Below, in pieces: positions 1 through 64,000 of a stretch of DNA of 64,000 nt. The notes beneath the pieces were generated by a model. The model ran no database searches. It was not told the origin of the DNA and saw only the letters and a list, made by a program, of their open reading frames with translations. Each line of letters opens with the position of its first letter. Positions within the stretch are counted from its first letter, which is position 1. The stretch lies in assembly GCA_026936335.1 (NCBI GenBank), contig JAPMXV010000069.1:248001-312000 (forward strand). The letters run 5' to 3'. The position numbers and the translations under genes were made by a program. Origin of the DNA: Mantamonas sphyraenae STR306. Lineage: Eukaryota > Protista > CRuMs.

Positions 1-2195
1 GATGGGGTCGTAGGTGGAGGTGGGTGGGAGGCCGGAGGTGATGAGTGTGATGAGGGTGCCGCCGGTGTCGGGAGAGCTGGACGGGGAGATGGCGGTGAGG
101 GAGGCGTTGTACGGGGTAAAGAGGGTGGCGGGGGAGGTGTGCCACTGCTGGCCGTCGAGGCTGATGGCGACGGGGAGGGGGGTCAGAGGGAGGTCGGGCG
201 GGGTCATGCAGGTGATGTTGTGGGTGGAGAGGTGGAGGACGGTGGCGAGGAGGGAGCCGATGCGGCAGCGGGGTGTGGGGAAGGGTGGCGGGAGGTTTGT
301 GGGGAGGTAGTGGGCTTGGAGGGTGACGGGTGTGCCGCCTTGGTAGGGGCCGGAGGTGAGGTTGAAGCGAGGGAGGAGGGTGGAAAAGAGGGTGAGGGTG
401 GGCGGGGTGTAGGTGGGCTGGGCGAGGAGGGTGGGGATGGAGACGGAGACGTTGCCGAGGGCGTCGGGGATGGGGGGAGTGGAGCAGTTGAGTTGGGTGG
501 AGGAGAGGGTGACGCAGGCGAGGGCCGGGTAGTGGCGTGCGTTTGCGTGGAAGACGGGGATGTGGGTGGCGTTGAAGTTTGCGCCGCGGATGTCGAGCCA
601 GGTGCCGCCTGTGTTTGGGGCGAGGGGAGGGTAGAGGGAGTGGAGGTAGGGAAAGGTGGGGTTGCAGGTGGTCTGGCCGGGGAGGAGGTTGAGGGTGGGC
701 TGGGGGCAGGAGAGGCAGGAGGTGGCGTTGGCGGTGGTGGAGTAGGTGTGGACGGGGCACGGGGGGCAGGCTTGGAGGGGAGGAGGCGGGCTCGGGGGTT
801 GGTCAAGGGGCGGGGAGTACTGGCCCGGAGAGCAGGCGTCGTTGGGTTTTGTGCGGAGGAGGAGGGCGTCGTAGGAGCCAATGGAGGCTTGGGAGAAGAG
901 GTTGCTGGTGTAGCCGACGGCATACGGGAGGAGGAGGGCGTCGAGGGCGACGGATTGGAGCTGGTCGTCGCCAGAGGTGCCAAACTGGTGGATGCGTAGG
1001 ACGGCGCCGGTGGCAAAGTCGAGCTTGAGGATGAGAAAGTCGTTGTTGCCAAGGGGTTGGGAGCCGAGGGAGCCGGCGGAGCTGCCGACGACGTAGAGGA
1101 CGGAGTCGTCGGGGGCGAGGGCGAGGTCGTGTGGTTCGTCGGTGCTTGTGGTGCCGAGCATGGTGGTCCAGAGGCGTGTGCGAGAGGTTGTGTTCCAGCG
1201 TGTGACGAGGATGTCTTTGGCGGCGGCAAAGGGCTGGGCGTCGACGGAGGAGGTGGAGGAGCCGCAGAGGACGAGGTCGCCGGTGAGGCGGGAAATGTCC
1301 ATGGCTTGGGAGGTGTCGACGGCGGAGCCACCCCACTGGGCGGCCCATATTTGTTGGCCGTTGGTGGTGTTGAAGGCGAGGAGGACGTAGTCGTCCTGGC
1401 CGAGGTGGGGGCCGTAGAGAGAGCCGGATGTGTGGGCAAAGAGGTAGGCGATGTGGGGGTCGGTGGGGTGGGGCTGGAGGGCAGAGGGGATGACGGAGAT
1501 GGACGGGGCGCCGACAAGGACGAGGTAGAGCTGGGAGGCGTTTGTGGGGTCGAGGGCGGCGATGAAGAGGCGGCGGTCGCCGGGGTTGGGGTAGCCGGGA
1601 AAGGCGCCGGTGGAGTCGCCGGCGACGAGGATGCGGGAGGCGTCCGAGGTGAAGGCGGCGGCGCGTGCAAAGTCGTTGCTGGAGGAGCCGATGCGCGCGG
1701 AGAAGGCGAGGGTGGAGTTTGGGTGGAAGGCGAGGATGAGGGCGTCGTTGTCTGTGGAGCCGCCGAGGGCGGTGTAGGAGGAGGTGGAGCCGGTGAAGTA
1801 GGCAGAGAGGAGGATGAGAGGGGGGGAGGAGAGGGGAGGAGGAGGGGGGAGAGAGGGAGAGGGAGGTGGGGATGGTGGAGGAGGAGGCGGTGCCGCCGAG
1901 TTGTTGGGTCCAGAGAGGGGCGCCGGTGGCGTTCCAGGCGATTAGGAAGAGGTCGTTGTTGCTGGAGCGGGTGAATGGGGGGAGGGAGGAGCGGGTGGTG
2001 CCGGCGGTGTAGATGGTGGGGGAGGTGGGGAGGTGGGGGAGGGGGAGATTGTGATTTGCAGGGCGAGATCGGTGGACGGGGTGCCGAATTGGACGGACCA
2101 GTCGGCTAGGGATGGGCCGGGGTGGAAGGTGAGGAGGAGGAGGAGGAGGAGGAGGGGGTGGGGGTGGGGGTGGGGGTGGGGGTGGGGGGGTTCAT
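1..2195 (-). CDS. Secreted/surface protein: signal peptide, SBBP-like beta-propeller repeats, Cys-rich (GCC2/ephrin-receptor-like) segment, multiple IPT/TIG domains; runs off the window edge
   Basis: Frame not in the ORF track. Minus-strand reading gives LLLLLLLLTFHPGPSLA-DWSVQFGT, then QQIWAAQWGGSAVD, LWTTMLGTTSTDEPHDLAL, IHQFGTSGDDQLQSVALD, then CPPCPVHTYSTTANATSCLSCP, then LHSLYPPLAPNTGGTWLDIRGANF, NITCMTPP..VAISLDGQQW and LTAISPSSSPDTGGTLITL. Apparent frameshifts in C-runs near the 5' end. Confidence 0.75.
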
Positions 2196-2452
2196 GCCGG
2201 GGGTTGGGGGGGGGGGGTTTGGGTTGGGTGTGGGGGGGGGTTGGGTGTGGGGGTTGGGTGTGGGGGGGGTTGGGTGTGGGCGGGGGTTGGGTGTGGGGGG
2301 TTGGGTTGGGGGTTGGGTTGGGGGGTTGGGTTGGGGGGTTGGGTTGGAGGGTTTGGGCTGGGGTGGTTGGGTTGGGGGGGGGGTGGGGGGTTGGTTGGGG
2401 GGGTTGGGTTGGAGGGGTTGGGTTGGGGGGGTTGGGCTGGGGGGTTAGGGTT
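2196..2452. repeat. G-rich low-complexity tract of degenerate (TTGGG)n/(GGGTT)n
   Basis: About 250 bp almost entirely G/T, with repeated GGGTT and one TTAGGG. Confidence 0.8.
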
Positions 2453-2541
2453 GTATGCTTGTGTGGATGTGCTGGGTGTCATCGTTTGTCTCCTCCATGG
2501 GCTGCGGTGGCGTTGCTTCATTCCTTCCCCACCCTTCCCAC

Positions 2542-3265
2542 TCATCCAGCTCTCCCCACCCACGCAATCACCCTCTCCATCACCTCGTCTGGCAGTGTCA
2601 TCCACTGTGCAGTCGGTTCGTACGCCTCCATCCCGCCACACCCAAACATCACCTCCCTCTCCTCCCCGTTCATCACCAACGCCACCTCCATCGCCCCATC
2701 CACCTGTCCAGCCCACCCGATGGAATGCCACGCCTTCCTCCACCCTGCCTTCCGCACCGTCTCCACCGTTTCCATCCTCGGCGTCGCACCCCACGCTCGC
2801 AACACTTCAACCAGCCCCTCATCCCCACCCTTCACTGCTCGCTCCAGCGCATTCATCCTCCCCCTCTGCCCTGCACATGTGTCCACAGGCACTCCCCACT
2901 CCCTCAACTCTCTCATCTTGTCCACATTCCCACACTCCAACAAAAACTCCACGTGCTGCATCTTGTTTCTCGCCAACAGCGACTTTAACGCGTCATTGCG
3001 AACGCCCTCGATCCTGCAGCACGACCGATTGCCTTCCAGGATTGCCTTTGTCAGTGCCTCTGCCCCTTCTGTGCCGATGCCGTTGAGCCCGAGAAGCAGT
3101 GCCTGCAAGCTGCTGTTCGCACCCAGTGCCTGCGCCAGTGCTGCTGCTCCTTCGTCCTCGATGTTGTTGCGGCCGAGGCCTAGTCTCTGCAGGGTAGTGT
3201 TCTCACTCAGCGCCTGAGCAAGTGCTGTTGCTCCTTCGTCCCCGATGCTGTTGTTTTCGAGGTTC
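2542..3265 (-). pseudogene. 5'-truncated LRR-ankyrin-PRANC/F-box-like gene (3 LRRs plus C-terminal block)
   Basis: Same C-terminal block as the 28-51 kb array (ECG.VDKMRELREWGVPVD...WMTLPDEVMERVI). The upstream part is replaced by the 3' end of the F-box-like gene. Confidence 0.8.
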
Positions 3266-6200
3266 AAACGCAGTGTACACTTCCCTCAACTTTTTCAGTT
3301 CCTCTGTCTGCTCATCACAATGTGCTGCGTTGCTATGTGGTCTGCCAGACACTCTGATCCCCAGAGACGCACAAAAGTTGGATGTTGCGGCGTCCCAGGC
3401 GCTCCAGTCCTTCTCCCCAAACTCGTACCCACACTCCAACAGCACTTGACAACGGATGAGCGTATCATCAGAATCCCACGACAGCACCTTGCTATACCAA
3501 TGACGATCGTTCTCCCGTCGTTCATGGCACGCCTGGCGGACTCTCTCCACCTTTTCCCACCTCTTCTGCGTCTGTTCACCACAATTCTCTCCTCCCAAGG
3601 CCTCGTACATCCCTTTTGTCACCACCATGAATGGGATGCGCGTCACCAGCTCCTCCAGGATCTGCGGATCCTTGTACTGCAGCAGCAGCTCCAGCAACGG
3701 CAGCCTGCCCACTTCATCGTGGATTTCAAGCAGCGTCTCAAATGCCGTCGAGCTGTCCAACTCGTACAGAAACGGATAAACGTCCGTGGCAATGTCCAGC
3801 TTGCTGCTTTTCTTCAAGAACGGCCTCACCCTGCGACTCATTCCTTGGTCGATGAGCCCACGGACGATGCGCCTCTGCAGCTCAACACTGTACTTGCGGA
3901 AATTGGCGATTCCAGGCATCATGATACCCAGTACGTTCACAGGGAACCCATCGTCCAGCAGCTGCATCCACCTTTCGTCGGTGGCCAGATCCTGCGACCA
4001 CCGCTCCGTCTCCAGCTCCTCTGCGTTCACGAGCTTGCCCACATTCACCACATCCTCGTTCTCCAGCCCCTCCATGGCCACCGTCATCACCTCCGAGTCG
4101 TTGCAGGGTTCTTTCCCCACTGTTCTGCTCATCCACTGCCGTACGTAATTCACAAAGGCCTCAGCCCCATTCTCTTTGCACACGCTCACACATCGATTCA
4201 CCTGCTGTTGCCAGCGTTCTTGCAAGCTTGCCCGAACGGCTTCGGCTCGTGCGTTCTCCTTCAGCGTGTATGGCACCCACAATGCCCGGTCGTCGTCATC
4301 AACGTTGTCCTTGGACAAGAGGATTGGCAACAGCCTTTCGTCATGGTCACATCTGTAGCACTCGAGTATGGTCTCGAGCTCCAGGTGCGCCGTGTGTTGC
4401 TTCACCGCCCACAGTACTGCATCATTGAGTTTCCAATGTGCATACCGCCACCTTGACTCATTGGTACGCTTGATGAATGTCATCACATCCTCCTGGGGAA
4501 GCTCTATGCCATTGCTGTCAAGGACCGCCGTGAGATCCCCTGGGTTGGCTGTTTCAATGACCAACTTCCATGCCTTCCGTTCAATCAGCAAAAGAATGGG
4601 TTCCGTGTGTCGATATGTCTTGTACACGTACGCCACAGTGTCGTCATCCAGCTGCTCTAGTTGGTGGACCAGCACCCACTTCACGGCGAGGCTTGCTCGC
4701 CCACGACGTCCTCTACTTGCACGCTCCAGAAATCGCAGCACATGCTCCTGTGGAAGCACCACGTCCATGCTGTCAAGTACTTTCATCGCTTCATCTGGGC
4801 TTGCAATGTCAATGACTTCCTTCCATGCCTCCCGTTCCACCAGAACAACCAGGAGCTTCTGGAGATCATGTCTGCGGTACAGCTGTGCCACGCCATTGTC
4901 GTCGAATAGTGACACAATTTGACGTGTGCTGGCAATCCACTCCGCGGTTGCCCGATGCGTCCGGGCAGCCTCGTAGAACTCGTCGGCATGTTTGACAAGT
5001 GTGGCCATGGCCTTAACGTCACCCTCCACCAGGATGAGTGCCTTGTGCAGTGCATCCGCTGGTGCATATTCGATCAGAGCATCCATGGGTAGCGTGGACA
5101 GCACACATGAAACCAGTGCGCGGTTGTCCAGCACCTTTGCCAAGTCCTGCACCAGAGTCAAGTTCTTCTCTGATTCACAGAGTGCTTGCAACGCCTTGGG
5201 CCACTCTTCTTCTGGCAACATTTCTGAAATGCAGGCAAGCATGCCATCACACCCACTCAGACCCGCTGCCATTGCTTCCTTCACACCCGCAAGGCCGTGT
5301 CCCACAAACACCTGCGTCAACGCACTGCTGGTGAACCTGGTGAACCGCAACCATTTCCTTTCCTCCGCCGCAAACTTTACGTGTGCAACGATGTTGGACA
5401 GTGGCATGTCTGCCAGTGTTCGTCCCATCGAGTCTGGTGTGCCCAGTTCTCTACTGGTATTCACCCAGGTGGAGTTCAGGAGACTCTTTGGAGCACCTGC
5501 TGCCAATAACACGCCATACTGGGCCTCGCGGAAGGGCACACAGGCCGAGACAGCCTCCTTCAGGGCAGTGTGGGTGCAGCGGCTCAGTTTCGTGTGGCGC
5601 AGGACACAATGCAGCGCAGGCAGTGAGCGGCCACACAGAGATGGCAGGTACTCCACATGCATGCGTTCAGGCACGCTGTTGGGCGCAAAGAGGGAGTACA
5701 GGGCCCGGTGGAAGTACAGGCGGTTCAGGCGCGGCACCCGGTGGCGTGCGTGGCCAAACTTGACGACGACGCCGCCGACGTCGCCCAAGGTGGACGCAAG
5801 GGTGCTCCTCAGTGGCTGGCTGTCCACTTGGTACAGGTCGCCCATGTCCACCATGTGTGTGTTGATGGAAAAGAGGGCGAGGGCCGCCCCGGCGTCCAGA
5901 CGAGGTACGATGCGCTCCCACACCTCGACGGGGATCTGAGAGAGTAGGGTGTCCATACGCGAGGGCGGTGTTCTCTGGCGACGCGGGCGACGGGGGCGGC
6001 GACGCGGGCGACGGGGGGCAGTGTTTTGTGCTGTGTCTCCCTGGTGCTGCTGCTGCTGATCTGTGGATTCCGACCTGTCAGAAACACACACAGCCCACAC
6101 GGATTCACCATGGCCATGTCAGCACAGGGAATGGGTGAGAGGGGGGGGTGATGGGTGGTTGCAGTGCTTCCTACCTGCAAGTCTGTGTGTCGTGGCCGGT

Positions 6201-6326
6201 GAGCTCTGCCGCAGCTTGCATCTTGGCCACCCGCTGACGTTTGGGCGCAGGGGTGGCGTCCACAACTTGGGCAACGTCCTCCTCCTCCTCCTCCTCTCCA
6301 TCCACCGTGGGACGCTTGCGGGACAT
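3203..6326 (-). CDS. F-box-like protein with NLS-bearing first exon and helical repeats (paralog 1)
   Basis: Exon 1 6326-6175 (MSRKRP...PKRQRV); intron 6174-6075 (GTAGGA...GCTGAC...GACAG) joins in frame to the 965-aa ORF; LLSQIPVEVWERIVPRLD..ALALFSIN resembles an F-box. Confidence 0.75.
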
Positions 6327-6446
6327 GAATGGGTGTGAATTTGCCTTGGCAAAGGCCGAGCATCCAGACACGCTCCCGATCACTTTGTCGCAAGGGTGCC
6401 CCTCGTACACTGTTCTGCCCATCTATCTGTGCAGGTCGGGAAGGGA

Positions 6447-9400
6447 TCACAGCGCATCATTTCCATTGCCTTCAAACGCAGTGTACACTTCCCTCAACTT
6501 TTTCAGTTCCTCTGTCTCCTCATCACAATGTGCTGCGACGCTATGTGGTCTCCCAGACACACTGATCCCCAGAGATGCCAAAAAATTGGCCATTCTGCGG
6601 TTCAACCTCCCGCTCCAGTCCTTCTCCCCAAACTCGTACCCACACTCCAACAGCACTTGACAACGGATGAGCGTATCATCAGAACCACGCGATGACAGCA
6701 CCTTGCGAGCCCATTGACGATCGTTCTCCCGTCGTTCATGGCACGCCTGGCGGACTCTCTCTACCTTTTCCCACCTCTTCTGCGTCTGTTCACCACAATT
6801 CTCTCCTCCCACGGCCTCGTACATCCCTTTTGTCACCACCATGAATGGGATGCGCGACACCAGCTCCTCCAGGATCTGCGGATCCTTGTACTGCAGCAGC
6901 AGCTCCAGCAACACCTCGTTGCCCACTTCATCGTGGATTTCAAGCATCTTCTCAAGTGCCGTCGAGTTGTCCAACTCGTACAGAAACGGATAAACGTCCG
7001 TGGCAATGTCCAGCTTGCTGCTTTTCTTCAAGAACGGCCTCACCCTGCGACTCATTCCTTGGTCGATGAGCCCACGGACGATGCGCCTCTGCAGCTCAAC
7101 ACTGTACTTGCGGAAATTGGCGACTCGGTCCATCATGATACCCAGTACCTTTACAGGGAACCCATCGTCCAGCAGCTGCATCCACCTTGCCTCTGTGGCC
7201 AGCTCTTTCGACCACCGCCTGGTCTTCAGCTCTTTTGCGTTCACGAGCTTGCCCACATTCACCACATCCACATTCTCCAGCCCCTCCATGGCCACTGTCA
7301 TCACCTCCGAGTCGCTGCAGGGGTGTTTCCTCACTCTTCTGCTCATCCACTGCCGCACGTATTTCACAAACGCCTCAGCCCCATTCTCTTTGCACACGCT
7401 CACACATCGATTCACCTGCTGTTGCCAGCGTTCTTGCAAGCTTGCCCGAACGGCTTCGGCTCGTGCGTTCTCCTTCAGCGTGTATGGCACCCACAATGCC
7501 CGGTCGTCGTCATCAACGTTGTCCTTGGACAACAGGATTGGCAACAGCCTTTCGTCATGGTCACATCTGTAGCACTCGAGTATGGTCTCGAGCTCCAGGT
7601 GCGCCGTGTGTTGCTTCACCGCCCACAGTACTGCATAATTGAGTTTCCAATTTTCACGCCACCCCCTCAACTCATGGGTACGCTTGATGAATGTCATCAC
7701 ATGCTCTTGGGGAAGCTCTATGCCATTGCTGTCCAGGTGCGCCATGAGATCCCCTGGGTTGGCTGTCTCAATAACCAACTTCCATGCCTTCCGTTCAATC
7801 AGCAAACGAATGGCTTCCTTGTGTCGATATGTCTTGTACACGTGCGCCACAGTGCGGTCAGTTAGATGTTCCCCGTGGTGGAGCAGCACCCACTTCACGG
7901 CGAGACTCCCTTCGCTGCCATATGCTCTTTGGGCACGCTTGAGCAATGGCAGCACATGCTCCTGCGGAAGCTCCATGCCCTTGCTGTCAAGTACTTCCGT
8001 CAGTGCATCTAGGCTTGCAATGTCAATGACTTCCTTCCATGCCCCCCGTTCCACCAGACCAGCCAGAAATCCGTCGAGACGATATTTTTGATATAGCTGT
8101 GCCACGGCATCAATGTCGAGTTGTGACGTGATTTGAGGTGTGCTGGCAATCCACTCCCTCGTTTCCGGATCCGTCAGGGCAGCCTCGTAGAACTGTTTGG
8201 CGTGTTTGACAAGTGTGGCCATGGCCTTAACGTCCCCCTCCACCAGGATCAGTGCCTTGTGCAGTGCATCCGCTGGTGCATATTCGATCAGAGCATCCAT
8301 GGGTAGCGTGGACAGCACACATGAAACCAGTGCGCGGTTGTCCAGCACCTTTGCCAAGTCCTGCACCAGAGTCAAGTTCTTCTCTGATTCACAGAGTGCT
8401 TGCAACGCCTTTGGCCATTCGGGTTCTGGCAACATTTCTGCAATGCAGGCAAGCATGCCATCACACCCACTCAGACCCGCTGCCATTGCCTCCTTCAAAC
8501 CAGCAAGGCCGTGTCCCACAAACACCTGCGTCAAGGCGTTGTCTGTGCAAGGCACAGGATCTCTACAGCGCTCCACGAAAGCCGCTATGTTGGACAGTGG
8601 TACGTCTGCCAGTGTTCGTCCTATCGAGTCTGGGTTACCCAGTCGTTCGTACAGCGAAAGCTCCTCTTTGTCTCCATCGTAGATTGCGTCGACGCTGGGA
8701 AACACCCAGGCGGAGTTCAGGAGACTCTTTGGAGCACCTGCTGCCAATAACACGCCATACTGGGCCTCGCAGAAGGGCACACAGGCCAAGAGAGCCTCCT
8801 TCAGGGCAGTGTGGGTGCAGCGGCTCAGTTTCGTGTGGCGCAGGACACAATGCAGCGCAGGCAGTGAGCGGCCACACAGAGATGGCAGGTACTCCACATG
8901 CATGCGTTCAGGCACGCTGTTGGGCGCAAAGAGGGAGTACAGGGCCCGGTGGAAGTACAGGCGGTTCAGGCGCGGCACGCGGTAGCGGGTGTGGCCAAAC
9001 TTGACGACGACGCCGCCGACGTCGCCCAAGGTGGACGCAAGGGTGCTCCTCAGTGGCTGGCTGTCCACTTGGTACAGGTCGCCCATGTCCACCATGTGTG
9101 TGTTGATGGAAAAGAGGGCGAGGGCCGCCCCGGCGTCCAGACGGGGTACGACGCGCTCCCACACCTCGACGGGGATCTGAGAGAGTAGGGTGTCCATACG
9201 CGAGGGCGGTGTTCTCTGGCGACGGGGGCGACGCGGGCGACGGGGGGCAGTGTTCTGTGCTGTGTCTCCCTGCTGCTGCTGCTGCTGATCAGTGGACTCC
9301 GACCTGCCAGAAACACACACAGCCCACACGGATTCACCATGGCCATGTCAGCACAGGGAATGGGTGAGAGGGGGGGGGGGTGATGGGTGGTTGCAGTGCT

Positions 9401-9558
9401 TCCTACCTGCAAGTCTGTGTGTCGTGGCCGGTGAGCTCTGCCGCAGCTTGCATCTTGGCCACCCGCTGACGTTTGGGCGCAGGGGTGGCGTCCACAACTT
9501 GGGTAACGTCCTCCTCCTCCTCCTCCTCTCCATCCACCGTGGGACGCTTGCGGGACAT
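6447..9558 (-). CDS. F-box-like protein, paralog 2 (tandem duplicate)
   Basis: 960-aa ORF with the same exon 1 (ATG 9558) and intron 9406-9304; about 3.25-kb tandem unit. Confidence 0.75.
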
Positions 9559-10165
9559 GAATGGGTGTGAATTTGCCTTGGCAAAGGCCGAGCATCCAGA
9601 CACTCTCCCTGTCACCTACGATACCCTCCCTTTGTCGCAAGGGTGCCCCTCGTACACTGTTCTGCCCATCTATCTGTGCAGGTCGGGAAGGGATCACAGC
9701 GCATCATTTTCCATTGCCTTCAAACGCAGTGTTCACGTTTTGCCCCACGTTTGCACTGCTTCCTGCTTTCCACTGGGTCACTGGCACCGCTGACGCGCTT
9801 GCAACCCAGCTACAGGTCTACCATTCGTCATTCTCACCACGTGTTCACCTCGGCCTCGTCGTTCTTTGAGTCCATCATGACCGCCGACTGAGAAAAAAAG
9901 ATTCAGCGCGAACGAAAAGCGCAACTTCTGAGTCACGCTCTCTTTCAATCCCACAAGACAGACCTGCAACCTACGTCCACAAGTCCACATCCCACAGCAA
10001 CTGAGAACAACGAAAGTTGTGTTTTTCTCTTGCATTCTCGTTTTGTTTTTTCTTCTCCCCTCCTAGACACCTGGCATGCGTGCATTTGTTTGTACATTGG
10101 CGCTTGTCGGAGAGACCATTGTTGCGAGGTCTGCTTCGGCGTGGGGATTGCACTGCCACGGTGCC

Positions 10166-12713
10166 TCACCCACGCTCCAGAGCCTCCCCCCTCTGCACAA
10201 CCTCTCTCACGTCGGCCACATCCGCCTCATCCAGCGCCTCCATGGCCACCAACAGCACCTCTGCGTCGGTGCAGCGCTTCTCCGTCACGGCCCTGCCCAT
10301 CCATTGGCGCACGTGGCTCACAAACGCCTCGGCGCCGTGGTCGCGGCACACAGCCGCACAGCGCTCCACCTGCTTCTCCCAGCGCCGTTGCACACTCTTG
10401 CGCGCAAAGCCGCTTTGCACCGTCGCCGTTAGCTCGTGCGGCACCCACAACACCTTGTCCTCGTCGGCAAACTTGTCCCGGTGCAACAGACTCGGCAGGA
10501 ACCTCTCGTCATGGCCGTCTCGGTAGCACTCGAGCACCGTATCGACGTCCAGCTGTGCCTTGTGGTGCCTCACCAGCCACAACACAGTGTCGTCGTAGCG
10601 CGCACGCTGTCGGGCCCACGCGAGAAAGTCGCTCACATACTCCGTCGGCAGCTTCATGTGCGCCCGCGCAAGGCTCGTGGTCACATCGTCCGGGCTCGCA
10701 ATGGCAAACACCGTCTCCCACGCCCTGCGCTTCACCAACACCTGCACGGCCTCTTGCAGGCGAAACTTGGCGTGGAGCGCCACCACCACGTCGTCGGCCA
10801 GTCGCTCCGCGTGGTGCTGCAGCAACCACCGCACCGCATTCGAATTCTTCCACCCCGTCTCGCCACTCGCGCGCAGGCGCTCCAGAAAAGGGAGCACGTG
10901 CTCGCGTGGCAGTACCATGTCCATCGCGCCGAGCTGCTCCGTCAGTTGCCACGGGTGCGCAAGGCCGACGACCGTCTCCCACGCCTTGCGCCTCACCAGC
11001 ACACCAATGGCCTCGCCGTGCTCATGCGTCTGGTACAGGTCCACCAGCGTGTCGTGGTCCAGCAAGTGCGCGTGGCGCACCAGCGCCCACTTGAGGGCAC
11101 GCCGCTGCGACAGGTGTCCGGCACGCGCGATAAACGACAGCACATGCTCCTGCGGAAGCACCATGCCCATCGTGTCCAGGTGCGCCGCAAGCTCGGTCGG
11201 GTCGGTCTTGTCCACCAGCAGTTGCCACGCCTCACGCTCCACCAGCAGCCGAATGGCGCCCTTGAGCCGGTGCCGCGTGTACAGGTCGACCAGCGCATCG
11301 TCGTCCAGTCTCGACACGACCCGCGGCGTGTCAAACATCCACGTCGCCGTGGCCTCGGACCGGCATGCCGCCCGGTAAAAGTCGTCGGCGTGTTGGGCCA
11401 GCACACACAGGGCTTGCTCCTCGCCGTGCACGACCGCAAGCGCCCCGTGCAGCTCGCTCGGTTGCGTGCTCTCGACAAGAACAGCCATGGGCAGCGTGGA
11501 CAGCACACACGCAACGAGCGCAGGCTGGTCCAGGACACTGCCAAGGTCCTTCAGACACGTCAAATCGTGCGCCGCGTGACAGACTCGCAACAAGGCCGGC
11601 CACTCGGCCTCCGGCAGGACCTCGGGAATGAGAGCAAGCATGTCATCCCAGCCGCTCAGTCCCATGGCCATCGCTTGGCCCACACCGGCCACGCCGTGCC
11701 CCACCAGCACCTGCGTCACCGCGTTGTCCGTGCACCGCACACGTTCGCCACTGTACTCCACGTACGCGGCCACGTTGGACAGCGGCACGTCCGCCAGTGT
11801 CCGGCCCATAGAGTCCGGGTCACCCAGTCGCGCGTACGACCTGCGAAAGTTGGCGTGGTCGCCGTCGTAGATGTCGTGGCGCAGACTCATGAACCATCGC
11901 CTGTCTTGCACAAGCCTCCTCGGCGCACCCGCTGCCAAGAGCACACCCGCCTGCGCCTCGCGGAAGGGCACACAGGCTTCCACGACCCGCACGAGGGTCC
12001 TGTTGGTGCAGCGGCTCAGTTTCGTGTGGCGCAGGACACAATGCAGCGCAGGCAGCGAGCGGCCACACACAGACGGCAGGTCGTGCACGTTTAGGCGCTT
12101 GGGCACGCTGGTGGGCGCAAAGAGGGAGTAGAGGGCCCCGTGGAAGAACAGGCGGTTCAGGCGAGGTACCCGGTGGCGTGCGTGGCCAAACTTGACGACG
12201 ACGCCGCCGACGTCGCCCAAGGTGGACGCAAGGGTGCTCCTCAGTGGCTGGCTGTCCACTTGGTACAGGTCGCCCATGTCGACCATGTGTGTGTTGATGG
12301 AAAAGAGGGCGAGGGCCGCCCCGGCGTCCAGGCGGGGTACGATGCGCTCCCACACCTCGACGGGGATCTGAGAGAGTAGGGTGTCCATGCGTGCGGGGGA
12401 CGTGGCGTGGCGACGCCGGGCGGTGGGGTGTGGCGGCGTGTAGAGCTGGGCGTCGGGGGATTCCGGCCTGTCAAGGGGAGCGGGGGTCGGGGGGGTGTTA
12501 GGGGGGGAAAAGGGGGGAAAGGGGGAGGGGGAGGAAGGGGGAGGGGGGGAGGAAGGGGGATACCTGCGGGTCGGTGTGGTGTGGTACGTCGCGTCGTCGG
12601 GCAGCGCGGAAATGTTTGCGAGGGCGATATGCTTGGCCACACGCTGGCGTTTGGGGGCAGGGGTGGACGGGGGGAGGAGGGGGGGAGCGGGGGGAGGGTA
12701 GGGAGAGGGACAT
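10166..12713 (-). CDS. F-box-like protein, paralog 3 (more divergent, more helical repeats; start uncertain)
   Basis: Identical MDTLLSQIPVEVWERIVPRL N-terminal block, PAPKRQRV motif and equivalent intron (CAG|GTATCC...TTGACAG). The stop lies within a possible GTGAGG donor, so the gene may continue. Confidence 0.7.
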
Positions 12714-12952
12714 GAGGGTGGGTGCGGTGATGGGTTGGGTTGGGTGGGGGGCGGGGAGGGGGCGGGGAGGGGTGTCGGGGGGTGGGGAGGGAGGGGTGTC
12801 GGGGGGGGGGTGGGGAGGGGAGAGGCGTCGCAGGGCAGGGGTGCATGGGCGACGGGGTCGGCAGGGTCGTTGTCGGGCTGGGACGGGAGGTGGGCGCTGT
12901 GGGAAGGACGGGCCCCAGGGGCGCAACCAACATTTTCCAACATTTTTCAAGC

Positions 12953-14343
12953 ATGGACACGGCACTGGGCAGCCAGCGGTCGCAGAGCCCTGTGCTGTAC
13001 AAGGGCCAAGAGCCGATGATGGGCGCGGTGCAGAGGGAGAAAACGTCGCAGGTGCAGCGGTGCATGAGGGTGAACAAGGCGGCGATTTTGGTCGTGTCGC
13101 TCGCGGTGTTTGTGTATGCAAACCTGTTCAACGGGACTTTGATTGTCGAAACGTCGCAGGCATTCGCCAGGCAAGAGGTGCAGCTTGGGCGGCAGGTGCT
13201 GATGGGGGTGCTGGGCAAGCACCAAACGATCGCACAAAAAACAATTGCCATTGCAAACTTAAAGGACTTTCGGACGGACATGGACAACGGCACGTTTCTC
13301 ACGTCGCTGATGCCGCTGTACGGAGGGGACCCACACTTTCTGGCACTGTACTGCGCCAATGAGCAGGGGGAGGTTATCAAGTTGCACTTTGAGAACAAGC
13401 CGTACGTGACGGTGGAACGGCGCTATCCATGGGGCCGCAAGATGAACTACTACGACTCGACGACGCTGCAGCTGGTGAGCACAGCACAAAACGTAAGGAG
13501 TGGGTGGGGCGGGCGGGCGGGGGCGGCACTGACACCGCGCAGACGAAAGGGTACGACGCGCGCGAAAAAGGGTGGTACAAGACGGCGTCGTCGCTGCTGA
13601 GCAAACAGACATTCACGTCGGGCCCGTTGCTGTCGCCGACAGACGCAAGCGCGTCGGTGCTGGTCGAGGTAGGGGCGGGAAAATCGCGGGTTTGTGCAGG
13701 AGGGCGCGGCGTGGACTGACACGGGGGCGCGGGGCAGATTGTGTTCAACATGCTCACGTCGTCGACAAGCAACCTGTTCTTCAAGATGAAGCTGGACGGG
13801 ACTCTGCTGCTGGACGCGATGAAGGAACTGAACGATTCGACCAACGCGATTCTGCTGTCGTCGGACGGGGGCTCGCCGCAGGTGCGCGTGAAAGCAAACT
13901 CGTTTGTTCGGAAGGACGGGGAGGCGCGGTTCGACGAGGGAAACTCGGGCGGGTTTGTGGTGGCAAACGCAACGGTGCCAGACTCGACGATGACGGTGCA
14001 GCTGAGGCGGGTGATCACAGACGTGTCGACAGAGGCAACGGTGAACCGGGTGGTGATCCTGCTGGCGTCGATGCTGGGGGGGCTGCTGTACGTGGTGCTG
14101 CTGGTGGTCAAGGTGCTGACGGCGCGGCATGAGAAGGAGATGACGATGGTGCTGCAGCAGTACGGGGTGGAGGGGAGTCTGAGGCAGGAGTCGCTGGAGT
14201 CGGGGGGAGGGAGTGTGGGGGGGGGGCCAAAGTTGGCGCAGCAGGGCGGGTGGGCGGTGGGGAGGGTGAGGTGGGGAGGGGTGAGGTGGGAGGCTGCCGC
14301 AGGGGGGGTGAGGAGGAGGGGAGGAGGAGGGGAGGAGGAATGA
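12953..14343 (+). CDS. Two-TM membrane protein with extracellular dCache-like sensor domain
   Basis: Introns 13493-13542 and 13669-13737 (both with ACTGAC branch) join three exons in frame; TM1 AAILVVSLAVFVYANLF, YDAREKGWYKTA (dCache YDPRxRxWY-like), TM2 VVILLASMLGGLLYVVLLVV. Confidence 0.7.
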
Positions 14344-14439
14344 AGGGTTTGTTGTGGGGGGTTTGGGAATGGGGGGGCGATGGGGAAGGGGGAAAACGGG
14401 GGGGGGGGAGGGGGTGTTGGGTTGGTGGGGGAAGTGCCA

Positions 14440-15170
14440 TTGCAGTTGTTTCTTGGTGCTGGGGAGGGTGTGCTGGGAGTGTGGGGCGACGGGGTGATCG
14501 GCCGGTTGGAGATCGGCAGGCGGATGAGTCGGGCGCCGGGCGAGGTCGCCATTGCAATTGTTTCGTGGTGGGTGGTGGGGTCGATGTGGGGTGTGGGTTG
14601 CTGGGGAGGGTGTGCTGGGAGTGTGGGGCGACGGGGTGGTCGGCCGGTTGGAGATCGGCGGGCGGATGAGTCGGGCGCCGGGCGAGGTTGCCATTGCAGT
14701 TGTTTCGTGGTGGGTGGTGGGGTCGATGTGGGTTGTGGGTTGGTACAGAGGGTGTGCTGGGAGTGTGGGGCGACGAGGTGGTCGGCCGGTTGGAGATCGG
14801 CGGGCGGATGAGTCGGGCGCCAGGCGAGGTCGCCATTGCAGTTGTTTCGTGGTGGGTGGTGGGGTCGATGTGGGGTGTGGGTTGGTACAGAGGGTGTGCG
14901 GGGGGTGTGGGGCGACGGGGTGGTCGGCCGGTTGGAGATCGGCGGGCGGATGAGTCGGGCGCCGGGCAAGGTCGCCATTGCAGTTGTTTCGTGGTGGGTG
15001 GTGGGGTCGATGTGGGGTGTGGGTTGGTACAGAGGGTGTGCTGGGAGTGTGGGGCGACGAGGTGGTCGGCCGGTTGGAGATCGGCGGGCGGATGAGTCGG
15101 GCGCCGGGCAAGGTCACCACTGCGGTTGTTTCGTGGTGGGTGGTGGGGTCGATGTCGGTTGTGGTGCAAT
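14440..15170. repeat. 142-bp tandem satellite, about 5 units
   Basis: Same unit as the 22.6-26.4 kb array. Confidence 0.9.
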
Positions 15171-15287
15171 GAGGATGGAGTCATTCCACCACCTCCCCCC
15201 CCCCCAACTTCCCGGGTCCACCTTCCGCATTCCGCACCCCCGCCCCCTCACACCCCATGACCCCTTACGCACCCCATATACAAAAAA

Positions 15288-15523
15288 AAAAAGGTTTGTG
15301 CTACTCATGGTTATGATGTGTCATCCTTGTGCAGGGACCATGCTGTGGGTTCAGTGCGTTTTGCGTTCCCGTGTGAGTTTCAGCGGCGAACACACTTCAC
15401 AGCACATCCTATCATCACATTCACATCCTATCCATCACATTCACATCCTATCTACGAACCTAATCTTCTCTGTTTTTAGATATAAGTTTCGATGTGATCT
15501 AATGACCCGAAGGACATTAGATC
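15288..15523 (-). ncRNA. U6: U6 snRNA gene interrupted by a 117-nt spliceosomal-type intron (15459-15343)
   Basis: Minus strand: 5' hairpin GATCTAATGTCC-TTCG-GGTCATTAGATC, then ACAGAGAAGATTAG | GTTCGT...GCACTGAACCCACAG | CATGGTCCCTGCACAAGGATGACAC, ending in an oligo-T tract. The joined exons reproduce the U6 core (ACAGAGA box, AGC triad, ISL). Confidence 0.9.
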
Positions 15524-16261
15524 GCTGCTTGTGTGTGTGAGTTCGAGCCAAACCCCGTCGCAAATGAACGCATCTTGACAACTTGCGACCGGCCCCGCCT
15601 CCGCGCCCCTGCCCTTCTCCTGTGCTCTCCACCACCCCCCACTCCCACTCCACACGCATGCAGTCTACCTGCCTCACGCCTCCCATTTCCCTCTCACCAC
15701 ACACACACACACACTCTCTCTCTCTGACACGCCCTTTCCTCCCTTTCTCCCCGGGCCTAGCCCGCCCACACACCCGTCCTTTCACTCTCCCGCTTTCACC
15801 AACAACATCCCTCACCCCGCACAACACTCCACCACTCCCACCCACTCCCCTCCCTCTCTCCTTCCCCCCCACCCCCCCCCCCCCCCCCACTTCACCTCCC
15901 CGCCAACCTTCCGTCTCCTCCCGGCCTTCTCCGCCCCCTTCTCACCCTCACCCACCACACACAACGCACCTCCCTTCCACACGTTTTCCTCACCCAGTAC
16001 CTACATTGTCTCTGTTTCCTCTCTTGCCACCGCCATCAGTTGTCTTGGCTCCTGGATCGCCGCAATCCGCCCCTTCGCCACTGCATGCACCCGCCGTCCA
16101 CCACTGCATCCACAACAGGTTCTCAGGCTCATTCTGCAGGTGATCTTTCATTTCCGGTCGCGCTTCTGCAATCACTCCTCCACACGCTGCCGCTTCTCCA
16201 CCCCACCCACCTCTCTCTCTCCTTCCTCCTCCTCCTCCACACGCTGCCGCTTCTCCACCCC
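15291..16261. repeat. About 970-bp direct repeat, copy 1 (U6, upstream region and KRQRV coding tail)
   Basis: Near-identical to 26491-27451 (offset about 11.2 kb). Confidence 0.9.
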
Positions 16262-19200
16262 ACCCACCTCTCTCTCTCCTTCCTCCTCCTCCTCCACACG
16301 CTGCCGCTTCTCCACCCCACCCACCTCTCTCTCTCCTTCCTCCTCCTCCTCCTCTCGCTCGCGCTTTTCCACCCCATCCATCTCTCCTTCCTCCTCGTTC
16401 ATCTGCTCCAACACGTGGTTGATCAAAAAGAACGGATGGACCAGCTCAAGCCTCCCGTAGATTCCGTCCGTGTATGCCTGGTTGCATTTGGTAGTCGCCG
16501 CATTGGCTACCGAGGTAGCCATGCGCATGCCCAAACTCTCCATGACCGCAGCGACTGCGAGCAGCAATGTGACTCCGTCGAGTTCCGCCGGCACCCTGCC
16601 ATAGTCGGAACTGAAACATAAACCCTCGCGCACGAGGTGTTCGCGAAGGTGCACAAGCCGCACCTGGGAGTCGCACTCGTACTGTTCAAGGGTGAACACC
16701 ACAGCCGCTTTCCTCACCTCCATGCTGGCCCCATTGAACGCAGCCACCGTCTCCTTCACCGCCTCGACCTCTCTGTTCACATACTCATCAGTCACAACGT
16801 CAAGGACATCTCGTGTCCCAGTGTATCCGTCGCAGTGCCGATTACGTTTGTTCTCGTTGACATAGTCCGTGTCCGGCGGTGAATCGATCTGCAGCGTCTC
16901 CCATCTCGCGCTCTCACGCACTCTTCCTTCCTCCTCATCCCTGCACGGTCGTGGTACATCTGTGTAGCCACACAAGGAGTAGTCAAGAAGCCACTTCTGC
17001 TGATCTGAGGTAAGCACGACCTCTTCGTCGCGTAAAACGCTTCTGAAAAGCAGACAGAGCTCCATGCCTGCTGCTGCAGCAGCCGTGAGAGCATCCGAGT
17101 CTTGGGCGACTATCCCCAGCTCTGTGGTGCCGCGGAGCGTTGCGATAAAGTCCACAATCTGCGTGTCTGCTTCGCTCGCGCGCTCACTTCCGATCGGGAA
17201 CAACACTGTTTTGCCAATGCGGTGAAGTGCAGCAACACACAGCCTGTACCGCACGCTTCTGTCGAGCCGCAGCAGGTCAACACAGCCAGTAGAAGTCTTC
17301 TGCATGATGTCCACAAAGCACGACCTGATCTTGTACCCGCCGCCACCGCACGCAGTCAGGACGCAGTCGGCGTTTGGGTACTTTTCAGTGAAGTGATAGA
17401 CGGTTCCGACCTGCGGGAACGCCAGCCGCCGCGCCAGCTTGACTTGCAATGTGTGCACGATGTCTTCCACGCTTCTTTGCCCGTTCACATGCGCCAGTGA
17501 CAGGAATGTCGCACAACCACAGTCAACAAGCCACATTGTCGGACGTACCTCCTGTGCCTTCGACTTGCTACTCATCTGGCGTGCAATATTCAGAAGCTTG
17601 GCCTTGTGATTGTGTCGCAGTTTTACCACTGCTTCGACCGTAGGCTGTTCGATCGCCGCCAACTGCAACTCGTCCACCTCGGCGTACGTCGTCGGCCGGT
17701 CGCCCAGGTTGTTCAGACGCTCCAGCAGGACAAATAGCAGATCGCTATGGCCCTGTGCGTCCTCTGTCAAGAACGCGACCTTCAGTCCAAGCTCAGTGAC
17801 ACCACAACGGAGTGTCCGTGAAATTGCGGCCCGGATCTGCGGAGTGAACGAGCTTGGCCTCAACAGCCGAACAAACAGGGCCAACTCGACGCCCGGCACG
17901 CCCACCTTTCCCAGGGCGCCCATGAGGCTGTACAGAAGCAATCGCAGCCCCCCGCTGTGCAGCACTTGCCTCAGTGCATTCTCTGCACTTGATGTCATTC
18001 CGCGCTCACGCTCTCCACACCTGTGGCGGATGTGATCCACCAGGGCCTCAAACTCCAGCGCCGTGCAGCAGTTGCGCTTGACGTTCGCACTCGAACCCCC
18101 TTCTCTGACCTTAGCCCATGCGCTCTTCCCAACATCGCAGTCGTACTCGACATCCTTCCACTCTCGCGTGTCCAACGCCAGGTGAACCAGAGCATAGTCT
18201 GCTTTTCTTTCCACGGCTGCACTCCACCAGCACACCTTCGTGTCCATTTTGACGCCGTACCGAAGCGCGGGGTGATGTGTGATGGTCTGGCTGACCTCGC
18301 TCTGCTCGCAGACACGCCCCAGTTGCGTGCACACCATCCAGACATCGTGCTGGCACATCAACCCGTTCCGGCTGAAAGCCAACACGATCTCGCCGACGAG
18401 TGTATGCAGGGAGCCGTGACACACCACCAGCATGGCTTTCAGTTTCAGCTCATTGTCCTTCAGCGACGAGTGTTCCTGTGCCAGTTCCTCCAGGTAACCC
18501 TGTGTGCACCCTTGGTCGTCGACATCATCTTCACCCCAGGCCCCTGCAGTCAGCCCTTGACTCCACCCGAACTCGATACCGTCTGGAGGGGTCTCGTTGG
18601 GGAACAATGGCTTGCGCACACGCCCTTTCGTCGTCTCCTTCGGATCCTGAAAGTCAACTGCGATGTCAAACTCACTCACGTCCTTGATGCTCCTGGGTCG
18701 TTCCCCGTACTTGTTCAGCTGATCAAGCAAGGTGTGTCGCAACATCGATAGCAAGTCCGTGTCCAGCTTAGTGATCTGCTTGAGTCTTGCCATCTTCAGC
18801 GAGAACAATGTCACTACCCCCGCAAAGACGTTATGGGCATTCAGGTTGTTTCGAACACTATCGGCTGTCACGCTTGGCATGAACAAGCGGACGAAGAAGG
18901 CCAAGTCAGTGGGTGGGACGCCCACATTGTCAAGCGCCGACAGGATATGCCGCATCAGGTCCACAAGCTTTCCGTTAGCCAGAACACACAGCTTGTGATG
19001 TGCGTTAGCAAGCTCTCCGTGGTCAGACGGCAGCGGGGATTCCTCCGTCAAAGCCCTGAGATATGCCAGCAGCATCTGGAACTCCCGCGCCGTGCAGCTG
19101 TCACGTTCGTCGCTGATGCCTTTGCTCCAGGTCCAGCTCTCGGCCCTGGGATCCCATGTCTCCATCTCGTTGATGGCGAGATGCCGGTCGTAGTCGCATT

Positions 19201-22200
19201 GTGTCCAGTGTGGGTCGCTGTCGTTGTCAGCAGGGCGTCGTGCTTCCTGCAGCCACAGCTGGGTCTGCTTGTGCTCCTCCCAGGTAGTGGGATGGCGTCT
19301 GTCGCCAAGAGTGTCCATCTCTGTCATGAGCAGATGGAGGAGGGCGTAGTTGGGCTCGCCGTAGTCGTGTGGCTCCTCCAGCCAGCACACCTTCAACCCA
19401 GCCCATGTCTCACCCACAGCCAGCCCAGCGTTGTTGACGGCTTTGCTGCACGCCTGCTGATCCATATCACGGCCGAGAAGAGTGAGACACAAGGCCATGT
19501 CGCCCTGGGAGAGGGGCCTGTTGCCCAGAACAAGCAGGATCTGTCGGACCAACGTGTTCAGGGTGCCATGGCAGACCACAACACGCGCCTGCAGGGTCAT
19601 ATCGTCGGCCATGTCGTCCCAGGGGTGCTCGAGTGCCAGAGTGTGCATGTGGTTCAGCAGTACCGTGTGCTCCCCCTTGCTGCTATGGCCACGGTGGTTT
19701 CCCTTCAACCATCCTTCGTGTAGAACGCCAATTGGCAGACTCGCTCCCAGCGCCACGCTCGTCTTCGGTTCCATCGTGGTACCACTGGGTTCGGGCAGAT
19801 CAAGGTCGGGGAAGAAAACGTTGGTCACCGTGTTCCTCGTGGTGGGGCGGGTGTCCATCTTGACGTGGCGTGTGATCCGATCGATGAGGATGTGGAGGAG
19901 GGTGTGCAGTTGTTTGACCTCGACACCTCGCTCGCCTTGGAACAGGACGATCCTGAGGTGCGTCACCGTACAGCGGATCGTGGAGCTTGCAGAGGCCGCG
20001 AACAAAACCTTCTCACAGTTGAGATCCGGCCGAACAGCGCGCACAAACAAGGCCAGGTCGACAGGCGGCACGCCAACGTTGCCCAGCGCCAGGAGGATGT
20101 GTCGTACAAGGGACATCGGATCGCCGTTGTAGATCAGCTCACGCAGTGCATGGTACTCGTGTACGTGCTGATCCCGAGGGTAATCTGCTGCGCGTGCCTC
20201 CATGTATCTCAGCAGCGTCTGGAACTCTCGCGCCGTGCAGCTGCCACGCGCCGTGCAGCTGCAGCGTGTTTCTTTGTCAATAGCTGTCCCGCACGCATGC
20301 ACAGGCGCAGGATCCCAGACTTCCAAATCCGTCGCATGTTGATCGTAGTCGCATTGTGTCCAGTGTGGGTCGCTGACGCTGTCGGCAGGGAGTCGTGCTT
20401 CCAGCTGCACCTGCATTTCCTCCAGCTCCTCCCATGTGGTGGGATGGGGCCTGTCGCCGAGAGTGTCCATCTCTGTCTTGAGCAGGTTGAGAAGAGCGCC
20501 GCTATCCTGCTCGTTCCATCTGCCTTTGCCTGCCTGTACGATGTCCTTCTCCATCTCCTTCTTGCACTGTGCCCATGACACCATTCGACCGAGTAGCGCC
20601 AGGCATACGCAGGCGTCGGCGACGGTCACTTCTTGCAGGACCCCTCGGATCATCGCAATGATCTCTTCAACAGAACCGTGGCACGCGATGGCACGAACTG
20701 TGAGGTCTTTCTCACCATTGTCTTGCTGTGGCTGTGTGAACCTCTCGATTACTGAAAGCTCAAACTTTGGCGGTTCGATGTCGAGGGTTGCGACGAGTGC
20801 GGAGGTGATGGGGCGGGTGCTGATATGAGGTGTGATGCGGTCGATGAGTGTGTGGAGGAGGGTGACCAGGAGGTCCGGTGTGGCCTCGCTGCGTTTGCTG
20901 CGTTTGCTGCGTTCCTTGTCAGTCATCTTGGGGTAGACAACCTTGAGGGAGAGAGAAGTGAGGCCGCGAGTGAGATTCGAACCAGTGGCGCTGATGGCAT
21001 TTTTCATCTGCGTGTAGGTGACGCGTGGCCTGAGGAGGCGGACAAAGAAAAACAGGTCGACAGGCGGCACGCCCACGTTGCCCATCGCCAGGATGATGTG
21101 CCGCAGCAGGGAGATCAGGCTGTCTTTTTCGATCATCTTACGCAGTGCATCGTCCGTGTGGGCGTGCTGATGGCGAGGGTGCTTGGCTGCGCGTGTCTTC
21201 ATGTGTGCCAGCAGCGTCTGGAACTCCTGCGCCGTGCAGCTGCCACGATCCCGTTTGCTCTCGCCTCTGCTAACAGGAGCCACAACGAGAGGATTCCACT
21301 TGTCAATCTTGGTGGTAGGAAGGTGGTGGTCGTACTCGCATTGTGTCCAGTGTGGGTCGCTGTCGTTGTCAGCAGGGCGTCGTGCTTCCTGCAGCCACTG
21401 CGGGGCCTGCTCGATCGTTTGACAGGTGATGAGACCAATAAGGTCGCCGATGGTATTCATCTCCTCTACGACCAGGTGGAGGAGGGCGTAGTTGGGGGCG
21501 TGGTTGTTGCTGTTGTCCCGTTTCTTCCACGTAAACGTCTCAACGCCATCCTTATTCTCTCTTTTCACGTTCCCGTCCAGCCTGATGGCGTTGAGAATGT
21601 TGTTCCCTTGGTCACATTTGCCGAGAAGGAGCAACAGGAGCAACAAATCGTCTCTGTACACGGCCAAGTCGCCGAGCGCGTACAGCAGGCTGTCCACGAC
21701 TCCACAGACACTTGGGGAAACGACCAACAGCCGAGCACACATACGGTCCTCCTCGGAAACCTCGTGGTTGTCAACCACCTCTTTGAGCCGCTCCTGCAGC
21801 TCTGTGTGGTGCTCAGCTGTCGCGTTCACGTGCCCACGCTTCTTTCCACGCGCGGCGGCTCCTCCACAGGTGTCTTTCCCTTCCTCCTGCATGCTCGTAT
21901 CATCACACACCATGTTGTCTGCCATGTCGTCCCCTTGCTCATCGAGTAACGCATGCACTGCCTTTGTGGACGAGTTCGCCTCAGCTGTGTCCTCCTTTGC
22001 ACCCTGATCCCACAACGCTATATGCATGTCTGTTGACTCCGTTTGCATGTACGGTGACGTCTGCCACCCCTGTGCTGTGCCTTCGCCGGCTTTTTCAGGC
22101 GAAGAGACAAACGAGTGATCACACACGCTGTTCTCTCCAGCACCCGCTCCAGCACACGCGTCAACCCGTTGCTTGCCTTTGCACGACGCGGACGACCCTG

Positions 22201-22576
22201 ATGGCTGTTGCGAGGCTGTAGACGAGACCCCGCGCGGCGAGTGCGCGGCCGCTGACGGATGTGCTTGCTGTGAGGCGGCAACGAATGATGTGATTGACAG
22301 TTGCTTTCGCTTGGGTGTTTTTTGCGCCGCTGCTCGACGCTTGGACGCCAGGGAGCGTGTCTCACCGCTTCCTGTGTGTGGTTTCGGCGTTTTGCCGTCG
22401 GCGTCTATGTCCATGGATGGGCGCCAGGTGCGATTTAGATGGGCTAGCCCTCGCAGGCGGTTCAAACCTCCAGCAAGAGGATCCAGTTCCCACTCTTGGC
22501 CTCCAAACGACCCGCACACACGCCCCTTACCCGTCGAACGAGGTGCAGAGTACAAAGCGCCGTGCAGGTCGTCCAT
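16172..22576 (-). CDS. 2134-aa protein with 3-4 large internal repeats, C-terminal XPG/FEN1-like (PIN) 5'-nuclease domain and NLS-like tail
   Basis: Uninterrupted ORF; repeats PHWTQC(D/E)YD...SCTA(R/Q)EFQ...LGNVGVPP; nuclease-like motifs MWLVD, SEADTQI, VAQDSDAL, LCGYTD; 19-aa tail repeats EEEEEGEREVGGVEKRQRV. Confidence 0.75.
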   Translation of the reverse strand: MDDLHGALYSAPRSTGKGRVCGSFGGQEWELDPLAGGLNRLRGLAHLNRTWRPSMDIDADGKTPKPHTGSGETRSLASKRRAAAQKTPKRKQLSITSFVAASQQAHPSAAAHSPRGVSSTASQQPSGSSASCKGKQRVDACAGAGAGENSVCDHSFVSSPEKAGEGTAQGWQTSPYMQTESTDMHIALWDQGAKEDTAEANSSTKAVHALLDEQGDDMADNMVCDDTSMQEEGKDTCGGAAARGKKRGHVNATAEHHTELQERLKEVVDNHEVSEEDRMCARLLVVSPSVCGVVDSLLYALGDLAVYRDDLLLLLLLLGKCDQGNNILNAIRLDGNVKRENKDGVETFTWKKRDNSNNHAPNYALLHLVVEEMNTIGDLIGLITCQTIEQAPQWLQEARRPADNDSDPHWTQCEYDHHLPTTKIDKWNPLVVAPVSRGESKRDRGSCTAQEFQTLLAHMKTRAAKHPRHQHAHTDDALRKMIEKDSLISLLRHIILAMGNVGVPPVDLFFFVRLLRPRVTYTQMKNAISATGSNLTRGLTSLSLKVVYPKMTDKERSKRSKRSEATPDLLVTLLHTLIDRITPHISTRPITSALVATLDIEPPKFELSVIERFTQPQQDNGEKDLTVRAIACHGSVEEIIAMIRGVLQEVTVADACVCLALLGRMVSWAQCKKEMEKDIVQAGKGRWNEQDSGALLNLLKTEMDTLGDRPHPTTWEELEEMQVQLEARLPADSVSDPHWTQCDYDQHATDLEVWDPAPVHACGTAIDKETRCSCTARGSCTAREFQTLLRYMEARAADYPRDQHVHEYHALRELIYNGDPMSLVRHILLALGNVGVPPVDLALFVRAVRPDLNCEKVLFAASASSTIRCTVTHLRIVLFQGERGVEVKQLHTLLHILIDRITRHVKMDTRPTTRNTVTNVFFPDLDLPEPSGTTMEPKTSVALGASLPIGVLHEGWLKGNHRGHSSKGEHTVLLNHMHTLALEHPWDDMADDMTLQARVVVCHGTLNTLVRQILLVLGNRPLSQGDMALCLTLLGRDMDQQACSKAVNNAGLAVGETWAGLKVCWLEEPHDYGEPNYALLHLLMTEMDTLGDRRHPTTWEEHKQTQLWLQEARRPADNDSDPHWTQCDYDRHLAINEMETWDPRAESWTWSKGISDERDSCTAREFQMLLAYLRALTEESPLPSDHGELANAHHKLCVLANGKLVDLMRHILSALDNVGVPPTDLAFFVRLFMPSVTADSVRNNLNAHNVFAGVVTLFSLKMARLKQITKLDTDLLSMLRHTLLDQLNKYGERPRSIKDVSEFDIAVDFQDPKETTKGRVRKPLFPNETPPDGIEFGWSQGLTAGAWGEDDVDDQGCTQGYLEELAQEHSSLKDNELKLKAMLVVCHGSLHTLVGEIVLAFSRNGLMCQHDVWMVCTQLGRVCEQSEVSQTITHHPALRYGVKMDTKVCWWSAAVERKADYALVHLALDTREWKDVEYDCDVGKSAWAKVREGGSSANVKRNCCTALEFEALVDHIRHRCGERERGMTSSAENALRQVLHSGGLRLLLYSLMGALGKVGVPGVELALFVRLLRPSSFTPQIRAAISRTLRCGVTELGLKVAFLTEDAQGHSDLLFVLLERLNNLGDRPTTYAEVDELQLAAIEQPTVEAVVKLRHNHKAKLLNIARQMSSKSKAQEVRPTMWLVDCGCATFLSLAHVNGQRSVEDIVHTLQVKLARRLAFPQVGTVYHFTEKYPNADCVLTACGGGGYKIRSCFVDIMQKTSTGCVDLLRLDRSVRYRLCVAALHRIGKTVLFPIGSERASEADTQIVDFIATLRGTTELGIVAQDSDALTAAAAAGMELCLLFRSVLRDEEVVLTSDQQKWLLDYSLCGYTDVPRPCRDEEEGRVRESARWETLQIDSPPDTDYVNENKRNRHCDGYTGTRDVLDVVTDEYVNREVEAVKETVAAFNGASMEVRKAAVVFTLEQYECDSQVRLVHLREHLVREGLCFSSDYGRVPAELDGVTLLLAVAAVMESLGMRMATSVANAATTKCNQAYTDGIYGRLELVHPFFLINHVLEQMNEEEGEMDGVEKREREEEEEEGEREVGGVEKRQRVEEEEEGEREVGGVEKRQRVEEEEEGEREVGGVEKRQRVEE

Positions 22577-25500
22577 GTCGGTTGTGGGTTGCTGGAGAGG
22601 GTGTGCGGGGGTGTGGGGCGATAGGAGATCGGCTGGGGAAGGAGTCGGGTGCGGCAGGGGGGGGGGGGATTACCATTGCGTTTGTTTCGTGGTGGGTGGT
22701 GGGGTCGATGTGGGGTGTGGGTTGGTACAGAGGGTGTGCTGGGAGTGTGGGGCGACGGGGTGGTCGGCCGGTTGGAGATCGGCGGGCGGATGAGTCGGGC
22801 GCCAGGCAAGGTCACCACTGCGTTTGTTTCGTGGTGGGTGGTGGGGTCGATGTGGGGTGTGGGTTGGTACAGAGGGTGTGCTGGGAGTGTGGGGCGACGA
22901 GGTGGTCGGCCGGTTGGAGATCGGGGGGGGGATGAGTCGGGCGCCGGGCGAGGTTGCCACTGCGTTTGTTTCGTGGTGGGTGGTGGGGTCGATGTGGGTT
23001 GTGGGTTGGTACAGAGGGTGTGCGGGGGGTGTGGGGCGACGGGGTGGTCGGCCGGTTGGAGATCGGCGGGCGGATGAGTCGGGCGCCGGGCGAGGTTGCC
23101 ACTGCGTTTGTTTCGTGGTGGGTGGTGGGGTCGATGTGGGTTGTGGGTTGCTGGGGAGGGTGTGCGGGGGGGTGTGGGGCGACGAGGTGGTCGGCCGGTT
23201 GGAGATCGGCAGGCGGATGAGTCGGGCGCCGGGCGAGGTTGCCACTGCGTTTGTTTCGTGGTGGGTGGTGGGGTCGATGTGGGTTGTGGGTTGGTACAGA
23301 GGGTGTGCTGGGAGTGTGGGGCGACGAGGTGGTCGGCCGGTTGGAGATCGGCAGGCGGATGAGTCGGGCGCCGGGCGAGGTCACCACTGCGTTTGTTTCG
23401 TGGTGGGTGGTGTGTTCCATGTCGGTTGTGGGTTGCTGGGGAGGGTGTGCGGGGGGGTGTGGGGCGACGAGGTGGTCGGCCGGTTGGAGATCGGCGGGCG
23501 GATGAGTCGGGCGCCGGGCAAGGTTGCCACTGCGTTTGTTTCGTGGTGGGTGGTGGGGTCGATGTGGGGTGTGGGTTGGTACAGAGGGTGTGCTGGGAGT
23601 GTGGGGCGACGGGGTGGTCGGCCGGTTGGAGATCGGCGGGCGGATGAGTCGGGCGCCAGGCGAGGTCGCCATTGCAGTTGTTTCGTGGTGGGTGGTGGGG
23701 TCGATGTGGGGTGTGGGTTGGTACAGAGGGTGTGCTGGGAGTGTGGGGCGACGAGGTGGTCGGCCGGTTGGAGATCGGCGGGCGGATGAGTCGGGCGCCA
23801 GGCGAGGTCGCCATTGCAGTTGTTTCGTGGTGGGTGGTGGGGTCGATGTGGGGTGTGGGTTGGTACAGAGGGTGTGCTGGGAGTGTGGGGCGACGAGGTG
23901 GTCGGCCGGTTGGAGATCGGCGGGCGGATGAGTCGGGCGCCGGGCAAGGTCGCCATTGCAGTTGTTTCGTGGTGGGTGGTGGGGTCGATGTGGGGTGTGG
24001 GTTGGTACAGAGGGTGTGCTGGGAGTGTGGGGCGACGGGGTGGTCGGCCGGTTGGAGATCGGCGGGCGGATGAGTCGGGCGCCAGGCGAGGTCGCCATTG
24101 CAGTTGTTTCGTGTTGGGTGGTGGGGTCGATGTGGGGTGTGGGTTGGTACAGAGGGTGTGCTGGGAGTGTGGGGCGACGAGGTGGTCGGCCGGTTGGAGA
24201 TCGGCAGGCGGATGAGTCGGGCGCCGGGCAAGGTTGCCACTGCGTTTGTTTCGTGGTGGGTGGTGTGGTCGATGTGGGGTGTGGGTTGGTACAGAGGGTG
24301 TGCTGGGAGTGTGGGGCGACGGGGTGGTCGGCCGGTTGGAGATCGGCAGGCGGATGAGTCGGGCGCCGGGCAAGGTTGCCACTGCGTTTGTTTCGTGGTG
24401 GGTGGTGGGGTCGATGTTGGGTGTGGGTTGGTACAGAGGGTGTGCTGGGAGTGTGGGGCGACGGGGTGGTCGGCCGGTTGGAGATCGGCGGGCGGATGAG
24501 TCGGGCGCCGGGCAAGGTCACCACTGCAGTTGTTTCGTGGTGGGTGGTGGGGTCGATGTGGGGTGTGGGTTGGTACAGAGGGTGTGCTGGGAGTGTGGGG
24601 CGACGGGGTGGTCGGCCGGTTGGAGATCGGCGGGCGGATGAGTCGGGCGCCAGGCGAGGTCGCCATTGCAGTTGTTTCGTGGTGGGTGGTGGGGTCGATG
24701 TGGGGTGTGGGTTGGTACAGAGGGTGTGCTGGGAGTGTGGGGCGACGAGGTGGTCGGCCGGTTGGAGATCGGCGGGCGGATGAGTCGGGCGCCAGGCGAG
24801 GTCGCCATTGCAGTTGTTTCGTGGTGGGTGGTGGGGTCGATGTGGGGTGTGGGTTGGTACAGAGGGTGTGCTGGGAGTGTGGGGCGACGAGGTGGTCGGC
24901 CGGTTGGAGATCGGCGGGCGGATGAGTCGGGCGCCGGGCAAGGTCGCCATTGCAGTTGTTTCGTGGTGGGTGGTGGGGTCGATGTGGGGTGTGGGTTGGT
25001 ACAGAGGGTGTGCTGGGAGTGTGGGGCGACGAGGTGGTCGGCCGGTTGGAGATCGGCAGGCGGATGAGTCGGGCGCCGGGCAAGGTTGCCACTGCGTTTG
25101 TTTCGTGGTGGGTGGTGTGGTCGATGTGGGGTGTGGGTTGGTACAGAGGGTGTGCTGGGAGTGTGGGGCGACGGGGTGGTCGGCCGGTTGGAGATCGGCA
25201 GGCGGATGAGTCGGGCGCCGGGCAAGGTTGCCACTGCGTTTGTTTCGTGGTGGGTGGTGGGGTCGATGTTGGGTGTGGGTTGGTACAGAGGGTGTGCTGG
25301 GAGTGTGGGGCGACGGGGTGGTCGGCCGGTTGGAGATCGGCGGGCGGATGAGTCGGGCGCCGGGCAAGGTCACCACTGCGTTTGTTTCGTGGTGGGTGGT
25401 GGGGTCGATGTGGGGTGTGGGTTGGTACAGAGGGTGTGCTGGGAGTGTGGGGCGACGAGGTGGTCGGCCGGTTGGAGATCGGCAGGCGGATGAGTCGGGC

Positions 25501-26415
25501 GCCGGGCGAGGTCGCCATTGCGTTTGTTTCGTGGTGGGTGGTGGGGTCGATGTTGGGTGTGGGTTGGTACAGAGGGTGTGCGGGGGGTGTGGGGCGACGG
25601 GGTGGTCGGCCGGTCGGAGATCGGCAGGCGGATGAGTCGGGCGCCGGGCAAGGTCGCCATTGCAGTTGTTTCGTGGTGGGTGGTGGGGTCGATGTGGGGT
25701 GTGGGTTGGTACAGAGGGTGTGCTGGGAGTGTGGGGCGACGGGGTGGTCGGCCGGTTGGAGATCGGCGGGCGGATGAGTCGGGCGCCAGGCGAGGTCGCC
25801 ATTGCAGTTGTTTCGTGTTGGGTGGTGGGGTCGATGTGGGGTGTGGGTTGGTACAGAGGGTGTGCTGGGAGTGTGGGGCGACGAGGTGGTCGGCCGGTTG
25901 GAGATCGGCAGGCGGATGAGTCGGGCGCCGGGCAAGGTTGCCACTGCGTTTGTTTCGTGGTGGGTGGTGTGGTCGATGTGGGGTGTGGGTTGGTACAGAG
26001 GGTGTGCTGGGAGTGTGGGGCGACGGGGTGGTCGGCCGGTTGGAGATCGGCAGGCGGATGAGTCGGGCGCCGGGCAAGGTTGCCACTGCGTTTGTTTCGT
26101 GGTGGGTGGTGGGGTCGATGTTGGGTGTGGGTTGGTACAGAGGGTGTGCTGGGAGTGTGGGGCGACGGGGTGGTCGGCCGGTTGGAGATCGGCGGGCGGA
26201 TGAGTCGGGCGCCGGGCAAGGTCACCACTGCGTTTGTTTCGTGGTGGGTGGTGGGGTCGATGTGGGGTGTGGGTTGGTACAGAGGGTGTGCTGGGAGTGT
26301 GGGGCGACGGGGTGGTCGGCCGGTTGGAGATCGGCAGGCGGATGAGTCCGGCGCCGGGCAAGGTCGCCACTGCGATTGTTTCGTCGCGTGAGGTGGTGGG
26401 GTCGATGTCGGTTGT
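22575..26415. repeat. 142-bp tandem satellite, about 27 units, with 852-bp (6-mer) higher-order periodicity
   Basis: GTTGGTACAG recurs every 142 bp; diagnostic variants recur at about 24265/25117/25969 and 24411/25263/26115. Confidence 0.92.
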
Positions 26416-26486
26416 GGGGTAATCAGGATGGTGTCAATGCACACCTTTCGCACCCCCTACCTACCCGTTGCTGTTGCACCAACTTT

Positions 26487-26719
26487 AAAAAAGGTTTGTG
26501 CTACTCATGGTTATGATGTGTCATCCTTGTGCAGGGACCATGCTGTGGGTTCAGTGCGTTTTGCGTTCCCGTGTGAGTTTCAGCGGCGAACACACTTCAC
26601 AGCACATCCTATCATCACATTCACATCCTATCCATCACATTCACATCCTATCTACGAACCTAATCTTCTCGTTTTGATTAAGTTTCGATGTGATCTAATG
26701 ACCCGAAGGACATTAGATC
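26487..26719 (-). ncRNA. U6: Second intron-containing U6 snRNA copy (intron 26659-26543); ACAGAGA box reads ACGAGA
   Basis: Matches copy 1 except for small indels just 5' of and within the ACAGAGA box; may be a pseudogene or a sequencing error. Confidence 0.75.
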
Positions 26720-27451
26720 GCTGCTTGTGTGTGTGAGTTCGGGCCAATCCGGATCGGAAATGCGCATCTCGACAACTTGCGAACCGGCCCCGCCTCCGCG
26801 CCCTGCCCTTCTCCTGTGCTCTCCACCACCCCCCACTCCCACTCCACACGCATGCAGTCTACCTGCCTCACGCCTCCCATTTCCCTCTCACCACACACAC
26901 ACACACACTCTCTCTCTCTGACACGCCCTTTCCTCCCTTTCTCCCCGGGCCTAGCCCGCCCACACACCCGTCCTTTCACTCTCCCGCTTTCACCAACAAC
27001 ATCCCTCACCCCGCACAACACTCCACCACTCCCACCCACTCCCCTCCCTCTCTCCTTCCCCACCCCCCCCCCCCCCACTTCACCTCCCCGCCAACCTTCC
27101 GTCTCCTCCCGGCCTTCTCCGCCCCCTTCTCACCCTCACCCACCACACACAACGCACCTCCCTTCCACACGTTTTCCTCACCCAGTACCTACATTGTCTC
27201 TGTTTCCTCTCTTGCCACCGCCATCAGTTGTCTTGGCTCCTGGATCGCCGCAATCCGCCCCTTCGCCACTGCATGCACCCGCCGTCCACCACTGCATCCA
27301 CAACAGGTTCTCAGGTCCTCATTCTGCAGGTGATCTTTCATTTCCGGTCGCGCTTCTGCAATCACTCCTCCACACGCTGCCGCTTCTCCACCCCACCCAC
27401 CTCTCTCTCTCCTTCCTCCTCCTCCTCCACACGCTGCCGCTTCTCCACCCC
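26491..27451. repeat. About 960-bp direct repeat, copy 2
   Basis: Matches 15291-16261. Confidence 0.9.
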
Positions 27452-28660
27452 CAAGGGCAACAGCGACCACGGCAGCAGAGGTTGTTCGTTGACACCACCT
27501 TGACGAGGTGGCACTGGAGGTTGTAGCCACCAAAGCGGTGAGTGTGGTTGGTTGCGGGACGTCATGGGAGATACGGAGAGAAGGGTGGTGGGGACTCTCG
27601 AGGCTGGCGCAGTAGGGGGTGTGAAGCGTGGAATGTCAACAAAGGGGACGGGTGGTGGGAAGCACGGGGCGTTGCTGGTCGAGGATCCGTGTGTGAGCTT
27701 GTGTGAGGTGTGGGATGGAGAACAACCCAACAGGGGCTTGTGGGCCAACGCGGAGAGAGGAGGAGATCGCAGGCCAAACCGTCGTCGTCGTCACCCAGGT
27801 GGCACTGGGGTCAAAGATGGGAACAGAAGTGAAAGGTAGGAGAGTCGAAAAGGTCGACCAATGGTGAGTTGGGGAGACAGGGCATGGTCGAGGGCTGGCC
27901 GCTGCAAGTGCTCACAGGTGTCATTGGTATGGCTACGAAGGATCGTTGTGCCCTGTCACGGTGGACAACTGTCGCTCGACCGGTTGTGTGTGTGTTGTGA
28001 CGGCGTACGCGGACGTGTGTTCCGTGTGTTCGGGCCCTTCATCACACCGTCGCACGATGTCCATGCGAGATCCCAGTACCATGAGTGCCCTGGCCATGTG
28101 GGATGGACATAGGTTGCGGAGGCGTTTAGATGAGCCGCAGCAGCCTCTGGGGTGGGTGCGCCTGTCAAAGCACGACAAACACAACTGACGCACCGACGGA
28201 CAAAGTGGGTTGATGCCATAGTGGATGTCTCGCTTTGGCGATGGTGGTTGGTGGGTGGGCGGGTGGTGGGGTGGGGGGGGGGTGCGCCATCAACCAGCTT
28301 CTTCCGTGTTTGCAGAAGGAAGGAGAGCGGTGTGCCCAACAGCCTGGTCACGGGAACGTCGTGCCCCCCCCCCCCTCTCCCTCGCTGGCATCAGGTAGTC
28401 CGCAAACAATGGGACGTCGGAGCTTGGAGGGCAGGGGTGGGCCTGGCACGCGCCGCAGCATCCAACGCATCTAACAACCAACACATCCTCACAGAGATGT
28501 ACTTTGAAGGTAGGTAGAGAGGATGGATGGGGAACGAGAGGGAGAGACTGGTGGTGGGGTGGGGGGGGGGTGGCCGCGAAGTGACCCGCGGATGTGCCCG
28601 GAGACAGCTGCTTCCCGTTCACTCACACCAGGCAAAGCAGACACAACAACCTCACGGGAG

Positions 28661-30242
28661 ATGGTTGACTGGGTGAAACTGCTGCAGAGCGGGGATCACG
28701 CACAGATTTGCCGCGCACTGGAGGCTGAGGGAGAGGTGGGCTGGAATGCAGTGATGTGCGGCGTGGAGAAGAAGCGGGTGGTGAAGGGCAACAAGGGAGA
28801 GTGTGCTGACACATGAACCTCAGGTGTTGCCTATGGTGGGTGTGATTGGAGGTGACGACGCGACACGAGCGCTGGCCGAGGCACTGAGTGAGAACAGCAG
28901 CGTGCAGACCGTGTGCCTCGACTGCAACAACATCGGATCAGAAGGAGCGGCAGCACTGGCGCAGGCACTGAATGTGAACAGCAGCTTGCAGACCCTGTAC
29001 CTCAATGACAACAGCATCGGGGACAAAGGAGCAGCTGCACTGGCGCAAGCACTGAGAAAGAACAGCAGCTTGCAGACCCTGTACCTCGATGACAACAGCA
29101 TCGGGGACAAAGGAGCAGCTGCACTGGCGCAAGCACTGAGAAAGAACAGCAGCTTGCAGACCCTGGACCTCAGCTACAACGACATTAGAGACAAAGGAGC
29201 AACAGCACTGGCGCAGGGACTGAGAAAGAACAGCAACTTGCAGACACTGGACCTCGGCGGCAACGAGATCGGATCAGAAGGCGCAGCAGCACTGGCGGAG
29301 GCACTGAGTGAGAACAGCAGCGTGCACACCGTGTTCCTCTCCGAAAACGAGATCGGATCAGAAGGAGCGACAGCACTGGCGCAGGCACTGAATGTGAACA
29401 GCATCTTGCAGACACTGGACCTCAGCAACAACGACATTAGAGACAAAGGAGCAACAGCACTGGCGCAGGGACTGAGAAAGAACAGCAACTTGCAGACACT
29501 GGACCTCGGCAGCAACGAGATCGGATCAGAAGGAACAGCAGCACTGGCGCAGGCACTGAGTACAAGCAGCACCTTGCAGACACTCGAACTCAGCTGGAAC
29601 AGCATCGGGGCGGAAGGGGCAGCAGCACTTGCGCAGGGAATGCAAGGCAATCGGTCGTGCTGGAGAATCATGGGTATTCGCAATGATGCGTTGCAGTCGC
29701 TGTTGGATCGGAACATGAAGCAGCACGTGGCGTTTGTGGAGTGTGGGGATGTGGAGAAGATGAGAGAGTTGATGGAGTGGGGTGTGCCTGTGGACACGTC
29801 TGCAGCGTACTTGAGTGGGGGTGCGCTGGAGTTAGCAGTGAGGAAAGGTGATGAGGAGATTGTGGAGGTGTTGAGGGAGTGGGGTGCGCATCCAACGATG
29901 GAAACGGTGTATATGGTGAGGAAGAAAGGGTGGAGAAAGGCGTGGCATTGGATTGGATGGGGTGAACAGGTGGATGGGGCGATCGAGACGGCGCTGGTGA
30001 TGAACGGGGAGGAGAGAGAGATGATGTTTGCGTGTGGTGGAATGGACGAGTACGTGGAGGAGACAGGATGGGAAAGGTGGGTGACACTGCCGGATGAGGT
30101 GATGGAGAGGGTGATTGGGTGGGTGGGGAGGGGTGCCACACCGGCGAGGGTGGCTGTGGGGAGGACGGGCGAGACGAGGAAGCGCGAGAGAGATGAAGAG
30201 GAAGAGGACGTGGAAAAGCGGCAGCGTGTGGAGGAGGAGTGA
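28661..30242 (+). CDS. LRR (RI-like, about 9-10 repeats)-ankyrin-PRANC/F-box-like protein with NLS tail (array gene A)
   Basis: Exon MVDWVKLLQSGDH..EGE, phase-0 intron 28736-28823, 28-aa LRRs, ankyrin-like ALELAVRKGDEEIVEVLREWGA, WVTLPDEVMERVIGW, RKRERDEEEEDVEKRQR. Additional 5' exons are possible. Confidence 0.85.
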
Positions 30243-30309
30243 ACACTTGGGTGTGATCAGCAGGAAATAGACGGCCTTCCGTCCCATGTAGATTGGGGCG
30301 GACTGATCC

Positions 30310-30505
30310 AACCGCACACTCACAACGGGCAGAAGGACGCCATTCGCCCGCTGGAGATGGATACAATAGATAGATGGAAGTGCTGACACCCGGGGCAACC
30401 AGAAGAGCATTGAGGACAACGGTAGCCCACAGAACAGCGCCCTGAAGACACTGCTGCCCAGAGGAGCAGCGTCGGGGACTTGGGCAGCACCTGGCCCTGG
30501 CGATG
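30310..30505 (+). pseudogene. Deleted relic of an LRR-gene 5' end in the spacer (also at about 32870-33060 and 35430-35655)
   Basis: GAGATGGAT..., GTGCTGAC..CAG and AACAGCGCCCTGAAGACACTGCTG match the start of gene E. Confidence 0.55.
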
Positions 30506-31366
30506 CAAAGCAATCGATGGAAAGCAAAAACGAGCATACCGGGTCGCAGTGACGCGCGGATGGAGGCCATACCCACCGCATTCCTGAACGCAATCGATGA
30601 ACAAAATCCGATGTTCCCCCTCCCCCCCTTCCCCCTTCCCCCCCCTTACCCCTGATCATCCAACAACCTCACCCTCCTCTCATCCATCTCAACCCCCACC
30701 CCCCTCCACTTCTCATCGTCGATGCCCCGCCGGCGCCGGTGTCCACAGCAAGCATCCGCGCCCACGCGTGCTGCAACGCAACAGCAACCGATGTCGTGAG
30801 TGCCTTGTCCCAGCCATGTGGGATGGACATAGGTTGCGGAGGCGTTTAAGTGAGCCGCAGCAGCCTCTGGGGTGGGTGCGCCTGTCAAAGCACGACAAAC
30901 ACAACTGACGCACCGACGGACAAAGTGGGTTGATGCCATAGTGGATGTCTCGCTTTGGCGATGGTGGTTGGTGGGTGGGCGGGTGGTGGGGTGGGGGGGG
31001 GGTGCGCCATCAACCAGCTTCTTCCGTGTTTGCAGAAGGAAGGAGAGCGGTGTGCCCAACAGCCTGGTCACGGGAACGTCGTGCCCCCCCCCCCCCTCTC
31101 CCTCGCTGGCATCAGGTAGTCCGCAAACAATGGGACGTCGGAGCTTGGAGGGCAGGGGTGGGCCTGGCACGCGCCGCAGCATCCAACGCATCTAACAACC
31201 AACACATCCTCACAGAGATGTACTTTGAAGGTAGGTAGAGAGGACGGATGGGGAACGGGAGGGAGAGACTGGTGGTGGGGTGGGGGGGTGTGGGGGGGGG
31301 GGGCGCGAAGTGACCCGACCCGGAGACAGCTGTGCACGCGCGCTCACATCGGGCAAAGCGGACGAT

Positions 31367-32801
31367 ATGAGCTCTGGCTGCGATGGAGAGGATCATTGGC
31401 TGCCACTGCTGCAGAGCGGGGATCACGCACAGATTTGCCGCGCACTGGAGGCTGAGAGAAAGGTGGGCTGGAATGCAGTGATGTGCGGCGTGGAGAAGAA
31501 GCGGGTGGTGAAGGGCAACAAGGGAGAGTGTGCTGACACATGAACCTCAGTTGTTGTATATGCTGGGTGTGATTGGAGGTGACGACGCGACACGAGCGCT
31601 GGCCGAGGCACTGAGTGTGAACAGCAACTTGACGGTACTGCTGCTTGATGAGTGCTTGTTCGGTGACAAAGGAGCAGCAGCACTGGCGGAGGCACTGTGT
31701 GAGAACAGCAGTGTGCAAACCGTGTACCTCAATGTCAACAGCATCGGGGACAAAGGAGCAGCTGCACTGGCGCAAGCACTGAGAAAGAACAGCACCTTGC
31801 AGGAACTGATCCTCAGACACAACAGCATTGGGGACAAAGGAGCAACGGCGCTGGCGGAGGCACTGAGTGTGAACAGCACCTTGCAGTCACTGGGCCTCAA
31901 TGACAACAGCATTGGGGACAAAGGAGCAGCAGCACTGGCGCAGGCACTGAGTACAAGCAGCACCTTGCAGACCCTGTACCTCGGTGACAACAGCATCGGG
32001 GACAAAGGAGCAACGGCGCTGGCGCAGGCACTGAGTGAGAACAGCAGCTTGCAGGAACTGAACCTCAGCCACTTCAGCATTGGGGACAAAGGAGCAGCAG
32101 CACTGGCGGAGGCACTGAGTGTGAACAGCACCTTGCAGTCACTGGACCTCACACGCAACAGTATTGGGGAAGAAGGGGCAGCAGCACTTGCTCAGGCAAT
32201 GGAAAGCAATCGGTCCTGCTGGATAATCGACGGCGTTCGCAACGACGCTTTGCAGTCGCTGTTGGATCGGAACTGGAAGCAGCACGAGGCGTTTGTGAAG
32301 TGTGGGGATGTGGAGAAGATGAGAGAGTTGATGGAGTGGGGTGTGCCTGTGGACACGTCTGCAGCGTACTTGAGTGGGGGTGCGCTGGAGTTAGCAGTGA
32401 GGAAAGGTGATGAGGAGATTGTGGAGGTGTTGAGGGAGTGGGGTGCGCATCCAACGATGGAAACGGTGTATATGGTGAGGAAGAAAGGGTGGAGAAAGGC
32501 GTGGCATTGGATTGGATGGGGTGAACAGGTGGATGGGGCGATCGAGACGGCGCTGGTGATGAACGGGGAGGAGAGAGAGATGATGTTTGCGTGTGGTGGA
32601 ATGGACGAGTACGTGGAGGAGACAGGATGGGAAAGGTGGGTGACACTGCCGGATGAGGTGATGGAGAGGGTGATTGGGTGGGTGGGGAGGGGTGCCACAC
32701 CGGCGAGGGTGGCTGTGGGGAGGACGGGCGAGACGAGGAAGCGCGAGAGAGATGAAGAGGAAGAGGACGTGGAAAAGCGGCAGCGTGTGGAGGAGGAGTG
32801 A
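31367..32801 (+). CDS. LRR (about 7-8)-ankyrin-PRANC/F-box-like protein with NLS tail (gene B)
   Basis: Intron 31463-31550; C-terminus nearly identical to gene A. Confidence 0.85.
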
Positions 32802-33917
32802 ACACTTGGGTGTGATCAGCAGGAAATAGACGGCCTTCCGTCCATGTAGATTGGGGCGGACTGATCCAACCGCACACTCACAACGGGCAGAAGGACGCCA
32901 TTCGCCCGCTGGAGATGGATACAATAGATAGATGGAAGTGCTGACACCCGGGGCAACCAGAAGAGCATTGAGGACAACGGTAGCCCACAGAACAGCGCCC
33001 TGAAGACACTGCTGCCCAGAGGAGCAGCGTCGGGGACTTGGGCAGCACCTGGCCCTGGCGATGCAAAGCAATCGATGGAAAGCAAAAACGAGCATACCGG
33101 GTCGCAGTGACGCGCGGATGGAGGCCATACCCACCGCATTCCTGAACGCAATCGATGAACAAAATCCGATGTTCCCCCCTCCCCCCCTTCCCCCTTCCCC
33201 CCCCCCTTACCCCTGATCATCCAACAACCTCACCCTCCTCTCATCCATCTCAACCCCCACCCCCCTCCACTTCTCATCGTCGATGCCCCGCCGGCGCCGG
33301 TGTCCACAGCAAGCATCCGCGCCCACGCGTGCTGCAACGCAACAGCAACCGATGTCGTGAGTGCCTTGTCCCAGCCATGTGGGATGGACATAGGTTGCGG
33401 AGGCGTTTAAGTGAGCCGCAGCAGCCTCTGGGGTGGGTGCGCCTGTCAAAGCACGACAAACACAACTGACGCACCGACGGACAAAGTGGGTTGATGCCAT
33501 AGTGGATGTCTCGCTTTGGCGATGGTGGTTGGTGGGTGGGCTGCTGGGGGGTGGCGGGGGGTGCGCCATCAACCAGCTTCTTCCGTGTTTGCAGAAGGAA
33601 GGAGAGCGGTGTGCCCAACAGCCTGGTCACGGGAACGTCGTGCCCCACCTCTCCCTCGCTGGCATCAGGTAGTCCGCAAACAATGGGACGTCGGAGCTTG
33701 GAGGGCAGGGGTGGGCCTGGCACGCGCCGCAGCATCCAACGCATCTAACAACCAACACATCCTCACAGAGATGTACTTTGAAGGTAGGTAGAGAGGACGG
33801 ATGGGGAACGGGAGGGAGAGACTGGTGGTGGGGTGGGGGGGGGGGGGGGGGGGGCGCGAAGTGACCCGACCCGGAGACAGCTGTGCACGCGCGCTCACAT
33901 CGGGCAAAGCGGACGAT

Positions 33918-35353
33918 ATGAGCTCTGGCTGCGATGGAGAGGATCATTGGCTGCCACTGCTGCAGAGCGGGGATCACGCACAGATTTGCCGCGCACTGGA
34001 GGCTGAGAGAAAGGTGGGCTGGAATGCAGTGATGTGCGGCGTGGAGAAGAAGCGGGTGGTGAAGGGCAACAAGGGAGAGTGTGCTGACACATGAACCTCA
34101 GTTGTTGTATATGCTGGGTGTGATTGGAGGTGACGACGCGACACGAGCGCTGGCCGAGGCACTGAGTGTGAACAGCAACTTGACGGTACTGCTGCTTGAT
34201 GAGTGCTTGTTCGGTGACAAAGGAGCAGCAGCACTGGCGGAGGCACTGTGTGAGAACAGCAGTGTGCAAACCGTGTACCTCAATGTCAACAGCATCGGGG
34301 ACAAAGGAGCAGCTGCACTGGCGCAAGCACTGAGAAAAGAACAGCACCTTGCAGGAACTGATCCTCAGACACAACAGCATTGGGGACAAAGGAGCAACGG
34401 CGCTGGCGGAGGCACTGAGTGTGAACAGCACCTTGCAGTCACTGGGCCTCAATGACAACAGCATTGGGGACAAAGGAGCAGCAGCACTGGCGCAGGCACT
34501 GAGTACAAGCAGCACCTTGCAGACCCTGTACCTCGGTGACAACAGCATCGGGGACAAAGGAGCAACGGCGCTGGCGCAGGCACTGAGTGAGAACAGCAGC
34601 TTGCAGGAACTGAACCTCAGCCACTTCAGCATTGGGGACAAAGGAGCAGCAGCACTGGCGGAGGCACTGAGTGTGAACAGCACCTTGCAGTCACTGGACC
34701 TCACACGCAACAGTATTGGGGAAGAAGGGGCAGCAGCACTTGCTCAGGCAATGGAAAGCAATCGGTCCTGCTGGATAATCGACGGCGTTCGCAACGACGC
34801 TTTGCAGTCGCTGTTGGATCGGAACTGGAAGCAGCACGAGGCGTTTGTGAAGTGTGGGGATGTGGAGAAGATGAGAGAGTTGATGGAGTGGGGTGTGCCT
34901 GTGGACACGTCTGCAGCGTACTTGAGTGGGGGTGCGCTGGAGTTAGCAGTGAGGAAAGGTGATGAGGAGATTGTGGAGGTGTTGAGGGAGTGGGGTGCGC
35001 ACCCAGGGATGGAAACTGTGTATATGGTGAGGAAGAAAGGGTGGAGAAAGGCGTGGCATTGGATTGGATGGGGTGAACAGGTGGATGGGGCGATCGAGAC
35101 GGCGCTGGTGATGAACGGGGAGGAGAGAGAGATGATGTTTGCGTGTGGTGGAATGGACGAGTACGTGGAGGAGACAGGATGGGAAGGGTGGGTGACACTG
35201 CCGGATGAGGTGATGGAGAGGGTGATTGGGTGGGTGGGGAGGGGTGCCACACCGGCGAGGGTCGCTGTGGGGAGGACAGGCGAGACGAGGAAGCGCGAGA
35301 GAGATGAGGAGGAAGAGGACGTGGAGAAGCGGCAGCGTGTGGAGGAGGAGTGA
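33918..35353 (+). CDS. LRR-ankyrin-PRANC/F-box-like protein (gene C), recent duplicate of B with a +1 frameshift at about 34336
   Basis: About 2.55-kb tandem duplicate; extra A in an A-run (GAGAAAAGAAC versus GAGAAAGAAC), either an error or pseudogenisation. Confidence 0.75.
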
Positions 35354-36130
35354 ACATTTGGGTGTGATCAGCAGGAAATAGACGTCCTTCGGTCCCATGT
35401 AGATTGGGGCGGACTGATCCAACCGCACACTCACAACGGGCAGAAGGACGCCATTCGCCCGCTGGAGATGGATAGTTGGATAGAACTGCCAAGATTCAGA
35501 CCGCAACGCCAATCGCCATTCGCACAGAGCGTGTGCTGACGCGCGGGGCAACCAGAAGAGCATTGAGGACAACGGTAGCCCACAGAACAGCGCCCTGAAG
35601 ACACTGCTGCCCAGAGGAGCAGCGTCGGGGACTTGGGCAGCACCTGGCCCTGGCGATGCAAAGCAATCGATGGAAAGCAAAAACGAGCATACCGGGTCGC
35701 AGTGACGCGCGGATGGAGGCCATACCCACCGCATTCCTGAACGCAATCGATGAACAGAATCCGATGTTCCCCCCTCCCCCCTTCCCCCCCTTACCCCTGA
35801 TCATCCAACAACCTCACCCTCCTCTCATCCATCTCAACCCCCACCCCCCTCCACTTCTCATCGTCGATGCCCCGCCGGCGCCGGTGGCCACAGCGAGCAT
35901 CCGCGCCCACGCGTGCTGTCGTGAGTGGCTTGTCCTGGCCATGTTGGATGGACGGGCGTGCCGGAGGCCTTTACGTGTGTTGCAGCAGCCGCGCGCGTGC
36001 GCGTGTCACACCACGACAAACACAAACATGTCCCGAAAAGGTGGGTGTCGGTGTGTCGTTTTGGCAATGGTGGTTGGTGGGTTCCCGTGCACTCACACCA
36101 GGCAAAGCAGACACAACAACCGCACGGGAG

Positions 36131-37661
36131 ATGCTTGACTGGGTGAAACTGCTGCAGAGAGGGGATCACGCACAGATTTGCAGCGCACTAGAGGCAGTTG
36201 GACAGGTAGGGTTGGAACTGGGACACAGGGTGACGCACGGCAACTGACACGCGGACACGCGGAGCACAGGGGTTGCGTATCAAGCACACGGATCTAGGAG
36301 ACGGTGGGGCAGTGGCGCTGGCCAACGCGCTCGAGAAGAACACCAGCTTGCGGACTCTACACCTCACCGTGGACGGCATCGGGGACAAAGGAGTAGCAGC
36401 ACTGGCACATGCACTGAGTGCCAACACCACCTTGCAGAAACTGGTCCTCCAGGAGAACAACTTTGGGGCCGAAGGAGCAGCCGCGCTGGCGCAGGCGCTG
36501 AGTATGAACGGCGCCTTGCACACCCTGGACCTCAACTGGAACAGCATCGGGACAGACGGGGCAGTAGCACTCGCACAGGCGCTGGGTGTAAACACCACCT
36601 TGCAGAGACTGGACCTCCGAAGCAACAGCATCGCGGACAAAGGAGCAGCAGCACTGGCGCAGGCGCTGAGCGACAACAACAGCAGCTTGCAGGCACTAGA
36701 CCTCCACATGAACAGGATCGGGGCAGAAGGGGCTGCAGCACTGGCGCAGGCACTGAGTGTGAACGGAACGTTGCACACTCTGGACCTCAGCTGGAACAGC
36801 GTCGGGGCTGCAGCAATCGCACAGGCACTGAGTGTGAGCAGTTGCTTGCAAACAGTAGACCTTGCACACAGCAGCATTGGGGCAGAAGGAGCAGCAACAC
36901 TGGCGCAGGCACTCGGTGTGAACAGCACCTTGCAGACACTCGAACTCGGCTGGAACAGGATCGGGGCGGAAGGGGCAGCAGCACTTGCGCAGGGACTGAG
37001 GGAGAACAGCACCTTGCAGACACTGAGTCTCTGGGACAACCGCATCGGGGACAAAGGAGCAGCAGCACTGGCGCAGGCACTGAGTGAGAACAGCAGCTTG
37101 CAGAGACTGTACCTCAGCCACAACAGCATTGGGGACAAAGGAGCAACAGCACTGGCGCAGGCCATGAAAGTCAATCGATCGTGCTGGGAGATCCAGGGTG
37201 TTCCCGATGACGCGTTGCAGACCCTGGTGGAGAGAAACAAGAAGCAGCATGCAGAGTTTGTGGAGTGTGGGGATGTGGGGAGGATGAGAGAGTTGAGGGA
37301 GTGGGGTGTGCCCGTGGACACGTTTGCAGGGGATTCTCGCTGGACGCAGACTGCGCTGGAGAGAGCGGTTGAGCGAGGGGAAGAGGGGATTGTGGAGGTG
37401 TTGCGAGCGTGGGGCGCGACGCCAAGGGTGGAAGCCGTGGCGATGGTGAGGAAGGAAGGGTGGAGAAAGGCGTGGCATTGGATTGGGTGGGGTGGACAGG
37501 TGGATGAGGCGATGGAGGTGGCGTTGGTGATGAACGGGGAGGAGAGGGAGGTGATGTTCGAGTGTGGCGGGATGGAGGCGTACGAACCGACTGCACAGTG
37601 GATGACACTGCCAGATGAGGTGATGGAGAGGGTCGTGCAGTGGGTGGGGAGGCGAGGGTGA
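36131..37661 (+). CDS. LRR (about 10-11)-ankyrin-PRANC/F-box-like protein (gene D)
   Basis: Intron 36206-36269; ends WMTLPDEVMERVVQWVGRRG. Confidence 0.85.
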
Positions 37662-38040
37662 GACGAGGAAGTGCGAGAAGATGGTGGAGAAAAGGGAGTA
37701 GGAGGGTCAGCAGGAGGAATGGACGTGGATTCGGAGGAAAGCGAGTGTCGCGTGCATGGCCATGTTCTGTGCACTGCCTGTGATGGGAATGTTGATTGCG
37801 TCGTTGCACATTCAGGCGTGTTGGTGGGCAGGCAGCTGGGGCTGCACGCACCGCCGCAAAACAATGGAACGTCGGGCCTTGGAGGGTAAGAGACTTGTCC
37901 ACCGCAGCAACGCGTCTAACGACCAGCATATGGCGGATGGAGTCCATGCGAGGTGGAGAGGGAGGGGCAAGGCGGCTGCAGAAAAAGCTGGTTCCCGTGC
38001 ACTCACACCAGGCAAAGAAGACACAACAAACTCACTGGAG

Positions 38041-40076
38041 ATGGATAGTTGGATAGATCTGCTGCAGAGCGGAGATCATGAACGGATTTGCAGTGCACTG
38101 GAGGCAGAGGGAGAGGTGGGTTGGGAACGCAGCGCGAATCGCAATTTGCACAGACCGTGTGCTGACACGCGGGGAAGGAGACGAATATTGACGACCGTGT
38201 CGAGCTAGAAGACAGTGATGCAGCAGCGCTGGCACGGGCCCTGAGCGAGAACAGCACCTTGAAGACACTGCTGCTCGGGGGGAACCGCATCGGGGGAGAA
38301 GGGGGAGCAGCACTTGCGCAGGCACTGAGTGAGAACAGTTGCTTACAGACACTGTACCTCGACTACAACAGCATCGGGGACATAGGGGCCGCAGCACTGG
38401 GGCACGCACTGAGTGGGAACAACACCTTGCAGACGCAGAGTCTCTTGGGCAACAGCATCGGGAACGAAGGAGCAGCAGCACTGGCGCGGGGACTAGCTCG
38501 GAACAACAACTTACAGGCCCTGAACCTCAACAGCAACACCATCGGGGCAGAAGGAGCAGCAGCAATGGCACGCGGATTGACGGTGAACAGCAGCTTGCAG
38601 ACACTGAAACTCTGGAACAGCAGTATCGAGGATGAAGGAGCAGCAGCACTGGGGCGGGCACTAGCTCAGAACAGAAGCTTGCAGAAACTGAACCTCGGGA
38701 ACAACTTTGTCGGGAACGAAGGAGCAGCAGCACTGGCGCAGGGACTAGCTCGGAACAACAACTTACAGACCCTGGACCTCAACAGCAACAACATCGATGC
38801 AGAAGGAGCAGCAGCCCTGGGGCAGGCACTCGCACAGAACAACAGCGTACAGGCCCTGAACCTCAACAGCAACACCATCGGGGCAGAAGGAGCAGCAGCA
38901 ATGGCACACGGATTGAGGGTGAACAGCAGCTTGCAGACACTGGATCTCTGGAACAGCAGTATCGAGGATGAAGGAGCAGCAGCACTGGGGCGGGCACTAG
39001 CTCAGAACAGAAGCTTGCAGAAACTGAACCTCAGGAACAACTTTGTCGGCGGCGAGGGAGCAGCAGCACTGGGGCAGGGACTAGCTCAGAACAGAAGCTT
39101 ACAGACCCTGGAACTCGGCTGGAACAGCATCGGCGCAGAAGGGGCAGCAGCACTGGCACGCGGATTGAATGACAACTGCGTCTTGCAGACACTGACTCTC
39201 GGGAAAAACAGCATCGGGGACAGAGGAGCAACAGCACTGGCGCAGGGACTGAGTGAGAACCGCAGCTTGCAGAAACTCGTTCTCAGCAACAACAGCATCG
39301 GTGCAGAAGGAGCAGCAGCACTGGGGCATGCGCTGACTGGCAACAGCAGCTTGCAGACACTGAACCTCGCTTTCAACAGAGTTGGGGCTGAAGGAGCAGC
39401 AGCACTGGCGCAGGCGCTGTGCGAGTGCTCCTTGCAGACACTTGATCTCAACGGGAATGGCATTGGGGACAAGGGCGCCGAAGCCCTGGCGCAGGCGCTG
39501 AGTGGGAACAGCAGCTTGCAGACATTGGGCCTCAGGAGCAACAACATTGGGTCAGAAGGAGCAGCAGCACTGACCACGGCAATGCAAGGCAATCGGTCCT
39601 GCTGCAGCGTCGAGGACGTTCACGATGGCACGTTGGAGTCGCTGTTGGAGAGAAACAAGGAGAAGCACGTGGAGTTTATGGAGTGTGGAGATGTGGACAA
39701 GATGAGGGAGTTGAGGGAGTGGGGGGTGCCTGTAGACACATTTGCAGGGGAGAGGGGGAGGAAGACTGCGCTGGAGCGATCAGTGAAGCGAGGGGATGAG
39801 AGGATTGTGGAGGTGTTGCGGGCGTGGGGTGCGACGCCGAGGATGAGAACGGTGGAGATGGTGAGGAGGGAAGGGTGGAGAAAGGCGTGGCATTGGATTG
39901 GATGGGGTGGACAGGTGGATGAGGCGATCGAGACGGCGTTGGTGATGAATGGGGAGGAGAGGGAGGTGATGTTCGAGTGTGGCGGGATGGAGGGGTATGA
40001 GCCGAGTGCACAGTGGATGACACTTCCGGATGAGGTGATGGAGAGGGTGATTGGGTGGGTGGGGAGGGGAGGGTGA
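38041..40076 (+). CDS. LRR (about 16)-ankyrin-PRANC/F-box-like protein (gene E)
   Basis: Intron 38116-38177 restores frame with the 605-aa ORF. Confidence 0.85.
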
Positions 40077-40297
40077 GACGAGGAAGTGCGAGAAAGATGG
40101 TGGAGAAGAGGAACAAAGTTTTCTTTGAGGATGGAGCGCAGGAGCAGGCAACCCATCTTGGAGCTGTCACATTCTTGCAGAATCGCAATGTAGGTAGAGT
40201 GGGGTGGACAGAGGACGTGCGGGATGGAGTGGTGGTGGAGAGGGTGGCGGCAGAAAGCAAAGTTGGCGCGCGCTCACAACGGGAAGAGCAGACAACA

Positions 40298-41800
40298 ATG
40301 AACTCGTCAAAGAGGACAGAGTGGTGCAATTTGCTGAAGGCCGGGGATCATGAACGGATTTGCAGCGCACTGGAGGCAGAGGGAGAGGGGAGTGGAGTGC
40401 AGAGTGCGCGCGTGAGCATTGATGGCATGCAGCTAGAAGGCAATGAGGTAGTAGCACTGTCCAAGGCGCTAGCAAAGAACACAAACTTGCAGACACTCGA
40501 CTTTACCGACAACGGCGTCGGGGAGAAAGGAGCAGCAGCGCTGGCGCAGGCCCTGATTGAGAACAGCAGCTTGCAGACGCTGCACCTCGGAAGGAACAGC
40601 ATCGGTGACCGGGGAGCAGCAGCGCTGGCGCAGGCACTGAGTGAGAACAGCACCTTGCAGACGGTGTACCTTGGTAGCAACAAATTTGGGGACAAAGGCG
40701 CAGCAGCGCTGGCGCAGGCACTGAGTGAGAACAGCAGCGTGCACACACTGAGCCTCGGCTGGAACAGCATCGGGGCAGAAGGCGCAGCAGCACTGGCACA
40801 TGCACTGAATGGAAACTCCAGCTTGCAGACGCTGAAGCTCTGGGGCAATAGCATCGGGGCAGAAGGAGCAGCGGCGCTTGGGCAGGCACTTTGTCAGAAC
40901 GGCAGCTTGCAGACACTGGACCTCACCGACAACAGCATCGGGGCAAAAGGCGCAGCAGCACTGGCGCAAGCATTGAGTGAGAACAGCGGCTTGCATTCCT
41001 TGTACTTCAGCCTCAACGACATCGGGGACGAAGGAGCAGCGGCGCTGGCGCAGGCACTGAGCGAGAACACCTGCATGCAGACACTGTACCTCGAGGGGAA
41101 CGATATCGGGGCAAAAGGTGCTGCAGCACTTGCGCAGGGACTGAGGGAGAACAGCGGCTTGCATACACTGAGTCTCTGGGACAACCGCATTGGGGACAAA
41201 GGAGCAGCAGCACTGGCGCAGGCACTGAGTGCGAACAACAGCGTGCAGACCCTGTACCTCGATGACAACAGCATCGAGACAGAAGGAGCAGAATCTCTTG
41301 CTCAGGCGATGAATGGCAATCGGTCCTGCTGGAAAGTGTACGGCGTTCGCAATGACGCGTTGCGGTCGCTGGTGGAGAGAAACAAGAAGCAGCATGCAGA
41401 GTTTGTGGAGTGTGGGGATGTGGAAAAGATGAGAGAGTTGAGGGAATGGGGTGTGCCTGTGGACACGTTTGCAGGGGATGGAGGTGAGGAGACTGCGCTG
41501 GAGAGAGCGGTTGAGCGAGGGGAAGAGGGGATTGTGGAGGTGTTGCGGGGTTGGTGTGCGACTCCGAGGATGAGAACGGTGGAGATGGTGAGGAAGTCAG
41601 GGTGGAGAAAGGCGTGGCATTGGATTGGGTGGGGTGGACAAGTGGATGAGGCGATCGAGACGGCGTTGGTGATGAATGAGGAGGAGAGGGAGGTGATGTT
41701 TGAGTGTGGCGGGATGGAGGAGTACGAACCGACCGCACAGTGGATGACACTGCCAGATGAGGTGATGGAGAGGGTCGTGCTGTGGGTGGGGAGACGGTGA
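40298..41800 (+). CDS. LRR (about 10)-ankyrin-PRANC/F-box-like protein (gene F), family intron collapsed
   Basis: MNSSKRTEWCNLLKAGDH reads directly into the LRRs. Confidence 0.85.
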   Translation: MNSSKRTEWCNLLKAGDHERICSALEAEGEGSGVQSARVSIDGMQLEGNEVVALSKALAKNTNLQTLDFTDNGVGEKGAAALAQALIENSSLQTLHLGRNSIGDRGAAALAQALSENSTLQTVYLGSNKFGDKGAAALAQALSENSSVHTLSLGWNSIGAEGAAALAHALNGNSSLQTLKLWGNSIGAEGAAALGQALCQNGSLQTLDLTDNSIGAKGAAALAQALSENSGLHSLYFSLNDIGDEGAAALAQALSENTCMQTLYLEGNDIGAKGAAALAQGLRENSGLHTLSLWDNRIGDKGAAALAQALSANNSVQTLYLDDNSIETEGAESLAQAMNGNRSCWKVYGVRNDALRSLVERNKKQHAEFVECGDVEKMRELREWGVPVDTFAGDGGEETALERAVERGEEGIVEVLRGWCATPRMRTVEMVRKSGWRKAWHWIGWGGQVDEAIETALVMNEEEREVMFECGGMEEYEPTAQWMTLPDEVMERVVLWVGRR

Positions 41801-42154
41801 CGCACCAACAAGAGTCCCTGTTGACCTTGATTGACAATTGACAATTGCTGATCTTGACCATCTCACCCGCTCACAGCGTGGATTGCTCACATGGATTCAT
41901 CCTTGCCATTGTGTGGATTCCTTTCGTTTGCGTCAGTGCGGGGGAACAACCGCAAACATCTCGCGCTCGCCAAAGCAGGACAAACACCCGACTGACACAC
42001 CGAGATGTCCCGAGAAGGTGGGTTGATGCCATGGTGGGCGTTTGTGTGTCGTTTTGGCAATGGTGGCATGGTGGAGGATGTGCTGCATTTCCTTTGCCGG
42101 GAGGGCAGGACACCCCCCACGCACCACAGCAGCCCAGCGCTGGCAACCCACCCC

Positions 42155-43724
42155 ATGTCCACCTGTGCGATGCGTCGCCCAACGCATCCGGCAGTCTGCA
42201 AACAATGGAACGTCGGGGCTGGGCGGGGAGGGAAGGACCTTGGCGTGCACCGCGTCATACTCGTCTGCCGCAGCAGTAACGCGTCTAACAACCAGCACAT
42301 CCTCACAGAATCTGAACCGGGTGAAGCAGGCGCAGAGACCTCGCTGGACTTTGCTGATTGGGTAGAACTGCTGCAGAGTGGCGATCATGAACGCGTTTGT
42401 AGTGCACTGGAGGCAGTTGGAGAGGTGGGTGTGGGACTGCAGCGCACGTCAAGAAGAGGATGCAACCATGGAGTGCGTGCTGACACGCGGAGCACAGGAG
42501 TTGAGTTTCGATGGTGAGAAGCTGGGAGACACAGAGGCGGCGGCGCTGGCCACGGCTCTTTGTACAAACAGCGCCTTGCAGACACTGAACTTTGCCAACA
42601 ACAGCATCGGGGCAGAAGGAGCGGCAGCGCTGGCACAAACACTTTGTGCAAACAGCACCCTGCGGACCCTGATGCTCTGGAACAACAGCATCGGGGCTGA
42701 AGGAGCGGCAGCGCTGGCACGCGCCCTGAGCGAGAACAGCAGCTTGCAGACACTGTACCTCTTTTACAACAACATCGAAGCAGACGGAGCATCACTGCTG
42801 GCCCAAGGACTGAGTGACAACAGCAGCTTGCAATCGCTGAGCGTCAGCTACAACAGCGTCGGGGACGAAGGAGCAGCAGCACTTGCGCAGACACTGAGTG
42901 AGAACAGCAGCTTGCAGATCCTGATGCTCTACGACAGTAACATCGGAGCAGAAGGAGCCACAGCACTGGCAAATGTACTGGGTGAGAACCGCAGCTTGCA
43001 GATCCTGGACCTTGGCCACAACAAGATCGGGGCAGAAGGAGCAGCCGCGCTCGCCAACAGACTCGAAAGCAACACCCACTTGCAGTCACTGTACCTCTAT
43101 GACAACAACATCGGAGACGAAGGAGCAGCAGCGCTCGCCGACGGACTCGAAAGCAACAACCACTTGCAGTCACTGTTCCTCGATGAAAACAACGTCGGGG
43201 ACGAAGGAGCAGCAGCGCTGACCATGGCAATGCAAGGCAATCGGTCGTGCTGGAAGATCACCGGCGTTCAAAGTGGCTCTTTGCAGTCCCTGGTGGAGAG
43301 AAACAAGAAGCAGCACGTGGAGTTTGTGGAGTGTGGGGACGTGGAGAAGATGAGAGAGTTGAGAGAGTGGGGTGTGCCTGTGGACACATTTGCAGGTGAT
43401 GGAGGGAAGGAGACTGCGCTGGAGCGAGCAGTGAAGGGTGGGGATGAGAGGGTGGTTGAGGTGTTGCGGGGGTGGGGCGCCAAGCCGAGGATGGAAACGG
43501 TGGAGATGGTGAGGAAGGCAGGGTGGAGAAAGGCGTGGCATTGGATTGGGTGGAGTGGACAAGTGGATGGGGCGATGGAGGTGGCGTTGGTGATGAATGC
43601 GGAGGAGAGGGAGGTGATGTTTGAGTGTGGAGGGATGGAGGCGTACGAACCGACTGCACGGTGGATGACACTGCCGGATGAGGTGATGGAGAGGGTGATT
43701 GGGTGGGTGGCAAGGGGAGGGTGA
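42155..43724 (+). CDS. LRR (about 8)-ankyrin-PRANC/F-box-like protein (gene G); start uncertain
   Basis: DWVELLQSGDHERVCSALEAVGE exon, intron 42425-42497. Confidence 0.8.
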
Positions 43725-43943
43725 GACGAGGAAGTGCGAGAAGATGGTGGAGAGGAGGAACAAAGAGTTTTTGAAGGTGGAGCGCAGGGGCAGGCAACCC
43801 ATCTTGGAGCTGTTACATTCTTGCAGAATCCCAATGTAGGTAGAGTGGGGTGGACAGAGGACGTGCGGGATGGAGTGGTGGTGGAGAGGGTGGCGGCAGA
43901 ATGCAAAGTTGGCGCGCACTCACAACGGGAAGAGCAGACAACA

Positions 43944-45748
43944 ATGAACTCATCAAAGAGGACAGAGTGGTGCAATTTGCTGAAGGCCGGGGATCATGAA
44001 CGGATTTGCAGCGCATTGGAGGCAGAGGGAGAGGTAGGGTTGGGACTTGTAGAGGGGGGGAGTGGAGTGCAGGTGCGCTGACGCGTGGAGCACAGAAACT
44101 GTGTATGGATGGCATGCAGCTAGGAGGTGCTGAGGTAGTAGCACTGGCACAGGCCCTGCGTGAGAACCGCAGCTTGCAGAAACTGGACCTCACCGACAAC
44201 GGCGTCGGGGACGAGTCAGCAGCAGCGCTGGCGCAGGCCCTGAGCGAGAACAGCACTTTAAAGACACTGCTGCTCGAGGGGAACCGCATCGGAGCAGCAG
44301 GAGCAGCAGCACTTGCGCAGGCCCTGAGTGGCAACAGTTGCATACAGAACCTGTACCTCAACGACAACGGCGTCGGGGACGAGGGAGCAGCAGCACTGGG
44401 GCACGCACTGACTGGGAACAACACCTTGCAGACGCTGAGTTTCTTGGACAACCGCATCGGAAACGAAGGAGTAGCAGCACTGGCGCAAGGCCTAAGTGTG
44501 AACAACACCTTGCAGAGCCTGAACCTCGAAAACAACTTGATCGAGGCAAAAGGAGCAGCCGCACTGGCGCAGGGACTGAGTGAGAACCACAGCCTGCAGG
44601 CACTGAACCTTTGCAACAACAGCATCGGTCCAGAAGGAGCAGCGGTACTGGCACAGGGACTCTGTGCGAACCACACCTTGCAGACCCTGGATCTCTGGGA
44701 CAACGGCGTCGGGGACGAAGGAGCAGCAACATTGGCACGGGCCCTGAGCGACAACAGCATCTTGCAGACACTGTACCTCGGCAGCAACCGCATCGGGAAC
44801 GAAGGAGCGGCAGCACTGGCGCAGGCCCTGAGCGAAACCAGCAGCTTGCAGAGCCTGAACCTCGAAAACAACTTGATCGAGGCAAAAGGAGCGGCCGCAC
44901 TGGCGCAGGGACTGAGTGAGAACCACAGCCTGCAGGCACTGAACCTTTGCAACAACAGCATTGGTCCAGAAGGAGCAGCGGTACTGGCACAGGGACTCTG
45001 TGCCAACCACACGTTGCACAGACTGAATCTCTGGGACAACAGCATCGGGGACAAAGGGGCTGCAGCACTGGCGCAGGCACTCAGTGACAACGGCTGCTTG
45101 CAGACACTGGACCTCAGCTTCAACAGCATCGGAGCAGAAGGAGCGGCAACACTGGCGCAGGCCCTGAGTGTGAACAGCAGCTTGCAGAGTCTGGAACTCT
45201 ACAACAACGCCATTGGCGCTGAAGGAACAGCAGCACTGACAAAGGCAATGGAAGCCAATCGGTCGTGCTGGAGGATCCCTGGCGTTTTCAATGGCACTTT
45301 GCAGTTGCCGTTGGAGAGAAACAAGAAGCAGCACGTGGACTTTGTGGAGTGTGGTGACGTGGAGAGGATGAGAGAGTTGAGAGAGTGGGGTGTGCCTGTG
45401 GACACATTTGCAGGTGATGGAGGTGAGGAGACGGCGTTGGAGCGAGCAGTGAAGGGTGGGGATGAGAGGATTGGGATTGTGGAGGTGTTGCGGGAGTGGG
45501 GTGCCAAGCCGAGGATGGAAACGGAGGACATGGTGCGAAAGGCAGGGTGGAGAAAGGCGTGGCATTGGTTTGGGTGGGGTGGACAAGTGGATGAGACCAT
45601 GGAGACGGCGTTGGTGATGAATGGGGAGGAGAGGGAGGTGATGTTTGAGTGTGGCGGGATGGAGGCGTATGAACCGACTGCACAGTGGATGACACTGCCA
45701 GATGAGGTGATGGAGAGGGTGATTGAGTGGGTGGGGAGGGGAGAGTGA
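43944..45748 (+). CDS. LRR (about 13)-ankyrin-PRANC/F-box-like protein (gene H)
   Basis: Intron 44034-44095; internal 4-LRR block duplication. Confidence 0.85.
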
Positions 45749-46230
45749 GTGGGAGGGACGCCAAAATGAAAGGGTGTGTTCAAACCGGCGTTGCATTCCC
45801 AAAGACAACCGTGTGACGATGGCTACCCCTTCCCCTTCCCCTTCCCTTTCCCATCCTGCGTCGCCGTCGCCTCACCCACATCCTCCTTTTGGGCCGCTTG
45901 ACCACCCCCTGAGTTCCGCGGGTGCCACGGCCAACCCTGTGGCCATCACCTTGCCTTTCCTTCTCCCACATGCCATAGTTGCAGAACCACGTCTGCGTGC
46001 ACCCATCCTCACCCAACGCCTCGTCTGCTCGCCACGGGTCACTTAGGGTGGAGCAGGTCGGCCATCCACTGCCTGGCCGTCTGACCGGTGCGTGGAATTT
46101 GGGGAAGTTGGCATACACGCAGAGTGGGAGATTGCGGGCCCAAAGAACGGAAGATAAGGGCGTGGGGCGTGAATGGGAGCCGGAGATGACGGGACCACCT
46201 CGACAAGTAGGTGCATTGCTGATCAAACCC

Positions 46231-48513
46231 TCACTGACTTTCATTCTCAGTGGGCTCTTGCTGCCGCCCCGGAGAATCCTTGTCGTCTCGTTGTGGATTG
46301 CACACAGAGGATGAAGTGGCTCGGTGCAATTTCTCTCGCCACTCCGGGTGGTCAGTGGATGGCGGCTGCGAAAGGAGAGCCAGCATTGCCTTTGCACGCC
46401 TGCATGCATCGTTTCCGATCAGCCGCACCGAGGCGATGTCACCCGTCTCATGTGTCGAGTTGGACAGGTCTTGCAGGATCTGGATCGTCTCTACGACCTC
46501 CATGTGCTTTTCTGTGATCTCCGAGGCCTGCTTTGCCTCCTTCACTTGCAAGATGTGTTGAAGGTGTCGCACATTGGCATACCGCGGTGATATTCTGTCG
46601 TGGATCTTTGCCGCCTGTGCAACAGCCTTTTCCGAAAGCTTTCCAGCCATGTCCTGGTCTCCTTGCTCCCGCAATACACCCGCGGCGTTGATGTATGCGT
46701 TCTCCAGGTCAAAAGCAAGCATGAGGTCGTGTGGGTACTCTCGAGTCAGATCTTCCTGCTGCTTCACTGCTTCCAAGGCGGCGTCGATGCACCCTTGGCG
46801 ATCCCCCCGCAACGCCATCACTTCGGCACGCAGTTCCTCCACTTCCACTAGCAGCCTGCGCTTGTTCTTCCCGTCAGACATCTCATGCACATTCTCTTCC
46901 AACTTGGTGAGCTTCTTGTGGCCCAGCTCCTCTTGCTTGCTCTCCACCACGGCCATCACTTCCTCGCTGAGCAGGAGATGCCGCACGAACGGATCTGGCC
47001 ACCACAGCTGTCTTGCCAATTCCATCCCCCTCACAAGACACGTTTTCCTGAGGTCGGCATCTGTGAGGATGCTCAGCTTCTTCGAAGCCGTGAGGTACCC
47101 AAGGCTGGCCTCGTTCTTGAACCGATCCACGACGCCGCCTGCTTCCATGACATCCAACAGGTGGGCTAGGTGCATCCCAACTGCTGTTTTTGCAGAATCG
47201 GTCACCGCACGCTCCCAGGCCACGTGGTTCAGCGCCCGAATCAGCGACACCTGCGCGTGCTCATCACCCACAGGAACAATCTCCTCAATCAGCTCTGCAT
47301 AGCTCTGCTCCACCTTGTACATCCCTCCATTGGACTTGGATGGCACCAGCACAGAAACCCCTTCCAGAACACGCAATGCATCCACCGCCTCCTTGCCGGA
47401 ACACCGACTCGAGCACCCCCTTTCCAGGACCTCTTCATCCACCAGCGCACGTGTGTCTTTGGACAGCATCCGCATCACACGGACCATGCATGCGGTGCAA
47501 TCGTTCAGTGCCTCCAGCTTCTCCAGGCGTCGCATGCGCTTTGCTCGCCCACTGTGGTTCGGTGAGCCTCCCAGCAACAGCGACGCAGGCGCATCTACGT
47601 TGGGTCGATCCGGGAAACGCTCTTTAAACGTGTGAATATACTCCCGCACGAGATCAATGGCGTTGTGCACACTGCTGGCCACACTCATCCGTTCCTCTTC
47701 CGTCGCCTTCAGCCCTTCAGCGCAAAACATGGTCATGAGCTCCTCCTTGTTCATCTTGGGCGACAGCTGTACAACTGTGGGTGCAAACTCTTGTAGAAGC
47801 TTTGCTGCACCCGAGTCACGCGTGACGATCACCACAGCCCCTTTCTTCAGGCCCACACGCTCGACAACACGAGGCAGTCGGCTCCTGTCCTCGTGACGCA
47901 CCCCGTCAAGCACCATCACCCATCGCTGGTTCTCGTTACGTTCGTACAGCTGCTGCACACGTTGGACGACGTGTGAAAGGGTGGTGCCGACGCGCACGTC
48001 ACCGGCCGTGGTCCCGAGACGCTGGTCCAGGTCCTGCAGGCACTCGTCCAGGCCGTCTCCCGTGCCAATGAGCCACTGTGTGTCGTCTAAACGACCTTCA
48101 CACGGAGGCAATGTTGAGTCTTCATCATACAGATAGTCCAGGACAGTCTCCATGCGTCGTCGAACGTGTTCAGAAACCTCGCTGTGTTTGGTTTGCTGCA
48201 AGTTTGCCAAGGCAGACGTCTTGCCGCTTTTTGTTGGCCCAGACACCACCACGAGCTGGCCAGGCTCCACGGATACAGCCTTCATTGCAGATCGCTCGAT
48301 GGTGTTGACAGAGGTGGCGGAAAGCCGTGCGCTGCGATCGCGAGCGTCGTTCTCGGCTTCGAGTCGCTCGTTCCACCAAGTGCCAACAGCAGTGAGGCCA
48401 AGGATTCCCGCAGCAACCTGGACGACGTTCGAAGCGATAGTAGTGCGTGTTTCCCAGGATACGGGGGTGGGTGGTGTGGGTGGGGCCAGGCGATGCCGCG
48501 TGCGGGAGAACAT
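46231..48513 (-). CDS. P-loop NTPase of STAND/NB-ARC type with N-terminal TM helix and C-terminal TPR-like helices
   Basis: Walker A VVVSGPTKSGKT, Walker B WVMVLDGV, sensor-like VVIVTRD, PASLLLGG, ALRVLEGVSVL; hydrophobic VVQVAAGILGLTAVGTWW; ORF open upstream to 48663. Confidence 0.65.
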   Translation of the reverse strand: MFSRTRHRLAPPTPPTPVSWETRTTIASNVVQVAAGILGLTAVGTWWNERLEAENDARDRSARLSATSVNTIERSAMKAVSVEPGQLVVVSGPTKSGKTSALANLQQTKHSEVSEHVRRRMETVLDYLYDEDSTLPPCEGRLDDTQWLIGTGDGLDECLQDLDQRLGTTAGDVRVGTTLSHVVQRVQQLYERNENQRWVMVLDGVRHEDRSRLPRVVERVGLKKGAVVIVTRDSGAAKLLQEFAPTVVQLSPKMNKEELMTMFCAEGLKATEEERMSVASSVHNAIDLVREYIHTFKERFPDRPNVDAPASLLLGGSPNHSGRAKRMRRLEKLEALNDCTACMVRVMRMLSKDTRALVDEEVLERGCSSRCSGKEAVDALRVLEGVSVLVPSKSNGGMYKVEQSYAELIEEIVPVGDEHAQVSLIRALNHVAWERAVTDSAKTAVGMHLAHLLDVMEAGGVVDRFKNEASLGYLTASKKLSILTDADLRKTCLVRGMELARQLWWPDPFVRHLLLSEEVMAVVESKQEELGHKKLTKLEENVHEMSDGKNKRRLLVEVEELRAEVMALRGDRQGCIDAALEAVKQQEDLTREYPHDLMLAFDLENAYINAAGVLREQGDQDMAGKLSEKAVAQAAKIHDRISPRYANVRHLQHILQVKEAKQASEITEKHMEVVETIQILQDLSNSTHETGDIASVRLIGNDACRRAKAMLALLSQPPSTDHPEWREKLHRATSSSVCNPQRDDKDSPGRQQEPTENESQ

Positions 48514-49233
48514 GGTTTGGTGGCGGCCGGGCGGAGAGTGGATGAGAAGGATACGGTGATGTGTGATGGCTTGGTGATGTCTATTCATGCTTCTGTGACT
48601 CACGGTACGCAAAGAGGCAGACCGCGGCAAGCACGCCGACGATCCCCGGATTCCATTGACCATCAGCGCTGACGTCTCCTCCAGTGCGGCGCATGACTGC
48701 TGAAGCGCTGGTCACGGATGATGGGAAGGAGGGACGGTGGGGTATTGTGTGTGGACACGTCCATCCGCACACGTGGGTTGAAAGAGCAGCAAGATGAGCG
48801 ACGAGGGAGCAAGGTGGAGAGGGAGCTAGGTGGAGATTCAACCGTTGCGCAAGGATCAGATTGCCGTCATTGGCATTGTATGGGACGCCTGAGGCGGCAG
48901 GAGGAGGGGCAACCGTTGTTCCTTCCATGCTGGTGGCACTGATGGACAAAGGCAAAGTGATGTGTGGAACACTCTAGGGATTGGTAACAGGTCAAGATTG
49001 CACTGGGTGGAGTGAAAGAGGGCATGTATGGGCGGTGGAGGCAGGCTGTGTGCTCTTTGTCCTCCGTGCGGGGGTTGAACCAACGCATATTGCACACACA
49101 CACAACTTCAGAACTGGTATCGGGTAGGGAAATGCAGGCTCATTGGGGACTTTTGCACGTGTGTGGGTGGGATAGAGAGACACGCGGAGGAAAGGGAGGA
49201 ATCAGCAGGGCGCTGACACAATATCGCAGGAAT

Positions 49234-51066
49234 ATGGGCTTACATGAAGATGAATGGGTGGAGTTGTTACAAAGCGGGGACCGTGGGCGGATTGTGGAAG
49301 CTTTGGAGGCTCAGGGAACGGTGAGTTGGCGGAAAGAATTCGGGAGGGATTGGGAGCGTGACGATTGATCGTCGCACAAGGGGAAGGGAAGGAGGGATGG
49401 GGGTAGGGTGGGAGTGATCGTGAGTACGCAAGGTGGAACGTATGTTGACGCGACACACACACAGGGATTGGAGCTTAACAATGTGGACCTGGGAGACAAA
49501 GAAGCGGTGGCACTTGCGCGGGCGCTAGCTCAGAACAGCAGCTTGCAGACGCTGTACCTCGGCGACAACAGCATCGGAGACGAAGGAGCAGCAGCACTGG
49601 CGCAGGGACTGAGTGACAACAGCAGCTTGCAGACACTGAATCTCGGAAACAACAGCATCGGGGCAGAAGGCGCAGCAGCGCTGGCGCAGGCACTGAGTGA
49701 GAACAGCAACTTGCACACGCTGTACCTTGGTAGCAACAACTTTGGGGAGAAAGGCGCAGCAGCACTGCGGCAGGCACTGAGTGAGAACAGCAGCTTGCAG
49801 GAGCTGTACCTCGGAAGGAACAGCATCGGTGACCGGGGAGCAGCAGCGCTGGCGCAGGCCCTGAGTGAGAACAGCAACTTGCAGACGGTGTACCTTGGTA
49901 GCAACAAATTTGGGGACAAAGGCGCAGCAGCGCTGGCGCAGGCACTGAGTGAGAACAGCAGCGTGCACACACTAAGCCTCGGCTGGAACAGCATCGGGGC
50001 AGAAGGCGCAGCAGCACTGGCGCATGCACTGAATGGAAACTCCAGCTTGCAGACGCTGAAGCTCTGGGGCAATAGCATCGGGGCAGAAGGAGCAGCGGCG
50101 CTTGGGCAGGCACTTTGTCAGAACGGCAGCTTGCAGACACTGGACCTCGACAGCAACAGCATCGGGGCAAAAGGCGCAGCAGCACTGGCGCAGGCATTGC
50201 GTGAGAACAGCAGCTTGCATTCCTTGTACTTCAGCCTCAACGACATCGGGGACGAAGGAGCAGCAGCACTAGGGCAGGCACTGAGTGAGAACAGCTGCTT
50301 GCAGACACTGTACCTCGAGGGGAACGATATCGGGGCAAAAGGTGCTGCAGCACTGGCGCAGGCACTGAGCAAGAACAGCAGCTTGCAGACACTGAACCTC
50401 AGTACCAACACCATTGGAGTACAGGGAGCAGAAGCTCTTGCTCAGGCGATGAATGGCAATCGGTCCTGCTGGAAAGTGTACGGCGTTCGCAATGACGCGT
50501 TGCAGTCCCTGTTGGAGAGAAACAAGAAGCACCACGTGGAGTTTGTGGAGTGTGGGGATGTGGAGAAGATGAGAGAGTTGAGGGAATGGGGTGTGCCTGT
50601 GGACACGTTTGCAGGGGAGAGGGGGAAGGAGACTGCGCTGGAGAGAGCGGTTGAGCGAGGAGAAGAGGTGATTGTGGAGGTGTTGCGGGGTTGGTGTGCG
50701 ACTCCGAGGATGAGAACGGTGGAGATGGTGAGGGAGAAAGGGTGGAGGAAGGCGTGGCATTGGATTGGATGGGGTGGACAGGTGGATGAGGCGATGGAGG
50801 TGGCGTTGGTGATGAATGAGGAGGAGAGGGAGACGATGTTTGAGCGAGGTGGGATGGAGGAGTATGTGGAGGAGGGAGGGTGGGGAGGGTGGGTGACACT
50901 GCCGGATGAGGTGATGGAGAGGGTGATTGGATGGGTGGGAAGGGGTGCTGCACCGGCAAGAGTCGCTGAGGGGAGGTCATGGGAGACGAGGAAGCGAGGG
51001 AGAGATGAGGTGGAAGTGGAGGAGGAAGCTGAGGTGGAGAAGAAGCAACATATCGAGGAGGATTGA
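49234..51066 (+). CDS. LRR (about 11)-ankyrin-PRANC/F-box-like protein with basic/acidic tail (gene I)
   Basis: Exon MGLHEDEWVELLQSGD, intron 49321-49464 (GTGAGT...ACAG). Confidence 0.85.
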
Positions 51067-51441
51067 AGGATTGGGGGGATCAGCAGCACAAAAATGGAAG
51101 TCCTTTTGATGCGATAGGGGTCGGAGGCAGAGGAGGAGGAAGTGGGGTGAGTATACTTGGTGGATTCGAGTGAGGGGATGGACAGGTGGAAGAGGTGCGA
51201 AGTGCTGTGGTGGATCTGCAGCTGCAGCTGGACGAACTGAAGGCCAATCAGGAGGCGAGTGGTGAAGGGGGGATTTCCTGAGAATGAAGCAACCCATCCA
51301 TTCATGGTTCCCATGAACCAGGAGGATGTCAGGGGTGTGAGTGAGACGCATGTGATCCACCTGGACACGATGATCACCCAACGAGTGGACGGGGGGGGTG
51401 TCTGCCCAAGAAGATACTGGCTTCATTGGATGGCCACTCCT

Positions 51442-53889
51442 TCACATTGGCGTCAATGCCGACTGAACAGTTTCATCCACCGCGTCCCACCACTCTTGGT
51501 CGCCACAGTCCACCATGGCCAACACCTCGGTGCGGACCAATGCCACAAATGGGTCCTCCTGCTTCTTCTCACCGTCACCGTCGTGCTCGTGTTCCTCTGT
51601 GTCCTCTGTGTCCTCAACCTGGTCCATGCCACCACGGGGCACGGACTCGGCAAGCAGGGCGGCCACGACGCCGACGTCGTCCATGATGAAACTGCCAGCG
51701 GCCTGTTCCTGGGTGGCACGGCGACGATGGTGCACCTCGAGATAGGCCACTGTGAGCAATGCCAACAGACGCATCTGGGCTTGGTTGTCTGTGAATCCAG
51801 AGGGCAGTTGGGCACGCAGTCGATGTGCAACCTCTTCCTTCTCGGTCAACCCAGCCTGTTGCGCCGCATGCCACACTGCTTGGGTCCACCGCGCCCACAC
51901 GCGACGGTTGCGCACCTGCACCTGCTCTGCATCTTGGTCCTCGTCACTGTCACCTGCACGGGCACCACCCTGGCCATGGCCATCGTCTGTGGCACCGTCG
52001 CCATCCCCGTCTGCAGAAGATGCAGCCACGTCGCCAGAAGCCGTGTGTGATGGGGGCCCATCCACAAGCATGTCGATGAGGCGGTCCCATTCCGGGTGGA
52101 GACGCATGCGTTGGATGGATCGTTCGGGATTGGGAGGCCCTTGGTCGGCGGGAGTGCCCACGTGTCGTCCCAGTTCACGCACGGTACGCCAGCTCTCACG
52201 TGCCTCCATCATTGTGTTGAGCATGTTGGACAGCTTTGCACCCAGGGATCGATCCACCCCACAGCCAATGGACAGCACCACCATGGGCGTGGGTGACGGT
52301 GTCCTACGCTGCTGCCCGTCCTCCGTTTCCTCTCCTTCCTCCACGGTCTCTGCCACCGTGGCACTGCTGCTGCTGCTGCTGCTGCTCGTGGTGGCCGTGG
52401 ATGAGGACGAGGCCGAGTCCAGGGCGTGTTCGACCCGTGCAAAGGCAGGCAGGACGGGATTGTTGGCAAAGAAGCCACCGTCGATGAGTTTGTGTCCGTT
52501 TGGAATCACAGTGCGGTCGTGCACCTCCCAGGCACGCTTGTCCGTGGGCAATCGGCGATCGTCGTCATTGCAAGGACACGGTTGGTCGTCCACACACGAC
52601 TGGTCCGCACATCCACAGCGCATGGTCACCGCCGGAATGAAGGGATACGCCGCCGACGTGGCTTGGGCCGCCACGCGGATGTACTTGGTCTGGTTCAGCT
52701 GCAGGTAGCCCTGGTCATCGTACCCAGGCCCATCGCCTCCCTTCTTCCGCTCCTGCCTGCTTCCCACAAACTCCAGCAGATGAGTGTTCATGTCTGTGGC
52801 ATCCAACACGGTGATGTACACCGACGACGCAGTGGCAATGCATCCGCCGTCGGGAAACTGGTCGGCCAGCAGATCACGCACGTACGCCTCCCCGTCGCTC
52901 TTGTCGTACAGCGCCAGGTTGTCAATCATGGCCATGTCTTGCTCCACGCCTGTTTCCCATTCCATCGGCGTGTACGCCGTTACTGTGCGTCCCACCCGCG
53001 TCGATGACCACCAGCTCGTCAGCTTGTCTGGCAAAAGCGTGGAGCCCAGCCAGTTGCCCGTGGCCCCCGTCGCCGCCCACGGTGCATAGTACGCCACACT
53101 GGCAACCATATGTGCATAGTCACGTGCAGTGGGCTCATGGCCAAGCACCCACTTGCGATGGGCGAACCTGGCCATGCCCTCGGCCTGGAAGTTGCTGGCA
53201 AACGTGTCCACGTCCAGCAGCTGCCGAAAAAGGGATCCGGCCTCGGTGAACAAGAAGCGCCCTGCGTCGATGGGTGTCTCGAATGAGTATCGGAATGCAG
53301 GCGTGGCTGTGGATGGCTCATTGTCGTCTGTGTCTGCGGGGGTGGTCGGTACGCCGTAGTTCAGGGCCAGGCAAAGCAGGCCGCCAATGGAAGTTCCTGA
53401 CCAGGAATCCGCCAACTGCCGCACGTCGCTCACTCTGCTGCGCAGCTGGACCTCGCGCAGCAGAATGCACGGCACGATTCCCTTGACCCCGCCCCCGTCG
53501 ATGGAGATGTGTCGATGTGCAGCCGGTGGTGGTGGTGGTGGCGTGGTGTGCTCCATGTCTGTGTGGCCGGCGGTGCTGCTGGCGAACATGATAATCGTGT
53601 GTTTTGGGCCCTTTTTCTTTTCGTTGGGCGCCGCTGTGGCTTGGACAGGTCCTCCCTCAACCATCATCCCCATTGGCATTGTGTCATGGACCCACTTTAC
53701 AGGAAATTTGGTTTTTGTTGCGGTGCAGAACCTGCAAACTACCCCCGACATGGATGTCCCACGCACTCTCTGCTGCTGCTGCTGCTGCTCAACACACACA
53801 CCAAGTCCAGTCCACGTCCAGTCCACGCCCACACAACACCACACGCACATTTCTCTCTCTTTTGGCCACATTCGCACCGAATTGTACAT
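51442..53889 (-). CDS. Patatin-like phospholipase (start probably internal)
   Basis: ISIDGGGVKG glycine loop, GTSIGG nucleophile (GxSxG), ATSAAYPF, LIDGGFFANNP. Confidence 0.85.
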   Translation of the reverse strand: MYNSVRMWPKEREMCVWCCVGVDWTWTGLGVCVEQQQQQQRVRGTSMSGVVCRFCTATKTKFPVKWVHDTMPMGMMVEGGPVQATAAPNEKKKGPKHTIIMFASSTAGHTDMEHTTPPPPPPAAHRHISIDGGGVKGIVPCILLREVQLRSRVSDVRQLADSWSGTSIGGLLCLALNYGVPTTPADTDDNEPSTATPAFRYSFETPIDAGRFLFTEAGSLFRQLLDVDTFASNFQAEGMARFAHRKWVLGHEPTARDYAHMVASVAYYAPWAATGATGNWLGSTLLPDKLTSWWSSTRVGRTVTAYTPMEWETGVEQDMAMIDNLALYDKSDGEAYVRDLLADQFPDGGCIATASSVYITVLDATDMNTHLLEFVGSRQERKKGGDGPGYDDQGYLQLNQTKYIRVAAQATSAAYPFIPAVTMRCGCADQSCVDDQPCPCNDDDRRLPTDKRAWEVHDRTVIPNGHKLIDGGFFANNPVLPAFARVEHALDSASSSSTATTSSSSSSSSATVAETVEEGEETEDGQQRRTPSPTPMVVLSIGCGVDRSLGAKLSNMLNTMMEARESWRTVRELGRHVGTPADQGPPNPERSIQRMRLHPEWDRLIDMLVDGPPSHTASGDVAASSADGDGDGATDDGHGQGGARAGDSDEDQDAEQVQVRNRRVWARWTQAVWHAAQQAGLTEKEEVAHRLRAQLPSGFTDNQAQMRLLALLTVAYLEVHHRRRATQEQAAGSFIMDDVGVVAALLAESVPRGGMDQVEDTEDTEEHEHDGDGEKKQEDPFVALVRTEVLAMVDCGDQEWWDAVDETVQSALTPM

Positions 53890-54567
53890 CGCGCCGTCGC
53901 TTCTTCAACTGTGGACCGAGACCAGGTCGCAGAAAGACGGGTGCTACGCAGGGCCGGAATGGACACACACACACCGACCGCAGAGGAACCGGGGTTGTTG
54001 TCTTTTCCCTTCCTCTACGGTCGCCGGTGCATATTCCGGCCCCTGACGCATTCCCGTCTTTGTGCGAGGCTGCTTTCGGTCCCCAGCTGGAGGTGTGTAT
54101 CAACGGGGTGTGGCCCTGGCCTTTCGTGGATCTGCCAGCCAGAAATGCAGTGCAAGCCCAGGGTGTGTTTTGCATGTGAAAACACCCTGGACTCACACTC
54201 TTCCTGGCTGACACCACCCAAGAAAGGCCTGATCAAACCCCGTTGTACAAACCGTTCAGAAGGCGCAATGCAAACTCATGATGCGCAAGGGAGGAGGACG
54301 ACGGATGGGGGTGAAAGGGGGGCCTTGGGTGCCGTATGCCGACGTCCCTTGGCCCCTCTCAATCCCCCGTCATCGTCGTTCTGCCCCGTTGCTCGTTCTG
54401 TGGTGGCAAACACGCACACGGCAGCCACAGACACATCGCATGGTTGCGTGGTCAGCTGCTGCTGTGCTTTCTGTGTTGCCATTTGTGATGTCGTGGTTGT
54501 GTGTCGTCTCGTGTCGTGCCCTTTCCTCGTGTCTGCTGCCGCGCGTGTGCAACATCATCCCCAACGC

Positions 54568-56274
54568 TCACTTTGCCTCTACAAAGTCCTTTGCATCCCA
54601 GTCCCAGGTTGCACTCTCCACCACCTGCAACGATGTGTCGAGCAGAAAGTACGACTGGCCGATGCACACGACCCAGGCCACGGCGTCCTTGTCCAACATG
54701 GTGTCCACCTCCAGCAACACACAGTGTGCGGAATGGTCGTCCAGTTCCTCGTAGCCGACGAATGCACGCCAAAACAGACCTCTGCTTGGCCATGCCTTGC
54801 GCACCGTTGCGTTCAGCGTCAGCCCGAGCTCGCTGCTCAATTGCTCCACCAGGTCGTGGTTGACTCTGCTTGCCTTGGGCACATCAAAGTTCTTGTCTGC
54901 ATCGTCCATGGCAAAGGTCGGCCGACATTCGTCAAAGACGCGTTCGACCACGTCCAGCGCCTCTTCATCCGAGTCGCCCCAGCACCAGAGTGTGCGTCCA
55001 TCGTCCGACAAGGTCCACTGTTCCTCCCAATCCCACTCTTCATCGAATGAGTCACTGTCTGAGTCCCATTCACTCCATTCACTGCTGCTGTCGCTGTCGT
55101 CGTCCTGGCTGGACTGGCAGCTGCTGCAGGCGCTCGATCTGCGCGTGACTGCATCTCGGAAGTTGGCTGTGCCAGGAATGGGCACACGACACACATGCCA
55201 GGAAGGAAGGACACAATCGACTGTCCAAGTGGAGTCGAGGACAACGGTGCGTCCCATGCTGGTGTGCACCAGAGTGACGTCCCGGTAGGTGGCCAGCCAG
55301 TGCGCTTCGTCGTCGTTCTCCACCCGCAGCGCATTGCCCTCACGCAGGCGTTCATCCAGCAGCTCCTTGAACATGGTCGGCAGTGTGTCCACATCTAGCA
55401 CCTGGTACCTTTTGGAGCTGATCTGCCACCACGGTCGAGCAGAAATGCCTCGCGGCTGGCTGCCTGGGAGCGAAAGGAACTTGGGATGCACGCACTCGTT
55501 GGCCGGAATGCCCGTTTTCACAACGTGGTCACCCGTGTGGAAGACCACCCTGCAGGCAGGGGTGACCACGTGCAGATGGACGCCCTCCAGAACAAGCACA
55601 GCCTTGTCCAGATCCTTCTTCCATCCCTTCACATGCTGGTAGCGCTGGTTTTCGCGCTGGTTGGCGTGTTTGGTCACCTTTGCTGTGCGCAGCCATTGCT
55701 TGACGTACAGCTTGGGCGGGCCGAGGTCACGCAGAAAGCAGGCTTTGGCATGCGTTTCTGTGTCCCTGTGGAGCACTTTGATGGCAAATGAGGCGTCCCA
55801 TCCCTCGGGAAGGTCGGTTGAGGAGCGGTGCTGCCAGGCCGCGCAGAAAAGGGTCCATTGTTCCGCCGCGGCGAGGGCGCTGGCAGGCAATGGGGAACCG
55901 GCAGCGAGTTGAAACGGTGTGTGCAGCTGCTCATCAAGACCATCTTGCGATTGGGCTGACACAGTCGATGTGCCGAGGCCGTTGTCCCCCTCTGCACGCT
56001 CCAGGGAGAACTGCGGGGATTTGCGGCGGTGGAAATTGCCAGCGCCGGGCAAAACACGCTGGGCAACCTCGGCTGGGACTTGCACTTGCTTTGTTGCGGC
56101 GCGAGTGTGTGTGGGTTTGGATGAGGATGAGGATGGAAAGGGCTGCATGTTGGAAGCAGAGGTGGCTTTCAGCTGATACCAGCCTTGAGATGTTGTGACG
56201 AATACGTCTTCTACGGTGGACATGGCGGAAGCTGGGGTGATCCGATGGATTGGGATTGGTGGGGCACTTCTCAC
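54568..56274 (-). CDS. Hypothetical protein (568 aa)
   Basis: Long ORF with globular composition and an acidic linker; no recognised motif. Confidence 0.55.
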   Translation of the reverse strand: MRSAPPIPIHRITPASAMSTVEDVFVTTSQGWYQLKATSASNMQPFPSSSSSKPTHTRAATKQVQVPAEVAQRVLPGAGNFHRRKSPQFSLERAEGDNGLGTSTVSAQSQDGLDEQLHTPFQLAAGSPLPASALAAAEQWTLFCAAWQHRSSTDLPEGWDASFAIKVLHRDTETHAKACFLRDLGPPKLYVKQWLRTAKVTKHANQRENQRYQHVKGWKKDLDKAVLVLEGVHLHVVTPACRVVFHTGDHVVKTGIPANECVHPKFLSLPGSQPRGISARPWWQISSKRYQVLDVDTLPTMFKELLDERLREGNALRVENDDEAHWLATYRDVTLVHTSMGRTVVLDSTWTVDCVLPSWHVCRVPIPGTANFRDAVTRRSSACSSCQSSQDDDSDSSSEWSEWDSDSDSFDEEWDWEEQWTLSDDGRTLWCWGDSDEEALDVVERVFDECRPTFAMDDADKNFDVPKASRVNHDLVEQLSSELGLTLNATVRKAWPSRGLFWRAFVGYEELDDHSAHCVLLEVDTMLDKDAVAWVVCIGQSYFLLDTSLQVVESATWDWDAKDFVEAK

Positions 56275-56406
56275 TGATGGCAGTGGGTTGGGGGTTGGGT
56301 TGTTTTGTGATGTGGTTGAACCCTTGCATGCGGGGGCGCATGGTGGAACACCGACATGATTGCATTGGTTGTCGCACGTCCGTGGCGCAGGCTCGCCTTT
56401 TGCTGC

Positions 56407-57825
56407 TCATCCTGCTCTTCTTCTTCTTGCGCGTGTGCGGGTGCTGGTGCTGGCGGTTTCAGTTGGGGTACTTGGGGTGCTGGTGCTGGCGGGTTCACTG
56501 GGGGTGCTGGCTCTCTTGTAAGCTTCCAGCACCTGCTTGCCTGCATTGGAGACGGTGATGTGATCAAATCGTTCTCCATGCTGGTTGTTGGTCAAGCCTG
56601 GTGGATTGCTGACGTTCTGAAATCTGCGCCCAATGGACTTGCGAGAGTGCGTGGCCATGTGCAAGAAGAGGCCAATGGGCAGCCCAGCTTGCTGTTCAAT
56701 TGCCTCCACCTCCTTGCGGGTGGTACGCAGGTAATTCCCGAATTTCTTGCCCTCGTGGAAGCTGAAGAACGTTTCCACCGCGAAAGTGTGGACGCGCAAG
56801 TTTGTGTTTTCGGTGATTGCGGCCTTGACGTTGTCGGTGAGGTTGACATGCAGCTTACGGCGAATCGTGCACAGGACGCGGTCCAGGTTGATCTTTTTGG
56901 AGAGTGCATTCCACGTGGAATTCCAGTTTGCCAACGCGTTGGATGTCGTCTGGTCACGCGTGAACGGAACCGCACCTTTGACGAGCGAGGCCAAATCAAA
57001 GAGGGGCTGCAGAGGTGGGGCATGGGGACCGGGTGTTTCAGACACAAGGACCCATCTGTTGTTGACGGTACGATGGAGCCACAGCCCCTGGGATGGTTCG
57101 GTGCAGACGAGCTGGAACGCATTGTCTGCAGCGAGGAGGGTGCTTGCGTTTGGTGGCTCCAAGGTACCATTCAGGCCAAGCAGGAGCACATCTACGGCTG
57201 CTTGGTAGTCAAAGTGCTTGCTGGCAGCTTTTGTGGCGGTGGTGAGCTTGGCATTTGGCCTCTTGTCAAAGGTGAGGATCCTGAGGTTGAAGTCATCCTC
57301 GCTGGACGTGGTGTTGTTGTACGCGTCACTGATGTGACGATCTACACGACTCGTGCGTGTGCCACTTGAGCTTGAGGAGCCGGAAGAGCTTGAGGACCTG
57401 ACCGACCTGGAGTCGTCGAGAGAGGGGGAACTGGAAACATCGATGCTTTGGTCCTGACCGTCGTCTGCGTCGTCGCTTTCCGCGTCGTCGCTTTCCACGT
57501 CGTCTTCGTCCTCGTTGTTGCTTTTTTCGGGCGACTCCACGTCGTCTTCCTCGGTTTCTTCGGGGCTTTCTTCGGGCAATTCCGATTCAATGGACATCGT
57601 TGGGGGGTTTGAAGCCGTCGGCTCATGGTCGGCTGGCCCACGGCTGTGTGATTCGTCCGCGAGCACGCGTTGGCGGGCGGCATCGGGTTGATCGTGATCA
57701 GCGATCTCGGACCCGTCCTCAAGCGCATTCCGGGAGCGCTTTCGATGCGTCGAGGAGGGGGGAGTGGAGGGGAGTGACTCATTGGATGAGTCTCGGTTGT
57801 CTTGAGAAGAGGGAGTGTTGTCCAT
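56407..57825 (-). CDS. Hypothetical protein (472 aa) with acidic/Ser-rich disordered N-terminus and NLS-like RKRSR
   Basis: ATG-initiated long ORF. Confidence 0.6.
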   Translation of the reverse strand: MDNTPSSQDNRDSSNESLPSTPPSSTHRKRSRNALEDGSEIADHDQPDAARQRVLADESHSRGPADHEPTASNPPTMSIESELPEESPEETEEDDVESPEKSNNEDEDDVESDDAESDDADDGQDQSIDVSSSPSLDDSRSVRSSSSSGSSSSSGTRTSRVDRHISDAYNNTTSSEDDFNLRILTFDKRPNAKLTTATKAASKHFDYQAAVDVLLLGLNGTLEPPNASTLLAADNAFQLVCTEPSQGLWLHRTVNNRWVLVSETPGPHAPPLQPLFDLASLVKGAVPFTRDQTTSNALANWNSTWNALSKKINLDRVLCTIRRKLHVNLTDNVKAAITENTNLRVHTFAVETFFSFHEGKKFGNYLRTTRKEVEAIEQQAGLPIGLFLHMATHSRKSIGRRFQNVSNPPGLTNNQHGERFDHITVSNAGKQVLEAYKRASTPSEPASTSTPSTPTETASTSTRTRARRRRAG

Positions 57826-58286
57826 GGTTGTTCAGCGTTGGTTTGAAGTATTGGCGCCAGAAGCGCGCGCTCAATTGACGCTGGCGTCACTCTCACGCAC
57901 AATGGCTGGTGTCTGATCCGGATGGCGCTGTTGAGGCGCTGTTCATGCCCGTTTAGACGTGGAATTCAATGGTATGAGGTGCAGTGGGTCCTCCTCAGCC
58001 TGTGCGGTGGCCGCGAATGCGGGTGGCTTTCCCGCCAAAAGTTTGCAGGGCGCTCACACCTGGGAGAGGTCATTCTGGAAGAAGCCACGCGAGATCCTGG
58101 GTTGGCATCAACTGGGAAAGGCAATAGTGGTGATTACGGGTTGATTGGATGCATGTAGAACAGAGGTAGCCGAATGGACTGGTCAAAGTTAAAAGTTAGC
58201 TTGACCAGCGCTCTCAACGGTAAGCGCTCAGTTAATTTTGACACGAACTTTGACACCCCCCCCATCCATCCAACACAGCCCTCCCC

Positions 58287-59936
58287 ATGAGCACACACGA
58301 CAATGAGAGATGGAAATCGGAGATGATGTTCTGGGACAGGGTCGAGGACCTTACCGAGAGATGGATGAGAGAACCCCCCCCAGGGGTTGCTGGTATTGAG
58401 CTTGACGCAAGGCGCCTCTGCGTGAAAATCACGTACAGGCAGGCGTCCCCAGGCCAAGAGGTGGCGTCCAACCTTGGTACGGTGCAGTCCGCAGTCCTGG
58501 AACAAGGCGGACAATTGGATAGGGACTCCTCTCGCAGCAGCAGCAGCAGCAGTAGCAGCAGCAGCAGCAGGAGGAGGAGGCGTGGGGGTGCCTGTGCGGA
58601 ATGCGACGTGCGGGCGGTGTTTGCCAACGACACACAGAGTCGCAAGGAGAAGTTGGACGCCATGAAACGCGGTACCTGGAAGCGCTACAGCTCTTCAGAG
58701 GTCTTCAAAGAGCTCTGCGCATACGAAAGTGCGAAGAGACGTGTGTGGCGGGCTTACATGGACGGCACGCGGGCGACGCACTGGTGCAAGGTAGAAGACG
58801 CAGCATGCACAGGATTCCTCCGTGCACTGGCAGATGTGCTGCGTGGATGTGTTGAGGAGAGTGTGGAGAAATACGAAGGTGGCCCCGGCCTCAAGAGGCT
58901 GGCTTTAGAGGTGAAGGCCGTGGTTCGTCTGGTCGTGGTACAAAGTGAAAGGGCCAATGGGGCCATGACCAGTGAGCAAAGGTCGTGCTTTGAAAGCTTC
59001 GAAAACTGGTGTGGGAGTATCATGGAGGATGCTGCACGTGTTGCAAAGCTCAGTGCTGCCAGGAAAAAACTCACGCCCAGCTCCTTGCGGGAAATGTGCA
59101 AGAAGTGTCTGCAAAAACCCAACACGGACTCATACTTTGACCTCGTACAGCCTTTCCTAATTTGCACCCTGGCATGCAGCAACAAGGGACCTGCCAGTGC
59201 GATGTCGTGGGCAAGTGCGACGTACTTTGAGGACGAGGAACTGTGGAAACGACACCAGGCAACGCTGCAGCCCCACGCAAGGGGAGTCCGGTCAGCAGCG
59301 GTGTTGCATGACACCGAAAAATGCCTGCTGAAGGTCGCATGGAAGGATAGGACCGGCCAAGTGCTCGAAGCCGAACACCTGCTTGAATCGTATTACAGCG
59401 CGAGAATCTACGTTGCTCACCAAGAGGAGACGCTATCGGCCCAATCAAGAAGGTACTTTTTTCTGAACCCAGAAAAAGGGAATCACCGTAGCGAAGCCAC
59501 ACAGATTGTGCGGCGTGAGCATTGGTTGAACCAAGTGCTGAAGAACGAGCTCAGGGATTGTCGTGTGAACTGGAGACTTGTGCGGCACGCCGCCCAAGAG
59601 CCAGAGGGTGGTTCAAGCGGTCCCGGGCCGTCAGATGAGGAGAAAGAGTTGTGGAGCACACTCCTGAGGAATGTGTGGGAGCCCGGGACGACGACCACCG
59701 CGGTGAGCTCATCTTCGTCGTCGTCGTCGTCAGCAACAACAACAACATCGTCTTACGAAATGTCTGTGGATGAAGGGGACGAGGAAGACGAGGAAGACGA
59801 GGAGGAGGAGGAGGAGGAGGAGGAAGCGGAGGAAGACGAGTACGGCAGCGACGCATCCAAGGCATCAGGCAAGCGTACAGTGCAGAGGACATCAACGAGG
59901 AGGACTCGGCGCAGGACCAATGGTTCAGGTGTATAG
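58287..59936 (+). CDS. Degenerate tyrosine-recombinase-like protein with Cys/His motifs (paralog 1)
   Basis: CAEC, HWC..C; FLICTLACSNKGPASAMSW, KVAWK, RYFFLNPEKG, LNQVLK...NWRLVRH; acidic and basic tail. Confidence 0.5.
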   Translation: MSTHDNERWKSEMMFWDRVEDLTERWMREPPPGVAGIELDARRLCVKITYRQASPGQEVASNLGTVQSAVLEQGGQLDRDSSRSSSSSSSSSSSRRRRRGGACAECDVRAVFANDTQSRKEKLDAMKRGTWKRYSSSEVFKELCAYESAKRRVWRAYMDGTRATHWCKVEDAACTGFLRALADVLRGCVEESVEKYEGGPGLKRLALEVKAVVRLVVVQSERANGAMTSEQRSCFESFENWCGSIMEDAARVAKLSAARKKLTPSSLREMCKKCLQKPNTDSYFDLVQPFLICTLACSNKGPASAMSWASATYFEDEELWKRHQATLQPHARGVRSAAVLHDTEKCLLKVAWKDRTGQVLEAEHLLESYYSARIYVAHQEETLSAQSRRYFFLNPEKGNHRSEATQIVRREHWLNQVLKNELRDCRVNWRLVRHAAQEPEGGSSGPGPSDEEKELWSTLLRNVWEPGTTTTAVSSSSSSSSSATTTTSSYEMSVDEGDEEDEEDEEEEEEEEEAEEDEYGSDASKASGKRTVQRTSTRRTRRRTNGSGV

Positions 59937-60545
59937 AAATAGTAGAAACGCGTGCCGGTGTCTGCCGCGGATTCCCGCGGATTGCCGAGCCTTGGAATCG
60001 CATATTTGCACACCAAACATCATACCGATGCATTGCGTACTCTTGACAACCAAGTAGGAGGATACGCATGGGTATGCACATATATGGGCGTGATCTTGGA
60101 TTCAACAGACCCTTGTGGCTGCCCGGGGGAGGGGAAATGTGCAAGTGTGCACATCTCACCGCCACTTTTTTTTTTGTGGCAGCCTGCCGTGGCACCGCCC
60201 CCGCGTGTTGCCGCGGCAGCCGGGGGCGCTTTTTTCGCATCAACCACGCACACCGAAGCATGTGTACACATGGGAGTCTGGCAGGGGATTGAAAACATGC
60301 ATACTCACACCTGTGCCCAAGTTGGGAACCCAAAGACCCTTGTGGGTGCCTGGAGGACGCGTTTTGTGCAGTGCTGCGCGCGCACAAGCTGGAAAATGAA
60401 AATGAGATCGGCTGGCGGGAAAAGGCAGCACATGCATGCATGCAACACGCTCACATGTGACAGGCGTTTGGGATGGAGCTGATAGGAATGGCAATGCGGG
60501 TGATGTGGGCGGGATGCGTGTGGGTTGGAGGGTGTGAGGGGGTGG
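59830..60545. repeat. About 700-bp direct repeat (gene tail plus non-coding), second copy at about 62078-62820
   Basis: Long near-identical stretches; internal AGACCCTTGTGG duplication; T-run; CATGCATGCATG. Confidence 0.8.
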
Positions 60546-60546
60546 T

Positions 60547-61969
60547 GTGGCGGGCGCCCCATCCCCCAAATCAAATCCATGCGTCCCCATGAGCACCCAC
60601 AACATTCAGAGTGAATACCTTCCAGATTTTATTGCCCTGAGCAAGTTCTACTGGGAGCAAGGGCTCGTGTTGTCGTATGAGGTGCCTGACTCTGGAGTCA
60701 AGGTCTCTTGGACTCCCCTTCCGCGGCAAGCAGCAGCAGCAGCCAGCGCCGAGCCTGCTTCTGACCCAGAGGAGACCACAATGATCTTACAAAACGCCGG
60801 AATCAGCGACTCCTCGTCCTCCTCCTCCAGCAGCAGCAGCAGCCGCAGAAGAGGACCGTGTCCACACTGTGATGCGCAAGCCGTGTTTCAGCAAGGCCAC
60901 AAAGACACTGGCATGCTGACAAAAGGCGAGTGGGAGCATTACTGCTCAACGGAGGTCATGGGATTGCTCAAGAAGCACAAAGCTGTGGATAAGCGAGTGT
61001 GGAAGGCGTTCATGGCCGGTGTCGGCAACACACACTGGTGCAAGGAGGAAGACGCAGGATGTTCAGAGTTCCTGGACGCAATGGCGGCTAAATGGCACCG
61101 GGAGGTTGTTCATCGCAAAGAGACACTCGAAGGAGGCTCGGCTCTGCGCAAGCTGGCGTCGGGATTTGGCAGCGTCGTTGGGGATCTGAACAGGGAGGGC
61201 ATGGACGATGTCCTGAAGGCACAGTTTGACAGGTTCAAACAGTGGTGTGACGGAAATGCTGCGACTGCACGAAAGATTGCTGAATTGCATGCAACAAGAA
61301 ACCGCATCAACCAGAGTTACGTCGATGAACGCCTTAAGCTGGTTGCCCAGAAGGCATCCAGTGCAGAGTACAAGGTCTTTCAGCGGAGTCTCATTTGTCA
61401 GATCGCACGTTTGGATGTTGGACCCGGAAGCGCAATCTCGTGGGCCAGTGCCTTGTATTTCGAAGACAGGGCGATGTGGGACGAGGCGAAATCAAAGCTG
61501 GAGACGCCTTCCAACGAGGGAGGGGACGCGTCTGCCGTGGTGTGGAACGAACCTACGAAGGGAATGTTGCATATCGCATGGAAAGAAGTGAATGGCCAGG
61601 TGAAGGAGGACATGGTGCTGAGAGACATACCCCGTACCTTGACCATCCAGGCGGCTGATGAACAACACAATGGGCGCTTCTTTTTCATCCGGGAGGAACG
61701 GGGACATAGGCGGTCACCAAGAAGCGAAATCATCTCACGTGCAGCCTGGTTGAACTACATCCTGAAGGAAGAGTTTGCTGACGACGGCGTGAACTGGCGC
61801 TTGCTACGGCACATTTGTGAGGACCCAGGGGCTGGCGCAAGCGGATCAGGGCCATCGGATGAGGAGAAAGAACTGTTTGATGAGCTTGTGGAGAATGCGT
61901 GGGAGGGAGAGGCGTCTCGGACAAGGTCGGGGGGTGATGGTGGAGCAGCAACGACGACATGGGCGGTAT

Positions 61970-62000
<31 letters not shown>

Positions 62001-62184
62001 TGCAAGATCCTCGTCTGGATATGACACAGCTTCGGATGATGGGTCGGAAGTGGAGGAGGGGGAAGCATTGAGTGACGAGGAAGACGAGTACACCAGCGAC
62101 GCCTCCAAGGCATCAGGCAAGCGTACAGTGCAGAGGACATCAACGAGGAGGACACGTCGCAGGACCAACGTTTCAGGTGCTTAG
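60547..62184 (+). CDS. Degenerate tyrosine-recombinase-like protein (paralog 2)
   Basis: CPHC, HWCKEEDAGC, LICQIARLDVGPGSAISW, RFFFIREERG, NWRLLRH; same tail as paralog 1. Confidence 0.5.
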
Positions 62185-64000
62185 GAATGTATGTAGAACC
62201 GTGCTGGGGGTCAGCCGGACGTTGCCGCGCTCTGCCGGGCTCTGCCGGGCTGTGCAAACCCCAGTTTTTCACACCAAGCATCACCCATACGCATCGCGTA
62301 ATCTTCGCGACCTAGAGGGAGGATACGCATGGGTATGCACATACATGGGCGTGATTTTGGATTCAACAGACCCTTGTGGCTGCCCGGGGGAGGGGAGATG
62401 TGCAAGTGTGCAGATCTCCACCGCCACTTTTTTTTTTTGGCTGGCTGCCGTGGCACCCGCCCCCGCGTGTTCCCGCGTGTTCCCGCGGCAACCGGCTGCG
62501 CTTTTTTCGCATCAACCACGCACACCGAAGCATGTGTACACACGAGAGTCTGAAAGGGGATTGAAAACATGCATGCGCACACCTATGCCCAAGCTGGGAT
62601 CCAGTAGACCCTTGTGGCTGCCTGGAGGACGCGTTTTGTGCAGTGGTGCGCGCGCACAAGCTGAAAAAAAAGAATAGATCGGCTGGCTGGAAAAGGCAGC
62701 ACATGCATGCATGCAACACGCTCACATGTGACAGGCGTTTGGGATGGAGGTGATAGGAATGGCAATGCGGGTGATGTGGGAGGGAAAGTGGACGTGCGAG
62801 TGGGTTGGAGGGTGTGGTGGAAGGAGCAGGAGAAATTGGCGGGCGCTGGGTGCGGCGGCCACAGCGGTTGCGTTGGTGTGGCCGATGTCGTGCACCTGCT
62901 TGACTTCTGCCTACACGATGCCCTGTGGACGCACGCAGGGGGTTGGGGGGTCGGGAGAGAAAACACGGCGGTGGCAAAGGGGAGCCACTTGCGCGGGATC
63001 ATCGGTGTGGCGGCGGGGAAGGTGGTGTGTGGAGTCGACACACGGAGTCATGGCGCGGACTGCAGATGCATCGTGATGGGGGAGCAGGTGGGAGGTTGGT
63101 GGTGGTGGTGATGGATGACGACGCCGTTGAGATTGATTTGGTTGGGAAAGGGTCTGTGTGGGCGAGGAGGAAAAATTGTGGAGGCAGTGGAGCAGCGTTG
63201 TGATTGGTGGATGGATGAGTGGATGAGCTGGTGATGGGGTATGAGGCATGTGTTGGATGGGCATGTGCACGATATCAGGAGCATGACTCACTGCAGCGCC
63301 GTTTCTCCAACACCTTTCCTGCACTGGGAGAAGTCTCAGATGCGATGGAACAGTCAAAGGAGAGGTGTAATGGTTGTCTCGACGCTGTCTGTGGGGTTGT
63401 GTGGCTCAACGGTGGCGGTGGAGCACACATGGGTGAGTTTGAGGAAAACGGGGTGGACGGCGTCGCAACCAACCAAATGAATGGGTACAAGCGGATGAGC
63501 AGGGCAGTGGACAGTGGATTGGAGTGTTGCACAGCGTGGGGCGGGCGGAAATGCCAATGCATGGCGCCATGCATGTGTGCGGTGGCAGTTGGGGCGGAAC
63601 TGGGCAAACTGGCAAGGGAAGGTGTGCACAGGACGGGTGACGCAGCGGGTGGTGAAACGGGTTGAGTGTGGCACGGCAGGGAGGGAAAAGCCGACTGCTC
63701 TTGTGAAAGCAGACTCGGGCGGGGGGACGCAGGCGTGGCCCGTCGCCTTTTTGCGTTCTTCTGGAGGCCCAAGATGGACGCGAATGCTGTTGTGTCGACT
63801 GTGCGGAGGCGGAGCACGAGTACCCAATGGAGGACTGAACGCAAAAGGTGTCCTGCAGTCAGGGGCTGGGGAGCAAGCCATTGTTTGGTAGGTGAGTGAT
63901 GAGGTTTTGACGGGGACTCTGGAGGTATGGAGGTCTGTAGGCGGGCTTGAAGAAGGATTCATCTTTATTGCAGGTAGGAAGCGGCTACTGGGCGCCGGAA

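Follow-up and report, generated by a model that had tools for sequence, protein, structure and literature searches.

Introns in U6 snRNA genes were an early clue to the placement of U6 at the spliceosome's active site, and the one in Schizosaccharomyces carries a Pol III B box. S. pombe, Rhodotorula, Rhodosporidium and numerous further fungi have them, with reverse splicing as the proposed origin, and most of the cases, according to the 2018 review, are without experimental proof of splicing (PMC5855946). In S. pombe the sole U6 gene, snu6, is interrupted at the AGC triad by an intron of mRNA type (Tani and Ohshima 1989, via PMC5855946). The intron is 'immediately adjacent' to the triad by the review's description, and its splicing by the spliceosome is proven (PMC5855946). 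Other fungal U6 introns (Rhodotorula hasegawae, Rhodosporidium dacryoidum and the survey of Canzler et al. 2016, via PMC5855946) have canonical splice signals and unrelated sequences, and their insertion sites concentrate, by the same survey, near the ACAGA box and the ISL/AGC. The hosts described in the review and in the literature searched are all fungi, and no non-fungal U6 intron was found in that literature.

The DNA analysed here, a window of 64,000 nucleotides from the genome of the CRuMs protist Mantamonas sphyraenae, contains on its minus strand a U6 snRNA gene of two exons (64 nt and 50 nt), separated by a GT...AG insert of 117 nt and followed by a T11 terminator. This U6 gene, whose AGC triad is split by an mRNA-type intron, is real and well supported, and it is the first U6-intron case outside fungi in the literature searched. 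As in S. pombe, the sole canonical U6 gene is split at the AGC triad by an intron of mRNA type, so that the spliceosome has to process its own catalytic RNA in S. pombe and would have to do so in Mantamonas; for both introns an origin by reverse splicing is favoured (for the fungal ones see PMC5855946), and the insertion site agrees with the regions where the fungal sites concentrate. The two cases differ in the host, which is a CRuMs protist and not a fungus, in the intron, which in Mantamonas is 117 nt long and unrelated in sequence, in its exact place, which in Mantamonas is between the G and the C of the triad, in the promoter, which in Mantamonas would be an upstream PSE common to U1 and U4, and in the splicing, which is predicted for Mantamonas. 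The mitochondrial HSP70 of the host stands at 74% to that of Mantamonas plastica (EukProt) and at 65% or less to all others; the host is thus not a fungus, and the case is therefore independent of the fungal ones, as the initial annotation had held. The features of this gene (copy 1), in window coordinates, are the following.

15575 to 15590, minus strand: PSE-like snRNA promoter motif GGTCGCAAGTTGTCAA (motif GGTCGCRAGTYGTCRA), -67 to -52 relative to the start of U6, common to U4 and U1
15460 to 15523, minus strand: U6 exon 1, 64 nt, with the 5' stem-loop and its UUCG tetraloop, linker, ACAGAGA box and 3' end ...GAUUAG (sequence, fold and alignment)
15523 to 15496, minus strand: 5' hairpin of 28 nt with a C(UUCG)G loop: a stem of 9 bp, then a U-U mismatch, another 2 bp and the UUCG loop (fold)
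15473 to 15460, minus strand: 14-mer ACAGAGAAGATTAG, the 3' end of exon 1 (sequence)
15343 to 15459, minus strand: U6 intron, 117 nt, starting with GTTCGT and ending with CTGAACCCACAG (...CACAG) (sequence)
15293 to 15342, minus strand: U6 exon 2, 50 nt, with the C of the AGC triad, the internal stem-loop region and the 3' tail (RF00026 match and alignment)
15282 to 15292, minus strand: T11 run, Pol III-type terminator (sequence)

The minus-strand elements named by the initial annotation, namely the hairpin, the 14-mer, the 117-nt insert, exon 2 and the oligo-T, are all present at these coordinates. Exon 1 terminates, after the linker, in ACAGAGAAGAUUAG at 15460, and exon 2 opens with CATGGTCCCTGCACAAGGATGACAC / CAUGGUCCCUGCACAAGGAUGACAC from 15342, with GT and AG flush with both borders of the insert. 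Removal of the insert restores, as had been claimed, the canonical U6 reading AUUAG|CAUGG, and the insert therefore separates the G from the C of the AGC triad; after joining, the ACAGAGA box and then the triad follow at the canonical spacing (ACAGAGAAGAUUAG|CAUGG). Searches and alignments used each exon by itself, the joined sequence being built from the window for the folds only. The Rfam U6 model (RF00026) matches exon 2 alone with 35.8 bits (E 1.7e-7), so that the genomic locus stays below the gathering threshold of 44 bits, and the Rfam search of the whole window returned no gathering-level match. The internal stem-loop CCCUGCxCAAGGAUGACAC is present and aligns with other U6 genes, its exact matches genome-wide being only at the two U6 copies of the window. 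The 14-mer ACAGAGAAGATTAG is unique in the 25-Mb genome and sits on the strand of exon 2, 117 nt upstream of it. Taken together, the U6 match, the unique 14-mer and the flush GT and AG exceed chance expectation.

Inside the intron there is a tandem duplication of about 21 nt, and no T run in it exceeds 2. Its genome-wide matches are two, both in U6 genes; thus, an origin from an introner, repeat or transposon-derived family was rejected, the intron being confined to the two U6 copies. For comparison of the splice signals, nine mRNA introns of the same genome were defined by paralogue comparison (HSP70, actin, Arp and tubulin genes). In this small sample (n=9) the 5' sites include GTAAGT (three), GTGAGT, GTATGT, GTAGGT, GTACGT and GTGGTC, and the branches are mostly CTGAC, 17-58 nt from the CAG 3' end. 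The U6 and the mRNA introns have in common the GT, the G at +5, the T at +6 and the CAG end. The likeness of its 3' end to mRNA introns, put forward in the initial annotation, is borne out. The 5' splice site GUUCGU (GTTCGT in the DNA) is atypical, with U at +3 followed by C at +4, whereas all nine of the homology-defined introns have A or G at +3. An exact CTGAC branch motif is absent from the 117-nt intron, and the near-consensus branch candidates are CTCAC (-31), CTGAA (-37) and CACTGAAC (-9), so the splice signals appear plausible but weak; a census of splice-motif k-mers within the window gave no enrichment. The motif near 13526 that had been likened to the U6 intron end does exist, on the plus strand, in an intron predicted from sequence only: this is a putative intron of 68 nt at 13474-13542 (+), reading GTGAGC...CACTGAC and then 10 nt to the CAG, and it suggests that very short distances from branch to 3' splice site may occur in this genome. 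An intron-borne Pol III B box was not adopted for Mantamonas, as GGTTCGTAGAT at the intron start fits only the first 6 consensus positions and an upstream PSE exists. The pairing of the ACG of copy 2 with positions +4 to +6 of GUUCGU was treated as chance, being a 3-nt match in a shifted register only.

The second U6 copy lies about 11 kb off, at 26719-26493 on the minus strand, with its intron and exon 2 identical to those of copy 1.

26769 to 26784, minus strand: variant PSE GTTCGCAAGTTGTCGA of copy 2, with one additional T (sequence)
26660 to 26719, minus strand: exon 1 of copy 2, 60 nt, with AACGAGA in place of ACAGAGA (sequence)
26543 to 26659, minus strand: intron of copy 2, identical to that of copy 1 at 117 of 117 positions (sequence)
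26487 to 26542, minus strand: exon 2 of copy 2, the same as in copy 1, with a T6 run (sequence)

Given the AACGAGA box, copy 2 is probably a pseudogene or a variant, and it is proposed to have arisen by a recent duplication, its ACAGAGA box being damaged. Arrays of a 142-bp tandem satellite (14322-15200 and 22588-26450) lie directly downstream of both U6 copies, and the two satellite-plus-U6 units form direct repeats flanking an ORF of 2134 aa (16172-22576). The U6 units themselves (15200-15900 and 26400-27100, minus strand) show no difference in more than 380 nt of upstream sequence, in the full intron or in exon 2, but differ in two tight patches (one close to the promoter, at -55 to -20, and one in the ACAGAGA region) and from the terminator onward; judged by this comparison, the differences are too patchy for plain pseudogene decay.

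A search of the 25.06-Mb assembly for an intronless U6, by Rfam and by pattern, found none. The Rfam search of the whole assembly placed U6 at two places, both in the window, and the searches for U6-core patterns with up to 3 mismatches returned the same two places, ACAGAGAAGATTAG occurring in copy 1 only; copy 1 is thus the sole canonical U6 gene of the assembly, and the genome check that the initial annotation had called for left two intron-bearing copies only. A weak third U6 match (L003) was rejected as coding sequence, other PSE-bearing loci were rejected as hidden U6 genes, having neither an Rfam match nor U6 likeness, and a U6atac-like RNA was rejected as an intronless U6, being a distinct RNA. 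The assembly is long-read and consists of primary contigs only, with 59 of its 78 contigs running telomere to telomere and 19 of 78 without a telomere at one end at least (PMC10492846); with primary contigs only and these missing telomeres, an unassembled intronless copy stays conceivable. The published genome paper leaves snRNAs and introns unmentioned (PMC10492846).

The motif GGTCGCRAGTYGTCRA stands 52-71 nt upstream of U6, of both U4 copies and of U1, the matching sites before the two U4 copies and U1 being C34:139540-139555, C34:147184-147199 and C60:306254-306269. Exact matches of the PSE class number 5 genome-wide, as against a chance expectation of about 0.1 by our own estimate (8 variants of a 16-mer, 50 Mb on both strands), and four of the five precede Rfam-detected snRNA genes; PSE variants also occur upstream of the U6atac-like gene and of U6 copy 2. 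The shared motif is accordingly a candidate PSE of Mantamonas, and it gives a practical handle for snRNA annotation in this organism. The partner RNAs were found in the same genome as well. U4 was detected by Rfam with 52.3 bits, and in the cofold with the joined U6 it forms the canonical stem II and an 8-bp stem I spanning the exon junction, in agreement with the U4 complementarity that the initial annotation had expected of the joined sequence; with the intron retained, stem I is lost. U2 (107 bits) carries GGCUUAGAUC, the GCU...GAUC partner for helix I.

The RNA data examined were one public run of an outdoor metatranscriptome. One contig of 168 nt in this run spans 15321-15482 in the unspliced form and lies wholly inside the predicted transcript, differing from the window by one substitution and two indels, both of the indels within the intron. 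The insert is therefore confirmed independently of the assembly, and the contig suggests that the U6 precursor is transcribed. The 15460/15342 junction was not seen in this one run, of which the assembled contigs cannot show absence; small RNAs are usually missing from such metatranscriptome libraries. The splicing itself is inferred.

It is very probable, in our assessment, that copy 1 is a functional U6 gene, with a PSE-driven precursor, removal of the predicted spliceosomal intron, entry into U4/U6 and an intron that arose by reverse splicing. Transcription would run from the upstream PSE-type snRNA promoter to the T11 run and would give a precursor of about 235 nt; the polymerase is probably Pol III, which would not stop inside the intron, since the T runs there do not exceed 2. 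Existing spliceosomes would then excise the 117-nt mRNA-type intron to leave a mature U6 of about 118 nt, and this spliced RNA only would form the U4/U6 stem I, the U2/U6 helix Ib and the catalytic triad, and would join the U4/U6 complex. The intron most likely originated as in the model published for the fungi, whereby an excised intron would have been reverse-spliced into U6 in the active centre, and the intron-bearing U6 would then have been reverse-transcribed and recombined into the gene.

A quite different reading, that both copies are dead, unspliced pseudogenes while a working intronless U6 lies outside the primary assembly, we consider improbable. The damaged ACAGAGA box of copy 2, the weak splice signals, the RNA seen in the unspliced form only and the restriction of the assembly to primary contigs would all agree with it; however, copy 1 retains all the invariant U6 elements with its PSE and T11 terminator, the exhaustive pattern searches returned no further U6 core, the telomere-to-telomere contigs are 59 of 78, and an environmental relative has the same intron with intact exons. 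The probability is lower again that the insert is real and yet not removed by the spliceosome, some other excision route being used or the RNA working with the insert or as two pieces. Such a course would accommodate the atypical 5' splice site and branch, the splicing being a prediction, but GT and AG stand exactly at the borders whose joining restores a canonical U6, a contiguous strand is required by the AGC triad, by stem I of U4/U6 and by helix Ib of U2/U6, other lineages have GT-AG introns at the same site with good branch sites, and the spliceosome does splice the U6 of S. pombe (PMC5855946). An artefact of assembly or polishing, with the insert absent from the true genome, is hardly credible: although the assembly is based on long reads, the identical 117 nt occur in two copies, and the separate public metatranscriptome contig has the insert with small differences, by which this explanation is effectively refuted.

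In accordance with copy 1 being a functional, intron-split U6 gene, similar genes occur elsewhere. A scan of metagenomes for the exon 1 end followed by GT returned 118 stretches, and at least 22 metagenome loci among those examined are U6 genes split at exactly AUUAG|CAUGG. These include the following.

L069 4059 to 4233 and L028 10277 to 10454: Bathycoccus prasinos types, introns of 60-63 nt, with neighbour proteins clustering with B. prasinos
L055 10631 to 10892: marine protist (L055/L123), introns of 137-138 nt, with the relatives of the neighbouring gene all unnamed
L084 967 to 1227: GC-rich marine eukaryote, intron of 137 nt
L056 660 to 815: fungal contig with Sen2 as the neighbour, intron of 52 nt, branch TACTAAC

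The view in the initial annotation that intron-containing U6 genes are rare and mainly fungal holds for the cases in the literature, but has to be qualified by the environmental sequences, where Bathycoccus, other marine protists and a fungus have U6 genes interrupted at this very site. The same-site genes of the Bathycoccus types reach 56-61 bits with RF00026, the match extending across the intron, and between two of the types the intron is 62% identical and the exons about 96% (own count, aligned exons). The metagenome genes are like that of Mantamonas in the AUUAG|CAUGG insertion point, the GT-AG borders, the conserved exons and the lack of any T run of 4 or more; unlike it, they have introns of 52-138 nt, in which no similarity in sequence to that of Mantamonas is seen, and the same-site introns are unrelated in sequence. 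Their 5' sites are GTA or GTG, several have clear CTAAC or CTGAC branches, and they are known from the genes alone.

It may tentatively be suggested, as a possibility rather than as our expectation, that introns recur in different eukaryotic supergroups at the G|C of the AGC triad of U6 (in CRuMs, green algae and fungi, as well as in at least one marine protist), this site being either a hot spot for reverse splicing into the catalytic centre or the place of a very old intron mostly lost, and that in Mantamonas the sole canonical U6, needing intron removal through weak signals, could couple the U6 supply to spliceosome activity. Autoregulation through the U6 intron, which the initial annotation had also put forward, is pure conjecture with no result in its support; with a single U6 gene, low spliceosome activity would reduce the U6 supply still more, and such a feedback would therefore not be homeostatic.

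With a deep-branching CRuMs case for which no intronless back-up was found, the phenomenon extends beyond fungi, and the splitting of the same phosphodiester bond in Bathycoccus and other marine eukaryotes makes the reverse-splicing idea open to comparative testing, the question for such comparison being whether active-site geometry, a preference for proto-splice sites or ancestry determines where the introns insert. The intron-split U6 genes that covariance-model scans miss are also a warning for annotation.

Several minor observations concern the other small RNAs of the genome. The search for U5 with RF00020 gave no match. The U2 genes form an identical inverted pair (C43:49603-49805 on the minus and 56479-56681 on the plus strand), as do the U4 genes (C34:139342-139484 on the minus and 147255-147397 on the plus strand), the members of each pair being about 7-8 kb apart. 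At the locus L149 (C70:278400-279900) four units of about 190-200 nt stand in tandem. Every unit has the PSE motif and a conserved body and closes with a T-run terminator; having no Rfam match, the units appear as a small-RNA gene family outside Rfam. The U6atac-like RNA is uninterrupted (L012 1501-1601, that is C58:259739-259839, minus strand), scores 29.7 bits and has the AAGGAGAGA box, an AGC and a T run, which hints at a minor spliceosome in Mantamonas.
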